Assembly: GCA_965649765.1 (NCBI GenBank)
Contig: OZ287756.1
Coordinates: forward strand, 30,566,001-30,630,000
Reading direction: 5' to 3'
From: Bispira polyomma
Taxonomy: Eukaryota
DNA: 64,000 nucleotides
The notes under the pieces were generated by a model. That model saw nothing but the letters and a program-made list of their open reading frames with translations. It did no database searches and was not told where the DNA came from. Shown here one piece after another: positions 1-64,000 of the stretch; the stretch's first letter is position 1, and the number at the start of each line of letters is the position of its first letter. A program made the position numbers and the translations under genes.

Positions 1-8
1 ACCTGTTA

Positions 9-704
9 TTAACGTCTTAAGAGATCTAGTATTAATTTTTCCATGAGATCGGTCCAGTCAGAGGCAAAAGAAGATTTTGAGAGACATGATGGCCTGTAAA
101 CCGTCAAAAGGCAAAAGGAAAAAGAACCATGAGTAATTTTTAGGTAGATGGATTCGAATGAGGCAAAATTAGGAAGATTGATTTCAGTGACATTGAAAAT
201 CTTTTTCACAAAAACACCAACTCCACCGCCTTTCCTGTATAAACGGGGCTTTTGAAAGAAATTGTATGCAATGGGGGTAATACTAGCCAGAAAAGAGTCT
301 GTATCATTTTTTCCAATCCATGTTTCAGTGATACCTGCTATGTCAAGCTTGTTGCTGAATATACTGTCCACAACCGAGGGGCCCTTATTCCTGATGGACC
401 TGGCATTAAAGGCGCCAATTTTCAAGGAATTTTTTGTAATGCATTTAGGCCCAGGATTTACCTGGATGTCACCAGACAGGGACAGTAACAGAAACGACCA
501 GAAAGAAAAAACATAACATGTGGAGCTTTGTTTGAAAAAAAAAGAATTTTTCCTCTGGCAGAGAATGGCAACATGCACTTTGTCAAGAGAGTAAATTAAT
601 GAGGGTTGTATCCAGGGTTCGTGTGGTGACGGCGATTCATATTCGGCCATGACAGATCTGATACAGACAAGGACTATTGCACAAAAAACGTGTAGTAGGT
701 GCAT
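9..704 (-). pseudogene. LINE ORF2 N-terminus: hydrophobic leader, 2A-like motif, APE endonuclease; frameshifted near the window edge
   Basis: Motifs FNARSIRNK, DIAGITETW, RKGGGVGVFV, FESIYLKI, TVYRPS. Another frame at bases 1-15 reads TLITG, the expected start of the (I/V)TGDFN motif, implying a frameshift. Confidence 0.85.
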
Positions 705-865
705 AGTTTGAACAAATACACAAGAAGTGATACACCAAAAAAAGATTATAAAAACCAGATTCAGGAAACAACTCTAAAGCACTGTATTTTGATATTTCTA
801 TGTATAGTTAATTTACTAGAAATAGAATTCAAGAAAAAGTTTAGAAAATTCAAACCCAACACTGC

Positions 866-1085
866 ACTCCCGACCAAGCAGAGTGGATGCCAGTACAGCC
901 CAAAGAAAAATAAAAAAGAACAGTAAAAGAGTTCTGTAGAACAACTGAAAATAAGAAACGTAATTCAAACACAACACAGAACTCCCGACTAAGCAGAGTG
1001 GATGCCAGTATAGCCCTAAAAGAAAACAATAAAATAATTCACATTCAGCACTCCCGACTAAGCAGAGTGGACGCCAGTATAGTCC
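866..1085 (-). repeat. Three ~36-bp direct repeats in the LINE 5' leader
   Basis: actcccgacYaagcagagtggaYgccagtaYagYcc at ~866-901, ~981-1016 and ~1050-1085. Confidence 0.9.
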
Positions 1086-1605
1086 AAAAATAAAAGAAAA
1101 ATTCACAGGAATATATTAAATATGGAAATGATCACTAGCACTCCCGATACAAAGGTCCGTATATATAAGGCAATAAAAATGACTCTAGTTTTTAACAGTG
1201 ACAGACAGCTAAAACAGCACAAGGGTACGAGTGTAAATGGCTATAATGACAAAGAAGTGATCAGTGTATATAAGGCAGTAAAAATGACTATAATGATTTC
1301 TAAAGCTGTAAAAATTCACAGGAATATATAAAAAGTAAACAGAGTAAACAACATACCACTCCGGCCAAATGGGGTGGGCGACAATATAATTATTTTAACA
1401 GTAAAAGTTCAAAGGGACAAAAAAAAACACAAAAGGGTGAACAAAATGCGATACACAGAAGAAGTGATCAATAACACCACTTCATATTTTACTTACAGGG
1501 GAAAAAACAGTAAAAGCAGTCGTTTTTATAGCTATTTTATAAAGTTTTACCAGAATTTTACGAGAAAACACATCTGTTGGTGGCCACGACTAAACCTGAT
1601 GACTA

Positions 1606-1762
1606 CTCTCCCATCGATGCCTATGTGGGAAAGGTGGTAGTTCCTTACTGTGGGCCGCTGGTTTCTTTGCAGAACCTTGACCGACTGTATGCATTGTTTC
1701 CTCCAGCGTTTCCAACTACCCGTCCCAATATAACCTACTAAAAGGTACTAGAGGGGACGTAT
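1606..1762 (+). mobile_element. Headless tRNA-derived SINE fragment (same family as 10724-10976)
   Basis: Reverse complement of the body of 10724-10976 (cccatcgatgcctatgtg...gtagttccttactgtgggccgctggtttc...cccgtcccaatataaccta). Confidence 0.8.
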
Positions 1763-1806
1763 CTAAAGTATGATGTTTGTCTCGTAATTGAAATAGTCGC
1801 ATAAAT

Positions 1807-1809
<3 letters not shown>

Positions 1810-1855
<46 letters not shown>
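1810..1855. repeat. (TA)n microsatellite
   Basis: Uninterrupted TA run. Confidence 0.95.
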
Positions 1856-1858
<3 letters not shown>

Positions 1859-1994
1859 CTGTGTATCACTACATGTGACACGTGTATGACTTTATATTTA
1901 TATCAATCTTTATCTTTTGTCATTAAAAAATCCTCAAGTGATGGTCTGCTCACTATTTATCATTTATAAATATCTCACTAAATTCCTATCCTTT

Positions 1995-2260
1995 TTTTCC
2001 TCTGCCAATGAGGTTCCGTTTTTGGCCAGGTTTTTTGTTTGATTGATTTGTTTAGTTATTTATTTGTTGCAATGATTATACAAAAAAATACTGAACTACT
2101 TTACATGAAATTTGGTGGCTGGATGAGGCATGAGCTGAGGAAGAAGCCATTTTTGGAAAGGATCCTGGTAGAAGGTGGCATACAAGATTAGTTTGTTGAC
2201 ATTTTTTAGCACTGTGCCACTTTGACAAAGGTGTGCACTCTACAGAATGTCTTTCTGCTG
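1995..2260 (+). mobile_element. Degenerate HINE/DINE-1-like (Helentron-associated) element; relatives at ~5185-5325 (-), 15125-15380, ~19885-20010 (-), 44335-44440, 54730-55205, 63605-63685
   Basis: cctctgccaa-gaggtt start, tttg-rich tract, atgaaatttggtgg, ggatcc core and a ...aaaggtgtgcactct 3' end, matching the widespread acctccgccaagg...ccttggcggaggt architecture. Confidence 0.55.
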
Positions 2261-2639
2261 GTTAATTTAAGTGATCTGCCCCTTTATCTGGATTTTACTG
2301 CAATATAGGAACAAGGAGAATTATTTATCTAGCATTAGTGGATATATCGCCAAGGACGCCATATAATTTGCCCAGACAGCACCCAGAATACCACGAACGT
2401 CTTCTTGCAGGACATCACAAGGGAATGATATGCATTATTCATGTATAGGTACATTTAGTGTCCTAATATCTAGCCTGTGGATTTTCAAACCACAAAAGAC
2501 TGGCAAGTGAGACTGAGAGAAAATGGAACACACTTAATGTATTAGATTACCATGAAAATTTGAAGATACAGAACCTATCTTCTTCAATATTAGAAACTCA
2601 TCTGAAATTTAGACTGACATCCCACTATAGAGACATCGC

Positions 2640-2985
2640 CTAATAGTATGCATGCACCTTTCACTCTAACCGAAATTGTCTTTCCAGCTTTTGACGTCTT
2701 ATCTGAAAAAACTAGCCGGTTTAAATTCCGATAAAGTTGCAGCACTTGCTGAATGGAATTGTCTCCCTGCCAGTCTTTGAGCTGAGACAAGATAACAAGA
2801 ACAAACTCAAAACACATCTGTATCAACTCACTTTTCCCCCTAATATTAGTTTGTTGGTTATAACTAACCTCTGATTATGAACCTTTCAGTCTATCAGACT
2901 GTTCTTTTTGCATACTGACTGGGATGTGCACCACAGAGGATGCATGGTTATCGATTGTGGCACTATAGAAGTAAAGCATTAACAT
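2640..2985 (+). mobile_element. Degenerate L2/CR1 LINE 3' end (paralog ~15770-15960)
   Basis: Translates to AALAEWNCLPASL...KLKTHLY, resembling the L2 C-terminal LWNSLP...LKTHLF motif. Confidence 0.6.
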
Positions 2986-5900
2986 AACATAAACTGAAAT
3001 ACACAAATCAGAGTTACATTGTGTATGTTAAGGAAATATGCATGTTGTGATTGAGTGTTTTGAGAATTTTGGACATGGGAAAGAGTTCAAGCTTAACAAC
3101 CGTTTGGTGTTTTATAGTCATATGCAGCATCCTTCCTTTTCAGAATTTTTATAACTAATCCTTGGTTTATCAATCTTGAACAATACAATATCATCGGACT
3201 TACTATTAGTTTTACAGCTATGGAAAACAATCAATTGTTATGAATCGCATTTTGATTTTTTTGAGCTATAGTTCAATATCTAATGTTTGATACCATTAAC
3301 ATATCCGATGCTGATGTGTTTTTTTTTTTCGGTGACAAAAAGTGACACTTGCATTCTTTGTGTGACAGATGATCAGGATGTAATCAAATAACAGAAATCT
3401 ATACAAGAGTTTCGCCCTCAAAATACCTGGTTCATTGGGTGCATAAAACTTTTAATGTCAGAATTTGGGGATTTCTGCATATATTCTATTCTCTGAACTG
3501 AATTTATTTTTCTTTAATTTTTTCATCCCAACAAAACTAAAACATGTCCACTGGTAAGTGCTAAAATACATATTTAAACTTGTTTTAACCTTACTAACCT
3601 ATATGTAGAAAATTGTCCTGTTTGAAGGCATTTTAAATCAATAAACTAAATTAACCACAATTTCAAGTGGTAATATGTGAAGGTTTGTATAATGTTACAT
3701 TGTCGGGTCAATACATGGGACCTAGTCGAATAGCACTCTTTGTACTAACTGGTCCCAAAATGGGTAAGAATCCAATTAAATGCTGTGTGGGTGAAGACTT
3801 ACTGTAAGTACAGCCGACAGGTTGATAGCCATTTCAATTGAAGTGAAGTAAAGATACTTCTTTTAAGCAGCGTACATTTTTCTGGTAACCTCAAAGCTCT
3901 CACAGATGCAGTTACGATAGAACTTCTTTAAATAATAAAGGTTGATTTATATACCATTTTATACCAAATTTATGACAACATGCTTTGTTTATCATTACTT
4001 ATAAAACCATTAACTACATTGTCTCATGAAGGTATGATTTTATCAGTTTTGACACGTATTACAAACCTCTACACACTGGTATAAAAGAGCATCAAATTAT
4101 GTCATGTTTCTGTATAAATCTGTTTGCCATCATGTGACATGGCCACCATATAAGTACTAGGCAATTGAGTCAATATATGTGGTCTCTTATGGGCCTAGTG
4201 ATTAAGGAGTTTGTCTGGTGATCAAGTTGGTCCCCTGTTGAACTCCCGTCTGGGTAGTTGTTCAGGTTATGAGAAGGACTCCTTGTTACTCCATAATGGT
4301 CACTTCAAACACTCATGTTTTAATTAAAGACCACAAATTTCTTTTGTTTAAAGTACAACAATACTTACATATGTTCTATAGGTCCATAGTCCATTGGTAA
4401 TCATTTTGGTAGGAGATACAATGTGATGGGTACATAAATACACAATATATATATATATATATATAGTATATATATATATAGTATAGATTTTATTCATATC
4501 AAATAACTGCCCCCCCCCCCCCCACAAATGTTAAGATCATACAATTGTTGCTATTTTTCATGTGATGTCTGATATTTACTGCTGTATTTGCCATCAACAT
4601 TTTGTTTTTGTTAAAGCCTGGAACTTGCCTGACATGAACTAATCAAAGCATAGCCAGTATTGACGTGTGTAAGGGGGGCCTTTAAAAGACAGTTTACGGC
4701 CCATAGACTTCCATTAATCAGGCGTCTCTAAGGAAGACAATCATTTATGGACTTAGACAATAGACCAAGCTGTCTGTTGTCTTGCGATATGGGGGACAAA
4801 TCTAACATTCCTCACACATGATCAGTCTTTCTAATGTCAAGCTACAGAAAAAAACATCAAATATCTAAGCATTGCGATATATAATCCTTTTGGTTGAGGC
4901 CTATCAAGATGGAATTATGCTTTAAACATAACGTCAGTGTCTTTGTTACAAAGAAAACTGCCAGGATCATCCATCATTCTGTGTTAAAAGTAATATTTAG
5001 TTCATACAACTACATGGGATACAAAATTTTAAAGGTCTGTGCTTTTACTACTGACGTAGACTGCTTAAAGTAGACCATCTGATAGCATATGAAAAGTAGA
5101 CTTAAATGACATATTTGACTAAAATATCCATTACCTGGTAGTTATTTTATGTATACGGTAAACACTTATTACAATAAACATCATGTAGCTTTTTCCAGAT
5201 CTGCACCAATATTTAATGGTTTCTTCACTAGTCCGTGCCTTGGCCTGCTTCCAAAATTGATCAAGATCACAAAATGTCTTCTGCTATCCTGCTAACACAA
5301 ATAGAAATGTCACCTCCTTCATGAGAGCACATATTGCTTGGAGAACTATAGTAAGCTTTCGCAACCATATAATTGTGACGAAATTACCAAAAATTACGCC
5401 AGAAAAAATACATCTATTGAATGATTGTTGATGACAGTTAAGGATCCGAAAAGTAGTGAGCGTCTAAATACCTGTTACCAGGTACCTATTGTCTATGTAA
5501 GCTCATTTTACATCTTAAGGTGACAAATATGATAAATATAGAACTACATGCTCTATTACTCCTGTTACATAGTGGGCCTGTATTTATCCCTTAAATAGTT
5601 TCTCATTTTGGCCTGATGGTTCTGAGGTAGGAACAAATTAGTACCAAATTATGTGGTGGATTTAGGTATCAAAGTACGTCCCAGTGACAGAACAAAAATG
5701 TCTTTGAGTAGTGGTAACTTTGCAATTAACACAAAGACTAACTGTAGACAGTTAAATAAGAAAAACATTATTAAGCTTAGGACTAATTTATGAATAAGAC
5801 CTTTTGTAAAGACCATCCCAGTAATATTACATAGTTCTGTAGTATGACATAGAATATCACAGAATTGTATTTGGATAGCTCTGTCCTGTATCACATGGAT

Positions 5901-7759
5901 CAAAGAACAGAGGTTTGCTCCAAGGCCATTACATTAAATATAAAGAAGAATCAATTACCTTGTGATTACCTGTCGGAAATCTTCTGTAAATTTTTCATAA
6001 TATCTGTAAATACAAATATACTATATTTTTATATATTTATGCACATGAACTATAGTGTTTCATTTGTCAACTATAGATTTATACCAACAAAGTTATGTTG
6101 TATATTGCTATGTATCACTGAATTACAGCATTGGATTATATTATTGTAACGTATTTATCTATATTAAAATGACATATTTTATTAAGCTAATATTTGTTTG
6201 ATTACTAACTACTGGACAAACCAAAGTTAAAAAAACAATTAAGGCAATATTTTTTTGTAAAACGAATTAATGGGTTCTCCTTTAGTAATCCAGTTAGGAC
6301 ATTACAGGTATCAGTCTGGAAGTATTTATGAGAAAGAAAAAAAAAACATTTAGTTGCTTTAAAGAGGATTAAACTCCCAAAGGCTCAAAGGGGCAACTTT
6401 GTGACACTGTCAATATTGTCAGCTGAGATTACAAAACAAATTACTTCCTTTTTTTTCTTATTTCACTGAGAATAATGTCCTTCTATATGAAATTGGGATA
6501 TTGATATGTTGGTATTGTAAGCTGTAACCTCTTTGGCAAGAGAAAACTTGAAGTATGAACCATTTTACCCGATTCTTCTGACAATTAGAAATAGACTATT
6601 TGTATTGCTTAAATAATTACCTTGGGATCTTAAAAAGACAATGGTATTTATTTCCATGGGGAATCTGTTCTTTCTTCACAGAAGTAAACAAGTTTATGCA
6701 AAAGCTCTGTTTAATGTGTTAATGTCCTAAAACACTTAGTCCTAGGAGTGTAGTAATGATGACTATTTGCCATATTATTAAAATGACAGACCAGGGTTGG
6801 TATTCACAAAGATTCTTATTGTTTAAGTTTGTCTCTGAATGAATTTGGCTAATGAGTTTGGCTAAAACATTGATTCTCTTGCATGGCCATTTACCTAAAT
6901 TAAACTTGGTAGCATTAAAATTAATGAGGTTGCTGCTTAAGAAAATAATGTTGATCAGTAGTACAATTATTTGATTAAAGAAAACATCTGATAACTAAAT
7001 CTGTAAAATTAAATGCTGAACTCATTCCTCTGAAAATAGGATTAAACCAACAAGAGAAGCCTTATTAATTTTATACTTTAGGCCACCACATTTTGTTTTT
7101 GTTTTAGATGTTATCAAGTCTTAGCTAACTAAAGTCAGTCAAGGTTTGATTGGCATATTCAACAAACGTGTTGGATGTTCAGATTGCATTTGCTTTATAT
7201 ACTGAAAACTAAAGTTTATTTATAAGTTTAATATCTGAGAGCTTACATTTCAAAGATTCCTTCTACAGACATATTTATTTCAATGGATAAGAGGATTACT
7301 TAGATGATTATACATTAATTATCAAGCTGTTGCCTACAGATAGATGAACATAGTTAGTTAGCTTCGGAAAAGGTAATCACTTAGTAGAGCTTTTTTGGAA
7401 TATGTCCCCGAAGCTCTAACGTGTATTTTGCATACTAATAACAGGTGGGGCGTATAGCAAAAGCGTAAACCTGCACAGCTGGGTGTGACCTGAGAAAATG
7501 TTCCAGCTGGTATAAAAATGCACACACAGAAATATCTTGATAATCTGCTATGATTATGACCAATGTGTATGAGATAATATTGCCACATTAACTACTTAAC
7601 AAGAGATTGCATCAGTACAAAATATTGTTAGTCATAGTAGTTGTAACTATCCTATTTTCTAGAAATGTCTTTCTTTTTGTGAACCCATTCTTGTATCCAG
7701 TGTAATCCCAAAATAATATTTATTACTACAAATAGCGAGAAGATTTTTTTAAAACATTT

Positions 7760-7976
7760 TGTTGGGTTTTACGTCAATTTTAACAGTTTTTAACAGTCAA
7801 TTTTGCAACAATTAGATTTAACGGTGGAAGAAACCAATGCTGAGGAAACTGTAAACCATAAGCCTACCTGACATACTTTGCTACTTGAAGGAAAGAAACA
7901 GGATCTGAACCCACATTGACGAGACGCAACTGATTGTGAAGATACAGCTTTTCATTGCTAGGCCATCATGGCCCCT
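7760..7976 (-). mobile_element. tRNA-derived SINE with Nin-domain-like core; paralog ~23560-23779, other copies ~52255-52430 (+), ~53730-53870 (-), ~58712-58900 (+), ~59735-59885 (-)
   Basis: Head reads ggggccatgatggcctag on the minus strand; B-box gggttcgaatcc in the 52277 copy; shared core ggtggaagaaacc...ctgacaaactttc. Confidence 0.7.
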
Positions 7977-8330
7977 ATAGCTGAAGGGGTAACCCTATAG
8001 CTGAAGGGTAATAGCCAAGACAATAAATCTTCAAAGGGGTTTTTCTTTGTACATCCGTACAGTTGATGTTGCTATAAAAAATGTTTTTACTTGAGACAGT
8101 AAATTGTATAATAGCTTATAATGTCTTACCATATCATTAATATTATTTCCACCTCATTTAAGCCCCAACTGGTACATTTAATATATATAATCTGCAGAAA
8201 CATATTTTTCACCGATTGGTTTTTATTGTGCCCTTTCGGACAAAATGCCAATTAAGGTAAGAATCATATTTACATTGGAGTAGGACTGAACTAATACTGG
8301 ATTTAAATAACTGATCACACAGGAACCTCA

Positions 8331-8365
8331 TTTGTGGGAATACCCCAGCTGATAAATCTCTGTTA
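8331..8365 (+). promoter_or_regulatory. Candidate enhancer block: CSL/Su(H) site + E-box + GATA, conserved in three paralogs
   Basis: TGTGGGAA-5nt-CAGCTGATAA here and at ~24122; TGTGAGAA-5nt-CAGCTGATAA at 28341. Confidence 0.35.
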
Positions 8366-10723
8366 TGGCTATATTATCCTTTAGTAAAGCACTTATTGAG
8401 AGACGATGGTATGGCTGTATGTACTGTATCTACAGGGTGTTAATTCATCACAAAATTCCCTGATAAAAGCTGTAAATTTATTTTTATGTTAGATAGTTAC
8501 TGCTTTTGCAGATTGCCACTCTTGTCTCAAAGACAGCTGGTAAATTAATGAATATTAGCAATATTTTAGCTATGGACAATTTTTTAAATATATATTTTTC
8601 ATTTTACAAGAAAAAATAGATCATTGCCAATTAAATTTCATTTTTTGTATAATACTCATATAGTTTATAAATGAAACACAATCTGTACCACTGGAGTCTT
8701 AAACCTCAGAAATATGTAAAACACAAAATCATGTGAAGCATAGGTAATGAAAGACATGCCAACATGTTGTTTTGCCACTTATGTTTGTGATTTATTGCTA
8801 CTTCTGTTTGATTCTATTATCAGTAGCCCCTTACTTAGCCTACTTCTTGCTGTATCATCCTTTTAAGTTGCTACTTATTCAACAAACCATTTGTTCAAAA
8901 GTTGGTCTTAACAGAAACCATATTTTTTGTTTGTTCCAACTTAACAATTAACATTTATTTTATTGACCTTAGGTCCATTAGTATAGGGATTAAATGCCAC
9001 TAAGGAATAACATTGAATTAAATTAGAATTTATTTACCATTCTTAAAAACAGAAATCCTGGCCAGAAAGTATTTTTTCATTTGCACTAACTGGTTCTTCA
9101 CAATAGAAAGTGTACCAAATTGAATTTGGGTTTCACACTTACTTTCAATAGCTCATATCACAAGAAATCAGTGCTGCAGCATTGTAAACTACCGACCTAC
9201 CTATGGCAATTACAACTGTCCCACATGAATATCTTTTCCAAATATACACAACCTAATTGTAGTTCACCTTGCTAACGAAAGCCTAAGCACGTTTTTGTTC
9301 TCTTTGATTGTAATTAAGGATACCAACCAAGACATGATGTACCTGCACAGAAAGTCAAATTCTTTAAAAACCAAATTAGCACTGTGGCAGAATCCCAATG
9401 GCCACTTAGCTGTCACTTAAGCTTCCACTAATGGAATATTTCCATTGTTTTAGTCTTTCTAAACAACATATTGTAAGAGTTTCAGTAGAAGAAGTTTTCT
9501 TGAGATCCACTTGACAGTCACCTTTCAGAAAATTTACGATGTCACCTACTTTATAATATCAGTAAAATTTGTCATCCAAACGGCATGTGTATACTGCCAT
9601 TTACAGCATCGTTTCGTTGTGATCCAAATGTTTACAAAAATTAAGTTTTCAAAAAGTTAAGTTAAAAAAATTATTGTAATGAGATTCCATCATTCTTGCA
9701 TGAGATGTAACTAATCACACTATATTTGGTAAAAAAATGTATTACACAAGTTATTTCTATTAAACTTAATATAAGAATTTTTTCGTTCAGTTAGCATAAA
9801 GTTATTTAGCAATATCTTATTTCTTTACCACAATATTTTTGGGCAGTTCTCTATTCAAGTCTAAAGCATTGTGTGTCAAAACTAGAAGTTGCATGTTATT
9901 GCTTGAACACCAGTGTGCAACAGGAATTATTTATAGAAGTTATTGTAAATTAAGTCCAGGAAGAAGAAATCGTCCTAGAATAATAAAGTGGCCAGGTTAC
10001 CGTTCAAAACCTCTTTACAGGCCTCCAGGGTATGCTCCTAAATTATTAATGGGACAAGACCAAATGCCAACTGTCTAGGCCAAACATTGCAACATGTAAA
10101 TTTGTGACACTAGAGACAGGCAAAAAACATGGAGTTGATTACTTCCTTAAATAGGAATTGTAAGAAAAAAGGAGATCAAACTAGTTTATGTGAGTGCTGT
10201 TAGGGCAATGTAATGGAAAACGTTGGTTTGTACCTTTATTTATTTGTTAAAGATGTGGATTTGTCATTAACTCTCCAAACTACTGATGTTAAAATTCTGT
10301 CTCCGTTGGTTAGTAAAGTGAAGTAAACTTTGTAAACATTTGTTTTTGCACAATAGACCCACTACTTTATCCAGACATTTTGGGGGTGTACTAAAGAAAC
10401 TATATTTTGCTAGGGGCAAAAATTATGCAGTAACTGCTCATGTTAGTTGACCCTACTTTGTCATCTTAAAGTTATTTGTGTAGTTAGTTAAAAAAAATTA
10501 CATTTTAGAATTTATTTTAAATATTATAATGATTTGTTTGAAATAATAACTGTTAAGTTGTGTTTTCCAACTTCATTCCATTGCTTTCTAAAGGCTGAAC
10601 TAATAGATAAGAAAATATCAGTAGATGGGGTTAAGTGAAGCCTTTTTCCAGGAATCCTCATCAAAGTGCTGCTGTTAGACTTCATTGAGACAAACACCTA
10701 TTGTAGAGAGAATATGTTAAGAC

Positions 10724-10976
10724 TTTTGAATTGAAGTTGGATTTAACGTCCACTCTAGTACCTGTTTAGGTTATATTGGGACGGGAGATAGAAAAGCTGG
10801 AGGAAACACTGCATACAGTTGATCAAGGTTCTGCACTGAAACCAGCGGCCCACAGTAAGGAACTACAACCTTTCTCACATAGGCATCGATGGGATTTAAA
10901 GTCACGCTGCCCGGAGGTGAGAGACCAGTAATTGTGAAGCGCAATGCTTGCTAACCACTAGGCCACAGCGGCCCCT
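10724..10976 (-). mobile_element. Full-length tRNA-derived SINE with 15-bp target-site duplication
   Basis: TSD agaatatgttaagac at 10709-10723 and 10977-10991. Minus-strand head ggggccgctgtggcctagtggttag (A box), degenerate B box gactttaaatcc, ttcaa-type tail. Confidence 0.9.
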
Positions 10977-12741
10977 AGAATATGTTAAGACCAAATGTGG
11001 GTTATCAATAAGTTGAGAGGGTTTCTCTACTATTTTATGTTTTCATGGACTATATTGTTAATTACATATTAAATTTTTGGATCAGCAATGTTAGATAATG
11101 ATATAGAGAGTAAATGAATATTTATACTATTACAATAGATTGACTGTGGGGTACAATAACACATTAGATTACACACTGACTGAAACACTTCCCACACTGG
11201 CTTTTTCCACAATAAATCTGTCTCAAATAAGAGGGTGATTATAAACAATCAGCTCAATAGTCTGGGTTTATATCCACACTGTGACATTAAAATCCTTATA
11301 AGAAAACAAACAACAGCTTGAGCTAAAAATACCTTTCTTTTTCCTATAGCAAAAACATAACAACAGAGATGTATATATTTTACTGATGTATCTTACTGAA
11401 AATGTTCGGGATGGTGTTAAATAACCTGTGCAGTATAGCAGACATGATACTAAACCTTTGACAACTGTCATTGTAATTCAAATTGTATTCAGCATAATCA
11501 TATCTACTGCCTTAGATATAGATATGGATTTCGCATATGAGGTTGTCACTTACAATTGTGTAAATGAAAGAAGCTATAAGTCTACTGCCTCTTCACTGGA
11601 AAAAAACTGTTTACCAAGTGACACAGTAGTTAAATTGTTTTATCATCTCTATCTAAAACGAAAGCTCAACTCAAGTTCAACTCAGGCTCAAAGCTAAGAT
11701 ATCTCAACATCTGGCTAGATGTCCTAAATGGTTACAAGTATAGGTTATTTCCCTGTACATACACTTCCACATAACCTTTATTGAGTTGGCCTTGAGTTTC
11801 TTTGGATAATATGAGCCCTAGTCTGCTAATTTCAGACTGTATTGTGTTGTTCTGAGGCTTTCCTTTTCCTCACACTTCCTGACATTGATATCAAATCACA
11901 TGCAGTGGCATTCGCCTTGTGTACAGTGTCACTTCCATGACCTTGCCAGCCATTAAATCATATTTACACAATTGAATTGGTGCTGTAGTCAGACAATGGT
12001 GCCTCTTTAGTGTTGCTATTAACAGCTTGACTAAAAATAATGAACACTAATAAAATGGTGGTAATGATGGAGTAGTACCTTTGTTATGCGAATATAACAC
12101 ACGGTGGGAAACCAATCAGAATCGCCGACACCACTGTGTCATGTTAAAATGATTAATTTGTCGCACATTTAATTTCAATATATATTTTCAGCTGTAGGTG
12201 AATAGTTTTGGGTTTGGTTCATTTGTTAGCTGCTTATTCCTAACTTAAATATCGCAATAAAGGTCAAATTATGGCCTAACTTAGATTCCAAATATATAAA
12301 TTTTAGAGATCACTGTTGGTGATCTTAATCTAAGTTAAGATCATCAAAAGGTGACTTAGTAGTACATACTAAGGTTTAGGGTATTAGGTTACCAGTTAAA
12401 TAAAATCCAATTTTCTAAGTCAAGTCAATCACTCCACTCACCTTGGACTTGGAAAAGCACTGACACAACTTCACCCACATTTTAATAATACATTCCTAAC
12501 CAAGGATTTTTGTTTTGTGTGAAGACAGCCCATCTTGTAAAATGTACAAAGTAGAAACCAACACACCAATTACTGTGGTTTTCGCAGGACCATACTTTTG
12601 TGACATATTATTGTAGAAACAAGCAATAAAAAAATTCTTTGAAGATTAGGAAGCAAATGAGCTGATAAAATAGTATTTACCTATTTTTAGGCCACATCCC
12701 ACAAAAAAGTCAACATTAAAACGCAAATGGTTCTCCTTGGT

Positions 12742-12865
12742 GTAAGGCTACAGTAAGACTACAGTAAGGCTACAGTAAGACTGCAGTAAGGTTACAGTAA
12801 GACTACAGTAAGATTACAGTAAGATAACAGTGAGGCTACAGTAAGACTACAGTAAGGCTACAGTA
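12742..12865. repeat. 11-bp minisatellite (gtaagRctaca) x ~11, inside a dispersed repeat with relatives at ~20720-21000 (-) and ~42290-42500
   Basis: Directly visible tandem units. The flanking tgtctcactgYRgtctcatggctgtc motif recurs in the other two loci. Confidence 0.9.
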
Positions 12866-14117
12866 TACCATTGTCCCATCCTTGCCTCCATCATGTCTCA
12901 CTGCAGTCTCATGGCTGTCCCATCTATGTGTCCTGAGTGTTATTGTTTTTTTGCCAGGTGACTACAACAATGGAGGCAATCTACAACAAATTATCACAAC
13001 ACTGTAACATATTTTGTCACCTATGGGGGATACTTGCAAATAAAATCACATGGGTTTAGTATAGTTTTAGCTTTAACATAAATATAAATAGAATATGTTG
13101 TATTGTTAGGATGAAAAGGATATGTTGTATTTTATTTTTTTTTCAAATGAAGTTAATTATTTTCTGATAGAAAAAAAATTGAAAATAAAATAATTAAATG
13201 TATTTATGCCAGATATGCTTTGATTAATTGAAAATGTGTAATGGCATACAAAACTAGATTTGCACAAACTACTAAAAATCGATAAATGCATACAATTCAA
13301 TTAGTATATTGCTGGGTAATTATACAGCATTAATTATTATACTATGGATATAATCAATTAAAAATAGCAGGATTATCTAGGTGTTACCAGCATCCAATTG
13401 AATATAAAAGGTGGGTCATGCTTAAATATGGCTAAGGACTTAAATACCTCTCAGGTTTCAAACCAGAACCCCATCTCCATTAAGTGGAAGGTATAAACAC
13501 TTATCTTCATAGTCTGGGTTATCTCTACACTCTGACATTTAAAGCCCCCTATCAGGAAGGTATTAACCCATTACACACCATCTAAAAACATCAATAATGT
13601 TGTCTGTGTTGGAAGACGAGAGATCAATGGCACTTCAAGAAAAGACGGTATTTGGGAAGAGTACAATTAGTGAACACAATTATAAGTCATTGTCATGAAT
13701 ATATAATATTGTGCTGTTGTATTGTATTTCATATGTTTAACATGCTTTATTAATGCGAGGGATCATCTAAATCACAACAGCAGAATCAATCAACCAATCA
13801 TAGGTCCTACAACATAGCTTTGGTCGTTATCTGCAGTCTATGGCATGTTCACACATTGTAGAAGGAGGTTATCCTACCAATGAACCTAGTGGCATTTGCA
13901 GGAGTTGTACTGGGAACCTTCTGATCACCAGACAAACTCTGGCTACTGAGAGTTGAACCACTGATCTGCTGATTAAAAGACCAACTCCTGAATCTCTAGG
14001 CCACATATATGTTGCTTGATTGGTATAACTAGATAATGTTTGGCTTTGTATAAATACTTTACTGAGTATTATAACATTTCAGCCATTATAATACCCGGTG
14101 ATATAAAAGTATATTAA

Positions 14118-14892
14118 GGCTTTAGTAAGGTAAACGCATAAAACGATCGCCGAAAACCACGTTATGTCTGTTGGAGCTTCTCAAAAACTGCACACTTTTT
14201 TTTTGTCCCCTTAAACTCGATTTATGGATAGCATATTTACATTTTCATAAGTAGAAATAATAAAGAATGCCATATATTTTAATTATATACTAATTCATAT
14301 ATTTTACGTGTCATTTTCATAAGTATTTTCAGACATACAATGCATATATAGCAGTGTGTAAATGGTAACTAAAATGTGTAATATTTTCAAAGTACATGCT
14401 TCACAAACGTGACACAATTCACATTACCAAGAAAGAATCAATACTGAAGTATTGGGCATGACTAGAAAAAGGAAAATCTCAGCATTATTTTGAATGAATT
14501 CGTTTTTTAATAAAAGCACAAAAACGGAGATAATTTTAGAAAAAAAACATTAAAGTAAGACTCTTCTGAACAGAAATATGTCTGTATTCTTTGTTTTTAT
14601 AAAATAAGGAAACATTGAAAAATGTAAATCATTAGAAATAATATACATGTTATCTAAAGTTGTTTAGTATATATAATGTCTGCATATGTGTTGAATCAAT
14701 ACTCGTATTGTGTCACAATAGAAAGGCAAAAAAAAATGAAGTTTTAAATTGTATTTGCATATAAAATTGGTTAATACTGGCACTAAACAAGCATTTTAAG
14801 TCCGATATATGGGGTATATCTACTAGAATTAATATACGTAAAAGAAGCATAATATTTCGGCAGGGCATTTATGTGTTTACGTTACTAAAGCC
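14118..14892. mobile_element. Non-autonomous TIR element (Kolobok-like MITE)
   Basis: TIRs ggctttagtaaggtaaacgcataaa / tttatgtgtttacgttactaaagcc; TTAA on both sides (14114-14117, 14893-14896); GG..CC termini; no ORF. Confidence 0.85.
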
Positions 14893-17800
14893 TTAAATGG
14901 AACCGTTGCATGACCTTGTCATCCATTTAATGTACATAGATTATCTTTACTTACAATTAAAAGTAAAATAATTACATAAGTAGTCACATTTATATACATG
15001 TAAAATAGCATCACTACATGTAATACATGCATGACCTTTATATGATGTCATCAGTTCCACAGAGTTGTTTCTTTTGTCTGGTAACTGTTTATCATTTAAA
15101 AAGATCAGGATAAATACTTTTACTTTTATTTCTTCTGCCCAAGAGGTTATATTTTTGGTCCAGATTTTTTGTTTGTTTTGTTTATTTATTTATTGCCATG
15201 GTTATACAAAAGCTACTGAAGTGATTTACATAGAATTTGTTGGCTAGAGAGACAAATGTGTTAAGAAATAAGTAATTCTTGAAATCTGGGTGTAAGGTAG
15301 GATACCCATGTGTTTTGTTCACTTTGTTACCGCTGTGCAGCTTTAACAGAGGTGTGCATTTTACAAAATGTCCTTCTGTTGATACGTTTAAGTTATCTGC
15401 CCCTTTATCTGGATTTTACTGCAATATGACAATAAAGGAGAATTATTCATCTAGCATTAGTAGATATATCACCAAGGAGGCCATATAATTTGCCCAGGCA
15501 GCACCCAGAATACCACTTGCAGGACACCTCTAGGGAATTATATACATTATTCATGTATAAGTGAACTGAGTGTCCTAATATCCAGCCTGTGAACCTTCGG
15601 ACTACTAAAGTCTGCCACCTGAGCCAGAAATGGAACAAACTCAATGGATCAGATTATTCTGAAGATTTAGAACCTGCCTTCTTTCAAAATTAGAAACTCA
15701 TCTGGAATGAAGATTGATATATATTTTATATGGAAATCACATACATGCATCTTTTAACTAAAGTTTCCAGCGAAATGGTCTCTCCACCTTTGACGTCTTA
15801 AAAAAACAACAGGTTTAAAATCAGCACCTACTGGATGGAATAGTCGCCCTGTCAGTCTTCATACTATCACAAGGATTACAGGCTTCAAAAATAACACATC
15901 TGTATCAAATCCTTTTTTCACCTTAATTTTTGTTTGTTGGCTACAACTGAATTCTGATCAGAAACCTTTCATCCTACTATTTGCAGACTATTCCATTTGA
16001 ATACTAACTGGGAACGCCTGGTCATAACATTAACATAACAACAATTTTTGACATTGGATGGTGCTCAAACTTAAGCACCTTTGGTTGTGTTCTAGTCATA
16101 TACAGCACCCTTCCTTTCAGATTTTTTAGGCTAACCCTTGCTTTATCAATCTTGAACAATACAATAATCTTCCTATTAGTTTGACAGCTGTGTAAACCAA
16201 TCAATTGATATGATGAAGCACATTGTGATTATATTGAGCTATAGTTTAATATCTGACAACTAATACCCTAACCATATCCCACGCTGCTGTTTTTTTGTTG
16301 GTGACAAAGAGTGGCCCTTGGATCATTTCAGTTAGGCATGATAAGGAAGTAATCAAATAGCAGATACCATTTAAGAGTTTCTCCTTCTAAATACCGGGTT
16401 CATTGGGTGAAATTTTGTAAAACTTTTTAATGTAAAAATTTGTATATATTGTCTGAACTTTCGCATCTTTTCTATTCTGCTAACTTTATCTATTTCGCAT
16501 TGATATCTTCATCTGAACAGTATGTACGATATGGCCACTGGTGAGGACTAAAATACAATTTCAAACTTTCGTTTTAGCTGTAGTTACCTTTAATTAAGCA
16601 CATCTAAATACAGAATAAGGACAACGGTCCTGTTTTGATGCATTTTAATTTGAATTAAAGTATAATTATATGAGTAAATATCACACAATTTAGACTGGTA
16701 ATATGTAAAGGTTTATGTATAATGTTACATTATCAGGTCAATACATGAGATCTAGCCACAGAGCACTCTTTGTACTAACTGGTCCCAAAATGGGTAAGAA
16801 TCCGATTGAATACTGTGTGGGTGAAGACTTACTGTAAGTACAGCTGACAGCATGTTTCCGCTGACCTTAAAGCTCTCACAGATGCAGTTATTTGGTGACA
16901 TTACAGATTTAAATACTTAAAGGTCGATTTATATACCATTATATACTAAATATATGACAACACTCTTTGTTTATCATTGCTTATAAAACCAATAACTACA
17001 TTCCCTCAAGACAAAAATTGTTTTCCAGTTTAGGTCTATAGGTTATATTTATACTTGGCAGACAGATTGCTGAGCATTGCTAACAGGCATCATGAACCTC
17101 TATGCAGTAGTATAAAAAAGAGCATTAAATTTTATTCTGTTCCTGTATAAATCTGTGTGTTATTATGTGACATGGCCACCATATAAGTACTAGGCAACTG
17201 AGTCAATATTTATGGTCTCTTATGGGCCTAGTGGTGAGGGAGTTTGTCTGGTGATCAAGGGATCCTCAGTTTAACTCCCATGTGGGGAGTTGTTTAGTTG
17301 ATCAGAAGGTTTCTGCTTTGACTATTGGCATGGCTTCTGCAAACACTCATATTCTATTAAAGCCCACAACTTTATTGTTTTTAAAGCACAACAATGCTTA
17401 CATATGTTCTGATGGTGATCATTTTTGAAAGAGATAGGAGATAATGGGTACACATATATACAAACATATATAAGTATATACAGAATGATAGATGTTATGA
17501 ACATCAAATAACTGTTGGGGGCAATTAAGAGTCTATCTTAGAGTACAATTTTCTCTGTCCCTTCAGGACCTCCCCCTGTAGGATCATACAATTTTGCCAT
17601 TATTCATGGGATGTTTGATATTTTACTGCTGTTTTTGACATTAACTTTTCTTCTTTGTTAAATCCTAGAGCTTGCCTGATATGGAACTAATCAAAGCATA
17701 GCCAGTTTTGTAGTAAGAGAGATATCTAAAGACACTTTACTGCCCACAGACTACCATTAATCAGGCGTCTCTGAAGAAGACAATCATTTATGGACTAAAA

Positions 17801-18084
17801 CAATAGACCAAGCTGTCTGCTGTCTTGCTGATATGGGTGAAAAGCCTATTATTTCTCACACATGATCAGTCTTTCTAATGTCAAAGTCCAGACAAAAAAA
17901 AATCATCAAACATCTTAGCATTGTGATACATCATACTTTAGGCTGATGTCTATCAACATGGAATTATGCTATAAACAAGAAGCCATTGTCTTTGTTACAA
18001 CGGAAACTGTCAGGATCATCTATCATACTATGTTAAAGTTATATTTAGTTCATAAAGCATGGGATAGAAAATCCCAATGGCCTC

Positions 18085-19740
18085 AGTCCAAGTTCTAAGA
18101 TGTGAAAGCAATAAGTTAAGATGATTCCCAAAGAAGTTTGTTGGAATAAATTTATAAGTCAATGAAACTCTGTTTGAGGATTTTATTTTTTACACGTTAG
18201 TACATATGTACATGTACAGATAAGATGTAAAGTAATAAACATTTTAAAATTATTTTGAATTTTTTTGACACCCACTAACAAGTGCCATACCAAAAACATA
18301 GAATATTAACATTAAGATCTCTTCATCAAATAATACAGTAGGATCATGTATGCAAGACATAATACTATAATGTTGTATAGTGTTTATACAAGTAATTACT
18401 ACCAGCAACATAATAATAGTATACTAAGATAATTAAAATAACTTCATTAAAATCTGAGGGACTAGCCCCATTTTAACTCGACTTTGACATAACAGAAGCA
18501 TAGGGTGTGTTATATATCCATAGGGTGTGTTATATATCCATAGGGTGTGTTATATATCCATAAGGAAACGCCTAACCGAATCTTTCCCCTGAACATACTA
18601 GCGAACTAGTTCCTAACCCAGTACATGGCCATAAACCTGGCATAAACTGATTGTTAGAATAAACACTATTACCCCTGTACTGGGCAATAATCAAGCCATA
18701 ATCATGGCCATTCAAATAACATTGCCTTACTAAGACAATTAATACACATATTTATAATCATATACATCATCTACATATCCAGAAATGTTTAAATACTTGA
18801 AGCAAGCTTCTAATAATGGCGACCGCCCAAGAGTGCCCAGCTCCCTTGGAGCTGGTCTATATTACTCTACATCCTGTAGGTGGGGAAAAGGGAAAGTAAA
18901 TGGTGTAAGAATCTAAATTATTAAATTTTTGTTATTTAGCAATATTAGTGCACTGCAGTTTATAAATATATTTTATCATTTATTGAAGTACTTGAAGCAA
19001 ACTTCTAACATTAGCGACAGCCTAAGGGTGCCCAGCTACCCTAGAGTCAGTCTATATTACTCTACATCCTGTAGGTGAGGAATAATCTTAAAGAAGGGAT
19101 AAGATGTAACTAAATCAGTAATTTTACCGTTAACATAGCCATACCCCTAACTTACTTATCCCTAATTCACAAGGTCAAGCAATGGGTGACTTGGCCTTAT
19201 TGTAACAATGGAATGAGTAAGATCCCTCTGGAAACTCAAAATTTTTCAAAGAAGTGTACAAACGAACTATGATAAACCATACCAAATTCCAACTACAATA
19301 TTGGAAGGCAATCAACCAGCTCGGAACGGATTGAACCCCAGACCTGCGGCACCGACCCGCCTAGCCCCGGCCGGTCCCTGCTCACAGAGCTCCAAATTCC
19401 CTTGGCAGCCACGCCAAAGGCAAGTTTATGGAAGCAGGAACCGAACACGACATGGTCAAGGCTCAACTCGCCCCTAAGCCGGCTGTCCCTCAATCAAATA
19501 TACTCTGCTGTGGTAAGGGGAGGTGGTGGGTTTCAAAATGTCTGTGTTACTCGTTCAAATCTCGAGTTAATAATGCTAACAAAATGGAGGGGAGCGGTCA
19601 TGGGTGACTGAACTTGAATTTGATTGGAGGTTGTCATATAAACAGGAAAATAAAGGTTATGTGTAACCTGAAATTTTTAAGGTTGGATAAATCTTATGTT
19701 GGACTGAACTAACAGACCCCTAGAGTAGTCGTGTTGTGCA
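18085..19740 (-). mobile_element. ORF-less A-spacer-B remnant of a Ngaro-type element
   Basis: Minus strand starts caacacgactactctaggggtctgttagttcagtcc (similar to the A start caagcacgtctacttcaggggactgctatctcagtcc). It has ccaatcaaattc, cccaccacctcccc..accacagc and a B-like end (18170-18275). Absent from the paralog at ~5030. Confidence 0.8.
18500..18562. repeat. 20-bp tandem repeat x3 (catagggtgtgttatatatc); an ~85-bp internal duplication lies nearby (18795-18880 / 18990-19078)
   Basis: Directly visible. Confidence 0.9.
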
Positions 19741-22700
19741 TTATCTTTACCACTGACATACACTGCTTAAAGTGGACCATCTGATAGCATATGTAAAGTA
19801 AACTAAATGGCATGTTTGATTAAAACACCCATTTTCTGGTAGTTATTTGATGTATAAGGTAAATACTCATTACAGTAAATCGCATGTAGCTTTTTCCAAA
19901 ACTGCCACATTTATTGGCTTCTTCACTGGTCCAAGCCCTGGCCACCACACAAAATCACAAGTGTGTTTTGCTATTTTGCTAAGGGATGAAAGCATCACCT
20001 CCTTGATGGGGGTACCAATTTATGGGGCAACTATCGTAAGCTTTGGCTACCATATACTTTTTTTATAAATTACATAGTTGGAAATAACTAAAAATTATGC
20101 CAGCTATCTCTGATGACAATTAGTAATCAGAAAAGTAGTCAGCTCCAAAGACATGTTACGTTGTGACAAAACAATTACCATTTTTAATGCAGTCCTGAAT
20201 TTGTCAAAGCATAAGAAGAAAAATAAAGGCTTAATATTGCTGCTTTGAAGGCATAGTGAGTTTGCTATACGGGAGGGTGTTCCATTTCACGAGAGGATTC
20301 CCGGAATTATTTATTGCACAGAATCTGTTTATTCCCTGTAAACAAATATGTTGTCATATCAAAAATAGCAAATTTGATCAACTTAGTGAAAAAAGTACAG
20401 TGAATGTAGAAGGTTTAATAAATTTAAACAAAATAGAGACTGTCTAAATCATAATCCTTGTCCATATTGTTTTTTAATATTGCATGGTCTCTTTCTCTGT
20501 TTCTTTCTTGTTTTTAAGAAACACAATGACTTTTCATAATACCAAAGATGTTGTAATCTGGCACTTGGTTACAATTCAGGTACGACAGTCACAGTGGGGA
20601 ACCCATTACTCTGCATATACAGGTCAATATCACTATTTAGAACAGCAAGCTTTAACTGTCAAATCAAAGACTTTGGACTATCCTTCCTTCCTTGTCTGGA
20701 CAATGGAATTCTACATTGTCAAGTCCGTGTCACACATTTGTCACAAAAATACACGACAGCCTTGCGATTATTTGTTGGCGATTGTCTCCATTGTTTGTGT
20801 ACAGTCCCCAAGAAGAAACAACATTACGGTATTGTTGAGATAGTTTGATAACACCCAAGAGACAGAGGTGAGACAGCCATGAGACCACAGTGAGACAGCA
20901 TTGGTACAAGGAGTTGAGCAAAAGTGATTACCGAAGACAACAGAGAGACACCAAAAGGATGTTAGGAGACATCAAAGAGACAATGAGGAAAACCTTTTGC
21001 AATAACAAAAACTTCCATGTTGTCCTTTGTCACCAAGCCAATTTGCCAATGTGTGATGGGGGCTTCATCCAGTAAGAATTTTAAGCATTGTCATAGTTCA
21101 TCCCTCACTAAGCTAAATGTCTGTAATGGTTTCTAAATCTCTTGTGTTACACTTCTGAAGAATCAGCTTGTGTATTTATCCTCACTGATTCCGCCATATA
21201 GGGAAAATTGATATAAAAGAGAAAAAAGAACTGATTACACTCCATGTAAACCCAGAACCCTCACTACATTTGTTGGGTATTTTTTTTACTGCACTGCGTT
21301 TACATACTGTAGAAAACTGTCTTCAGTAGAATCCTACAAACCTACAAAATTGTACATAATTCAGGGGCTTATTGACAGGTCTTAATCATAAGCTTAAGAT
21401 TTTGGTCTTTTTAATTGAATTTTTGTTTGCCGAAAAGTTCAGATTTTGGTCGTAGTCTCAAGACATTAAGAACATATCTTTGATTAGTGTTAACTTTGTC
21501 ATTACCCATAAGACTAACAGTAGACAGTCTTAAATAGATTTTAAGCTTAAGACTAATTTAAGACTGAGACCTATTGTAAATACCACAGAAGTAGTATGAA
21601 TCATTATCGCAGAATTTGTTTTTGAAATATCTGTTCTGTAGCACAAGGATGAAAGAACAGAGATTTTCTCCAAGGCCATTGCAATAAATATATTGAAGAT
21701 AAACTTAGCTAGTGATTACCTGTCGGAAATCTGCTGTAAGATTTCTCTTGTGGGGGATATGAAATGATGTCATGCTCTGTGTTATTGTATAAACTTTAGT
21801 AATAGAATGAGTCAGAATATCGCCAAATACAAATATCCTTACTGAATGCTATATATTTAGACATTTATTCACAATTACTACAGTGCTTTATTTGTCATAG
21901 ATTTATAACAAACATTTTTTGTTAAAAATTGATATGTAGCACTGAATTACAGCAAGGGTTACACATACTATTGTAATATATGGCTTATCTATATTAAAAT
22001 GACATTTTCTATAAAGCCAGTATTTGTTTGATTTCAGCTACACCTTATCACAGTAAATATTACTAACAACTATTTATTATATTAAACTTGAGTAGGCAAA
22101 CAAGGTTAAAATTTGTTAAAAAATAAGCAATTTTTTTGTTAAATAATTGTGCCACTCAGTAACCCTTTATATAATCCAATTAGAGCAATACAGGTTTCTG
22201 TCTGATAGTATATCTGAGAAGGAAACCCTTCATTGGCTTGAACGAGGATTAAACGCCCCAAAGGCCCAAGGGGGCAACTTTATGATTCTGTCAATATTGT
22301 CAGCTGAGATTGCAAAAACAAAGTTACTTCCTTTTTTTTTACTGAGAATACTATATATGAAAGAGGGATATTGATATGTTGGTATTGTGAGCTGTATCAT
22401 TTTTGTCAAGAGAAAACTAACATAAGTATGAACCACTTTACTTGATTTCTGTGACAATTAGACTATTTATGTTGCTTAAATATTTACTTTGATATCTTAA
22501 TAAGAAAATGGTATTTAGTTCAATTAAGACGGTTTCATAAGACTCCATTTCACTTAGTCTTAGAAGAGTAGTAATGATAAATATATGGTATTTCATTAAA
22601 ATGCCATAATTACATGAAATAAACACAGTAGGAATAATATTAATAATGTTGCTGCTTAAAAAAATCACAGAAAAACACAATTGTTTTCTTCATTTTAGTA

Positions 22701-25700
22701 GTCATTAATTCTTAGGTAACTAAAAGTCAGTGATTGCTTGATTGGTATATTCAACAAATAGGGTTTACTATATATACTGAAAACTGAAGTTTATTTAAAA
22801 GTTTTAATGTGTGATAGCTAACATTTCAAGGGTTTTTTCTACAAGTTATTGTGTTTCAGTGGATTAGAGGATTACTTGTGTGATTAATACCTAAAACTAA
22901 ATTGAAATGTATCCATCAATTAGCATGCTATTGCCTACAGCCAAAGGAACATAGTTTTTTACCTTCAGAAAAAGGTAAGCACTTCTATTCTTTACACAGC
23001 TATTGTGGTTTTTTATGTCGCATTTTAGTATTCCCATAATGTATCCCCCAATATACCCACAGAGCTTTTTGAGGGTATCCCTAATGCCAGTTCCAGCTTG
23101 AATATGCAGTACAGTACCAATATAGGATTAACACCCGACAAACTATGGTATACACAGAACTCATAAACACAGGCTGTTCCATCTTTTTGGCCAATCAGAA
23201 TCGCTAGCACAGCTGTGTCAGAATGTGTTAGCATTATTATGTGGTGTGTATAACAAAAGCGCAATTCTGCATAGCTGAGGGTGCCCTAAGGGCATCATAT
23301 TCCAGCTAGTACATTATGGAAACCCCCCAAAAATACATTGAAAGAAATAGCTTGATAATCTGTTTTGATTACAACTAATGCGTAGTATATATTATTGTCA
23401 CATTCACTAGTTAAGAGGTTGCATCTGTGCAAATTATTAGTAGTCATACTCGTTGTACCTACCATAGTTTTAGTATTGGCGTTATTTTGATGCACCCAAT
23501 CCTAAAATGAAATAAAGCTCGTCATCAGGATATTTATTGCTAAAGGGATTTTTTTACAAATTTTGATGGGTTTTATGTCACTTTCAACAGCTTTGTTGTC
23601 ATATTGTAACGGTCAGGTTTAAAGGTGGAAGAAATCAGTGCTAAAGCGCTGTAAACAACTGATCTATAGTAAGTACCTCACATACTTTCCGACATGAAGG
23701 AACAAATAGGATCCCACATTGGTAAGACGCCAGTGATTGTGAAGTTACCACTTTTCACTACTATGCCACCATTGCCTCTATAGCTTAAAGGATAATACTA
23801 AAGACAATAAATCTTCGAAGGGGATTTTCTTTGTAAATCCCTCTGTTTGTATTTATAGTTGCTGTTGTCAAAAAACACTTTTCCTTGAGGCAATAAAAAC
23901 AGTGAAGTAAAACATAGAATGTCTTCCATTATTATTCTTTAAAACCTTATTCAAGCCCAACTGATACATTTAATAACAAAATCTCCAGGAATAAATATGT
24001 AACCGTTTGGTTTTAATTGCACTTATTCTGACAAAATGCCAGACTATTAGAATCATATTTGTCTTGGATTAGGACCTAACTAATACTGAGTATGATGAAC
24101 TGGTCATACAGGAACCTTATTTGTGGGAATACCCCAGCTGATAAATCTCTGTTATGGTTATATTGTCCTTTGCTAAAGCAGTTATGGAGAGATGCTGGCA
24201 TGTCTGTATGTACCACTTTTATAGGGTGTTAATTCATCATAATGTTTTATGATAAAAGCTGTAACTTTATTAGTTTTATATTAGATAGTTACTGCTTTTG
24301 AGAATAGCCACTCAGCTGACTCGGCTAAGATAGCTGGTGATTCTTTACAGGAAAGAATTAATAGCTATTAGCAATAGCTAAGGTATGGATAATTGTTACA
24401 ATATAGTATGAACCTCAGATCAGTTAGTGTACGATTATATCATTTATTCAGTTTAAGAGTAATACCTTAGTAAACTAAATTTCAACAGTTATGTTTTGTA
24501 GAATACCTATAAATCTGTGAAGATTGTGTGTTGAGTTTATCACTATAACACAACCTGAACCACTGGTGTTTCTAACCTTAGAAAGACGTGAAACAAAATC
24601 CATACATTTTTCCCACAAGTGTATAGACAATTAAGCTCGTATAAAGCAAAGCCAATGAAAGCCATGGCAACATGTTTTTGGCAACTTATGTTATGATTTA
24701 TTATTATATATGTTTGATTCTATTATCAGTAGCCCTTTAAACGTTCTTCTGTATCATCCCGTTTAAGTGGGCTACAAAGCTACCTATTTGACAAACCTTT
24801 TGTCCAACAATTGGTCTTACCAATGACATCATCACAACAGTAACCAGTTTTTTTATGTTTTCGGGTTAAACATATTAAATTTTCTGTTATTCTACTCACA
24901 ATTGCCAGTCACAAATAAAATAGATTTGAATTAGATCAATCAATAATTTAAAAAAAATTAATTCTGGCAAAGCTTACTTTGTAGTTGAGCTGGCTCAAAA
25001 AAGCCTAAGCACCACTTCTGTCTCTCTAATTTTAATTAGGGGTACCAACCAAGACATCATGTAACATGCACATAAAGTTAATTCTTTTCCAGAAATCCAA
25101 TTGCCACTCGGCTGTCATTTTAGCTTCCACTAATGCTATCTTTACATTGTTTTAGTCTTTATCAACAACAGTTTGTAAGAGTTTCAGTGGAAGCAGTTTT
25201 CTTGAGAAACACTTGCCAGTCAACTTTCCAAAAAAATAAGATGTCACCTACTTGCCAATACCAATAAAAAGGCTTATATCCAAAGGCTTATCCAAATTTT
25301 GTTTTGAAAAGGTTAAGTTCAAATAATTTTTGCAACGATATATGAGATTCCAGTCTTGTACTTGGAATAAGTTTAGCAGTTAGCAATATAAATAAAAAAT
25401 GTTGAATAAGTCAACATTTTATAATCCCACTTTTTTGTAAACCAGGGCTTTTGGTTAAACAATTGCAACACTCTATTCACCTTTCAAAACCCAATTGCAG
25501 TATTATAGGTTTCCGTCTTGGTACAGGAAGTATTTCTAACCAAAACACTCTTTGGTGGAAACTAAAAGAGTAAACAGTAAATTTATGATACCATTAACAT
25601 TGTCGGCCGAGATTACAAAGGTTTACCATTGCCTCCTTGTTATTAATTCATCAAGAAATAGTGCTCTTTAATGAAAATGGGATATTGATATGATTTTTCT

Positions 25701-26977
25701 TGAGCTGTAATTTTTTGTAAGAGAAAAGTAACATCAGTATAAATTACTTTACTTAATGTATTATATGACAGCTGTGAATATTGTAATGACTATTTTTTTT
25801 CTTTATGACATAAAAGTAGATTTACATCGTATTTATTTCAGTTAATAATCTGTACCTTTTACCAAAACTAAAAAGGTTTCATGTTCAAGCTCCCTATTAC
25901 TGACTGGTCCTGAAAGACTCATCTTTGGAGTATTAGTAATTCTGAAGACGTATTAGAAAGTCATACCAGTTATTTTACCTGTTTCATCTGAGTTAAATAC
26001 TTGAATGTGATCTTAAAAAAGAGATACCAGTTAGTCTTTGCATTGATTTTAACTAAACTACCGTTGATGGTTTACATGAGGTTTTATCTTTATTAATATT
26101 TTGCATAAAATGGACTATCATTTTGTATAGCTACTTTTTAGAATACTGCGATAAACAGATGTCTAAAATAGATGGTGCTTACAGCTTTTTAAGTAATATC
26201 TTCGACCCTTTATTTCCTTTTTGAACAGCTAATCTTAGAATTACTAAGATGATCAATATATTAAACTAAATTGTGGGATAATTAGTCATCAGCTATAAAA
26301 GAAGTCATTAATTTATTATGTGATTAAAGTTATTACGTTGTCTTTGGAATGTAATTTTTGTTCAACAAAGGAATTGCCCGAATCCATTGTAATTCTATTG
26401 TAATACCTGTTAATACATGCCACTTTTAATGTTATTAACAATTACTTAATGTATTGCTTGTCGTCCAATCAATTCTAACACTAGTTTTATTGGCAACGAT
26501 ATAAGTTGAAGTGATATTTCTATGTATAACCTACTACACCCTTTACAATATCATTCTTAATTGGTGTTAATTATTAGGTCCAGGCGTTAATGCTATTATG
26601 AATTACATAATGTGCTATACGGCACCACACATTGTACTAATGTATGAATATGTAAAACTGAATATGTCAAAATTCAAGTTTAGGATGCCTGAAATGGTGT
26701 TGAAAAAATACATATTTGGCTTTGACTTTATTATATTGCCCCAGGGTAAGTTTACCTTTTTTACTTATGTGTTCACTTAAACAACGTAATTGTATACGAA
26801 AACCTGCTTTCTCAGTGTTGCCACAGCTGTAGAGGAATGATTGTTTATATCTAATAATATATCTAATTGTTAGCTAATAAAAATATTTGTCATAGAAAAA
26901 ACTTGCTTGTCTACTATTCTGATGAAAAAAAAGATTGTGAAATGTGATTGCTATAATAATCACCCAATAGCAAGTGG

Positions 26978-27194
26978 NNNNNNNNNNNNNNNNNNNNNNN
27001 NNNNNNNNNNNNNNNNNNNNNNNNNNNNNNNNNNNNNNNNNNNNNNNNNNNNNNNNNNNNNNNNNNNNNNNNNNNNNNNNNNNNNNNNNNNNNNNNNNNN
27101 NNNNNNNNNNNNNNNNNNNNNNNNNNNNNNNNNNNNNNNNNNNNNNNNNNNNNNNNNNNNNNNNNNNNNNNNNNNNNNNNNNNNNNNNNNNNNN
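26978..27194. other. Assembly gap (217 N)
   Basis: Run of n. Confidence 1.
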
Positions 27195-27904
27195 CTGTTA
27201 TTTTTATCTGCCATAATAATGGCATCGCTTTGGTTTAATTTGGGTTTAACAATGAGTTGGTCCAGTGATCTAAAGGTCCTAGGTTCCACTCTCGGTGCCA
27301 GCTGCTAGTTTCATTGTTGGGATAACATCCTTGGGCCAGATGTGAACACGTGTTTGCCAAGTGGCTCAGATGACCACTTCAAAATGGTGGTCCTCTGTCA
27401 TTGGGTCCTATTGCCAGTGGTAGGTTAAAGATCATTAGGGACATTGATAAATGATCATCCTCAAGCCTCTATCAGTTAGAGGAATGCAAGTAGCTGAGGC
27501 AGTTGACTGCTACAGTCAGGAAAGACGATTAATTAGCACTCTGAATACAATATAATAGTAGGTACATGGGCTGAGTATAAATTCCAAGACCATTGAGACT
27601 GAATAATCCTGTAGTGGAAGAAAGTTGGCCATAACCATTCATATTTATCAGCTGAGGAGAAAGATCTTAAACAATAAATCTTTCAGGGGAGTTTTCTTTT
27701 TAAATCCCTCCTCTTATATTCATGGCTGTTTTTGTCATTAAAAGGATCTTCTCTTGCTGCAGTCATCACCATAAAGATATCCTAAGCAGGGTATAATAGC
27801 TTCCAATGCCTTATGTTGTTATTATGTATGTCCATCACTAGTAAGTCCAGCAGCTTTCCACAGGGGAAAACGTCTCACTGGGTCCTCAACTAGATTAAAT
27901 AGAA

Positions 27905-28175
27905 AAATCAGAAGACGCTGTTTTGTTGTTGTAGCTCATGTTAAATAGCAGAAGCTCCCACAGATTGTTCGATCACAGGATACAATCACTGGTTTCAGAA
28001 GCCGACTCAAAACATACCTCTTTAGCTTGGTCTACTCCCCCCTCTTTAGTCTCTTCCGTGGTGGATGCTTTTTGCGAATGACCTTTTTGCTTGCCCTTGG
28101 ACATTCCCTTTTTAGATATCAGCGCCTTGGAGGATGTTCTCATCAATTTGGCACTCTATATATGCTTTAATTAGT
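27905..28175 (+). mobile_element. L2 LINE 3' end
   Basis: Translates to KLPQIVRSQDTITGFRSRLKTYLF, followed by a cagcgccttgg...ggcactctata stem-loop-type tail. Confidence 0.7.
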
Positions 28176-30949
28176 ATTTTCATTATTACAGTTTTGTGGG
28201 TGGTGATACAGTTAATACGTAGACTGTAGGAACAAACCGCTCTGTAGATTGGTTTTTAAAGCTACTTATATAGAAAGCTACCTAAGGGATACAACTAAGA
28301 AATACCAAGTATAATAAAGTCATCCTACAGGAACCTCATTTGTGAGAATTGCCCAGCTGATAAATCTCTGTTATGCGTACATTGGCCTTTGGAAAAGCTT
28401 TTATTGGGAGTCGGGTGGTATAAAATATCTATGCTTTTATGGGTTATTTACTCCTCATTAGCAGTGGAGTAAAGTTCTGTGATGCTGGTGATACTTCATA
28501 ATAAAAGGTGTGATAAATATTTAAACATAGATGAAATATGGAAAAACTTAATAATGCACCTTAGATATAATTTAATTTAACATCATTTTACTATTTGAGT
28601 ATTATATGGCAATCGTCTGTTCACTGATACATGCATTTGGTTGGTTGTTCTCTGTTCTATTACAAAGTACTGGCAAAAATACTTTGGCAAAAACATGCCC
28701 AGGGTTGAGATTCGAACCTAGGAGGTGATTTTTTTACATTGTTGAATTCATATAAAGTATTAAATAACAGATCAACATTTGCCAATCACTCCTTTCACAT
28801 TTCACCATATGCTTATAAATAGTCAGTTATTATTGCCCCAAAAACAACATGTACTCATATTTCATTCTGATGTGAACCAGAGAGCACTGGCCAAAACTAC
28901 TATAAATCTAATTGCAGAGCTGTATTAAGTAACATCACAATAAGGTCTTTGACCTCTTTAAACCTGAAAATACATCTGTGCGGTTATTGGATTTGAATGA
29001 CTGCTATGTTGCAAGTTTTATAGGTTGCACTAATTTGTTCTTTCCACTTGCTTAAGGTTGTCACTATTTCTAAGGAACTATTATTAGACTAGTGGCACAA
29101 ATAATGCTCATTTTTTCACCATATATTTTTGCATTTTCCTTTTGTATTCAATGTGTTGTCCAGATTTGACATACACATTACAGTAAATTAAATAAACATT
29201 AAACTAACAAAAAAAACAACACAAAAGTCATGTTGTCTTTTAGATACTAGTGCAATATATGGTGTTTTGATAATATGTTGATCACATATTGGGACATCTT
29301 TAACATCAGCACCTTCAAATATCACTGATGTAAGCTAAACCTCACCTAATAATGTGACAAAAATAAGAAGCTCTTAGCAAGGAATACTGATTTAAAAAAA
29401 ATGATTGTTCAAGGATTATTTAAATAAATATTGTTGTTGCCACTAATTCTGATAGGCTCTAAAGTATGGTCAAATCTCAGGCTACCACTTTACAACAGAT
29501 CGTATTGCTTTCCTCTATACGGTGTGTTACGTTCATTTAAATAGCTCAACCAGTAACAGCATTGTATTTTTTTATCTTTCAAGATTTAGGTCTTAAGTTT
29601 TATATGTCATATTAGAATCATACCAATTGGAATGGTTTTGCATCGGTTATTCCTTCTTTTCGTGGGTGTAACTCTAGATATGTTAGATTTACTATTGTAA
29701 TAGACATCAAATTTATGAGGGGTTCTATTTCCCATTGAAAAACTTATACCATAGGTTTTGTTGGAAAGCTAATGAGGAGTTTCTCTAAACTACCAAAAAA
29801 CAGATGCACCATGCAATTTTCTAGGACGATAAAAAACATTTTATAACCTTCTGAATGGATGAGATAACTACCCCATCAGACTAAGGTGTCATTATGGTTG
29901 GATAAACAGCAAATATAGAGGGATAACAATCCCATTTGTTGGATAATTGGCAGCATTGTAACCTCACAATATTTTTTTATGAAAGCCATCTCACATGCAT
30001 TGTCTGGTGTTGAATTTTTAAAACTGACACTTGATAAAGACTTTTTCAATCATATAAAGTTGTAATTTGCTGCAACTAAAAGGAAACTCCACAATTATCT
30101 AGTTGCTAGCAATGCTATATGACTTTTGGGGTAAAGATTTATGTTTAAAGTAACACGCAAGTCCTTTGGGACTGAACAATATCAGTCATCTAAGTTTTCG
30201 TATTTCGTTGGTTTTGAAAGATGTAATTATATACTGTGTGGCACAAAATAAATAATTCACTAGACATTGCCCAGAATGGTGTTATGGTCACTGACCTCTC
30301 ATACCAATGTGGCTTTCAAATTCTGTCCTTTCCTTTATTTTGTAACGTACAAAGGTTTCAAGTGAATTACAAATCACCAGTATCTAGGCTGCGTAAAGCC
30401 TGTGAACACGTCTTTGTGCAACGTCAAAACTCTGTAAAAAACACTCTAGATAAAGTGTGGCTATTCCATGTTTGTGCGGTAGGCCCTATCCATATCTAAA
30501 CCTAAATATCTCAGCCATTTTGCAAGGAATTTTAATGCAACCAAAAATGTAATTAACTTTCTTTCCCTATAGGAATTTTTAACCTCCAGTTATTAATCAA
30601 TAATTGGTATTATGATGGAACAGCCATAACATGGAACCGTGTCATTGTACTTTTCCGATAAGAATTGTCTGTTACTTGATAAAATTAAACTTTCATACAA
30701 TTTCATATTAGAATAGATATAAAATATTCAAACTCATGTTCAGGCTTCGTGACATCAAGTCTACACCATCGATTATTTATGCGCATAAAACGAGAGTTTA
30801 AATTGTTTATTGCTATATTAAAATTTGAAATTAGATTAACAAGGATAGTATATTTGATATGGTTACACTGCAGGCCAGATTAAATATTTAAAACAATCCA
30901 GAGCCTAACCTAAATTAAATTACTAAAAAAGTGTCATGCTGTCTTTTTT

Positions 30950-33900
30950 AGCTTACAGTTTCCAATTTGGTATGCACCATCAATTTTACTTACACGTCTT
31001 GTAGTAATGCAAAATACATGTTTTAAAGGACACAAAAACATGCCATTTAAATGGGAGGAAAGCTTCAATGCAGAAATGACTATAGCTTAAATGATGTAAG
31101 TTGAAATTCAACAACTGTACCTTAAAGCTAATTAATTTTGTAAACAATATATATAATACATTTTTCTGAAACCTTACACTGAATTAATTACGTCCATTTA
31201 AAACTACATTTATATCCCACACTTCAATTATACATATATATCTCATTGGTATCAAGTCAAGCATTTCTTGCTCGTACCATAACATAATTTTGATGCATAA
31301 TTAAATTGTATAATTAATTTTTTTAATTTTAAGAGATCTGACATGTCACACATATTATTACATCTTATTAGGTTCAAATGATTCTTTGCTTTTAAAAATC
31401 ACCAATTTTGAAGAAACTAATATCTGATACTACAGAATGGCAATAGCTTCAGAAACAAATGCATGGCTGGTCTTCAGGAATTGAATGTGTTAGTTTACAA
31501 TGCTGCCAATTTTCACGCGAATGATATTTATATCCCCATATATTTGTGTCTATTTGTTTTGTCCCATCTAGTCTGTAAATAGCTAGTGTTATCCAAAACG
31601 TGTAGGATTAATAATATAACTCCTCATTCATATAATATTTGAACACACTTCATTGAATTACCAGGAATTTTACAAATGCTATCCGATTTGTATAACATTA
31701 TAGGATACGGTTTAACTGGCATCAGTGAATACTAAGGATACTTTATCAGAGATATCCCAATATTTATTCCAGCTTTTGTCATATACCCATATATTGTAGG
31801 TATATATTAAATGAAACATGCAAAATATACATATGATTTGTATTTTCTTTTTACTGCTTGTTTGGTCTATTGTAATGAGCATTTGAAAACTTAAAGCAAG
31901 TAAATGATACAATTAATACAAATGCAAGTGACAAATGTTTGGCCATTGAAATTCAGCTACATATACTGCTTTTTTGTATTTTCTGGTTCGATGAAGTGGA
32001 CATTTGTTGTACCATGATAAAGTTATATCAACTCTTGGCTGCATTTATGTACAGAGTTCTTTGAAAATAGCTTTTACATATAGGTGCATTTGTTCGAGAA
32101 GAGTCAGGTATTCAGAATGCCACAGCTTAACAATGGAAACTGGAACAAACCAACAACATATGAGGTGTGTTTAGTTTTATATTTTTAACTAGAATAGAAT
32201 TTGCAAAAATAACATGCACCCCCATTCTTCCAAATGAGAAACTAGAGAGTAGCAGCCAAGACTGCTATCAATCTAGTTTAAAGTTACATCATGTCACAGC
32301 ACAAAGGTCCAGAAATTGCGAATCGCAGAATTGACTATCTTTCCGCTAAATATGCATTGCCCAAAACATGCGTGCCATTGCTAAAATTTCAGCAGTGGAT
32401 CATTAATGACAGGGGTTGACGTTCATGAAACATGCAGGAGTCGAGTTGGCAATGCATCGTTATAAATATTGTGAATACGAGTATTGAATGAATAAGCTTC
32501 ATTATCCTATATTTTGCTCCCGCTATTGACGTTTAATCATACTCTTATGTAAAAGTAAAATGTCTTTAAATATATGTTTCATCAAAATATGTGAAAATTA
32601 TATTCTTTGTAAAATGCATTAAATTTACATTAAATGTATTTCATGTTGTGTCTAATATTTATTTTTTGAAACCTTTTTCAATCAACTTGTCATTTGCTAA
32701 GTTGAAACTTTTTCGCAAGCAAACTCTATTTGAGTTGAGTAAGATATAAATTTATTAATTGATGTGAACAATTTTGGCCAAACAACCTTTTGACAAAAAT
32801 GTTTATATTGCTGGCAAAATTGTTTATCACTAGATTTTACCAGCAAACATCTTACAGACATAAAATAGGTAAATACTTTAGGAATTAGGTTCAATCACTC
32901 ATGGAATGGCAGAGCAAACCTTCAGAACAGAGCTAAATGGTCAATCCCCAAGGTAATCTGTCTTCAGTTAAGTGCAATGTGATGGAATGCTCTTTGCTAC
33001 CAACGTCACTTGGATGTCACATGGGTGTATATAACTATTAATAAAGGCACAAAGTATTTTTTTCTTAACTTCAATATCAAGACTTCTGTTGGCATATATA
33101 TGTTATATTATGTATTGTAGGCTCTGCAGAAATGTTAAGTAATATATACTCATTTTGAATGATGATTTGTGGTATGCAATTGGCAGCACTGTATTCCTGC
33201 TATGTTAATACTTTCCATAGGTAGAAATTGTAGTAATTACCAATAAATTTAATGAATCATCTGGAATGGTCAAGCAGACATAAAACTTATATTTGTGCAG
33301 AGATATATATAATCACTGCAAGTATTGGCCAGCCTTGTTCATTAATGATGTATTTGCAGGTGCTGTAATTATGTCCAAAGAATCTGGGGTAGTTTCAATT
33401 TGTTTTCATTATTTTAGTATTACTTTTGCATTAGTTTATATATATAAATCAATATATACTTATTTTTTATTAAAAGGCATATAACTAATAGAAATATAGC
33501 CAAAAGAAAAAACTAAATAAAAACAATATAAGAACACGACCAAATATTCTAAGGTATAGAATGCTTTGTTTACTCATAGATATCAGTTCTAAAATACATT
33601 TTAATTTATATAACCATTACATGTTGAACCAATATTTACACACAATAATATCTAACCATTCCTATAGTGACATTTCCTATACTAGTCTGTTCAATGGTAG
33701 ATTATTTTAAGTACATTACCTGTTGTCTATCGGTGTTGGGGAGGGTATACTCGCAGCTGCCACCACTGCAATAGGGGTTCGATTCTCTGCCACTAGGCCA
33801 AGTGATTTGCAGTGCAGTGCAGAAACCTTGACAAACTAACCTTTACTGCCTTTTCCCACCACCTAAATTGCTCGAATGCAGTGTAAAACTACAATGTCTG

Positions 33901-36720
33901 AATCAATCTGTGATACCATATTGTCTTTTTATATATTTTTACATTATTACCTAAAAGGTTGGTGGGTTTTCTTATATTAACACAGGTTTTATACAGCTTT
34001 TGTGGTTGTTACCAAGATTATTCTTTGACAATAGTGTTAGCGACATTTATTACTCATAATAAGTGACTTATGGGACCATGATGACATCCATGCATATCTT
34101 TGGATGTTAGATATTTAATAGTAGCACTGATATCTCAAAGAATGCTAGTGTTACTTCCTTCAGTTCCTGGAATTAGTTTTTTTGTTGGGTCGTAATGGTT
34201 AATAAGGAGATTTTTAGATGTAATATTTCACTTTACCTTACTTTAATTTTATTACTTTTGATAATTAAAGCCCATTCTGATTATATTACTAAAAATCAAA
34301 GGACAGTATTTTTGCCTCCGTTTCAAGCTATGGTTTAATCTAAGCAATTAGCCATTTACCTACAGTCATTTCCCCCCAGTATATAATGCAAGGCAGAAAG
34401 CAGAAAGCAGAAGTACACATCTCATTAAGATGCCTTTTGTTTTGCCTCAGTAGATCTGTAGATGTGACCAGCATATTACAGTAGTCCTCAGATATTTAGT
34501 CAGTATATACAATGTGTTGTCTCATTGGATACAGTCTAATGGTGTAGAACTTTCCTGTATATGATGAGAATCCATGATTGTTTTTTATCTGATGTCTGCA
34601 AGCTGGCTCTATGGGATGTTTCAGTTTATGTTTTTAAATCCCCCCTGTGTTCACTGGACAAACACCATATGCATTTAATGCAGCCAGAAACAAGAGTTGC
34701 CTTTTAAAAAGACACAGGAGCACAGTATGAAATACACTAACATTGATATGGCCACTATATACTCAGGCAGGCTGTGTCTGATAACAATAAATCTAATGCC
34801 CCTCAGTTTGACCGGGTCGATTGTTTTCAACCAATCCATAAAGACCTTACATATTTTCTAAGATGGTGGTGCCCTTTTCAGAATAAAAAGCAATATTCGG
34901 TTTCGCCTGATAAAACATTTGTAGTGATAGCCACTTTAAGAGTGTCTCCTGCTGTCATTAAGTACAACATATCAAATGGAAAAGCAGTGAAGATGTTGAA
35001 AACATAGCTAAGTGTCCATCCCCAAAGTTTTCCGTCCTTCAGTTAATTAGATCTTATTGAATGGTGTTAGTGGCATTTGTACAGTCACCAAAAAAAAATG
35101 CTAGCAATGTAACTTTAGGTCACATAGGTGGCAGTATATGTATACTTGTATACATATAAAATCAAAGGTATAAACTGCTTCTATGTTACAAAATCTGCTG
35201 TTAGCATAACGTCATACTATGTCTTAGATATGCTATGCATGGATTTTTAAATTCTACATTCAGTAGGAATGGTGATTTGTTCTATTTCCATTTTGCAACA
35301 CTTGGCTTCCTGCTAAGCTAAGATTTTATAATATATACTTCTGCCAGTGATTATCAATAAACACTAGGTAATCATTTGATATGGTCTAATAGAAAAAAAA
35401 TATTTTTGTGCCGAGATAAATCTAATCTACGTTGCCATTATGCTCATTAATCGTGTATTTACATGTATTGTAAACAAATCCAAACAACTATTTCTTGCCC
35501 AACAAATTTGGTTTTGATCACACATTGCAGTGGAACTGGACAGTGTCTCTAATTCATATTTTTGGAAAAAATAACTTTTGTATTAATTGATGTAGAAGGC
35601 AGATTCTTCTGTAGGTAGGTTACATGTGGGTCCTCCCTACGCTGCAGTTGGGGTTTTGATTGCAAGCCGAAGTATGTATGTGAGAAAGAACATAGTGAAT
35701 GTTGATGGTTTGTACATCAGGAAGTATTGACCCAATTACACTGTTACTGCTGTCCTCCACCAATAAACTACTGATTGCAATATGATTACGTAAATTTGAA
35801 AAAAAAATATTTCAAATAAAAATCAATATGTCCTTTGCAGGGTTATTTTCATTTCATTCCTTACCTTAAAAAAATTACACTGGCTGCCCATTTAGTCTCG
35901 TATTTTGTTCAAGATTCACGTTACCATTTTTAAGGATGTAGTCACTCATCAGCCCTCTTACCTTGCTTCGCTTCTTTCCTTCAGTAACCGTAAGAGAGGC
36001 AACAGACTCTCTGTTTCTTCTTTTCAGACCTATCAGGAAGGCAGGATCCAGAGCATTCTCCATTGCAGCTCCTTCGTTATGGAACAGTCTCCCAGTTTAC
36101 CTCAGATCATTTTAACCTTGCCTATCCACCTTAGCTCCCTCGTGCACGCCCCCACTTCCTTCCTTACGTCTTTGCTATGCCCATAGATTTTACAATTGGA
36201 TCAATGCTTCTGCTGTTACGCTTTAGAAGATGCCTAGCATCAATAAAGCGTGATTTATAAAGGCCAGTGTGTTTTCCTATAACACATTATGTTTGTTACA
36301 AAGACTTTTTCAGGTAAAACCACACAATGTGAGATTTATATACGTATAGTGATACCCAGTAATTTTCTTATTAATCTATATGACACCAATATCTTTAATT
36401 AACCATTTGATCTTACAATGGCAGCATTCATTCATTGTTATAAGGGGACTATAGTTCTATGATGAAAGATAAGCATCAATTTTGATGCTTAAGAGTAACT
36501 GATACCATTCCTATTTCAGAGAGTTTTTTGTGTTTACATTACAGCACAATGACTTGTGACAATAAATTCTTTGAACTAAACACCACTTTGTTCTTTTGAG
36601 CTCATAAAATATGACACAACATGCACAGAAAACATAGTCAATGAGCTCATTTTATTTCCCCTGTGTTATATTCATGTACAGAATTCTTACTTTTTAAAAC
36701 CTATCAAGAGGGCTGGATCA
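30950..36720 (+). repeat. Segmental duplication family B, copy 1
   Basis: Collinear with 36740-41700 (32240 vs 36830, 32760 vs 37510, 34320-34860 vs 39580-40110, 36490 vs 41275). Confidence 0.9.
35870..36250 (+). mobile_element. 5'-truncated L2 LINE fragment, present only in B copy 1
   Basis: Translates to HWLPI*SRILFK...PSYLASLL...GSRAFSIAAPSLWNSLP; missing at the paralogous position ~41000. Confidence 0.8.
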
Positions 36721-37969
36721 TAAAAATGTAACATAGTTTAAATTATGCTTTATTGTTCTGTAATAATGCAAAATACATGTTTTTAAGGAAATTTGCAAAA
36801 ATGATGCACCCTCATTCGTTCACATGTGAAACTAGAGAGCACCAGCCATCAATCTAGCTTTATAGTTACATCATGTCATGGCACAAAGGTCCAGAAAATA
36901 CATTAGCAGTGTAATTGAATTTCAACAGCCACTGGGCTGTCACTTGAACTTGCATAAATTGTACTGTTTATGTGCTTAGGGTGTTCATTTTACCTAATCG
37001 CCCTGTGATCGACTTTAGAAGGTGTTGCAATCACATAGAATGCAAGCAAGATCACAAAGCACACAATTTACCATCTTTGCGGTAAATATGTATAATGCGG
37101 GCCATTGCTCAAATTTTGTTTAAAATTTCCGTAGAGGATCGTTCACTGCGGGGATGTACGTTTCAGAAATTTGCAAGGATCAAGTTGACAATGCATCACC
37201 ATCGCAATAAACATATAGTGAATTATAAAGTATTGCCCCATTTAAGCGGACCTTATTTACACACCTAATAAGACCCCCATAGAAGCTATTAAGATAGGTA
37301 GGGATGTGTTCTTAAGGCTGTTCCAATCATTAAAGAGAATATCTTTAAATATAAATTTCATCAAATGGTGTGGAAATTATATTTTTTTTAAATTATACAT
37401 GTTGTATCTTTTATTTATTTATTGACACTGATACTTTTAAATCCTTTTTCAATGATATTGTCATTTGCTAAAAAAGTAACTTTATGTTTAAGCTATTAAT
37501 TTATTAATTGATGTGAACAATTTTTGCAATACAGCCTTTTGACAAAAATGTTTATATTGCTTACAAAATTGCTTAGCATTAGATTTTACAAGCAAACATC
37601 TTACAAATATGAAATAGGTAAAAAAAATAGGAATTGGGTCCAATTACTGATGGAATATTGCTCGGTAAACCTCAAGAACAGAGCCAAATGGTCATTCCTA
37701 AGGTTTTCTGTCTTCAGTTAAGTGCAAGGTGATGAAATGCTATTTGCTACCAACGTTACTTTGATGTCATGTAGGGGTACATAACTATTAATAAAGGCAT
37801 GAAGTATTTTTTTCTGACTTATTAGTCAAAACTGGTGTCAGCATAAGTAGTTACTTGTGCAAAAGTATAACATCACAGAGTAACATACTAATTTATTGAT
37901 CTCATCATTTGTTTCCTGTCAAAAACCTTTATTTTTTTACATTTTTTTACAGATTGTTTACATTATTAA

Positions 37970-39110
37970 ATTTTTCGTTTCAGGTATGAAGCAATTAAAA
38001 TGCACTTCACCTAGGTGTGTGCCCAGCTTAAGGAGGTAGCAAGAAGTGGTATTTTAATATATGTGGTGTAAAGATGTAGTAAAACTCTAGGTTTGAGATT
38101 TTATTATTTACACATTAGGACATAGTATATATGTAAAGAGGGTTAAAATAGTAAATTATTAAAATTTTGGATAATTTTAAAACACCCATAACAGTTCATA
38201 TAAACGTATCATCAATAACAGTATATACGTTCACAAATATAAAGGACTAGCCATAAAAGTTACACATAAAAACAGTATACTAGGTTAAACCTTTCACTGA
38301 GTAACATATTAGTTGCATATCTTCTATTAGAGACAGTACTAACCTGTGTACAAGCACCAGGATTTTATCCATTACCATAATAAATTCACATAAACTGTCC
38401 ATCGTTCAAGAATATAACTTTACCGCTGAAACTTAGCCATGTACTTGGCCAGTAAGCCAGTATACAGTATATGATGTTCAGTACCCCTGATTAATCAGAC
38501 GTTTCAATATTTTAATATGTTTACCGTGCAGGGGCAACCACAAGTGGCTAGTCGGAGGAGGCCGGCCCTGCGGCACCGAATCGCCTAGCGGGGGGTCGTG
38601 ATGTCGAGAGCTCTTATTCTACCCTGGTCCCCTAAACGTGAACTCAGGGGAGGTTTAGAGATCACGACTCCTCACAGGGACACGGACTACTCAGACCAGC
38701 GTCCAGTGGGTGCACCTGCCAAGAATTTACCCAACTTTCCACGATCACTACTTAACATGCTGCATCCTGTTGGATGCCCTCATATAAAATTTTAATACGC
38801 TTTAAGCAATCTACACGAACTCACTCCTGTCTATTCGTGGGTTATGACAATGCACTATTATATTGCTGTGGTAAGGGGAGGAGGCGGGATAACTTTCCCC
38901 TGTGTTGCTTCTTCAGGACCACGTTTTAAAATGAAGGCTAGAAAAGGTGGGAAAAAGTATTGTTCTCCCACACAAAGAGAATGGGTGTATGTATGGCTGG
39001 TTAGACAGAGTGAATAGTTAGTCGACTCGCCCCCAGGTATTAAGGTAGTTATAAATTTATTATGTGTGGGGTGAACTGAAGTGGCAGACCCCTTCATGGT
39101 CGTGCTTGCT
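37970..39110 (-). mobile_element. Second ORF-less A-spacer-B remnant of a Ngaro-type element
   Basis: Minus strand starts caagcacgaccatgaaggggtctgccacttcagttcac. It has cccgcctcctccccttaccacagc, gctaggcgattcggtg and a B-like end (38090-38190). Absent from the paralog at ~33950. Confidence 0.8.
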
Positions 39111-42100
39111 AAAAGAAATAAAAGGTAGGTGTGTTTTCACAGGGTTCACACAACTTCGGTGGTTGTTACAAACATTTTTCTAACCAACACACTACTAGTA
39201 AGATTCATATATATATGCAATTAAGTGATACACAGTTAATCATTTCATAATTTTACTAACGCCAATATCTTTAACTAATTATTTGGAAATCGGTTTAGCA
39301 GCATTTATTCTTAATTTTGAGTGGCCTATAGGTCCATGATGCCAGCCGTGCATCTCTTTTGAACTTAAGGAGTTACTACTGTCACTCATATCTCAAAGAG
39401 TGCTAGTGCTATTTTCTTCAATTCCTGGTCGATAGTTTTCGGGGATTGAAAAGGTTAATGACGAGATTTTTAGATGTGATATTTCACTTTAACCCATACT
39501 TTAATTTGAACACCTCTGATAATTAAGCCCCATTCTGATCAGAAGATTGAAAATCAAAGGAAAGTAATTTTGCTTCTATTTCAAGCTATGGTTTAATCTA
39601 AGCAATTAGCAATTTTTATACACTCGTTTTCCCCCAGTATATAATGCAAGGCAGAAAGCACAAGTACACATCTCATTAAGATGCCTTACATTTGCTTCAG
39701 TAGATCTGTGGATGTGACCAGCATATTTACAGTAGTGCTCAGATGTTTAGTCAGTGTATACAATGTGTTGTCTCGTTGGATACAGTCTAATGGTATAGAA
39801 CACTCCTATATATTATGAGAATCCATAATTGTTTTTTTATTTGATGTCTGCAAGCTGGCTCCATGGGATGTTTCAGTTTATGTTTTCAAATCCCCCCTGT
39901 GTTCACTAGACAGACACCATATGCATTAAATGCAGCCAAAAACAAGAGTTGCCTTTTTGAAAAAGTCACAGGAGCACAGTATGAAATACACTAATGTTGA
40001 TATGGCCACTATATACTCAGGCAGGCTGTGTCTGATAACAATAAATCTAGCCCCCCTCAGTTTGCCCGGGTTGATTGTTTTCAACTAATCCATAAAGGCC
40101 TTACATATTTTTTGAGGTGGCGGTGCCCTTAATCAGGCCATGTCTGATAAAAATTCATAGCCATAAACTTTAAGAGAATGCCCTGCTCTTTCAGGCAGGT
40201 ACAACATCTTACATTAGAGGGCCGTGACAACCTCGATAACAGAGCTAAATGATCATCCCCAAGGATTTTCTGCCTTCAGTTAATTAGATGTGATTAAATG
40301 GTGTTAGTGGTATTTGAACAGTCCCCAAAGAAAATGCTAGCTATGTAACTTTGGGTCACACAAGTGATTATATACATATAAAATTAAAGGTATAAAGTGT
40401 TTCTATGTTACAAAACCTGCTGTTAGCATAAATGTCATACTATGTCATATATATGCTATGCACAGATTTTAAAATTCTACATTAAGTAGGAATGGTGATT
40501 TTATGTACATACAATTTCCAACACTTGCCCTCCTTGATTATCAATAACACTAGTTAATTATTTGATATGGTGTAGTAAAAAAATTATCCTTGTGCAGCGA
40601 TAAATCTACTTTGCCACCATGATCATTAATTATGAGTTTACATTTACTACAGACATATCCAAACAACTATTTCTCGCCCAGCAAATCATATGTTGCAGTG
40701 ACATATAGAAGTCCATAGGAACTAGAAATTCTCTATAATTTGTATTTTTGAAAAAAAGAACTGTTGTGTTACTTGATGTAGAAGGCAGATTCTTTTGCAG
40801 TAGGATATATTTGCGTCCTCTCACACTACAGTTGGGGTTTTGATTACAAGCCACAGTATGTATGTTAGAAAGTTTGGCAGCAGACTTGGTGAATGTCGAT
40901 GGTTTGTAAAGCAGGAAGTATTGACCCAACTACACTGTTACTGCTATCGTCCACCAATAAACTACTGGTTGCAATAGATAATGTAAATTTAAACAGTTTT
41001 TTAAAATATGTGACAAAAAGGCCAGTGTGTTTTTCTGATATATTACACAGGGCTCTATTAAGCTTTGATGATTGTTACACAGATCAGATTTCTTCAGGCA
41101 ATATCATACAATGCGAGAATTATATATGTATAGTGATACCCAGTCATTTTCTCATTATTCCACTGACATTAATATCTTAAATTAATCATTTGATCTTATG
41201 TTGGTGGAGATTATTCATCATTATGATTGGACTATAGATCCGTAATAAAAAATGTGGATCTCTTTTGATGTTGAAGAGTAACTTATACCATTCCTATTTC
41301 AGAGAGTGTTGTGATACTTTACAGGACAATGACTTATGACCACAAATTCTTTGAAATTGACACCTATTTGTTCTTTTGAGCTCATCAAAGATGAAACAAA
41401 ATCCACAGACATCATAGAAAATGAGCATGTTATATTTTCTCTTACTTATATTTATGTACAAAATTATAAACAACCTATTTGTTTACAATGAGGGACTTTC
41501 TGTTTCCTCGGTAAAACCTACCAACAGGGCTGGGTCTTAAGCTTAGTTAATTGATGCCGTCATATGATGAAAACTTTAAACATATCTCGTTAAACTTGTT
41601 TGCCAACCTTCATTCCCTCCCTGTACACCCCCCATTTTTCCTTATGACCTTGACTATGATTTGGACTTCTCTGTTGGTAAATGGATTCTGATGTTGTGTT
41701 TTATAAGAAGTGTTAAAACATAAAATATAAATTCAAAAATAGAGTAACAATTTCTGATGAAGAGTCAGTTATTTCGATTGCCACTGCTTAACAATAGAAA
41801 CTGGATCAGAATCAATAACGTTTAACTTATCAAAATACGTATCAAAATAGAATAGAATTATCAAACATACCAAAACATATCAAAATAAAATAGAATTGGC
41901 AAAAAACATGCGCAATGTCTTACAAAGATCGCCACTTGTTTTAACATTGTCATGTACTTTTCTTAATATTGTCTACCTGTGGTCTCATTGATGTCCCTTC
42001 TGTGTCTCCTGGGTGTAGTTCCACTTATGGAAGAGCAGAAGAAACCTTGATAACAGAGCTAACGGTCTTAGACAAGGTTCAACTTCTGTGCCACAACAAT

Positions 42101-43092
42101 TCTTTGAGGCAGCCATATAAGGACAATCACTTAATTATCTCTATTTTGACATTTAAATTCACCTCACTGTCATTTTTATGGTGTGTCATTGTCTTTGGGT
42201 GTCTTCTATTGTGTATAAACCAACATATGTAAGTGATAGTAAGCGACAAGCGGTAAACCTAAAAGAGACAACAAAGCGACAATGTTGTACCAAAATCACC
42301 ATGTGTCATACCGTTGTCCTGTCTTTGTCTCAATACTGTCTCATTGTGGTCTCATGGATGTCCCATCCGTGTCTCCTGGGTGTTGTCATACTGATTCAAC
42401 AATGGTGTTGGAAGGTCAATCGACTGCACAATGATCAATGGAGACAATCACCCAGAAGCCATTGCAACATTATGGTTTTGTTGCTATGTGGGACACCAGC
42501 TGTACACTAAACTAAATGACCCAAGGTGTTCTTGAAAACAGAGCTAATGGTCACAGTCAAGGTATTATGTCTTCACTTAATCGGCATGCGATTAAATGGT
42601 GTTAGTTGTGTTTGTAAAAAGCAAAAAGGTTGCTAGCAATATCACTTTTGGTCACATATGTGACAGTATAAATGCATTATAAGTATAAGGGTATAAAGTG
42701 TTTCTACTAACCTCTATGTTAAAACTGGTGTTTGTATATGTCATAACATGCCTTTTATGCTATGCAATAGTATTCTAAAGTTTTAAATTTACTTACTTGC
42801 GCTAAATTAATACTCAGTCTAATATGTAGCTCTTCCAGTAATCCCCTATAATTAAGTTCATCATTTAGTATGGTAGAGTACACAAATTATCCTTGTGGTG
42901 AAAGAAATTTAATTACTGCAAGTATTTGCCAGTCATTCTCATTATGGATGTATTTGCATGACCTGTTTGCTTTTAGCAACAAACGTGAGATATGTTTGGA
43001 TCATATTTCAAGAACATACAAGTCTGGGCAATTTCAATAATTTGTACTTCAGTATTACTTTTGTATTACTTGATGAACACGTGCATATACAC

Positions 43093-43095
<3 letters not shown>

Positions 43096-43133
<38 letters not shown>
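43096..43133. repeat. (TA)n microsatellite
   Basis: TA run. Confidence 0.95.
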
Positions 43134-43141
<8 letters not shown>

Positions 43142-44440
43142 CACTATGATAAAATAATAACTACACCAAATAATTGATATTCTCTGAGAAACACAACCAA
43201 ATATTCCACGGTATAACGCTTTGTTCACTCTCTCCATGTAAAGCTAACCATTGCAGCAGTTAATGTTTCCCCATAAAAGACCCTTTTCTGCAATGGCAGA
43301 TTCTTCGTCAGTACTTTATACCTTGGTGGTAAAGCAATCTTGCCTGCCACCTGTGTAATCCTCGGCCACAGCATGCGTGTGGTAAAAGCTAGCCGCCGCC
43401 TTGTTGACGGTAGATGGATTGCAGTCCACAAAACCTTAACCAATTATCCTGTTTTCTACTTTCTTGCACTAATGTACTGCCCATTTAAATATATTACAGA
43501 GTTCTGTATGACAGTTGCATTTAACTGAAAATTTATACTTTTTGACACACCTCCTTTCAAGTAACTTAACACAAAGATCTTCTCAAAACTTTAGATGAAT
43601 ATTGTCGACTGGATCATACTACAATACATATGAACCAGACGTACTTTTTGCAAATGTATGTTATTATATAAGGCATTATCCAAAGTGCAACAACAGAATC
43701 AGTTAACCAATAGAGAAGTCCAAAAACATAGCTAAGGTCATAAGGAAGGGTATGTGGGTGTACATGGAGGGAACTAAGTGGAGTAGGTGAGTTTAAAGGG
43801 ATTAGGTTTGATAGGGATAAGTTTTTCTATAACCAAAAAATGTTTCAAGTACTCTAAGCTTAATATGGAGACTACTGAATAACGTAGGGGGCAGCAATAG
43901 AGAAAGTTGTAGGTTCAGCCCTCTTGGTTGGTTTGACAGATATTAACAGCTTTGAAAGTAGTTACATGTATTTTAAACACAATACAATAATGAATGGGTA
44001 GCCAATGTAGTTTTTTTATGTATGGAGAGACATCAGTATGGATCCCCAGTCGAAAAATGACTTAACACAGATAGTTTGGAATATGTTATGAGGTTTTTTA
44101 AGTCAGTGTATAAAAATTGGTCACCAGAAGACTATGTGCTTACAATAATTTACAGAACTATTCTCCAAACAAATCCATTTCTTTGATTTCCCCAAAGGCC
44201 AAGTGTTTCTGGCTAAAAAGGCATTTGACTTCTTCACCATAGATGTAATGTGACAAGTCAGAGAACTTAGAGGGTTAATTATCATCTACTTGATTGAGTT
44301 GTTTAAACTTTGAGCCTCATTAGTTTGTGATTATTATTTAAACTATGGTGGTTATGTTTGTTGTCTCCGTTTGTTAGCAGGCTTACACGCAAATACTACT
44401 AAACCAATTTTGACCAAACTTTGTGCAAGGCTAGATCAAT

Positions 44441-44661
44441 GTGTCAAGCACGTCTACTTCAGGGGACTGCTATCTCAGTCCACGTTAATTATATCACTTG
44501 ACCTTAAAAAAAATTTAGGTATAGCTATCCTCAGTGCATTCTATCATAACTACAAGGGCCAATCAAATTCCTTAATTAATTAGCTATTCCCGGTTTTTCT
44601 GGGGCTACGCCTCCATATTGAAATTCGACATTGAAGAAATAACAACCAAAAATATTTTAAC
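44441..44661 (+). repeat. Split direct repeat A1 (copy A2 at 49581-49801)
   Basis: 221-bp near-identical repeat containing ccaatcaaattc, a CCAAT motif also kept in the 18-19 kb relative. Confidence 0.95.
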
Positions 44662-44771
44662 TTCCATGGAGAGTTATATGAACTTGGTTTTTAGTTTATG
44701 GTTTTAAAAGTTATATTTTAGCCTGTTTTATACTATAAGGAAGGTGCTATTGGATTTGTGTGAAAATTGAA

Positions 44772-45990
44772 ATGGGTAGAACTAAAAAGACTCCCGTTCA
44801 GCCAAAGAAACCAGCGAGCCATAAAACAAAGGTGTCAAAACCTACCACTGGGACAGATGAACTACAGGTAACTAACAATATTGTTCGCAATCTTCATAGT
44901 CACCTTAATGAAGTAGAGGAACCTATAACTCGCCCGTCGAGTGCTGACTCATTCCAGGTAGATTCACAATTCATACACCCTCCGGCTACATCCCACGCAG
45001 GGGCTGATCCTCCCAACGAGATGTTGGCAATTCTAAGACGATTAGAGCCCAGGCTGGAGAAAGTAGAAGCAAAAACGGCCTCGGGCAGTAACTCGGGTAC
45101 CTGCACTAGTCAAACCACGAACAGTGCTTCTGTTCTCGGACGGGCCAGTAATATTGCTACCAGTTTACCACTGCCCAGATACACTCCCCCGTCAGACGTC
45201 GGGTTCAGGGACGGTCGGGGATTTCCGCAGCCACAACTGGGGCCTACACCACACAAGTATAACAGGGATGGAATTGTTCCCAACTTAGACACTCTACGCT
45301 CTATGCCTGATGTTCAGTCAGCAGTGACACGGCAGCTGGCTAGCTACGAATCTCTAGCTCAGAGAGAACTATCTCAAGGTAAGACCGCCCAGAGAGTTAA
45401 GTCTGGCAGATTTAATTCTACCGATGTTGCCACAGTCGACCTTAGGTATCGTTGGCCGAACGAGGGCTGCTTAGCAACCAACATCTCCACTTCTGCGCGC
45501 AAATGCCCTGCCTATGACGATCTGTCACACCCACAATGGGCAGCAGGCCAAATATCCAAGGCTCTGCTGGTTGCAGACAATACAGCAATGAGGGATATGA
45601 TGACCCAGATTGTTTTTGCATTGCGAGACGCTTCGTCGCTTCCATGGCCGGTAGTGAGGACCGCATGGGCCTCTAATATGCATGAAGTCGAGGAGGGGTG
45701 GTAACGTGGCAGGATCACACGCAATGGGCGCTGAATCGGATGAGTGCGTCCCAATTGGCCATGGTTAACAATCACCATCAAGGTACCTCTCAGACCAATG
45801 AACACAGGACAATATGTAAGCTCTTTAACAACGGTAAATGTAGTCACAAAAATGACCATGGAAACTACAAACATCAATGTTGGTACTGTTCCAAAGTCCT
45901 AGGAAAAGAATCTAACCACCCTGAATTTAAATGTTTCAAGGCAAATTCCAGCAAGCAATCTGATAACCAAAATGTAAAAAATAGTTTGGA
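44772..45990 (+). pseudogene. Gag-like ORF, frameshifted at ~45700
   Basis: Basic N-terminus, short coiled coil (LAILRRLEPRLEKVE), WP..YDDLS..QW core, C-terminal Cys/His finger CKLFNNGKC..H..H.C..C..H..C. End approximate. Confidence 0.8.
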
Positions 45991-46874
45991 ATTGTTGATT
46001 CGACAGCCAGTTAAGCAATATGGAACATTGAAAGATACTGTAAATACTGGAGTTAATGAGAACTATGAAAGTGCAAATATGGTTAATGACAAATATAGCC
46101 ATAGTAACAGAACTGAGGTATCATTTAGGGAAGCCAATGTAAGAGGAAATTATATTCATAAAACTAATGTCATGTCAAATGTATTATGTGAGAACATTTC
46201 AGGAAGCACGTATGGTGAGGTTGGAGCTGTCCAAAGTCAGCAGCAATTGCTTACACATACCAGGGGACAAGGAATGGTCAAGTTGACCACAGGGGAGTGT
46301 AGCTCGACCACCTGTGTACAAATAAAAGATTGTAAGAATAAAAATCATACAGTCCACATTCAGAGTGGCAGTCATGAATGGGGACCAATAAAGGTAAAAC
46401 TTAATGTAACCAATTGGTATTTATTTTGTTTGACCACATCAAAAAGCTTGCCAGTACTTTACATTGGGGGCCCTAAAAATTTTAAAAACGGCTTTTATTA
46501 CAGCCAGACTGATGAAGTGACAGGACAAGAAAGCTACACTCCCTTTGAATTTGAACCTAACGGTATGTTATCTGTTATTAATTCTTTTGAAATCTGGGTC
46601 AACAGAGTTAACGACCTGGCATATGTAAAATTTGATGAAATCACATGTAAGTCAGTGCAACAACAGAAACAAGCCAGTAATGCTTTCCACTACTACAAGA
46701 AAGATATGGAGTATTTAAAGTCTAGTGGTAAAAACTATACTGAGCATCTAGAAGATTTAATTGATAATTTAATTGGATGCTGTGAAGGTAAAAATACAGA
46801 TTATTACGTTACAAATGTAGTTGTGAGACAACTCGGTACAGACTGAAGATAGTAGTGTAAAACCTACTAAGAGC

Positions 46875-48677
46875 ATGGTAAGTTATTGCGATGGAAAATA
46901 TACTCACCCTGCGTCGTCCGAATTCTTCTCCCAAATGACATATATGCTTAAGGTTAGTGAACCTCTGAACAGAAGTATCACAGACATACATGACAAAAAT
47001 AAGACTGTAGGGTTCCTTGCTTTATCAGACACTGACTTCAAATTTCAAGGTCCAGATAGGCAACCAGTATATATTAGAACAGTAGAAGACATGATTGCAA
47101 TTGCACAAGTAATTAAGCAGACAGGAGTATCAAATTACAAACAAGCCAGAATACCATTGAGTTCTGGCTTAAATACACAAGCTTGGTAATATATGCTACA
47201 GGATGACAAGTTACTACTTCAACACATCACATTTGGTTTCCCTCTATGCTTAAGAACACCTGATAGGTTAGGCAATGTTAAGATCAAAAATCATTACTCT
47301 GCTTTGCAGTATCCCTATGAGGTGGGTGAATATCTTAAGAAAGAAAGTGATTTAGGTGCTATGTTAGGGCCAGTTAAGGAGGTTAAAACTCCAGACTACC
47401 ATTGTTCTCCACTTCTTACAAGACCCAAAGATACTGATAAACGTCGAGTGATTTTGAACCTGTCTCATCCGTATGGCGATTCGCTGAATGACAATGTTAA
47501 TAGGCATCAATTTGATGGTGTGGCATTCGCATTAAAGTTCCCCACAATTGATGATATAACACAAGCCATACGTGACACTGAGAACGCCACTTTATTCAAA
47601 ATTGACGTGGCCAGGGCGTTTAGGAATCTACGAGTTGACCCTGTGGATGCAATTAAGCTAGGAATCTCTTGGCAGGGCAAATATTACGTGGACCCTGCCC
47701 TGCGTTCGGGTGGGTTCATGGCAGCACTGCGTTTCAGCGTTGCACAGACGCAATAACGGCTCACATGTGTAAACAGGGCTTTAAAGTATTCGGATACATT
47801 GACGACTACGTTTGCGTTGCGCCAGAAGGAACAGCCAACGAGGGCTTCAACAAACTCTACACATTGCTTAAAAAGCTGGGTCTTCCAATGAACCAAGACA
47901 AATTGACTCCCCCTACTACTAAACTTACATGCCTTGGCATTGATTTTGACATCATTAAGGGCATTATAAGTATCCAACCAAAAAAGCTTAAGGAAGTGTG
48001 TGATGTTTGCGTAGAAGTCTTGCTCAAACAATATATATCTAAAAATAAGTTTCAATCACTTCTAGGAAAGCTTTTATACATTCACAAATGTGTGACACCT
48101 GCACGCATCTTCATTAATAGATTACTCGATGCTTTTAGAGCTGGGCATGCCAACAAGCGCTTTAAAGTTACTAATGAAATGAAATATGACCTGGAATGGT
48201 TTATAAAATTTTTAGAAAAATACAATGGTGTTAATTTTATTAATCAGATTAGTATACCATATGCAGACGAGCTGCATCTGGACGCTTGCCTCACAGGATT
48301 TGGGGGCGTTTGGAACCGAGAAGTATATGCCACCCCATTTCATGACTTATTCGATGGAAAATTAACAATTGTACATCTCGAGATGCTGAACATAGTGATT
48401 GCGCTACGCGTATGGGCAGAGAAGTGGAGACATGGTAGTCTTATGATCAACTGTGACAACATGGCTGTGGGTCTGGTTGTTGAATCACACAAAACCAGAG
48501 ATAGTTTCTTAGCATTGTGTTTGAGAAATATCTGGTTACTAATAGCTACTTATGATATTTCTTTACAAATTAGACATATACCTGGTAAGAAAAATGTTAT
48601 TGCAGATGCTCTGTCTAGACTATATTGAGTGGAAACAAATACCAATTGAATATTTCAACCTGGATTTGTCAATATAA
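46875..48677 (+). pseudogene. Reverse transcriptase-RNase H (internal stop at ~47187, frameshift at ~47700, deletion after ADALSRLY)
   Basis: SPLLTRPK, RRVILNLS, FKIDVARAFRNL, FGW..G, YIDD; RNase H motifs DACLTG, HLEMLN, CDN, NVIADALSR. The natural tail WKQIPIEYFNLDLSI* ends at 48677. Confidence 0.92.
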
Positions 48678-48682
48678 TTTCA

Positions 48683-49371
48683 GGTTTCACATACATCAGC
48701 CAAATCCTGATGTCTTCAGCCAGTGCTAGGATTGACTTAGTTTTGAGACCAAAGACAACGACAGCCTATAATGCTCAATTTAGAACTTTCTTAGCCTTCC
48801 TACAATTTACAGGTATTACAACTGTGAACGTACATGCAGTGATTGCATTCCTGGAATACCTGGTGCAAAACCGGTTATCTTTTGATCCAACAAGGCACTT
48901 TATTAGGCAGGATGTCATTTTTGGCCACCCAGGTGCCCACATGATTCTAAAATGGGCTAAGAATTTGCAAAATAGAACTGATACTCACATCATACAGATC
49001 CCAGTGCTAGATAATTCACACATCTGCCCAGTTATAGCTCTCAAGAAACTGCTTTTGTCTAGACAACTTTTGGACAAGGCACCACTGTTTGCTTCAAAAA
49101 CTACACCATATCACCCAATTATCGACTCACATGTAAGATCAGCTTTACAAACAGTTTTACAACATATTGGCATTTAATATAGCTCACATGGGTTTCATGC
49201 CTTTAGAAGGTCGGGGCCTCTTTTGTATTTAATAAGAACGTTTCTCTACAGAACATTATGGCCCATGGCCTTTGGAGGTCCTCAGCAGTGTGGACATATC
49301 TACAGAATACATCTCAGGCAGCATCAGTGGTCCCTTTGACTTTTGCCTCTGCCATCTCACACTCTACTTAG
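48683..49371 (+). pseudogene. Tyrosine recombinase, internally deleted and frameshifted
   Basis: N-terminal T..Y..F..FL..FLEYL, then LKWAK, CPV.AL, HAFRRSG (HxxR), HGLWRS and VWTYL (catalytic Tyr). The first catalytic Arg box is missing (jump at VQN-RLSFDPTRH); stop at 49175. Confidence 0.88.
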
Positions 49372-50757
49372 GTTTGGCTTGGGGCTTTAAAATTTGTCAT
49401 GTTTAAAAAATGTTAAGCATTATTTTATCTGTAACTTCATGTACATAGAATACTAACATGTAAAAATAAAACCTCAAAGTGAAATCTTTTATTACCTCTT
49501 ACTTTCAAACTTCAACATAACCATAACATGACCTTACTTGGATAACTTTGACCTTTATCTCAACTTTTCTAACGGGGACTGTGTCAAGCACGTCTACTTC
49601 AGGGGACTGCTATCTCAGTCCACGTTAATTATATCACTTGACCTTAAAAAAAATTTAGGTATAGCTATCCTCAGTGCATTCTGTCATAACTACAAGGGCC
49701 AATCAAATTCCTTAATTAATTAGCTATTCCCGGTTTTTCTGGGGCTACACCTCCATATTGAAATTCGACATTGAAGAAACAACAACCAAAAATATTTTAA
49801 CACCCACCACCTCCCCTAATACCACAGCTGGGGCTACGTTAACTAGAGGGCCAATTGGCACTCTTTTGGCATATTGGAAATGAATCCAAATACAATGGTT
49901 AAAGCTGTTCATGTTAAGTGTAATTACTAAAAGGAAACCAGTTTTATGTATTAATTGCTTAGGGAGTCATCTTGGCTTAATACAAAAAGGGTCACTGTAA
50001 TGCTCCTCTGGCTGTGTGGAATGAGGATTCTGCCTTCTTATACTTTCCTCTGAGTTCATGTCTAGGGTTCCAGAGTAGAATAGAAGCTCTAAGAGGTTTA
50101 ACTCTCGTCTGCTAGGCGATTCGGTGTCCAAAGCCAGGGGGTTGCTTAATGCAGCTGTTTTGATCGACTAAGTCAAAGAATTTAAATTGAGGCATGGTTT
50201 CTGATATTAAAAAGAAAAAGAAAAAAAAACAACAAACTTTTGACAATCTATGTTCGTATAAAGTCAGTTAAGTAAACTGTGGAAAAATGGAAAGTTCTGT
50301 CATATAATTGATTGGGACATATGTGTATAACCTTGTTATAAATTACAAACGTGTGACTGGAACCAGCAGAGTTAAGGGTTTCATTATAGAGACATTTATG
50401 GCCTAATTATAGGCACTAAATGGTATAACATGAGACCTGGTAAATGTAACCAAAACCACCGTTTGTGGGTGGTTTATGATCTATAGGGAGCTGCTACCCC
50501 AAAAGTATTGTTATCACACATAGCACTTTGTTCAATTGATAAAGAGAATTATTGATATTTTAGTATGTAACGTTTTGTTATGATATATATATTTTACATC
50601 ATTGTCAGAATTATATTGATGTACATAATGAGGTGTTGATGCAAGTTATTTGCTAAAACTTTATTATTTATAATAATATGCTCTTTTAAGATGCTATGGT
50701 TTATTATGGCTAGTCCTGTTTTGGCTAGTCCTTTTTATGATTGTTATGGAGGCCTGA

Positions 50758-50959
50758 TTGGGGCTTTAAAATTTGTCATGTTTAAAAAATTTTAAGCATT
50801 ATTTTATCTGTAACTTCATGTACATAGAATACTAACATGTAAAAATAAAACCTCAAAGTGAAATCTTTTATTACCTCTTACTTTCAAACTTCAACATAAC
50901 CATAACATGACCTTACTTGGATAACTTTGACCTTTATCTCAACTTTTCTAACGGGGACT
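50758..50959 (+). repeat. Split direct repeat B2 (copy B1 at 49379-49580)
   Basis: 202-bp repeat, one mismatch. Confidence 0.95.
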
Positions 50960-53416
50960 GTGTACTTCATTGACTGTGACCTCACTTATGTCTAAAAAAA
51001 CACTTGGTAATTGGTAATTAGTATTTTAGCCAAGTAGGTTCACCTCCCCGATCACGAATTGTCAAAATGTTGCACTTAAAAAGATGCCTGGCATCAATTT
51101 GGCACATAAAAATTATTTTATATCAAGTACTTGTTGATATGTTTAGAAGGTTATATGTCTGTAGCTACATCACAGACACTTTTCCGTTTTGTTACCCATG
51201 GTGAAAATTTGCTTCCGCTAAGTGAGTTTTCAGCGTTTTAATTGTTTTTAATTATTGGACTAATTTGCAAGTATATATTTCAGTATATTAAGTATACGCT
51301 AACAAGCCTTACATGTCAATTTCAATATATACATACCTGTTTATAAGTGACTGCTGTTATTTTATCTGTTCAAACAGACTGTTCAAACAGACTTATGAAG
51401 AAAAAAGAAAATATGCTTAATATAGAGTACTTTTTCATGTATGATGTCAACTACTAAATACTACCAGTCAATGATATTTTCATCTATAATTACAAACCCT
51501 ATGTCCCCTAACGGACCCAATGTCAGTGCACAATATGGTTTTAAATTAATTACACAGTATCAGAAAATCCCCCAATTGTACCCCATAATACACTAGAATT
51601 AGGCCACCAAAAAAATTGAAGAAATTTGGACGTGAAGGCAACCATTGTTAATGGCGGTAAATAATCCCTGCCCTCTTTAATGATGAGGATATTGACACAA
51701 ATTGAATCAGCCACTTGTGGAGAATATAGAAATGGGTTAAAGTACAGTATCAAAACAGTATGTCACTGTAATTAGAGGAAATTGAATTCAACACACAAAC
51801 ATTTAATGGAAGAGAAACTGTTTGTCAGAGATATTGTATTAGATGTAGATATCAGTAGTGTGACCTCTGTAAATATTCTACCCATCTCGAAGTCACTGCC
51901 CCGCAAGGCATGACTCGTCAGTCACTAAATTTTATCCCTTTACAGTAAGTTATTGCTAGGGTCAGTGTTTACTGTGGTAACCAATGAGAAGAGATATAAG
52001 GTGAATTGTTTGGCGCCCTTTCTCACAAACGGCTTCAAGACAGTACTAGAAAGCAGCAAATATAATTATTTTCATGTGTCTTTAATTCCAGCACTAACTG
52101 TCTTTGATTACTTTTTTAAAAATATAAGTCATAAATATTTAACATTACAGCATATAGTTAAGTACACTTTTCGTCCCCTAAAGTTTGTTAATAAATGTAT
52201 TAGAAGAATGAATATTTAAACTGTTGAATATTATGATAGTGAAAACAAAATGAATCACTGGCCTCTCACCAATGTGGGTTCGAATCCTGTTTATTCTTCC
52301 ATTGGGGATGGTTTGTCGGGTACTTGCCATAGAGCGCTGGTTTACAGTGTTTCAGCAATGGTTCCCTTCACCATTAAATATAACCATTTTTACATGATCT
52401 ACGCTGTTGAAAGTAATGAAAACCCCAACTAAACCACACAAAATCTTTACCCATCCATTCAATTTAAATTTTTCTGAAGCCCTAGCTTTTATTTATATCA
52501 GACACAGCCTCATATTGTTTTTACTCTAAAAGGGCCATGTTGGAAAGTGCCGCCATGTTAAAAATAATATTTAAGGCCTTTTATGGATTGGTTGGATGTA
52601 ATCAACCTGGCCAGACTGAGACTAACAGATTAATATTTTTCACACTTATCACACTGTCCACTTTTTAAAAAGACAACTCTTGTTGTTCTTAGCTCTCTCT
52701 TGTAGAAGGGATAGCTACCAAATAGTTCTGCTCAAAACTCTACCAATAAATAGATTTTTTTTACGTCGTAAGTACAGTTACATGGGGGCACCACTTAGTA
52801 CTGGATAAAACATGTAATCACTTTACTTAATATTTGTTTTCTGTTAAAAAGCATAGCAAGAACATAAAAAGGTTCAATGGATCACTTTTCTGTTCCTTTG
52901 AAATACTGGTTATCAAAAGTATTTCTGTGAGTACCTCTGCAGCTACAAAACTATCATCACTTACTTGCCAAAGATGAAATGAATATAAATTGTGAAATGT
53001 GGCAAAACTATGACCTTGCCCTAAAGGAATATATTGTTTAAAAGAGTGTCGTGTGAATTAAAGTGAACTAAATATAGTAGTTTGAGATCCAGGTCAAATA
53101 CAATTGCTGGTCTGCTGGGAACTTCTTAATTTTCGGTAACATAACACTTGTACAAAGGTAATAGAAAACATCAAGTACAAAATCGGGAGCCTTACATGTA
53201 GTAAATTAGAAAGCGGAGACCCCAGGTGGTTGTAGCTTAGTGGTAGGTATCAAGTTACTTTGATAAAAGTAATGAGCTGTGTGAAGTGGTTTGAATGTAT
53301 CTTATATCTTACATCCATACTGCTACAGTAATCTATTCGAATGTTAGTCACTGTGTTCAGGATTTATTCATAAGTTATTTATTCATAATTAGTTTACCGT
53401 GTATTTATTTTTGAAA

Positions 53417-53655
53417 ATGTGTTATTTTAATATAACCTAATTTGTACTGATGAATATGTGTGAACATGTGTTATTTTAATATAACCTAATTTGTACTGAT
53501 GAATATGTGTGAACATGTGTTATTTTAATATAACCTAATTTGTACTGATGAATATGTGTGAACATGTGTTATTTTAATATAACCTAATTTGTACTGATGA
53601 ATATGTGTGAACATGTGTTATTTTAATACAACCTAATTTGTACTGATGAATATGT
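53417..53655. repeat. 49-bp tandem repeat x ~4.9
   Basis: Unit atgtgttattttaatataacctaatttgtactgatgaatatgtgtgaac, near-identical copies; absent from C copy 2. Confidence 0.95.
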
Positions 53656-53954
53656 CTGCAATTTGAGCGAAGGTCGAACCACTGTGATCAGAGGACAGAA
53701 CTTCGGAACACACAATTGCCTACTGGATTGGAATTTAGTTGGCTTTTACGTTGCCTTCAAAAGTTTATGTTATATCACAACGGCCAAATTCAATGGTGGA
53801 AGAAACCAGTGCTAAAACAACGTAAACCACGGACCTATGGCAAGTATACCCGACAAACTTTCTCACAAGAAACAACAACCGTCTTCTAAATATGAATTGC
53901 TATCAGCTTTGTCTCATAAAAATATTTTTAAAAGATATAAATACCAAAAAAGTG

Positions 53955-54180
53955 CTCCTCAGGGTGGTGTAGATTTAACACTATACTATCAGTTACCACC
54001 TCTGCAGGTGCCGGTTCAATCCTCAGCCACAACATCTATGTGGAAAAGTTGTGTAATGGATTTTCCTAATGCCAGCGGTTTAGCAGTGTCACAAAAATCT
54101 CGGCCTTTTATACCTAGTTCTTGCTTTCTTCCACCAATAAACTTTGCTATTGGAAGTGATGTCAAAGTGAAAATATTATA
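53955..54180 (+). mobile_element. Second degenerate tRNA-derived SINE family (copies ~33740, 35610, 40790, 43365, 60010, 63125)
   Basis: ggtggtgtag..ttaacac head, ggttcaatcc / ggttcgattc B-box, tccaccaataaact core. Confidence 0.55.
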
Positions 54181-54771
54181 GACTACTCCTGGACAACCCC
54201 AATAATATACGGAATTGTCTCACAGCAGTAATATCAATCTGTCTCATTGCAAAAGTTACTGCAATAACATTGGGTCCTTTATACCCTATTGACGTGGATT
54301 AATTTCTAAGGTCGGCGGGTTGATTCTATATTAACTAAACTATTGAGTTTTTTGCCTATAATACCCCCAAAAATGCACAACTAACACAACAATCAGTGAA
54401 TTGCACTAAATAGATTTATTATAGTGTAGTTTAAATCTCTGTATATTGGATAGTCAAGCCAGGAATTATGTTTGTATTGATGCTCCTGCTATGAAATACC
54501 AAAATAATATTTCATTAAATTAATTAGTTTTGGATGACACAAAATTATTTCCTAATCTGTTTACTTAGGTGACTTCTATGTTATTAACATCAACAATGAG
54601 GCTATATTTCATATTTACAGTAACCATAGAAAAAACTATTAAATATAGCTCATTATTGATTAGCACTGTGCTTGTACTATAAATGATTAAAGCAAATTAA
54701 AAAAATTACAAAACATAAAACTTTAATGGCAGGATGGGGTTTATACCAAGAAAGAAACCACTGAATCTTGG

Positions 54772-55144
54772 GAGCAGATCCCGTTAGAGAGAGCAGATCC
54801 CATTAGAGAAAGCAGATCTAGTTAGAGAGAGCAGATCCAGTTAGAGAGAGTAGATCCTGTTAGAGAGAGCAGATTCAGTTAGACATAGTGGATCCAGTTA
54901 GACATAGCGGATGCAGTTAGAGAGCGCAGATCCAGTTAGAGAGAGTAGATCCAGTAAGAGAGAGCGGATTCAGTTAGAGAGAGTAGATCCAGTACTAGAG
55001 AGCGGATTCAGTTAGAGAGAGTAGATCCAGTAAGAGAGAGCGGATCCAGTCATAGAGAGTAGATCCAGTAAGAGAGAGCGGATCCAGTTAGAGAGAGTAG
55101 ATCCACTTGGAGAGAGCAGATCCAGTTAGAGAGAGCGGATCCAG
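54772..55144. repeat. 20-bp minisatellite (gagagYRgatccagttagag) x ~18 within a HINE-like element
   Basis: Tandem units visible, followed by ccttggtaaaggcatgtgcgccct 3' end. The paralog at ~60655 has a single degenerate unit. Confidence 0.9.
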
Positions 55145-58100
55145 ATTTATATTTTTAAAATTTTTGGAACTGTGTCACCTTGGTAAAGGCATGTGCGCCC
55201 TTCCATATTATTTAAGTAATACTTGATTTAAATTTAAATTTTATTCCTACAAACAATCACATTCCAGAATTTTTAGCAGCTAACAAACTTCACCCTACTC
55301 CCACAGCAAGAAATATCGCGAGGCCTTGAAAAGGCTAACACAAATCACAGTGTGATGAAGTAGTGAGGAGCAGTAATTACTTCTGGGTCTATTAAAAGTA
55401 AAGCTACTTACCTTAAACAACAGAACAAAAACAAGGTTGTTAAAAATAGCCCATTCTATTACATTTCTATTTTTAGACGAGACATTTTAAACTTAACAAC
55501 CTATTTTCAATGGTTTTCTGCTAGCAAAACGGGTGTCAACAAACTCAGATCAAAATTACTGAAAATTTATAGCTGGGTTTCTAGCAGTTAATGAGTACAG
55601 GAAGGATGCTGTTTATACTGCTGGTCAGTTTAAAGACTGCGACAAGGCCTATTTCAACACACATCTAATATTTACCTTAAAGTTATCATTCATCCTAACA
55701 TCTAGTCTCCTGTTGCAGTGAAAACAAACCCTTACATGTGATGTTTGGAATTCTGGGAATAAATATATATAAACTATATTTATATAATTTTTCTGTTACC
55801 CTTCCCCAGAAACACAAACTTAATTACTTTTGAACAGTAACAGGTAAACAATGTATTTTAAACATATATTAGTTGATGACTTCATCAATCCCTTGATTTG
55901 TATAAATATGTAAATAAGCACAGATCTGTACATTGGGATATAGAAATTGTCTGAGAAATAGTTAGCTGTTTGAAAGATGTCTCCTAAAAATGCTGTGACA
56001 TTGTTATAGCTTTCTTTTGAAATTTTTTAATAAATCAATACTCATTATGCATACACCTCAATACTTAAAAATACAGATGCCACTTCCAGCAATATATGGA
56101 TACAATAAGGAAAGTGATGATGTTTTTTAATTCATTAAATTACAACACATGGAATATGGATTCTCTTTAGCAATTATTAGTAGTTGTTTTATTTTTGTAT
56201 GTGTAAGTAGGTCATTTACCTATCATAGCTCTGTATGTGTGTGGGAAGGTTGATCTTCATTATTCGTTTTTACATATGTGTGCTTAATATTAATAGTAAC
56301 TTTGCAAACTTCTAACTTCATGTCTATCAATACAATGTTACTGTTATTCGGAATGCTTGCATAGAGATTTGTTTGATGTATGTGTGCACTGAGTTACTTT
56401 CAATTATAATTTGCCACCTCGTTATGAAAGTAGACCTCCAAACCTTGTATTTTACACAAAGTTTCGCAAACTTTGGATGACACTTTAACTCACCTCTGTT
56501 TATCCTCATCTTCACACACTTCCGTTTCATTTTAGTAAATCTCACATTTACCTCTGATGGTTGATAAACACCATTTCTTGCATATATCACGTTTGACCTT
56601 CATTTTGTGATCACATCTTCTGACCTATCACCCCTTATTGTTTGAACCTTCTAGCATATATCACCTTTGACCTTTATTTGCTCACCTTCTACCCCTTTTC
56701 GAACTGTGTGGGAATGTTGACAGACTTATTAAAGGTTGGTGAGCTAAACTTTGAGCAACTACCCTATTATGTTCCTGCACCGGTGAATGATATGTCATGA
56801 TATGATACAAACACGCTGACAACAACATTACACCCGAACTGCTGGACTAATCAAATTTCTATTTCTCTCATTTGTCTTCCTTTATATGGTATGCACAGCA
56901 CTAATGAACCATTTCTTAATTTCCAAAGTACTAATAACTAACAGCAGTAACTGACACACCCCTAACTGGAGATAGTTGTGGATGACTATTCAATGAAGGG
57001 CAGTGGTGTGGAGAACAAAAAAACTGCCTATTGCAATGTAGTGCACGGTTCTTGAAAGCCATGTCCAACCCAAAACTAAACTCTATTCTCCATTTAAACT
57101 TCGCATTTTGGCCAGTACATATTTTGAAGTAAAATTATGTCAATTCCATATTTCTTTTATTTTGTAAGCATTGGGTACTAGTTTTAAAAACACTTGATTT
57201 GACCATTCTTGAGAGCTTAAGTTAGTGTAGCATTGAGAAATTCTCCAGAAAACACATACACAAATAACAGTCACTTCAGAGGGATGACCCCTCGCCATTT
57301 CTATTTTCCATATGGTAAAGATGATACACCTATAACTTTGAGATACATGCTTCTTTTAGTTTAGTGACATTCAAGGTAGAGCTACATGTAACTTTGCTTA
57401 GAACTGAACTGAACTGTTTCTAAGTGACTCCTGTAATGTTATCTCTTTAGATTGTTGACATATTGAAGGCCTATCAAGCACATGTGTTTAATTTTGCCAA
57501 ACACACTTAAAAACAAGTATATATACTTACTATAGAGTACTATTTCATATACAAGGTCAACTACAAAAGACCACAAGTCAATGATATTTTCATCTATATT
57601 TACAAACCCTATCCCCCGCACATTACCTAATGAACCCAATGTCAGAACACAAATATGGGTTTAAATTAATTACTCAATATCAGGAAGCCCCCCAATTGCA
57701 CCCCAAAACATGCTAGAATTAGGCCACAAATGAAGACTGAAGAAATCTGGATGTGAAGGCAAGTATTGTTGATGGCTGTAAATAATCTCTGCCTCCTTTA
57801 ATAATGAAAATATTGATATTAATTGAATCACCCACTTGTGGAGATTATAGAATTGGGTTAAAGTACAGTATCAAAAACATTATGTCACTGTGAGGAGGGA
57901 AAATTTATACAGAAACATTTAAAGGAAGGAAAGCTATTTGTCAGAGATAATTTATCAGATGTAGATATTTGTTGTGACATCTGTAAATATTCTACCCACA
58001 TGTACGTCCCTAATTCCAGCACTAGTGTCTTTGATTACTTGTAGGCAACATAAGTCATAAAAATTTAACATTTTACAACGTATTTTGAAGCACACTTTTC

Positions 58101-60978
58101 TCCTCCTAAATAGTGTTGGTATTCACTTTAAGACACCCTGAAGACATCCTGTAAATTTGTAGTGGATACTGTGGCAGTTGCAACCGAAGTCTGCCTGCAG
58201 TTAAGGTCCACCTTGAATTTAATACTTAATATATGTATGAAACGAATGAATATTCAAATTGTTGAACAATATCGCAGTGAAAATGATACCCCAACTGAGA
58301 ACAAGATATTTAGTTTTACATATTGAAAAGTAATCTTTAAGATTGATTTTCTTTAATATACGGGGCGACCGTAAACTGTTGGTGGACCTAGACCTAAATT
58401 GCTACTCTATCACCCGTCCATTAAGTCTAGGTTTCGTTAGTTGTAACCCAACATATTAATACATATAATAGTCTTCCTGTTGCACATACATAACTTGAAA
58501 CATTTCATGGTTTTATGAAAAAGTTTAAAACCTATCTCTGCAACTCGCCTATCCCCCTTATTTCCCTTTTTGTACACCCGAGATCATTTCTTATGACCTT
58601 GAGTATGTTTTTGAATTTCTCTATTGGTTAAAGTATTATGTTGTTGTGCTTTAAAAGATACCTCACATCAATAAGGTAAGTTCAAAACCATAGTGCAATA
58701 CAATTCATCCCGGGGGTGTGGTGGCCTAGTCACTTCACTATCACTGGCCTCTAACCAATGTTGGTTTGAATCCAATGTGTTACTTCATTTTGGAACAAGT
58801 TTGTAAGGCACCTGCCACAGGCCAGTGGTTTATAGTGATTCAGCATTGGTTTTCTTTTACCATTGTGATATGACCTAAGCTGTTGAAATAAAACTAAACA
58901 ACACAAAGAAAAGCGAAATTAAACAAAATTTACAATCATCTATTCCATTCTGCAACCTCACTGTACCTTAAGTGTCCCTTTTAAATTCGTTGGAAGCAAT
59001 CAACTAGGCCAAGTTGAAGGTGTCAGATTTCACACTGTGCCCATGTGTCTTTTTTAAAAGACAACTCTTGTTGTTTTTTGTTTTCTCTTATAGTAGGGAT
59101 AACTACCAAATAGTTCTGCTCAAAACTCTGACAATAAATAGATTTTTTTCACTGCATAAATACAGTCACGTGGGGTTCTACTAAGCACTGCATGAAACAT
59201 GTGATCACTTTACTTAATATTTGTTTCCTTTTTAAAAACACAAGCACATTTAATTTAATGAATTATTTATCTAAAATACTGGTTATCAAAATTAATTAGT
59301 TGCAAAACTATAATCACTTACCTGCAAAGGATGGAATGAAAATAAGAAATGTGGCCAAACTATGTTCTTGACATAAAGGAATGTGTTCTTTAAATAGTGT
59401 TGTGTTAATTAAATCAAGTGAAAAGTAAAATAGTTTGAGATCCAGATCAAAGACTTAACAACATTTATTTGTCTGCAGAGAACTTTTAAATTTTTAGTAA
59501 CATAACACTTCTGCATAGGTCACAGAAAACATCAAGTACAAAATGATAAGCTTTAAATGCAGTAAATTAGAAAGTGGAGACACAGCTTAGTTGTAGGTAT
59601 CAAATTACCATTATACGTGTAATGAGCTGTGTAAAATGTTTTGAATCTAATACATATCCTGCATTTATACTGCTACAGCAATCTATTTAAATGCTAGTCA
59701 CTGTGTTGATATTGTTTGTGTTATAATAAGCCACATTTAACGGTGGAATAGATCAGTGCTGAAGCACTGTAAACCACCTACCTGACAAACTTTCCCAGAT
59801 GAAGGAACAAACAGGATTCAAACCCGCATTGGTGAGAGGCCAGTGATTGTGAAGTAGGCAATTCTAGCCACTCATGCCTCCGCGTCCCAGTTGCCTTCTG
59901 GTGACCAGTACTATGCTTGTAGGACACACGCCTTCCCAATATTAATTGTCATCAGCTTTGTCTCATATAACTTTTTTTTAAAGTATAAATACTAAAAAAG
60001 CAGCTCAGTGCTCCTCAGTGTGGTGTAGGTTTAACACTATCAGTTCCCACCTGTGCAGTTGTGAGTTTGATTCTCAGCCACAACGTTGTGTGTGGAAAAG
60101 TTGGGCCATGGACTTTCCTAATGTACAGTTGTGCAATGTCAAAAATCTCTGTCTACTGTACCCAGTTTTCACCTATAAACTTGCTATTGAAAGTGATAAT
60201 AAAGTGAATATATTATAGACTCCCCGACAACCCCAATAATCTGCAGAATTGGCTCACACCAGTGAGATTAATCCGTCTCATTGCAAAAGTTATTGTGATA
60301 AAATCAGGTCCTTTATACCCCAGTGATGCGGATTGATCTTTAAGGCCAGAGGGTTAATTCTTCATTACCTCTTATTTAGAAGTGTGTGTAATTTTAGAAA
60401 ATGGACTAAAACTAAAACAGTTTAAGAATAATGTGTAGTTATTTTTAAAGTGTATGTGTGTTTTATTGTTTTCAGTGTTAAATGTTCAATGCATCTTCAT
60501 TTTCCTTTAACATCTGTTTTTTAAATTCAAATGTTCAAATTCTGTTGAGCTTTTCAAAAGTAATTATTGAGTGTAATTATTCATTTCTCTTGTAATTGTA
60601 GTCATTTACTGTCAGCCTGTAACTGACACAGCCCTATATTTGTACATATATTTGTGCATCCAGATTTACATTTTAAACTCTTTTTTTGGTACTATGGCAC
60701 CTTGGTGGAAGTATATGCATCCTTCCATATTATTTAAATAATACTTAATATAGGTATTCAAGTTTATTTCCGTAATCACATTCAATAATTTTTAGAAGGT
60801 AACAAACTTCATCTTACTTCCACAGAGAGAAACATAGCTATGCCTTGAAAAGGCTAACCCAAATCCACCGTGTGATGAAGTAGTGAGGAGTAGTAATTAC
60901 TTCCGGGTCTATTAAAAGTAAAGCTACTTACCTTAAACAACAACAAAAAACAAGGTTGTTAAATATAGCCCATTCTAT

Positions 60979-62509
60979 GGATAGTTTCTACTTTACCGGT
61001 ACGGATTCTTTATTTACGCGAGATCTCGTTGTTATAAGCGGCACTAATAATTTTCTGAAAGATAAGACCTAAAATATAATGTCGAGGATTCCTTCTAAAA
61101 TGTATTTAAAAACTAAAAAGGGGGGTTTGGGGGGATATCCCCCCAAACTATTTCAAATTTACCTTGTTTAATCATCAAATAAATCAGCACTAGTATCTAG
61201 TGGCTCATCTTCTTTATCATCAAATAAATCACCACTAGTATCTAGTGGCTCATTTTCTTTATTGTCAATGATTTCATTGGGATTGTAGATTGATGAGACT
61301 AAATCCAAAAATTTAACAAACTTGTCCTCTGCAGAATTTAGATATTTCTTTCTGACCACATACTCCAAAAAATAACTATTGTACATCTGCTTTTGGGTTC
61401 CGTTTTTGGGAAGATGCGATTTTAACTGGTGCCAAGTTGACTCTATTGTTTGAGTATGTGCACCAGTTTCACTGTTTACAAACTCTTTGGAATGATTTAC
61501 AGTCAAATGTTGGTATCCTTGCTTTTCCAACCCTTTGTAGGCTGCCCAACAATCACTAATAATTAAAGATTTTGGCCTAATATATTTTTTTTATTAAAGG
61601 AACTAATGTATCAGCGCTTCTATTGTCTACTACCACAAAAAAACACTTCTTACTTTCTCTTTCTATGCCACCAAAAACCCAACACCCATCTACTCTTCTG
61701 CCTCTGTTGTATTTTCTTTTTCCAAATTTACTTTCGTCTATTTCAACAATAATGCCCTCACCCCCTGGTTCATTATCCCTTTCTAAGATTTTCAAACAAA
61801 CTTCACGTGCAAAATTGTGCCAATCCACTAAAGTTCCAGCACAACCAATATGCAATTCACCCTTGACAAAATCCTGTGGTAAACTGTATACCCAATAATA
61901 AGTTAATTTTACTATTTGTTCAATAGATAAATGAGAACCAGCAAACCAGCTTCCACTTCTGATAGATTTCTTAAAGTTACAACTTCTGTTGGTGCATCTA
62001 TACACAACTTTATCCTTTGGATATGAATTGTCTTTTTACCAAATGTAAATATCCATCAAAACATTTCACACATAAATCTTTAAATTTTCCAATTAATCCT
62101 TTTTCACTTAACCAAATTAGTAACTCAGTCTTATTCCTACATAATTCATACAAATCATCATATACCATACGAGATAAACTCATTTTTAATCCAAATTTTT
62201 AAAACATCTCAACCTTAAAAAGATAATTCTACGGCAAAGTAACGGTTGCCCTAGGTAACCGTGCCCAAACAAAAAAAAATACCAAACTTACCTATTCAAA
62301 TGCTCTTCTCGTCTTTATTTTAATAAGAAAAGCACACAATTTTCAGTCATATCATGATGTGACCTATTTTTTAACGTAGAATCTGATGGTAACATTATTT
62401 TTATATAAAAATTTGTATTTATCATGTTAACGTATAAGACACCTTGTATTTATTTATGTTGTAAGCGAAATCTCGTTAAAATCTCGTACCAGTAAAGTAG
62501 AATTGCTCC
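60979..62509 (-). mobile_element. Merlin-superfamily DNA transposon (IS1595/ISXO2-like)
   Basis: Imperfect ~25-bp TIRs GGATAGTTTCTACTTTACCGGTACG / GGAGCAATTCTACTTTACTGGTACG; 8-bp TSD cattctat (60971-60978, 62510-62517); single cattctat at the paralogous empty site 55452-55459. Confidence 0.95.
61168..62183 (-). pseudogene. Merlin/ISXO2-like DDE transposase with two homopolymer frameshifts (~62035, ~61585)
   Basis: MSLSR.., Zn ribbon CVKC..CTNRSC, VEIDESKFGKRKYNRG, WVFGGIER, IISDCWAAY, HLTVNH, GAHTQTIESTW. Confidence 0.92.
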
Positions 62510-64000
62510 CATTCTATTACATTACTATTTTTGTCCGAGACATTTGAAACTAGCAATCTATTTTTAAAGACTTTCTGCTGGCAACAAGATGTCAACAATC
62601 CCAGAACAAAATTAATGCTGGACTTATAGCTGGGTTTCCAGCAGTTAATGAATACAGGTAAGATGCTGTTTATACTGTTGGCCCATTTAAAGACTCGTGT
62701 TGCAGCCAAAGCAAACCCTTACATATACTGTAAGAAATTCATGTATGTTTTTTACACATTAAATTAGAACACAGAGAATCTGCATCCTCTGGAGCAATTG
62801 TTAGTTTGGTTTTGTATCTGACAGTAGGATATTTCCCAGCCTGGTAATAATTCGTTTCTATAATGATCACACAAGCCGCTGCAGTCCTTTCATTAACACC
62901 ACAGAGACACATCAGTGATGAGTACAAAACATTATGCCATGATACATTTTTGCAAAGGAGAAACCAGAATGGTCTTTTTTCTATCATCAGAATTATATTT
63001 AAAGATGAAAAATCAACTAAATCTGTAAGTGACTTAAATCTCCATATTCTTCTGACATGCAATTGCTTACATGTTTTATTTGGGTAAATATTATGTTTAT
63101 AATTTTTTATTCAATTTTTACTCTGGTGCCTTTGTGGTGCAGTGTTAACACACTCAACATCCACATCTGCTGTGGTGGGTTTGAATTTGAGCCTCGCATG
63201 TGCGTGAGAAGGTTCATATTCACTATACGTTCTCAGACATATGTGCTTAACTTAATGGTAACCTTGTGAGGATTAGTCTTCACTTCTTACTTCATGGCTG
63301 TTCATGCAATGTTACTGTTATACCAAATGTTTGCATTGGGATATATTTGATGTATTTGTTTACTGGGCTAGTCCTAATTTTATTTCTTAATAATTTTTTT
63401 TAAAATGCTTAATATAAACCTACATTATATTGCTTATGTATGGACACTAAGATATGATTCCATATTTCGCATTTGACATCTGCTCACCTTCTGACCTTTC
63501 ACCCCAGTCAGAGTTTTAATTTTTTTAGCCTTACTGAAATGCCTGTACTATGACCTTCATGAGTATGTGATACTTTCTTTAGATTATCATCATATCATCT
63601 CATTGTGGTTATGTTTTTTGGCCCTGTTTGTTTGTTAGCAGGCTTACACACAATACTACTGAATTGATTTTGACTAGATCAATGTGTACTTCAATGAATG
63701 TTAGCTTACTTGTGCTTCAACAAAAATTGAAAATTTGTGTTTTGCACAAATAAGTTATTCCTCTACTTTTGCCTAAAGAGGTTTTAGGTCTGTAGCTAAA
63801 ATACAGACACTATTGGGTTTGTTTCCCATAGTGAAAGGTTGTGTTCTAATGAGTGTTATTTGGGAGTTATGATTGTTTTTAATTATAGGATTCATTTGGA
63901 ATCATATCTAAGTATACAAAGCATAAATGGCAACCTGTAAGATGTCATTGTAAAATGTGTAGAATTAGTTTGTTTGGAGTGAAATAGCGGACAATGATGT

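Follow-up and report, generated by a model that had tools for sequence, protein, structure and literature searches.

Introduction

In gammaretroviruses, Gag is translated from unspliced RNA, Pol is obtained when ribosomes read through an in-frame UAG that has G as the next base, and the 3' gene is expressed from a spliced subgenomic RNA. In alpharetroviruses, env is spliced from a donor that lies inside gag. A spliced subgenomic RNA also serves for Pol in foamy viruses, where Pol is synthesized free of Gag and has to be packaged by a route of its own (PMC7828637, in excerpt).

Ngaro elements (order DIRS) are described, in the sections available of PMC9210276, PMC3783388, PMC8547959, and PMC4157794, as having the repeat layout A1-ORFs-B1-A2-B2, the genes gag, RT/RH, and tyrosine recombinase (YR) on the same strand, no methyltransferase, and, in many families, a small overlap of pol and YR. 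In fungal Ngaro, YR occurs in or out of frame with RT-RH (PMC3783388, in excerpt). The distal recombinase of the DIRS order often lacks a start codon, and for Ngaro the published route to it is conjectural: a ribosomal frameshift by -1 where pol and YR overlap, which Poulter and Butler 2015 proposed and the available part of PMC13003380 quotes. The published Ngaro accounts, as far as these sections go, mention no intron or splice for YR, in contrast to the splice that is predicted here. No spliced Gag-YR RNA appears in the portions available of PMC9341512, PMC7192593, PMC9210276, PMC8547959, PMC12477816, PMC3783388, PMC6681497, PMC12440569, PMC2632668, PMC3266345, PMC4157794, 10.1101/2022.06.16.496473, PMC7828637, and PMC13003380, nor elsewhere in the literature searched, whose scope stopped short of the 2004 paper by Goodwin and Poulter, the 2015 one by Poulter and Butler, and the supplements. 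As an expression route, such an RNA is probably undescribed in print.

The Element Is a Decayed Ngaro-Type Retrotransposon

The retrotransposon that holds the predicted splice is 6.5 kb long and occupies positions 44440-50963 of the window, by which we mean the whole 64-kb stretch of DNA that was analysed. Its split direct repeats follow the Ngaro layout A1-ORFs-B1-A2-B2 (Table 1), and gag, RT/RNase H, and YR are arranged in this order on the same strand with little overlap. A methyltransferase domain after RNase H is absent, as two open pol frames (912 and 947 aa) gave only RT and RNase H family matches and both finish at RNase H. The YR catalytic residues R151, H268, R271, H291, W294, and Y302 are invariant in 28 sequences. 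Repeat layout, gene order, lack of a methyltransferase, and the small pol/YR overlap are thus common to the families of the window element and to Ngaro as published in the sections cited above. A DIRS1-like retrotransposon, with inverted terminal repeats and an internal complementary region, was ruled out by the direct terminal repeats, and a PAT-like one by the absence of a methyltransferase domain from pol. The window element is a decayed and otherwise ordinary Ngaro-type YR retrotransposon, an assignment made from layout, gene order, and domains, whereby the YR tree holds unnamed relatives only.

Table 1. Repeats, predicted splice signals, and coding parts of the element (positions refer to the window).
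Feature	Position	Strand	Remarks
Split direct repeat A1 (left end)	44440..44666	+	98% identity to A2
Predicted coding exon 1: first 202 codons of Gag and 1 nt more, with a basic N-terminus, a long helix, a low-complexity linker, and a second helix	44772..45378	+	helices from sister Gag model
Predicted 5' splice site AAG/GTAAGA, phase 1	45376..45384	+	cross-family conservation
Predicted GT-AG intron, 3,305 nt, contains Gag C-terminal half and entire pol	45379..48683	+	
Gag C-terminal half (helical core, CCCH-type finger)	45379..45988	+	frame broken near 45702
pol (RT, RNase H; no methyltransferase), broken	45989..48677	+	family stop TAA 48675-48677
pol stop, then predicted 3' splice site TTTCAG/G	48675..48685	+	cross-family conservation
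Predicted exon 2: tyrosine recombinase (Cre-like)	48684..49368	+	about 288 nt gone at 48879, more breaks
Repeat B1	49379..49584	+	100% identity to B2
Repeat A2	49580..49806	+	split direct partner of A1
Repeat B2 (right end)	50758..50963	+	partner of B1

Compared with three sisters, the window copy has 93-96% identity, and all three of its genes are broken. There are losses of 1 nt at 45702, 47699, and 49212, of 2 nt at 46825, and of 6 nt at 47203; in addition, 50 nt of pol are missing at 48624 and about 288 nt of YR at 48879. Therefore, neither a whole recombinase nor a fusion can come from this particular copy. The A2-B2 spacer of the window copy contains no hydrolase ORF, its longest frame being 66 codons. 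TGTGT is present at the left end (44440-44444), at the B1/A2 joint (49580-49584), and at the right end (50959-50963), a placement as expected of a recombination core without target duplication. In at least 16 of 39 near copies (L031, L033, L037, L038, L040, L041, L043-L047, L049, L050, L055, L056, and L058), A2 and B2 are absent and the copy stops at the first B repeat.

For comparison, 99 near copies were fetched from the host genome (1.04 Gb, 75 contigs) and sorted into 19 families with 62-83% nucleotide identity in YR, which are related by descent, so that counts of families are not independent trials. A more distant set consisted of 60 loci and 20 longer stretches of distant clades, whose YR is 31-64% identical to that of L083, and a metagenome set comprised nine loci. 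The YR tree, with 45 rows and none omitted, spans 22-100% identity to L083 and contains many well-supported clades.

Donor and Acceptor Are Conserved Across Families

The earlier note had proposed that an intron joins the Gag N-terminus in frame to YR. Its coordinates were reproduced on the donor side (ATG at 44772, exon end CAAG at 45378, intron start GTAAGA at 45379, phase 1) as well as on the acceptor side (TTTCAG ending at 48683, intron of 3,305 nt), and the frame after the acceptor is that of YR, so the two exon frames are compatible. Less straightforward was the designation of the TAA at 48675-48677 as the natural RNase H stop: by homology it is the pol stop, since the sister ORFs end there, but in the window copy, with its 50 nt missing at 48624, it lies out of the RNase H frame. 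The predicted intron measures 3,246-3,466 nt in 15 family representatives. GGTAAG occurs at 0.22 per kb on the plus strand of the window, so a single donor-like site means little, and it is the cross-family tests that carry the case.

The donor G/GTAAG was found in phase 1 in 85 of the 91 copies with the region mapped (99 fetched, 8 without the region) and in all 18 families that have the region. When each family is represented by one drawn copy, GGT encodes the donor glycine in 18/18 families, whereas the share of the top codon ranges from 0.32 to 0.80 at 33 other conserved Gly columns. Likewise, the following lysine is AAG in 18/18 families, compared to a count of 158 AAG among the 425 codons of 23 other Lys columns. 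The level of 0.95 is reached by just 2 of 127 fourfold and 2 of 198 twofold columns, one of each being supplied by the donor, which is the sole synonymous-invariant Gly or Lys site in gag. Since both codons are fixed unlike other Gly and Lys columns, protein constraint does not explain the donor. A KSGR-like motif is present in 28 of 30 Gag proteins of other organisms, 27 of which have Gly-Lys in front of it.

Among the distant elements, where the donor glycine was picked by eye, a phase-1 GTA is located at the same helix end in all 16 with the region (4 of 20 are without it), against a background of 113 in 1,158 Gly codons. The residue after this glycine varies (K/N/I/T), and in L299 serine replaces the glycine, yet a perfect GTAAGT is retained. 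In the metagenome set, L130 and L133 show a phase-1 donor G/GTAAT ahead of KSG, and L135 has the homologous glycine without a canonical donor.

On the other side of the predicted intron, a YAG is located exactly 21 codons upstream of the Arg-Pro of YR. It is present there in 86 of 97 mapped copies and, counted by family, in 18 of 19; the remaining family is represented by one copy with a deletion. The acceptor alternates between CAG and TAG, and the base at -4 is free. The 11 copies in which it is missing comprise five small indels that shift the motif, three point changes, and three deletions. A phase-1 YAG at -20 or -21 was found in all 57 anchored distant loci (3 of 60 are without anchor) and in 20/20 of the longer distant stretches. 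It stands at -21 in 26 of these 57 loci, six of which are family 4 again, and one codon later, after a conserved T-rich tract, in the other 31. Four of the nine metagenome loci have the same 20-codon acceptor spacing; the spacing is shorter in two, in another the acceptor follows the pol stop immediately, one locus is uncertain, and the last does not include the region.

In the near clade, the polypyrimidine tract is short, and a TTYRAY-like branch-point candidate lies about 26 nt upstream of the acceptor and is not invariant. One distant clade (L292-L295, L303-L307, and L312-L331) has a conserved CTATRC and a T-rich tract before the acceptor and outside of pol; this motif falls in different reading frames and so resembles a branch-point region. 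The GT-AG ends, the consensus donor, and the YAG acceptor under selection are hallmarks of a U2-type intron. The family comparison indicates that donor and acceptor are both under nucleotide-level selection, and the conservation of donor (18/18 families), acceptor (18/19), and phase (1 in every clade) among related Ngaro families, which the earlier note had named as a check, was confirmed.

Routes to the Recombinase

From this sequence comparison, we infer that the family would make YR from a spliced RNA in which the front half of Gag runs in frame into the complete recombinase, with a probability of about 0.85. For this claim of the earlier note, comparative support is strong, as sites and phase are kept in deep families and at synonymous positions, and there are cases without another route; the window copy itself, as stated above, is too broken to make the fusion. 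The unspliced RNA would give Gag and act as the template, and the host spliceosome would remove about 3.3 kb to yield a Gag(N)-YR message.

The pairing of the gag donor with the YR acceptor is suggested by their common phase. It might be that both signals are real and not partners of each other, whereby a different upstream exon is joined to the acceptor and the gag donor has another role, e.g., binding of U1 to protect the long RNA. Further GGTRAG sites, which are present in each element, would allow for such a pairing; however, none of them is common to nine representatives, whereas the gag donor is synonymous-invariant and, in every clade, has phase 1 in common with the acceptor. We regard this reading as improbable.

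Still less probable is a Pol-YR fusion by -1 ribosomal frameshifting where pol and YR briefly overlap. Most near families have such a -1 overlap, about 19 nt long, and 12 of 18 distant elements have the same relative frame, but 7 of these 18 lack an overlap, and each of the three relative frames is represented among them (single copies, some of them decayed). Furthermore, the pol stop of family 11 lies in the YR frame in 3/3 copies, slippery heptamers were found in just 2 of 13 correctly anchored families, with five mis-anchored rows and one blank set aside, and a frameshift leaves the invariant gag donor unexplained. In 7 of 17 near representatives, the first methionine of YR comes only at codon 80, close to the end of the SAM-like domain (residues 17-83). 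Taking together these representatives without a usable AUG and the distant elements without overlap, the published -1 frameshift cannot be general.

The least probable alternative is that YR is translated from its own AUG, by an internal transcript or by re-initiation after pol, and that the splice-like motifs have another role: an AUG at YR codon 10 is available in 10 of 17 near representatives and an in-frame AUG just upstream of the acceptor in six of nine elements of one distant clade, where independent initiation is possible, but a start at codon 80 in the other seven near representatives would drop the core-binding domain, the upstream AUGs of the distant clade fall in different registers of one nucleotide motif, and YAG and phase are kept regardless of an AUG.

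Predicted Gag-YR Product and Expression of Pol

Under the spliced Gag-YR reading, the fusion would carry the start codon, the basic N-terminus, and the helices of Gag, without its core and its zinc finger. When a sister Gag was modelled (mean pLDDT 60), the donor glycine (Gly257) followed a helix (233-255) and opened a low-confidence linker, and the helical core (283-387) and the finger lay beyond this linker. The YR model (pLDDT 87.5) has its first helix beginning at residue 4 after the acceptor and matches the Cre/Tre fold along its length (TM 0.67 over 320 columns). Since the donor stands at a helix end and three residues separate the acceptor from the first YR helix, the splice would respect domain borders. 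The likeliest purpose, at an even chance, is that the shared N-terminal helices tether the recombinase to the Gag assemblies that hold the cDNA, and the basic stretch of Gag may act as an import signal as well. The earlier note had put forward nuclear import or particle co-packaging by means of Gag's basic N-terminus and coiled coil as possible purposes, and helices are indeed present in the sister Gag model. Structure comparison of the Gag fold gave no clear match, and modelling of the Gag helix 72-122 as two copies gave a score of 0.11.

Regarding Pol, gag ends with TAG followed by G and pol continues in frame in the 16 families mapped, with an open pol of 912-947 codons in those copies where damage is least. 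At 45986-45988, where the sisters carry the TAG, the window copy reads TTG. A CARYYA motif, which resembles the plant-virus read-through signal, is located at +13 after the gag stop in 10 of 14 representatives, and no stable RNA fold was detected after the stop in the 14 representatives (z -0.4 to 2.0). L130, L132, and L133 have an in-frame TGA in place of the gag TAG. Pol is likely to arise when ribosomes read through the one in-frame UAG that closes gag. Splicing of Pol from the same gag donor was also considered, as a phase-1 YAG is found six to eight codons after the gag stop in many families; since it is missing in families 5, 12, and 14, read-through is preferred. In a distant clade, gag and pol are connected by overlap or a single frame instead. 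The N-terminal 300 residues of pol (L083:2715-3600 and relatives) form a moderately conserved block with a VTNW motif, then predicted strands and helices, and have no Pfam match.

Search for Spliced or Intron-Less Copies

Among the 15 of 24 joints that were listed, none was the 45378-to-48684 joint, whereby the three sequencing runs cover element and flank like DNA. Four junction-type patterns were searched. The first gave three matches against four for the control, none on an element, and 64 of 91 copy types would have matched it. The second gave 142 matches against 134, and in the 30 fetched of the 100 listed, the element matches were unspliced. A further pattern had 30 matches, of which 20 were fetched and all were unspliced, and another had 9 against 15 for the control. 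No intron-less genomic copy was found among 39 block maps, 91 copies with mapped donor, or 60 short loci, and the shortest gag-to-YR gap in 71 pairs (from 150 + 150 matches) was 2,283 nt. A dearth of intron-less copies would be expected if RT prefers its own RNA or if packaging needs intron sequence. Fused Gag-YR proteins were absent from the 120 listed of 160 protein matches and from 150 representatives, sequences that are apparently plain ORF calls, and the viral-contig collection (viral_contigs) yielded no relative.

Comparison With Retroviral Expression Strategies

The scheme proposed here has the same parts as those of gamma- and alpharetroviruses, namely an unspliced RNA for Gag, read-through of UAG-G, and a spliced 3' gene. 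In contrast to these viruses, the 3' gene is the integration enzyme and the Gag part amounts to 200-280 residues rather than a few codons, and, unlike gammaretroviruses, the Ngaro families have no stable fold after the gag stop. With foamy viruses, the proposed scheme shares a retroelement enzyme gene expressed from a spliced subgenomic RNA, whereas in the Ngaro families only the recombinase would come from the spliced RNA, with the N-terminal half of Gag retained (compared with the excerpt of PMC7828637).

Whether Ngaro broadly use such a three-way scheme, with unspliced Gag, Gag-Pol by read-through (or, for certain clades, frameshift), and a Gag(N)-recombinase that comes from spliced RNA and is delivered to the particle by the Gag helices, seems to us balanced. 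If so, the frameshift model would give way to it throughout the superfamily, and annotated Ngaro YR proteins would lack their true N-terminal half. The working recombinase would be a Gag fusion, which changes how these proteins are annotated and assayed, and control of integration would sit under host splicing. The signals name the exact junction, so that one RT-PCR or RNA-seq search in any species with such elements can check it.

Other Features of the Locus and Its Relatives

Eight near-identical gag matches, about 29-34 kb apart, lie at G000:C3:15669726-15880219 and suggest a tandem segmental duplication. Within the window, tandem arrays are located at 53357-53658 (49-nt period) and 54715-55220 (19-nt period). 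Repeat pairs, some direct and some inverted, are dispersed over 40288-43780 with distances of about 2.3 kb between partners, and are probably remnants of old DNA transposons.
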